A stretch of 17,077 nt of DNA from Chthonomonadales bacterium (GCA_037443035.1 JBBIPC010000037.1:1-17077); one strand, 5' to 3'. Positions 1 to 17,077 are shown, numbered from the stretch's first letter. Program-made: numbers and translations. The notes: generated by a model not told the origin, from the letters alone.

Positions 1-171
1 GCGAGAAGCGGCGGTCTCATCTCTTGCGCCGCAAGAGGCGGTGGCTACATCTCTTGCGCCGCGAGAAGCGGCGGCTGCATGCTGCGCGTCCTCGATCGCG
101 AGGAGAACGTCGTGATGCGTTACGGCCGGAGGCCGTGTAGCCGCAGGTTCTTCCTGCGCTACGTTACGCAA

Positions 172-223
172 CCGGTCGTTGAGTGCCCCGGTGCGAAGCA
201 TCGGGGCGTATCGAAACGACCGG
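172..223 (+). repeat. Hairpin repeat element, copy A (outer stem / GAGT..GTATCGA internal loop / inner stem)
   Basis: CCGGTCGTT (172-180) pairs with AACGACCGG (215-223); inner stem GCCCCGGTGC-GAA-GCATCGGGGC (one G-T pair). Related copies at 262-321 (-) and 17028-17077 (+). Confidence 0.8.
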
Positions 224-261
224 CACCCCATACCCGCAACTCGACCCGGGCATCAGGGCTG

Positions 262-321
262 TGAGCGGTGGTTTCGATACGTCCCGACAACGGCATGCCG
301 GGACTACTCAACCACCGCTCA
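262..321 (-). repeat. Hairpin repeat element, copy B (inverted relative to copy A)
   Basis: Minus strand reads TGAGCGGTGGTT-GAGTA-GTCCCGGCA..TGTCGGGAC-GTATCGA-AACCACCGCTCA: perfect 12-bp outer stem and the same internal-loop sequences as copy C. Confidence 0.8.
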
Positions 322-566
322 TGGCGCCGCGAGAAGCGGCGGTCTCATCTCTTGCGCCGCAAGAGGCGGTGGCTACATCTCTTGCGCCGCGAGAAGCGGC
401 GGTCTCATCTCTTGCGCCGCAAGGATCGGCGGATACATCTCTTGGGCCGCGAGGAGCGGTGGATACACGCTGCGCGTCCTTGATCGCGAGGAGAACGTCG
501 TCATGCCTTACGGCCGAAGGCCGTGTAGCCGCAGGTTCTTCGTGCGCCGAGACTGGCGAGCGGGGC

Positions 567-3308
567 CTAGAGGTCTATCCGCGCTTTGACCATGTCGGCG
601 CCGATTGCGCGCGAGAGCTGGAAGCCCACCTTCTCGCAGACATGCTGCATGACGTAGTTCTCGGGCAGGATGTCGGCAAGGATGCGCGCGATCTTCTCGT
701 CACGTGCGATTCGGATGAGTCGTGACAACAGCTCCGTCCCGAGACCGAGGCCGTGCCAGCGGTCGTTGACTAGTATCGAAAACTCCGAATCCTGGGTGCC
801 GTGAATACGGCTCAGACGCGCCACGCCGAGGATGCTCTTCTCGCCGGTGTTGGGGTCGCTGTACTCGGCCACAAGGGCGATCTCCCGATCGTAGTCGTTG
901 AAACAGATACGGATCATCCGTTCGTGGGCGGTTCTCTGGCTGAACTTCATGGCGTGGAAGAACCGGAGGTAGACGCTTTGTTCGGAGAGTGTCTTGTGGA
1001 AGTCCACGATGAGCGGCTCGTCGTCCGGCCGGATGGGACGGATCAGGACATCGGTCCCGTCCCGCATGGTCCATCGGCCCACGTACTGCGATGGGTAAGG
1101 ACGGATCGCAAGCTTGGGCAATTCCTCCTCTTTCACGCCCGGCTCGAACAGTACGACCCGAGCGTCCAGGGCAACGATCCCGTCCGGCGAAGCCAAGAGG
1201 GGGTTGATATCCACTTCTTTGATCCAGCGCTGCTCCACTACAAGGTAGCTGAACCGCACCATGAGCTGCTCGAGAGCGGCGATGTCTACCGGCTTCCTTC
1301 CCCGGACTCCCTTGAGGGCTGTGTAGATCCGCGTCTGTTCCATGGCGCGCTTGGCCAGGGTTGTCGTCAAGGGCGGCAGGCTCAACGCTCTATCCTTGAA
1401 CACCTCGACGAGTTGGCCGCCACTGCCAAAGAGGATCACGGGTCCGAACTGCGGGTCAATGGTGCTGCCCAGAATGATTTCGTAGCCTTCGAGGCGGAGC
1501 ATGGGCTGGACGGTGACCCCCAGGAAGTGCCCTTGTCCCGCCTTCTCCTCCACGGAACTCTGGATACTCTCGAACGCACGGCGCACAGCGTCGGCGTCTC
1601 GCAGATTGAGCTGGACGCCCCCGACGTCGGTCTTGTGCGTGATCGTCTCTGAGTGGAGCTTCAGGACCACGGGATAGCCTATACGGTCGGCTGCGGCCAC
1701 CGCCTCCTCGACTGTCGCGGCAAGCTCTGTGCGGACGGTGCTGATGCCGTAGATCTCCAGGAGCTTCTTGGACTCGTACTCCGTGAGGATAGTCCGTCCT
1801 GCCGACCGTGCTCTCTCGACCAACTCTGCGCCTGCGCGTACGAGTTCTGGATCGTCGATGCCGTGGGCGCTGGACGGCGTTTCGTAAATGCCGTTGAGGT
1901 TGTAGCTGTACTGCCACATGTAGTTGAAGGCCCGGGCGGCGCTGTCGGGATAGGGGAATGTCGGAATGCCAGCGTGGTTGAGGATGCTCTCGCCTGCCAT
2001 GACGTCGGCACCACCCATCCAGCTTGCCAGCAGGGGCTTGCCCGAACCCTGGGCATGGGGCCGGAGGTGTTCCGCTGTCTGCGTCGGATCGGTCATGGCC
2101 TGAGGCGTGAGGACGACGAGTAGCCCATCGCTGTTCGCGTCTTTGGCGGCGATCTCGACTGCCTTGGCGTATCGCTCGGGGCTTGCATCGCCAAGTATGT
2201 CAATGGGGTTGCCATGGCTCCATTGAGGCGGCAGGATTTCGTCGAGCGCTTGGATAGTCTCGTCGGTAAGAACGGTAAGCTCGCCTCCAGAGGTGATGAG
2301 TGTATCCGTGGCCAGCACGCCGGGGCCGCCTGCGTTGGTGAGGATGGTGAGGCGGGGCCCCTTGGGCCGCGGCTGTCGGGCCAGAATCTCGGCCATGTAG
2401 AAGAGGTCAGAAATCCGATCCACGCGGAGAACGCCCGACCGTCGGAATGCTGCGTCGAGGACCTCGTCGGAACCAGTCATAGACCCTGTATGGGATGCAG
2501 CGGCCTTGGCAGCTTGTTCGGTTCGCCCTGCCTTGATGATGATGATGGGCTTCGACAGAGCCACCTCGCGGGCCGCCGAGAGGAACGAACGGGCGTTGCC
2601 GATGGATTCCATGTAGATGACGATGCTGCGCGTCTGTGGATCATCGCCAAGGTAGTCAATGAGGTCGCCCCAGCCCACATCGGCCATGGAGCCTATGGAG
2701 ATGAAGGCGCTGAAGCCGACCAGCTCCTTGAGGCTCCAGTCCAGTACGGCAGTACACAGAGCGCCGCTCTGACTGATGAACCCCACGGTGCCGGGACGGG
2801 CCATGGCGGCCGCGAAGGTGGCGTTCAGACCCGTCGGAGGACACATGAGCCCCAGGCAGTTGGGGCCGATGATGCGCATACCAGCCTGGCGGGCGTTCTC
2901 CAGCACCTGCCGCTCCAGCTCGACGCCCTCTGGACCAGCTTCTTTGAAGCCTGCGGAGATGACGATGGCGGAACGAATGCCAGCCTGGCCGCACTCGGCG
3001 ACGATGCCCGGAACGGTTCGTGCGGGCGTGGCGATGACTGCCAGGTCCACTTCCTCCGGCACGCTGGCGATATTCGGGTATGCCTTGATGCCAAGGACGC
3101 TGGGTCGGCGCGGGTTGACGGGGAAAACCATGCCGCCGAAGGGGCTGCTGACGAGGTTCCACAGGATCGTGCGGCCGACACTTCCAGGATCCTCGGATGC
3201 GCCGATGACTGCCACCGCCTTGGGTGCGAAGAACGACTGGAGGGGCCTCTCACGCTGGTGCAGAATGTCGTGGGCGGTTTCTATCTGCGGCTTGCCAGAG
3301 TATGTCAT
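567..3308 (-). CDS. Bifunctional acetate-CoA ligase (ADP-forming)-like / GNAT protein lysine acetyltransferase, Pat/PatZ-type architecture (913 aa)
   Basis: N-terminal CoA-binding domain ([24 protein letters not shown]), ligase motif AAASHTG, ATP-grasp-like region ([28 protein letters not shown]) and C-terminal GNAT ([19 protein letters not shown]). GAGG upstream of the ATG. Confidence 0.93.
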
Positions 3309-3362
3309 GGGAGTTTTTCCTCAGGGGTGCGCTCGGACTACAGAGAGCGGTCTTGCATGCGA

Positions 3363-3380
3363 TTGTGAATGTAGTCACAT
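3363..3380. promoter_or_regulatory. Palindromic operator TGTGA-N6-TCACA (Rex- or CRP-family box)
   Basis: TTGTGAATGTAGTCACAT: TGTGA at 3364-3368, 6-nt spacer, TCACA at 3375-3379. It overlaps the minus-strand -10 box and the expected start site of the pat-like gene. Confidence 0.65.
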
Positions 3381-3384
3381 TATA
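3379..3384 (-). promoter_or_regulatory. Sigma70-type -10 element (TATAAT) for the pat-like gene
   Basis: ATTATA on + reads TATAAT on -, about 70 nt upstream of the ATG at 3308, in an otherwise GC-rich region. No clear -35. Confidence 0.6.
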
Positions 3385-3442
3385 CCCGGGAGTACGCCAC
3401 CCTAGCTCGGCGAAGCCGATGCCCGGCAGACGCCGGCGGGGG

Positions 3443-3448
3443 TAGACT
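3443..3448 (+). promoter_or_regulatory. Possible -10 element (TAGACT) for the isomerase/glycoside hydrolase pair
   Basis: TANNNT hexamer about 30 nt upstream of the GTG at 3480; -35 not evident. Confidence 0.35.
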
Positions 3449-3479
3449 TCTCGCAAACTCGAAGGATCAGGAGACTGGA

Positions 3480-4277
3480 GTGAAACTCGGAGCCAACTCA
3501 GTGCTGTTCGGCGGTTACGACATGGAGACCGCCTTCAAGTACCTCGCCATGTCCGGATATGACGGCATCGAGCTATCCGCCATCGAAGGCATGAGCGAGC
3601 ATCTTGTGCTGAGCCGATGGCGGGAGGTCGCGCCGACCATCAAGAGGCTGAGCAAGGACTATGGCTTGGAGCTGCTCGCCATGGAGCAGCCGTCGCAGGA
3701 TCCTGTGGTGATGGAAACGGCTTTCCAAGCTGCTGTGGAAATCGGCATACCAATTGTCAACTGCGGTCCAGGTGGAAAGTCGGACGACGAGGAGTCACTG
3801 CAGCGGTCCATCGATTCCCTAGGACGGCTTGCCGACATGGCGGAGAAGTACGGCATCACTCTATGCGTCAAAGCGCACGTTGGCGCTGCCATCTACAACA
3901 CCCCCACGACTCTGCGCGCCATGGAGGCTATCTCGTCGCCAGCCTTCGGCATTGACATGGATCCATCCCACATCTACCGAGCTGGTGAGAACCCTGTGGA
4001 GGCCATCCAGGCGGTCATCTCTCGTGTGAAGCATGTGCACATACGGGACTGCAAGGGACGGCAGCAGAGCCCCGGCAAGCCCGAGATGCAGGCCAACGGG
4101 CGGGGAGACATTGACTTGGTGGGCTACATCCGAGTACTCCACGAGAACGGCTATGCCGGTCCTCTGGATCTCGAGATCATCGGCGCCAAGGAATACCCGC
4201 TGGAGCAGTGCATTGTCATCGCTGCCGAGTCCCGCGGCCACATGCAGGCATGCCTGCAGGCTTGCGGTGCGAGATAG
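3480..4277 (+). CDS. Sugar phosphate isomerase/epimerase (xylose isomerase-like/AP endonuclease 2 TIM barrel, IolE-like; 265 aa)
   Basis: GYDGIEL start, D-x-x-H (DPSH), HVHIRD, G-x-G-D-I-D, GYAGPLDLE. GTG start with AGGAGA RBS at 3469-3474. Confidence 0.88.
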   Translation: MKLGANSVLFGGYDMETAFKYLAMSGYDGIELSAIEGMSEHLVLSRWREVAPTIKRLSKDYGLELLAMEQPSQDPVVMETAFQAAVEIGIPIVNCGPGGKSDDEESLQRSIDSLGRLADMAEKYGITLCVKAHVGAAIYNTPTTLRAMEAISSPAFGIDMDPSHIYRAGENPVEAIQAVISRVKHVHIRDCKGRQQSPGKPEMQANGRGDIDLVGYIRVLHENGYAGPLDLEIIGAKEYPLEQCIVIAAESRGHMQACLQACGAR

Positions 4278-4304
4278 GACCACGGTCGAGGGAAGCGCAC
4301 GTCC

Positions 4305-7300
4305 ATGATGAGCCGGCTGATTCTACTGGCGCTCGCAGCCATGGCTGCGCCGGCAGTGCACGCGCAGGGGTGGAGCCATGCCTTCCGGGACTTCCCGGCA
4401 GAGGCCGTGGAGGGAAAGGTCGTGCGGCTGAAGGTCGCCTACACCGCACCGGAACCGGTGAAGCTCCATGTGGAGCTAAAGGACACCTCAAACGTGGTGC
4501 ACGTCGGAGCGGTCCAAGAAGTGACCGGAACGGGCGTAGCCCAGTTCGCCATGATGGTGCCCGTGGGGAAGTTCGGCGGGCAGATGCTGGCGGCGGTCTG
4601 GATGGGTGAGGACTGGCGCGACCCGAAGGCGGCCATCGTCCACGCTGGGCCGATACCTGTCTACACGGTGGAAGAGGGGCGCAGGCTGCAGGAGGCTACC
4701 AAGCGCGGAGCAGCGCTACGGAAGCGTCTGGGGCTGGACGCACGACGACCTGTCGTAGCAGTTCTGTCCGGGGGGTGGGCTGGACGGAGCGCCAACCTTG
4801 CGGAGCAATACCGCGGAGCGCTCGCGGCCGCAGGGATGCGATGCATCACGCTCGGTCCCGACGAAGTAGCGACACCGGGTGTGCTGGATGCCGGCGCGAT
4901 CCGTCTCCTCGTCGTACCGCAAGGTCAGGTGTTTCCGGGGGAGGCGGTCGTCTTGCTGGACCGCTTCCTGAAACGGCGTGGCCATCTGATAATCCTGGGC
5001 GCACCAGCGTTCGATCGGTTGGTGCGCCAGGTGCAGGGGCCACGTGGCACGGAGTGGCTGGACGACAGACAACTTGCCGACCGCCTGCGTAGACTGCCGA
5101 AGACCCGGACACTGCTGCAAATGGAAGCCTTGCAGAAGACGTCGTGGCAGCGTTCATCCAACGACCTCGCAGCGCCGACGAGTTGGTCCATGGAACGGGA
5201 GAGCGGTATTGGGCCCGTACTGCGCCACGACATTCGTGGCCTGTCGGGTTGGGATACCCTCGAGGCGCAACTGGACCAGCCTGCAGCCGAGGGAGAGAAC
5301 GTCATCCTGTTCCGAGCGCGTGGTCAAGGGCCTACCAGTGCACTCGCTGTGGAACTGCGCGAACGGGACGGCTCCCGCTGGATCGCTGTCGTACCGTTGA
5401 CGGACCGATGGCAGACGTATGCCTTAACGCCCTCGGAGTTCAAGCTCTGGGACCCCGACCGAACCTCCGGACGCGGTGCCCATGGCGATCATGTGAACCT
5501 GCAAGCGATCTCCGCGGTTTCAGTGGGGCTCGCTTTCACTCACACAAGCGTGCCTGGCGGCGACCATACCTACTGGTTCGCCGACCTGGGTTCGGCGAGG
5601 GGGCCGGAAGTGCGCAGCTTCGCGGTACCCGTACTCGACACGATCTCGCCCGAATACAAGCTCTATCCGGTCCGTGGCGCCAAGCGCGTAGACGACTCGC
5701 TTGGCAGAGCGCTGGTCGGCGCACAGGCTCCGGCACTCCCCCGTAACGTTTTGTCCACACATCCCAGGCCAACAGGCACCGGCTTCGACAAGCAGAGAAA
5801 GTACAGGTGGATACCTCTGCTCCAGGTAACGGGCGAGCCGGGAGTCATGGGCACCATCGCCACCCTCGTGCACCATCTCCAAGGCCCGTACGCAGGAGGC
5901 AGATGGGCTTCGTTCACTGTTCCCGATACCGATTGGTACGCTAGGCCCGATGTGGTGCGCTATGTGGTGGCCGTGGCCAAGCGGATGCTGAACCCTGTGC
6001 TTCTCGCCGAGGCAGGTGCGCAGTATTACGGGTATTTCCCTGACGAGAGGCCCGTGCTGGGCGCTCGGGCCACCCATGCGAGCATGGCCGGACTCACGGT
6101 TCGTTTCGTGGTCGAGGACCTCCAGTACGGCAGCTCGCCTCGCACGCCGAAGGTTCTATTCCAGCGGTCAGCGAAGCTCCAGCGGCAAGGCGAGGAGGTC
6201 GTCGCCCGCGTGACATGGACGCCGAAACGATTGTGGGCCAGTCGGTATCGGGTGACGGCAACGCTCCTGGAGAACGGCAAGGCTGTAGACGTCTTGGAGC
6301 ACGAGATCACCGTGCGGCACCCTCTTGGTGCGCCAGGCGCCGCCGGACGCCCCAAGTGGCGCGTAACCGTCGAGGATGGCCAGTTCTCGGCGGACGGCAA
6401 GCCGTGGTATCCGCATGGGGTGAACTACATGCCCTCTTCGGGCATTGCCGCAGAAGACGGTCACTACTTCGAGCAATGGCTCTCCTCGGAATCCTATGAC
6501 CCCGTAGTAATCGAGAGGGACCTACGCAGAGTCCGGCACATCGGCTTCAACATGGTCAGCGCGTTCATCTACACCGAGAGCACCCACAATCACAACCTGG
6601 TGGATTTCCTGAACCGTTGCGATGCCCATGGTCTGCGAGTCAACCTCTCGCTCCGTCCGGGGACTCCGCTGGATTTCCAGTGGCCCGGCATCGGCGAGAT
6701 CATCAAGGTGAACCGGCTTGCCGATGATACGACGGTGTTCGCTTACGATCTGGCTTGGGAGCCAGCGTGGGGCTACCGGGATCAAAGACGCCAATGGGAT
6801 GCTGAGTGGCGAGAATGGATTCGGCAGCGATATGGCTCCATCGAGAATGCGGAGAAGGACTGGGGTGAGCGTGCGCCGCGGGAGAACGGGGAAGTCGTAG
6901 GGCCGTCGGATGCAGATGTGACGGCGTCCAGCACCATTCCGCACGTGGTCGCTGCGTACAGGCGCTTCCAGGACGACTTTCTGAGCCGTAAGCACATGGA
7001 GGCGCGGCAGAAGATCCGCACCCTCGACAAGTTCCACCTCCTCTCCTTCCGCATGTCCATCGCCGGCGATCCTACCTGCGGCCCGGCCATCATGCCTTAC
7101 GACTTCATGGGTCTGGCGCGGAGCATGGACTTCATGGCTCCGGAGGGCTACGGTCGCATCGGCGACAAGGAGCGTGTCAAGCCAGGCTGGTTCACCGTTG
7201 CCTACGCGAGATATGCAGCGCCGAGCAAGCCCGTGCTATGGGCCGAGTTCGGCTACTCCATGTGGAACAAAGGTGCGCCACCTGCGACACCGAAGGGGCT

Positions 7301-8138
7301 GAGCTTCGCCGACGCTTTCGACCGGCGGCATTACCTGCCTGGTACCATCGCCTTCACGGAGCAGTTCTACCGTGACTTCTACGAAATGGCACTCGCGAGT
7401 GAGTCGGCGGGCACGGTCTGCTGGTGGTATCCAGGCGGTTTCCGAGTCGGTGAGAACAGCGACTTCGGCATCATCAATCCCGACGGAACCTGGCGGGGGC
7501 TTACCCACATCATCGCCGAGTACGCGCACAAGTTCGCGAACCGGCCGAAGCCGCGTTACGCTGATGCAACCATCCTGATAGACAGGGACAAGCACCCAGA
7601 CGGCATCTACGGCATCTACAACGAAGTGAAGGACGAGTTCTGGAGGCTCGTGAGCGAGGGCCACTTCCCTGCGCTCGTGGATGAGGCCGAGGGCACCCTG
7701 TCCCGAACGTGTCCGACAACGGCCGTGGGCAACGTGCCGTACAACGGCTCGAACCCGCCAAAGTACCTCGACGCCGAGTTCGAGTATGTGCGATTGCGGA
7801 ATATCGCAGGCGCGTGGATCGAAGTGCCGTATGGTGGGGGCGAGGTCCGGCTGAACAAGAAGGAATCGGTCATCATCGAGGTCCTGCCAGGCAACAACGG
7901 TCGCGTCGGCTGGACTTCCGTTGGCTACCCGGACTGCGTAGGGCTGCGACTGTCGCTAGGCCTCGCCAAGAGCTTCATCCCATTGCCGAGTATGGCCGTG
8001 CCACCCATGGGTACCGCCCGTCCTGTCAGCGCGTCACTTGGCGATCTTCAAGGAATCGATGAGATAGTGCTACAAATGGAAGCCAACGGCCGCTGCCGGT
8101 TCGGGGAAGTGCGGAGGATCCGGATCCTACCGGAATAG
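4305..8138 (+). CDS. Large secreted multidomain glycoside hydrolase, clan GH-A-like (GH5/GH42-like barrel) with CBM-like and GATase-like modules (1277 aa)
   Basis: Signal peptide (MMSRLILLALAAMAAPAVHA/Q). Barrel motifs GQFSADGKPWYPHGVNY, IERDLRRVRHIGFNMV, AYDLAWEP (putative acid/base E819), PVLWAEFG (putative nucleophile E981) and WWYPGG..DFGI. CBM-like segment FRARG..AVELRERDGSRW..WQTYAL. Substrate cannot be determined. Confidence 0.75.
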   Translation: MMSRLILLALAAMAAPAVHAQGWSHAFRDFPAEAVEGKVVRLKVAYTAPEPVKLHVELKDTSNVVHVGAVQEVTGTGVAQFAMMVPVGKFGGQMLAAVWMGEDWRDPKAAIVHAGPIPVYTVEEGRRLQEATKRGAALRKRLGLDARRPVVAVLSGGWAGRSANLAEQYRGALAAAGMRCITLGPDEVATPGVLDAGAIRLLVVPQGQVFPGEAVVLLDRFLKRRGHLIILGAPAFDRLVRQVQGPRGTEWLDDRQLADRLRRLPKTRTLLQMEALQKTSWQRSSNDLAAPTSWSMERESGIGPVLRHDIRGLSGWDTLEAQLDQPAAEGENVILFRARGQGPTSALAVELRERDGSRWIAVVPLTDRWQTYALTPSEFKLWDPDRTSGRGAHGDHVNLQAISAVSVGLAFTHTSVPGGDHTYWFADLGSARGPEVRSFAVPVLDTISPEYKLYPVRGAKRVDDSLGRALVGAQAPALPRNVLSTHPRPTGTGFDKQRKYRWIPLLQVTGEPGVMGTIATLVHHLQGPYAGGRWASFTVPDTDWYARPDVVRYVVAVAKRMLNPVLLAEAGAQYYGYFPDERPVLGARATHASMAGLTVRFVVEDLQYGSSPRTPKVLFQRSAKLQRQGEEVVARVTWTPKRLWASRYRVTATLLENGKAVDVLEHEITVRHPLGAPGAAGRPKWRVTVEDGQFSADGKPWYPHGVNYMPSSGIAAEDGHYFEQWLSSESYDPVVIERDLRRVRHIGFNMVSAFIYTESTHNHNLVDFLNRCDAHGLRVNLSLRPGTPLDFQWPGIGEIIKVNRLADDTTVFAYDLAWEPAWGYRDQRRQWDAEWREWIRQRYGSIENAEKDWGERAPRENGEVVGPSDADVTASSTIPHVVAAYRRFQDDFLSRKHMEARQKIRTLDKFHLLSFRMSIAGDPTCGPAIMPYDFMGLARSMDFMAPEGYGRIGDKERVKPGWFTVAYARYAAPSKPVLWAEFGYSMWNKGAPPATPKGLSFADAFDRRHYLPGTIAFTEQFYRDFYEMALASESAGTVCWWYPGGFRVGENSDFGIINPDGTWRGLTHIIAEYAHKFANRPKPRYADATILIDRDKHPDGIYGIYNEVKDEFWRLVSEGHFPALVDEAEGTLSRTCPTTAVGNVPYNGSNPPKYLDAEFEYVRLRNIAGAWIEVPYGGGEVRLNKKESVIIEVLPGNNGRVGWTSVGYPDCVGLRLSLGLAKSFIPLPSMAVPPMGTARPVSASLGDLQGIDEIVLQMEANGRCRFGEVRRIRILPE

Positions 8139-8157
8139 CGCCCGGATCGGTGGAACG

Positions 8158-9036
8158 TTAAGCGGTGTAAGGCTCCAGTGCTGCAACACGGACAATGAGG
8201 ACGGTGACGTTGTCGTGGCCGCCTCTGGCGCAGGCCAGTTCCACAAGTTGGCGACAGGCTTCCGAAGGGGCCTGATCGCGGGCCACTTGGAGCAGTTCGG
8301 AGTCGGCAACGTGGCCCGTTAGCCCATCGCTGCAAAGAAGCCATGTGTCCAAGGGCAGCGTCTCCGCAGCGTACAGGTCGGGTTCGATCTCCGGCTGAGT
8401 GCCGATGCACCGGGTGATGATATTCCGATAGGGCGACCGCTCCGCCTCTTCCTGCGACATGGCGCCGCTACGGACCTGCTCGGCGACCCAGGAATGGTCG
8501 TCGGTGATCTGCAGTATCGTCTCGCCGCGGATGAGGTACGCCCGGCTGTCGCCGATATGTGCGACGATGGCCTTATCCTCGACGAGTGCTAGAGCGGTCA
8601 GGGTGGTGCCCATGCCCGATCTACCCGGAATGGTCGCGGCCACCTGGAAGACGTGGTCATTGGCAGAGCGGAGCGCGGCGAGCAGTGCATCCCCAGGATC
8701 TTCGCTGTCGGAGGAGTAGTAGGCTGCAAGCGCCTTCTTGATGGCCAGCTCGGAAGCGATCTGACCGGCAGCGTGCCCTCCCATTCCGTCGGCCACCATG
8801 TAGAGACTGCCGCGAACGGCCAGGGTGGGCGGATCGTCGGGCTCGTAGAACTCCGCCTTGTCCTCGTTGTTTTCCCTCACGCATCCGAGATCGGTCTTCA
8901 TGCCGATGCGGGTGATTGGCACAACCCGTGGGGAGCGGCCCTCGGCGCGCCTCCAGCCTCTGACGAGCTCCTGCCGATCGAAGCGGGCCGTGATTTCGTC
9001 CTGTTGCGTCGCGTCCCGCCATTCGACCTCACTCAT
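8158..9036 (-). CDS. PP2C/PPM-type Ser/Thr protein phosphatase (Stp1/PrpC-like; 292 aa)
   Basis: TDLGCVRENNED, VADGMGGHAAGQIAS, GMGTT, AHIGDSRAY, DHS, RNIITR, LLCSDGL, GGHDNVT. About 40-aa N-terminal extension; start overlaps the upstream stop (ATGAGTGA). Confidence 0.95.
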   Translation of the reverse strand: MSEVEWRDATQQDEITARFDRQELVRGWRRAEGRSPRVVPITRIGMKTDLGCVRENNEDKAEFYEPDDPPTLAVRGSLYMVADGMGGHAAGQIASELAIKKALAAYYSSDSEDPGDALLAALRSANDHVFQVAATIPGRSGMGTTLTALALVEDKAIVAHIGDSRAYLIRGETILQITDDHSWVAEQVRSGAMSQEEAERSPYRNIITRCIGTQPEIEPDLYAAETLPLDTWLLCSDGLTGHVADSELLQVARDQAPSEACRQLVELACARGGHDNVTVLIVRVAALEPYTA

Positions 9037-10018
9037 CCGGCATCACCTCGTCCTGCGTCGGCTCGGTAAACGCGTCCGAGACTGCTTGCGCCTCCGCCTC
9101 GTCTTCCGCTGCAGACTCTGCCGACGGCATGCTGACTACGTATTTGCCCTGGCCGATGGCGACCTCGTCTCCTTCCGCAAGGGCGATGGGTGTGTTCGGG
9201 GCCAGACGCTGACCGTTGACGAAGGTACCGTTGGTGCTACCAAGGTCCGTGATTTCGAGCTTGCCGTCGGAGGCTGTGATGCTGGCATGTCGGCCAGAGA
9301 CATACGGATCCTCGGCGACCACGTGATCGCTCGGTGGACGTCGGCCGATGGTCATGGTGCCGGCATAGACGACGATATCCTGCCCATGTCCGCTCGCTGC
9401 GAGCAGATAGGCTACGGCAGGACCGGCTGGCTCGGTACGAACGGGTGCCGTCGGCTGTGTGTCCTGGTCTGCCTGCGGCGGCATGGCTTGGGTTACATCC
9501 GCAGGGAGACCTGAGTCGGGACCATCGAGCCGGAGAGTGACGTTGCCCAGTTGCAGCAGGGAGCCAGCTCGGATCGCCTGGGGAATGTTGGCAGGGATGC
9601 CGGCGCCATCCAGGCGCGTACCGTTGGTGCTGCCCAGATCCGTGATCGTCAGTCCAGTGTCACTCACCGTCACGACGGCATGACGGCGCGAAACGGTGCT
9701 ATCCACGAGCAGCACATCGCCACCTTCGCGGCCGATAAGGTTCTCCCCCGTGCGCAGCGAGTAACGACGGCCCGTCCTGTCGTCCACGAGGCTGAACGGA
9801 CATCCGCCCGTGTCCGCTTCGTCGGCGGGTGTACCTGGCTGAGAGGAGAGGAGGAATCCACACTCGGAGCAATAGGTCTCGAGTGCCGGATTCACCGTAC
9901 TGCAGACGGGGCAGACCACCGTACCTCCCATCTGGGTCGCTTCAGGGGCGACAGCGACCCCTGTAGCTGCTGCGACCTGTTCGTTGCCGAGGACGCGGGT
10001 CTTCTCGGGCTCTTCCAT
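9029..10018 (-). CDS. Zinc-ribbon + tandem FHA domain protein (329 aa)
   Basis: CPVC-x10-CSEC; FHA1 IGR..VSRRHA..GSTNGT; FHA2 IGR..VSGRHA..GSTNGT; acidic C-terminal tail; AGGAGA RBS. Confidence 0.92.
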   Translation of the reverse strand: MEEPEKTRVLGNEQVAAATGVAVAPEATQMGGTVVCPVCSTVNPALETYCSECGFLLSSQPGTPADEADTGGCPFSLVDDRTGRRYSLRTGENLIGREGGDVLLVDSTVSRRHAVVTVSDTGLTITDLGSTNGTRLDGAGIPANIPQAIRAGSLLQLGNVTLRLDGPDSGLPADVTQAMPPQADQDTQPTAPVRTEPAGPAVAYLLAASGHGQDIVVYAGTMTIGRRPPSDHVVAEDPYVSGRHASITASDGKLEITDLGSTNGTFVNGQRLAPNTPIALAEGDEVAIGQGKYVVSMPSAESAAEDEAEAQAVSDAFTEPTQDEVMPDE

Positions 10019-10030
10019 GGTGATCGTCTC

Positions 10031-11371
10031 CTATTCCTTCCGCTTGCCTTGGTCGAGGTCGTAGATCGTGCCGATGAGCGTCTTCTCCACGCTGCCTCCC
10101 TGCTGAATGGCTTCCATGGCCATGGTGACCTCGCGTGCTTCTTCATCCCTTCCGGCCTGCATCAGGACGGTGCGCGTTCGCTGGAGCTCCTGTAGAGCAC
10201 CCATGGCCGTGAGCTGCTGCGTTCGCATGCCCATCATCGTCTTCTCCAGGTTGCGAGAGGCCAGGTGGACCTCCAGCTCCTGCCTGACGATGGGATCCCG
10301 GTGGGTCTCGACGAGAGAACGATCCGGTGTGAACTCGATAACCGCATCGCCCGTGAGCATCTCCGTCCGTCCGGTCATGGCGTCATCGTAGGTGACTTCC
10401 ACCCTGGCGAAGCGGTACGTGCCGGGAACATGCTTGTCGAACTCCCACTCGGACAGACTCGCCACGGCGCTGCCCCGTTCGACGTCTGCAAGGGTATAGT
10501 CCACGATCCGCTGGCCGAACTGCGGCGCCGCGGCTCCGTAGACATAGCGGCACTGGACGCCCCTGGGCGCGTGCAGGCGCACACGAACGTTCTTGGCCAC
10601 GATGGTCATCAACGTCTCGAGCTCACGGCGAAAGACCTCGGGGATGAGGCTGGGTTGGGCGATGTAGTAGTAATTGCCGCCACTCCGCCTGGCAATGCCC
10701 GCCATGAGTTCCTCGTTGTACTCCGATCCGAAGCCGAGGGCGGTGATCGTGATGCCCGCCTGCTTCTGCTGCGCCACCTGCTGCACGATAGCGCCGAAGT
10801 CCTTGATGCCCGCCGTGGGTTCGCCGTCGGTAAGAAGGAGCACACGGTTCAGGTAGCCGGGAAGCCGCACGGACGCGACTTGCATGCAGCCGGTCATCAT
10901 GCCGTCGTAAAGGTTCGTCGTATTGCCAGGTTGGATGCGGGCGATGTGCTCCTTGATGAGCGCTTTGTTGACCACGCGGCGAGCGGGCATGACCACCTCG
11001 ACCTGCTCCTCGAAGGTGACGATGGAGAGGACGTCTGAGGGTTCGAGCAGGTCCACCACGTAGCTGCACGCCCGCTTGACGAACTCCAGCGGCTCTCCTT
11101 CCATGGACCCAGAGCGGTCAATGACGAGGGAGATGTTGAGAGGCATGCGCCTCCCGATTGCGTTCGCAGGGGCTCTCAGCATGAGGAGCAGATGCTCGCG
11201 TGACACTCCCCCGGCCCAGGCGTAGCGGCTACCTGGCACGACGTCCAGTTCCAAAGCCCTGAGGGGTACCCCAGTGGCGGTTCTGCCGACGTCCGGAACA
11301 CCTCCCGTCACGACGGTCCGGTTCGGGTCCGCCGGTAAGGGTTGACCTAGCTGCTGCGTCTTGTCTTCCAT
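10031..11371 (-). CDS. von Willebrand factor A (vWA) domain protein, YfbK-like (446 aa)
   Basis: PLNISLVIDRSGSM (MIDAS DxSxS), GNTTNL, LLLTDG, ITALGFG..YNEELM..IA..SGGNYYY. No signal peptide; GGAG RBS. Confidence 0.92.
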   Translation of the reverse strand: MEDKTQQLGQPLPADPNRTVVTGGVPDVGRTATGVPLRALELDVVPGSRYAWAGGVSREHLLLMLRAPANAIGRRMPLNISLVIDRSGSMEGEPLEFVKRACSYVVDLLEPSDVLSIVTFEEQVEVVMPARRVVNKALIKEHIARIQPGNTTNLYDGMMTGCMQVASVRLPGYLNRVLLLTDGEPTAGIKDFGAIVQQVAQQKQAGITITALGFGSEYNEELMAGIARRSGGNYYYIAQPSLIPEVFRRELETLMTIVAKNVRVRLHAPRGVQCRYVYGAAAPQFGQRIVDYTLADVERGSAVASLSEWEFDKHVPGTYRFARVEVTYDDAMTGRTEMLTGDAVIEFTPDRSLVETHRDPIVRQELEVHLASRNLEKTMMGMRTQQLTAMGALQELQRTRTVLMQAGRDEEAREVTMAMEAIQQGGSVEKTLIGTIYDLDQGKRKE

Positions 11372-11403
11372 AGCTTGTGACTCCGCAAGGCCGACGAGTT
11401 GGC

Positions 11404-12924
11404 CTATTCGTAGCGATAACTGCCCGCGCCCATCTGAATAATGTCACCCAGGGCGAGCGGCTGAGTCTGAATACGTACTCCGTTGACGAAGGTGCCGTTG
11501 GAGGATCCCTCGTCCACCAGTACATGTACTCCGGCTTGTTCTTCGATACGGGCGTGTCGCCGAGACACAGACGGGTCCTGCGCCAGGACAATGTCCCGCG
11601 CCGCATCACGACCGATGGACACGACCGGCAGGGAGAGCGCAAAGCTCTGGCCTGCATGAGGACCGTCCAGCGCGACGAGACGACTTCCCTGAGCGGCAAG
11701 AGGAACTGCGCCAAGAGGACCTGCGGTGTAGGTCGGCGCCAAACCCGCCTCTGCGACCGTGGCGCCAGGACCGGCCGACATCGCTGGTGGAGGCACGGGT
11801 GAAGGGCCACCACTCCCGCCCGTGGCGGCGCCGACCGTGCAAAGGCAGTTTCCTGCGGCGTCCTTCGGTGCACCGCAGAACTGGCAGAGGTTGCTCGGCA
11901 CGCTTAGGTGACCTGGCTGCTGTTTGCCGGTTGCCAGGTCCTTGCGCGGGCTGGCAACACGGGAGGCCGTGGCCTTCTCACGGAACAAGAGACGGACCTG
12001 GCCCAGTTGGATCATGTCGCCGTCCTTCAAGACCGCCTTCTGCACGCGCTGGCCATTGACCATGACGCCCACAGGCGCGCCACCATCGAGCAGGACGTGA
12101 CGATTGTTCTCCATGGAGATGGCAGCGTGCTGGGGGGCCAGCGAAGGATCGGCGAAGAGGGGTATGTCGGCTCGTTCGTCTCTCCCAAGGATGGTCAAGG
12201 GGCGCGAGATGATGTAGTCGCGTCCTTCGTTGCGTCCGACGAGGACACGCACCCATGCCTGCTTCATCATCTCCTCGACGAGGCCGATGAAGAAGCCGGT
12301 CAGTGTGCCGATTGCCGTGAAGCCCACAGCCCGACTCGGTCCGCCTATCTCGATGATCTGCGGACCGCTAACGGAGGCCGAAGCCATGCCCTGGAGAGGC
12401 TGAGAGAACAGGGTGGCCACCAGGTCGAACGCGAAGCCTCCAACGAACCCGCCGAGGAGACCTCCGACCAAGCCATGAACCGCTCGCTTGCCAGAAAGGG
12501 TTGCCGCACCAGCGGCCAGTCCGGGGAACGCTCCGAGGAAGGTCCATCCCAGGGCCCGCGCGAGCACAGCGTGGGTGAAGTCCAGCAGACCGCGGCTCTG
12601 CGCGAGCAAGAAGGGGTCCTTGCCGAACAGGGCGGCATTGTAGACAATGCTCCCGACGTAGACGCCGAACATGCCACCGACGGTGCCAATGGCGGCACCG
12701 CGAATGGTGCCTCGCAAGAGCGTGCGTGCCGAGCCCGTCACAACGCCCTCGACCGCACCGATTCCGATGCCGAGCATGACGCCCACCAGCACGCCGAGCT
12801 TGAGCATTTCGGGCATGGGTGGTGTCAAGACAGGGTCGTGGACGACGAGGCGTTCCTGCAGCAAGAATCCGAGAAAGCCTGCCGCAGCGCCGAAGAGCGT
12901 GCTGACGAGGATGCGAGAACGCAT
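11404..12924 (-). CDS. Polytopic Gly-rich membrane protein with FHA, Cys motif and FHA (506 aa)
   Basis: About 6 hydrophobic GxxxG-rich segments in aa 1-216, FHA-like domain (LGRD..APQH), CQFC-x9-CLC, Pro/Ala/Gly linker, canonical FHA (IGRD..VSRRHA..SSNGT). GAGGT RBS. Confidence 0.88.
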   Translation of the reverse strand: MRSRILVSTLFGAAAGFLGFLLQERLVVHDPVLTPPMPEMLKLGVLVGVMLGIGIGAVEGVVTGSARTLLRGTIRGAAIGTVGGMFGVYVGSIVYNAALFGKDPFLLAQSRGLLDFTHAVLARALGWTFLGAFPGLAAGAATLSGKRAVHGLVGGLLGGFVGGFAFDLVATLFSQPLQGMASASVSGPQIIEIGGPSRAVGFTAIGTLTGFFIGLVEEMMKQAWVRVLVGRNEGRDYIISRPLTILGRDERADIPLFADPSLAPQHAAISMENNRHVLLDGGAPVGVMVNGQRVQKAVLKDGDMIQLGQVRLLFREKATASRVASPRKDLATGKQQPGHLSVPSNLCQFCGAPKDAAGNCLCTVGAATGGSGGPSPVPPPAMSAGPGATVAEAGLAPTYTAGPLGAVPLAAQGSRLVALDGPHAGQSFALSLPVVSIGRDAARDIVLAQDPSVSRRHARIEEQAGVHVLVDEGSSNGTFVNGVRIQTQPLALGDIIQMGAGSYRYE

Positions 12925-12932
12925 GGCCGTGG

Positions 12933-14309
12933 CTAGACCTCGAACCGGAACCGTGTGTTGCCGATCTGGACCTCGTCTCCAGGACGGATGGGCTGGGAGC
13001 CAGTTATCCTGACGCCATTGACGAACGTGCCATTGGATGACCCCTCATCGGTTAGCACGTAGGCGCCAGCCTCGGCACGCAGGGTGGCATGCCTGCGCGA
13101 GACGGTGTTGTCGTTGGGAAGCGCGATGGTGTTCGTCGGCTCCCGCCCGATGGTCGCCGTTCCGTCAATGGTGAAGATAGCACCCGAATAGACTCCAACC
13201 GTGCCGATGAGGCGCGGCTGAGCGACACCTACCGCCGACGACGGTGCCGTGACCACGCCATCGCTGGGCAGTGCCGAGCAAGCGCAGTTACCGGCCGCAT
13301 CCTTCTTCTGGCCACAGAACTGGCATAGCGTGGGATCGGAGACGACCGGCGGCGGAGGTGCGTTCGGCTGCCATGGTGTGTTGGAGGCAGACTCGGGTTG
13401 CGGACCGCTGACCTCGATGCCTACCTTCTTGAGAGTGGCTGCCATGCCTCCGGAGAGGGACCAGCGATAGAGAAGATAGATGGCGCCGGCGCCAATGACG
13501 AGACCGAGCAGTGTGCCGAGCCAGCCGGCGAGTCCGCCACCGCCCCCCATCGTTCCAGCTGACGGAGAGGAGGAACCGCCAGCCTGCTCCCTCGATTTGC
13601 GGACATCACCGGCTTCGGACTCGGCAGAAGGAGAGGTCTGTTCCACCGTCGGAACGCGATTGGCCACTGCGACGCTGATCACCAGAGGGCCGGGAGCCTG
13701 GCCTCCAGCGATATCAACGTCCTGCGCTTGTGTAAACCCATCGCCATAGACAACGGTTACACGAGCCCGACCCATGGGAATATCTTCGAATACCGCGATG
13801 CCATCCTTTGCCGGGTCCAGAATGCGGGTCACCGAGGCTTCGCCACGAGGCTCCAGCGTCACCTTGGCCACGGAGACGGGCTTGCCCTGGTAGGTCACCT
13901 TGACGTCCAGTTCGCGGACGTGATCGAAGTCGGTGGCCTTCAGATCCAGAACGCCGTTACGCGGACCGTTGGGACCGGCCAGAGGACGAATGGCCGAAAT
14001 GCCCGATCGCACGTTATCCACGGCGATACGTGCCTTGCTGCCAAGCTCTGTGGGTTTGTACTTGACCTTGAACGTACGGTCCAAGAAGCGGATGGGGAGC
14101 TGAGCAGGCTGTTTGGCGTCGGCGGAAGGCAGAAAGCGCACGAGGTGCTCCCCTTCGTCAGGCACGCTAATGGTCAGCTCGACCTCAGCGCTGCCAGGGT
14201 TCGGCCTGGCCTGCTGGGCAACCGCCACGGCCGGCACCCATGCGAGGGCTGCTGCCGTGGCTAGGATGAACCATTGCGGTTGCATCCTGAGTTGCGGAGT
14301 TCGTTTCAT
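12933..14309 (-). CDS. Signal-peptide, single-pass membrane protein with extracytoplasmic beta-rich domains, cytoplasmic Cys motif and FHA (458 aa)
   Basis: Start placed at ATG 14309 (AAGGAG RBS; ATGA overlap with the nnr stop) rather than the ORF-track start 14546. Signal peptide FILATAAALAWVPAVAVA/Q, TM WLGTLLGLVIGAGAIYLLY, CQFC-x9-CAC, FHA IGRE..VSRRHA..SSNGT. Confidence 0.87.
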   Translation of the reverse strand: MKRTPQLRMQPQWFILATAAALAWVPAVAVAQQARPNPGSAEVELTISVPDEGEHLVRFLPSADAKQPAQLPIRFLDRTFKVKYKPTELGSKARIAVDNVRSGISAIRPLAGPNGPRNGVLDLKATDFDHVRELDVKVTYQGKPVSVAKVTLEPRGEASVTRILDPAKDGIAVFEDIPMGRARVTVVYGDGFTQAQDVDIAGGQAPGPLVISVAVANRVPTVEQTSPSAESEAGDVRKSREQAGGSSSPSAGTMGGGGGLAGWLGTLLGLVIGAGAIYLLYRWSLSGGMAATLKKVGIEVSGPQPESASNTPWQPNAPPPPVVSDPTLCQFCGQKKDAAGNCACSALPSDGVVTAPSSAVGVAQPRLIGTVGVYSGAIFTIDGTATIGREPTNTIALPNDNTVSRRHATLRAEAGAYVLTDEGSSNGTFVNGVRITGSQPIRPGDEVQIGNTRFRFEV

Positions 14310-15826
14310 TGACCAAGCTCCTTCAATGCGTCCGCCAGACTCTCGGCGATGTCGCCGGCGATTAGACCGTGCTCGCCTCGGCAGTTCCTCGCAATATCGC
14401 CAGCGAGACCGTGGACGAAAGCCGCCAAGCATGCCGCTTCGTAAGGTGGTAGGCCCTGGGCGAGAAGAGACCCCACGACGCCTGTAAGGACATCGCCGCT
14501 TCCACCCGTAGCCATACCAGGATTGCCCATGGTTACGATGGTGCACGAGTCTTGCTGGGGGCTAGCCGTGCTATGACAGATTACGGTGCCAGCACCCTTG
14601 AGAATCGCGATGCAGCCGTATCTGTCAGCGAGTTGCCGGGCCGCGCTCAGCCGGTTGCTCTGTACAGTAGCGGTGTCGGTGCCGAGCAGGTGGGCGCATT
14701 CACCTGGATGAGGGGTCATGACCGTCGGTGCACGGCGGCTCCTGACGATAGCCTCGTGCCCTGCGATGGCCCACAGGCCGTCAGCATCCATGACCAGCGG
14801 AAGGGTGCATTGGGCGACACACTGCCGCGCGAACGCCGCCGCCTGCGGTGTCCGACCCAACCCTGGCCCCAGGCAGCAAACGGTTGCGCGTTCGAGGGAG
14901 GCTGCCAGTCCGTCCATGCTCTCGGCTGCCAGGGTGCCGTGGTCTTCGGCTAACGGGACGGTCATGGCTTCGGGAATATTAGCGGCGACGATGGGCTGGA
15001 CAGATCGAGGAGTTGCCACTGTGACCAGGCCGGCGCCCGATCGAAGCGCTCCCCGTGCGGCCAAGGAGGGGGCTCCGGACATACCCGCAGATCCCCCGAT
15101 AATCAGGACGTGTCCGAAAGCACCCTTGTGTGCATCCCGAGGACGTCTCGGGAGTGCAACGCGTGCCTCGGTCATGCCGTACCAACGGCAACAGGTAGGG
15201 ACGCCCGTTCGGGACCAATCCATGCCGATGGCGTCTACCACCACACGCCCGGCGAACGCGGCTCCGGGGTAAAGCAAGAGACCCGGCTTGGGATAGCCGA
15301 ACGTCACTGTCACATCGGCTCGGACAACCTCACCTGGCACCGTGCCACTGTCCGCGTCCACGCCCGACGGCACATCCACGGCGACCACAGGCAATCCCGA
15401 GGCGCGGATCTCGCGAATGGCCTGGGCGATCGCTCCCCGCGGCGCACCGGACGACCCCGTCCCCAGTAGCGCATCCACCAGCACGGCTTCGCCAGACCGC
15501 GATGACGGCTCGAGACCCAGGGAGCGTAGAATGCGCAGGTTTGTCAGGGCATCGCCCTGTATGCGTTCAGGATCGCCCAGGATCTCGTAGGTGACGCCAT
15601 GCCCGCTGAGCAGGAGATGTCGTGCCGCTACGAAGCCGTCTCCGCCGTTGTTGCCGGTACCGCAGAGGAGATGAACGCGTCGCAGGTCAGTGTGCCCGCA
15701 AAGCGCCATCACTTCGCGTGCTACAGCAGCGCCGGCGTTCTCCATGAGGACGACGCCAGGGACGCCGAGCTTCTCGATGGCGACACGGTCCATTTCTCTC
15801 ATCTGCGCGGTAGTGGCAATATGCAT
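14306..15826 (-). CDS. nnr: Bifunctional NAD(P)H-hydrate epimerase/dehydratase (NnrE-NnrD fusion, YjeF; 506 aa)
   Basis: MRxxD..LMENAG, CGTGNNGGDG, VDALLGTG, AVDVPSG (epimerase); HKGAFG..IIGGS..GA, GPGLG, DADGL, TPHPGE, LKGAGT, MATGGSGDVLTG (dehydratase). Confidence 0.96.
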   Translation of the reverse strand: MHIATTAQMREMDRVAIEKLGVPGVVLMENAGAAVAREVMALCGHTDLRRVHLLCGTGNNGGDGFVAARHLLLSGHGVTYEILGDPERIQGDALTNLRILRSLGLEPSSRSGEAVLVDALLGTGSSGAPRGAIAQAIREIRASGLPVVAVDVPSGVDADSGTVPGEVVRADVTVTFGYPKPGLLLYPGAAFAGRVVVDAIGMDWSRTGVPTCCRWYGMTEARVALPRRPRDAHKGAFGHVLIIGGSAGMSGAPSLAARGALRSGAGLVTVATPRSVQPIVAANIPEAMTVPLAEDHGTLAAESMDGLAASLERATVCCLGPGLGRTPQAAAFARQCVAQCTLPLVMDADGLWAIAGHEAIVRSRRAPTVMTPHPGECAHLLGTDTATVQSNRLSAARQLADRYGCIAILKGAGTVICHSTASPQQDSCTIVTMGNPGMATGGSGDVLTGVVGSLLAQGLPPYEAACLAAFVHGLAGDIARNCRGEHGLIAGDIAESLADALKELGQ

Positions 15827-15832
15827 GAATGT

Positions 15833-15861
15833 ATCTTAGTCCAAATGCCTTTCGCTGGCAA
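15833..15861 (-). promoter_or_regulatory. Sigma70-type promoter TTGCCA-N17-TAAGAT, probably giving a leaderless nnr transcript
   Basis: Minus strand: -35 TTGCCA (15861-15856), 17-nt spacer, -10 TAAGAT (15838-15833), 6 nt, then the ATG at 15826. No Shine-Dalgarno. Confidence 0.65.
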
Positions 15862-16006
15862 TCTGCCCAGCAGGAAGATCACGCAGTAGAAACCCAGACG
15901 GAACGAGGGAGGTTTCCGCAACCGCTCGATTGGTGGGCGTTGGTGTGCTTAGGAACACGGTCGGCGCGGTACACTGAACTACTCGCAAGTTGCAAGGAAC
16001 ACGGAC

Positions 16007-16999
16007 ATGCTCAAAGTAGTGGTCATCGGCATGGGTCCCATCGGGAATCTCCATGCCCGTATCTATCGAGAGGACCCTCTGGCGGAACTCGTCGGCGTCT
16101 GCGACATCATTCCCGAACGTGCGGAAGCGGCATCGAGAGAACATGGTGTGCCCGGATTTCTCAACGCAGAGGAGATGCTGGAGCGCCTCCACCCGGATGT
16201 GGCCAGCATTGCCACGGGCGGCATCGAGTACGGCAGCGATCATTACCTCCCCACCATGCAGGCGCTGGAGGCAGGTTGCCACGTGCTTTGCGAGAAGCCC
16301 ATCTGCAATGAGATCGAGCCGGCGGAGGAGATGGTCGCCAAGGCCAAGGAGAAGGGACTCTGTTTCGGCATTGACTTCAATCACCGCTTCACGCCTGCAG
16401 CCCGCATCGCCAAACGATGGCAGAACGAGGGACGATTGGGTCATCTGCTGTTCGTCAACATGGCCATGTGGATCGGGAACCCCAACGAAAGCTCGCCCTA
16501 TTTCCACCTCAAAGCGCTCCATCCGCATACGATTGACGTCATGCGTCACTTCTGCGGCGATGTCGAGGCGGTGCAGTGCTTCGCGACGAAGGCTCCGGGC
16601 CGCAAGATCTGGTCCACGGCGCAGTTCAACATGCGGTTCAAGAACGGCGTTGTCGGATCTCTCACGGGTTCTTACGACATTGCGCGGGGGCATCCCATGG
16701 AGCGCTGCGAAGTGGCAGGCACGCAGGGGAGATTCGTGCTGGAGGACATGTGGCGAGAGGTGACCCTCTATCCGGCCGAGACATACGAGAAGATCGTCTA
16801 TACGAATCCGGTGTTCGGTGGTTACCGGGACTTCCAGGATACGTTTCGGGCACGGCTGCACCGGTTCCTCGAGCAGGTCTCCGAAGGTGCGTCTCCCGAG
16901 GAGATAGACGGCTCCGGCGAGGACGGGCTCGCTGCACAGAAGGTCATCGCAGCCGCCATCAAGTCGCTGGAGAACGAGACCGTCGAATACGTGCGGTAA
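16007..16999 (+). CDS. Gfo/Idh/MocA family NAD(P)-dependent oxidoreductase (330 aa)
   Basis: Rossmann VVIGMGPIG, AGCHVLCEKP motif, FNHRF, HTID. AAGGAA RBS; possible -10 TACACT at 15970-15975. Confidence 0.93.
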   Translation: MLKVVVIGMGPIGNLHARIYREDPLAELVGVCDIIPERAEAASREHGVPGFLNAEEMLERLHPDVASIATGGIEYGSDHYLPTMQALEAGCHVLCEKPICNEIEPAEEMVAKAKEKGLCFGIDFNHRFTPAARIAKRWQNEGRLGHLLFVNMAMWIGNPNESSPYFHLKALHPHTIDVMRHFCGDVEAVQCFATKAPGRKIWSTAQFNMRFKNGVVGSLTGSYDIARGHPMERCEVAGTQGRFVLEDMWREVTLYPAETYEKIVYTNPVFGGYRDFQDTFRARLHRFLEQVSEGASPEEIDGSGEDGLAAQKVIAAAIKSLENETVEYVR

Positions 17000-17027
17000 G
17001 CGGCGGCGGCAGCAGATGCCGGCGCCT

Positions 17028-17077
17028 CCGGTCGTTGAGTAGCCCGGCGCGAAGCGGCGGAGCGTATCGAAACGACT
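17028..17077 (+). repeat. Hairpin repeat element, copy C (runs to the window end)
   Basis: CCGGTCGTT-GAGTA-GCCCGGCGC-GAA-GCGGCGGAGC-GTATCGA-AACGACT: closely related to copy A at 172-223, about 30 nt after the oxidoreductase stop. Confidence 0.8.

Follow-up and report, generated by a model that had tools for sequence, protein, structure and literature searches.

A window of 17,077 nt carries five co-oriented ORFs on its minus strand (genes 1 to 5, positions 8158 to 14309) that encode proteins with FHA, vWA and PP2C domains. The initial annotation took them for a candidate undescribed phosphothreonine signalling or scaffold system spanning the envelope, which raises the question of what the five proteins would do together and whether such a system is already known.

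Organization of the locus

Genes 1 to 5 (positions 14309-12933, 458 aa; 12924-11404, 506 aa; 11371-10031, 446 aa; 10018-9029, 329 aa; and 9036-8158, 292 aa) are spaced by 8, 32, 12 and -8 nt. The gene count, the co-orientation, the three gaps and the 8-nt overlap that had been annotated initially are thus all reproduced by ORF coordinates. A sixth co-oriented gene, nnrE/D (NAD(P)HX epimerase/dehydratase), lies on the minus strand at 15826-14306; it shares 4 nt with gene 1 and is probably cotranscribed. Scanning the locus for promoters and terminators returned counts inside the range of shuffled sequences (2 vs. 1.3 ± 1.2; 6 vs. 3.9 ± 2.0).

Pfam matches above cut-off comprise one FHA domain in gene 1, two in gene 2 and two in gene 4, as well as one vWA and one PP2C domain. 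All FHA matches of the genome, which is 100% complete, are located within the locus (5/5). The initial count of five FHA domains holds for Pfam matches but not for intact readers: judging from the alignments, the canonical phosphothreonine readers are four FHAs, not five, because gene 2 contributes a degenerate first FHA that lacks the phosphothreonine-binding Ser/Asn (the Ser of SxxH is present in 3/48 homologues and the Asn in 0/48). The GR/SxxH/NG residues are retained in the four canonical classes (44/44, 48/48, 60/60 and 59-60/60 homologues).

Gene 3 and its predicted partner

Gene 3 codes for an ArnB-type protein in which a β-sandwich is split by a MIDAS vWA domain and followed by a C-terminal helical bundle. 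Its top PDB match by sequence is 8S05, from the Arn system of Sulfolobus acidocaldarius (E 1.2e-12, residues 79-428). The same entry is the top structural match in a Foldseek search (E 9.5e-27, TM 0.67/0.77, 414 columns, 19% identity), followed by 4FX5 and 5A8J, and the gene 3 model has the complete three-domain ArnB fold. The MIDAS, initially annotated as intact, is indeed complete; its residues recur in the homologues as D85 (71/71), S87 (71/71), S89 (68/71), T151 (69/71) and D182 (68/71). The helical bundle (residues about 360-441; minus strand, 10049-10294) is the equivalent of the regulatory bundle on which ArnB is phosphorylated (PMC12852372). Its threonines T378, T384, T399, T431 and T435 are conserved in 71, 67, 70, 70 and 61 of the 71 homologues, and the median number of bundle threonines is 6 in close gene 3 relatives vs. 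3 in generic vWA matches.

The bundle and vWA domain are preceded by a disordered N-terminal tail (residues 1-35, pLDDT <50; minus strand, 11267-11371), where T5, T19 and T31 are predicted phospho-acceptors. Over 115 tails of this type, an R-T-x-M/L motif occurs 309 times vs. 16 ± 4 in shuffles (maximum 26), and the Thr:Ser ratio is 580:122. The comparison with generic vWA proteins (12/17 vs. 29/103) is a poor control, many generic "tails" being signal peptides or folded domains. Eight ORFs passed a genome-wide scan for clustered Thr motifs, none of them convincing outside gene 3. Two natural fusions, P0282 and P0303, join a Thr tail and a vWA domain to two FHAs without CxxC, and these FHAs score highest against gene 4 profiles.

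The gene 4 product is ArnA-like, with a Thr-motif tail, a RanBP2-like zinc ribbon (C36-C53; 9860-9913, identified by sequence and alignment) and two canonical FHAs (9545-9739 and 9152-9352, Pfam and alignment), all on the minus strand, which bears out the zinc ribbon-FHA-FHA order read at first. The CxxC-CxxC pattern of the ribbon is found in 50/60 homologues and three of its four Cys in 60/60; the Thr motif occurs 116 times in the tail/linker vs. 37 ± 6 in shuffles. Complex prediction for gene 3 and gene 4 gave an ipSAE of 0.77 vs. 0.00 for the best of three controls, with runs agreeing in at least 97% of contacts and partner pLDDT of at least 84; the mark that the pair passed is reached by 116/157 solved and 2/215 mismatched pairs. 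Confident contacts fall on gene 3 residues 269-271, 315-321 and 342-349, all on the β-sandwich, and the interface residues R320 and Y/F319 are each conserved in 71/71 homologues. The gene 4 zinc ribbon is therefore predicted to bind gene 3, through a patch that lies next to the one in the 8S05 crystal structure but does not coincide with it, and without the β1-β2 loop or bundle contacts reported there. Resemblance to the solved ArnAB complex may account for the pass itself.

Membrane FHA proteins

As read initially, gene 1 codes for a signal peptide-ectodomain-TM-Cys motif-FHA protein. Its signal-peptide-like N-terminus is followed by two β-sandwich ectodomains, a linker, a single TM (residues about 260-285; found in 43/44 homologues), a Cys4 motif and a canonical FHA. 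The predicted model has a pLDDT of 84.7, and structure search gave Z of about 10 to small β-sandwich domains. The second ectodomain is CarboxypepD_reg/prealbumin-like (PF13620 in 35 of the 120 homologues listed), while whole-model structure searches, whose lists were filled by FHA matches, gave no clear fold match for the first. An Atlas search with the gene 1 ectodomain had a top score of 0.81, a lead only. The Cys4 motif (CxxCG-x-D-x-G-x-CxC; C329, C332, C342 and C344; minus strand, 13278-13325) is a predicted Zn site present in 24/44 homologues.

Gene 2 encodes a Gly-rich domain with 5-6 TM segments, the degenerate FHA (12001-12192), a Cys4 motif paralogous to that of gene 1 (C347-C362; 11839-11886) and a canonical FHA (11428-11622), the two FHAs being placed by Pfam and alignment and all features lying on the minus strand. 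The Cys4 motif is detected in 30/48 homologues by pattern and 32/48 by alignment column, and in both proteins it is, on these alignments, lineage-limited. The order "~6TM-FHA-Cys motif-FHA" proposed at first stands, with a degenerate first FHA and a less definite TM count: a hydropathy scan found five segments at or above 1.5, and a sixth, Gly-rich helix (about 116-142), plausible from the sequence, is below the hydropathy call, hence 5-6 TM.

The top structural matches of the gene 1 FHA are the FHAs of GarA/OdhI, and one may ask whether the locus acts in a similar way, an unphosphorylated FHA binding an enzyme until tail phosphorylation leads to self-binding and switches it off, with nnrE/D linking it to redox or NAD(P)H-damage control. 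A Thr tail does precede the gene 4 FHAs, nnrE/D lies upstream of gene 1 in 24/25 and 21/21 loci (and in 8/9 split loci), and arnA/arnB deletions alter metabolic enzymes (PMC12852372). We nevertheless regard such metabolic control as quite improbable: the OdhI model scores 58-98 against a 200-bit cut-off, resemblance in FHA fold is generic, nnr may be linked through mere transcriptional hitch-hiking, and the ArnB hub and the ectodomains are left unexplained.

Phosphatase and candidate kinase

Gene 5 encodes a PP2C/PPM Ser/Thr phosphatase consisting of the PP2C domain only. Besides the Pfam match, it passes the cut-off of the Stp1/IreP NCBIfam model NF033484 (244.5 vs. 230 bits), which confirms the original assignment, and its metal-binding residues D59, D83, D237 and D275 are intact in 51/51 proteins. 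The initial annotation had missed the cognate kinase. This is likely a kinase-TM-TPR protein encoded on contig C14 of the same genome (G000:C14:14242-16107) and displaced from the locus in this genome; it is itself a candidate sensor. It is one of two Hanks kinases in the genome, and its catalytic motifs, like those of gene 5, are intact. The catalytic loop and the TM are present in 32/32 locus kinases. Full-length C14-type kinases in the loci score 300-560 bits, and a few ORFs labelled KIN7 score only 112-131 bits. A PASTA kinase on contig C7 is not favoured as the cognate enzyme, no close match to it having been seen in the loci.

With vWA, PP2C and Ser/Thr kinase, the locus shares three domain classes with the TerY-P triad, as described in PMC10542128, and the comparison with TerY-P and defence loci had been drawn initially. 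A stress or anti-phage triad of this type with FHA accessories would be in line with a weak match of gene 5 to the PADLOC model PDC-M21C (E 1e-11). This was the single, weak match of the PADLOC screen, which found no defence system; genes 1-4 match 0/5027 models at E ≤ 0.01 in a library that may not hold a TerY model. Further, that source presents the triad without FHA proteins, with a kinase fused C-terminally to a zinc ribbon/OB fold, and tied to ter, restriction and defence loci, whereas the kinase here bears a TM and TPR without zinc ribbon or OB fold, gene 3 is a long ArnB-type vWA protein, and the locus behaves as core genome. It is single-copy, whole families retain it (e.g., 9/9, 12/12, 13/13), the neighbours inspected are of housekeeping type, and its GC content is 63.7% vs. 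61.8% for the genome. No MoxR partner was matched in 79 loci, and a search of 72,556 plasmids returned only partial, distant matches and no full-length relative. The comparison is thus weak, and a TerY-P-like function appears highly improbable. Two MoxR genes are located elsewhere in the genome.

Conservation in Armatimonadota

Among 151 Armatimonadota genomes, gene 3 orthologues were found in 86. The kinase and gene 3 orthologues occur together in 85/86 genomes, are at most 7 kb apart in 46/85, and are both absent from 64/151. Because the genomes are related and the orthology cut-offs (1e-90, 1e-85) were placed at score gaps after the lists had been seen, these counts are not independent trials. 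The vWA, STPK, FHA and PP2C genes are all adjacent in many relatives, and gene 4 was detected in 5/5 examined genomes that lack it next to gene 3. The five-gene set is retained across much of the phylum, and the conserved, membrane-anchored FHA/vWA/PP2C phosphothreonine module postulated initially is supported by synteny, co-occurrence and the predicted gene 3-gene 4 contact. KptA/Tpt1 was rejected as a core part, since BLASTP did not find it in the genome and it is present in 15/37 and 3/40 loci.

The cluster often splits, as would be expected if the operon combined two unlinked modules, genes 1-2 forming a membrane pair accompanied by nnr, and genes 3-5 plus the kinase a soluble core. Out of 40 phylum-wide loci, 16 carry vWA-gene 4-PP2C without genes 1-2 (V4PK, 12; V4P, 3; V4rP, 1), and gene 1 is beside gene 2 and apart from the core in 9/10 split genomes. 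Only 44/80 genomes, contig breaks included, have gene 2 at most 4 kb from gene 3, and gene 2-type proteins are found without a gene 3 orthologue in 16 genomes and in other phyla. However, gene 2 is kept in 80/86 gene 3 genomes (with no full match in 6/86), and an nnr-1-2-vWA arrangement occurs in 6/40 loci, so that the vWA gene pairs with either block. Pairwise divergences of gene 2 and gene 3 correlate (Spearman 0.86), as shared descent would also predict. Since no convincing clustered-Thr protein was seen elsewhere in the genome, the gene 3 and gene 4 products are the apparent ligands of the membrane readers. Two separate modules are therefore unlikely in our estimate.

Proposed mechanism and output

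We propose that the locus is likely a membrane-tied phosphothreonine switch of the ArnA/ArnB type, in which the C14 kinase would phosphorylate the hub, the FHAs would read it and PP2C would reset it. At rest, the gene 4 zinc ribbon would be loosely tethered to the gene 3 β-sandwich, as predicted. By analogy with ArnAB, an extracytoplasmic cue sensed by the kinase TPR and/or the gene 1 β-sandwich ectodomain would increase kinase activity, and multi-site Thr phosphorylation of the gene 3 tail and bundle would create several FHA docking sites. Gene 4 would then clamp the phosphorylated hub, while genes 1 and 2 would bring it to the inner membrane, forming a multivalent assembly; a phosphate-independent structural or docking role may fall to the degenerate FHA in gene 2, and the gene 5 PP2C would reset the switch. 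Because the locus holds every FHA of the genome and one of its two Hanks kinases, it would form a compact, closed circuit, and six proteins would suffice to rebuild it in vitro. The system is probably the main phosphothreonine-reading pathway across over half of this little-studied phylum (86/151 sampled genomes).

Even in Sulfolobus, what ArnA/ArnB does downstream is not yet settled (PMC12852372). A cell-envelope or surface programme (type IV pili, membrane organization) is tentatively favoured as the output over defence or direct enzyme control, with somewhat less than an even chance of being right, because Sulfolobus, with its archaellum and Aap pili, and Anabaena, with FraH-Alr4359 at the cell poles, offer analogies. 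PilT is present in 33/33 genomes and hence uninformative on type IV pili. A flagellar output is not favoured: the system is found in 9/16 genomes with and 7/17 without flagellin, i.e., without co-occurrence, and no flagellin was found in this genome.

In the fold search, Sec23/24 chains rank after ArnB-type and ITIH proteins, at a TMq of about 0.5, and the gene 3-gene 4 pair might be a Sec23/24-core-like vWA/zinc-finger pair that, recruited by the TM-FHA proteins, polymerizes as a phospho-gated, membrane-shaping coat or scaffold. Multivalent Thr tails and tandem FHAs would suit cross-linking, and FraH-Alr4359 co-purifies with a membrane-bending CURT1 protein at cell poles in Anabaena (PMC9035410). 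Yet the resemblance is one of fold only (10-12% identity), and the loci showed no small GTPase, gelsolin domain or curvature protein; we hold a coat to be very unlikely. The ArnAB-type switch could be extended, as a long shot, to a hub cross-linked by the tandem-FHA adaptor and two TM FHA anchors into a reversible, cue-triggered inner-membrane lattice, a bacterial phospho-gated proto-coat. If so, Armatimonadota would hold a complete trans-envelope version of an ArnAB/Sec23-24-core module that organizes or remodels the inner membrane.

Comparison with known systems

The actinobacterial GarA/OdhI and FhaA/FhaB systems share with the locus the FHA fold, a Thr tail before the FHA and a membrane-anchored FHA; the locus proteins are all below the corresponding NCBIfam cut-offs, and these systems are not known to have a vWA hub. 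vWA-MoxR systems are defined by an adjacent MoxR AAA+ ATPase, in contrast to 0/79 loci here. In Anabaena, FraH combines a zinc ribbon with an FHA, and Alr4359 is a putative ArnB-type vWA protein, for which a primer-based look-up gave 0 matches. PMC9035410 describes FraH-Alr4359-Alr4119 with the kinase Alr0548 and Alr0547 as a complex in which an FHA-type protein binds a partner phosphorylated on Thr (T362, T410), as proposed here, with a co-purifying kinase and membrane-related localization; FraH-Alr4359 acts in heterocyst development. Another comparable set is the DRA0331-DRA0334 operon of Deinococcus radiodurans (bioRxiv 10.64898/2026.01.23.701218), where vWA, membrane Ser/Thr kinase, FHA and PP2C genes occur together and kinase and phosphatase antagonize each other through FHA docking. 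Compared by description, from the accessible portion of that preprint, it has one FHA protein vs. three here, with no TM-FHA receptors reported there, and the DRA0334 PP2C carries a KI-FHA domain whereas gene 5 is a bare PP2C. Two vWA matches on Deinococcus plasmids were both in unrelated contexts.

The closest likeness is to S. acidocaldarius ArnA/ArnB and ArnC (8S05, 5A8I, 5A8J; PMC12852372, PMC6509490): ArnB resembles the hub in its three domains, MIDAS and Thr-rich bundle, ArnA resembles gene 4 as a hub-adjacent partner with a RanBP2-like zinc ribbon and FHA, and ArnC, a Hanks kinase with TPR, resembles the C14 kinase; a ribbon-hub contact is also predicted here. The initial suggestion of an undescribed kind of system is not supported, since the core matches archaeal ArnA/ArnB by sequence and fold and a similar Deinococcus operon has been described; our literature search retrieved no published description of the Armatimonadota five-gene locus. 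Differences from Sulfolobus are nonetheless evident: gene 4 has two FHAs, the phosphatase is PP2C/PPM rather than PPP-type PP2A, the kinase is membrane-bound with its TPR after the TM (predicted outside), and there is no archaellum. ArnA/ArnB homologues outside the Sulfolobus lineage have been described as mostly not phosphorylation-driven (PMC12852372). The locus is likely a bacterial variant of the archaeal switch that keeps the Thr-rich bundle and adds a Thr-repeat tail not found in ArnB, two membrane-anchored FHA readers, and one obvious kinase and phosphatase.

Organization of the Operon and Its Genomic Surroundings

The window spans the entire contig C37 of a 100%-complete, 3.76 Mb host genome. 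Five ORFs lie on its minus strand, gene 1 (14309-12933), gene 2 (12924-11404), gene 3 (11371-10031), gene 4 (10018-9029) and gene 5 (9036-8158), and their coordinates agree with the gaps of 8, 32 and 12 nt and the 8-nt overlap (spacings 8, 32, 12 and -8) described in the initial annotation. The domain content proposed there, five FHA domains, one vWA and one PP2C, was recovered by Pfam. All five FHA domains are matched, but the first FHA of gene 2 lacks the binding residues (Ser is present in 3/48 homologues, Asn in 0/48). The zinc ribbon of gene 4 gave Pfam matches under the cut-off, but its Cys pattern is conserved, being complete in 50/60 homologues. By Pfam, the whole genome contains five FHA matches, every one of them within the operon. 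The two Hanks kinases of the host are both encoded outside the window: a PASTA kinase on contig C7 and a kinase-TM-TPR protein on contig C14.

The nnrE/D gene (14306-15826) overlaps gene 1 by 4 nt and is the upstream neighbor of gene 1 in nearly all loci, split clusters included. On the other side, a 1277-aa secreted-looking protein (4305-8138), whose sole Pfam match is a weak one to GH42 (E 4e-5), converges on the operon and ends 19 nt from gene 5. At the contig start, just beyond the end of an acetate-CoA ligase/GNAT gene, an element of ~220 nt that looks like an intergenic repeat is present in two copies (1-145 and 326-545), each composed of 30-nt tandem units and a common 3′ part.

Conservation of Gene Order in Armatimonadota

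Two sets of loci, which have at least two loci in common, were surveyed. Set A comprised 37 loci of relatives (all named ones being Armatimonadota), many of which stop at contig edges; set B comprised 40 loci picked to span the families of the phylum, out of 94 genomes with a gene 3 match. The five-gene order is complete in 17/37 loci of set A, with a kinase next after the operon in 13 of these 17, and in 14 loci of set B (15 if L043, with its short gene 1 ORF, is counted); the kinase lies downstream in 10 of those 14. An nnr-1-2-vWA arrangement was found in 6 loci of set B and vWA-4-PP2C, with or without the kinase, in 16, the remainder being partial. It follows from these three orders that the cluster consists of two blocks, either of which the vWA gene is able to join. 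In split clusters, gene 1 still adjoins gene 2 in 9/10 genomes examined, and gene 4 is present elsewhere in the genome in 5/5. The locus is real, conserved and coherent.

Several loci carry additional genes. A KptA/Tpt1 RNA 2′-phosphotransferase gene, which was searched for and not found in the host genome, lies between PP2C and the kinase in 15/37 and 3/40 loci (L015:14904-15563 and others from Chthonomonadales). In 5/37 and 1/40 loci, genes 4 and 5 (PP2C) are separated by a gene for a membrane protein with B-box and RDD domains (e.g., L033:2479-3114). Stand-alone FHA ORFs of 127-189 codons separate genes 2 and 3 in loci L007, L008, L011, L021 and L041; at L027:2938-7453, a second kinase/PP2C/FHA cassette adjoins the core on the opposite strand.

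Co-Occurrence with the C14 Kinase

Among 151 genomes from across the phylum, gene 3 orthologues (E<=1e-90; 8 genomes with only weaker matches were left out) and orthologues of the C14 kinase (E<=1e-85; one weaker genome was left out) were each found in 86, together in 85 and neither in 64, which is a pattern rather than a statistical test, since the cut-offs were placed post hoc at score gaps and the genomes are akin. The C14 kinase is therefore likely a sixth member of the system, displaced in the host genome. The two genes lie within 7 kb of each other in 46 of the 85 genomes having both, and the locus kinases contain a catalytic loop, a TM and ~200 residues after it in 32/32 cases. In the host, an ORF of 362 aa that matches nothing in Pfam comes after the kinase (L038:10168-11253, on C14), as do similar-looking ORFs in several relatives; it is possibly a further member of the system.

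Gene 2-type proteins (counted in 96 of 104 matching genomes, 8 with weak or partial matches being omitted) were found in 80/86 gene 3 genomes, within 4 kb of gene 3 in 44, and in 16 genomes without a gene 3 orthologue.

Gene 3 Product as an ArnB-like Hub

The top match of gene 3 in a phmmer search of the PDB was the Sulfolobus ArnA/ArnB structure 8S05 (residues 79-428, E 1.2e-12). In the predicted model (pLDDT 84), a vWA domain is inserted in a beta-sandwich, with a helical bundle at the C-terminus, and Foldseek again placed 8S05 first (E 9.5e-27, TM 0.67/0.77, 19% identity), ahead of 4FX5, 5A8J and then ITIH1 and Sec23/24. Judged by sequence and model, gene 3 encodes an ArnB-like protein. The MIDAS is intact, as initially annotated, its residues being kept in 68-71/71 homologues. 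According to PMC12852372, the kinase ArnC phosphorylates threonines of the ArnB helical bundle, which the ArnA FHA then binds; the bundle of gene 3 has five threonines, each kept in 61-71/71 homologues.

Unlike ArnB, the gene 3 protein has a disordered N-terminal tail, with 5 Thr on average in the 115 of 119 database homologues whose tail could be cut out. The pattern [RK]-T-x(1,2)-[MLIV], picked after the alignment had been viewed, occurs 309 times in these 115 tails, compared to 16 +/- 4 in 200 shuffles. A weight matrix derived from the tails gives high scores to T378 and T384 of the gene 3 bundle and to T28 of gene 4, which suggests a single kinase consensus.

Gene 4 Product as an ArnA-like Adaptor

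Gene 4 encodes an ArnA-like protein, with GR/SxxH/NG intact in both FHAs. Thr motifs ahead of the ribbon and in the linker number 116, compared to 37 +/- 6 expected from shuffles. When the complex of gene 3 (38-446), the gene 4 ribbon (26-64) and Zn was predicted, it scored 0.77, a mark met by 116/157 solved and 2/215 mismatched pairs in a calibration that holds only roughly here, while the best of three controls scored 0.00. Contact agreement was at least 97% and partner pLDDT at least 84; this score may stem from resemblance to ArnAB. On gene 3, the contacts predicted with confidence (residues 269-271, 315-321 and 342-349) are conserved, with R320 in 71/71 homologues. Since the crystal contacts named in PMC12852372 are other elements (the beta1-beta2 loop, the alpha5 linker and the bundle), the predicted patch is adjacent but not identical to the crystal one.

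Two of the 150 top-ranking representatives at 50% identity, P0282 and P0303, are fusions of a Thr-tail, vWA and two FHAs, the latter scoring best to gene 4 profiles. CxxC was looked for in both fusions and is absent, as expected if fusion removes the need for a ribbon tether. A J-like domain is found at the N-terminus of gene 4 in 10/60 homologues (e.g., L024:1634-2728), with an HPD string in one ORF only.

Membrane-Bound FHA Proteins

Genes 1 and 2 are additions relative to ArnA/ArnB. Gene 1 encodes a signal-like stretch and TM (43/44 homologues), an intact FHA and an ectodomain of two well-predicted beta domains, the second of which is CarboxypepD_reg-like (PF13620 in 35 of the 120 homologues listed; structural match with Z about 10). 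Gene 2 combines a Gly-rich domain with 5-6 TM and an intact second FHA. A Cys4 motif is common to both (24/44 and 30/48 homologues, respectively).

The TM and degenerate-FHA unit of gene 2 also occurs in Planctomycetota clusters, and look-alikes of its TM domain are found in Cyanobacteriota. Proteins of this type at loci L090-L099 come mostly from genomes without a gene 3 orthologue, some adjoining double-zinc-ribbon-FHA genes or other kinases; in one Atlas cluster, 11% are fused to a ubiquitin-conjugating E2 domain.

Possible Mechanism and Comparison with Known Systems

From the observed components and their conservation, one can envisage a scheme in which the gene 4 ribbon is tethered to the gene 3 hub, as the model predicts. 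An outside cue would activate the kinase, multi-site Thr phosphorylation would follow, FHA domains would clamp the product and recruit it to the membrane, and PP2C would reset the system. As to output, flagellin does not track with the system (9/16 genomes with it versus 7/17 without), and PilT is present in all 33/33 genomes examined. A role in defence, where TerY-P triads occur (PMC10542128), is unlikely: PADLOC models gave no match to genes 1-4 and a weak one to the PP2C, whole families retain the locus, the kinase is of the TM-TPR type, 72,556 plasmids yielded no full-length relative, GC is 63.7% against 61.8% for the genome, and MoxR is absent from the 79 loci surveyed.

No description of the Armatimonadota locus was found in the literature searched, which included few subscription journals; the homologue survey in Fig. 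S12 of PMC12852372 may bear on its novelty. The architecture was at first not recognized as a named system, yet the likeness of gene 3 to 8S05 by phmmer and Foldseek places it with a known type: the locus is likely a new form of the phosphothreonine module represented by ArnA/ArnB and by the Deinococcus operon DRA0331-0334 (bioRxiv 2026.01.23.701218). It is set apart by the Thr-repeat tail, the tandem FHA adaptor, the two membrane readers and the TM-TPR kinase.
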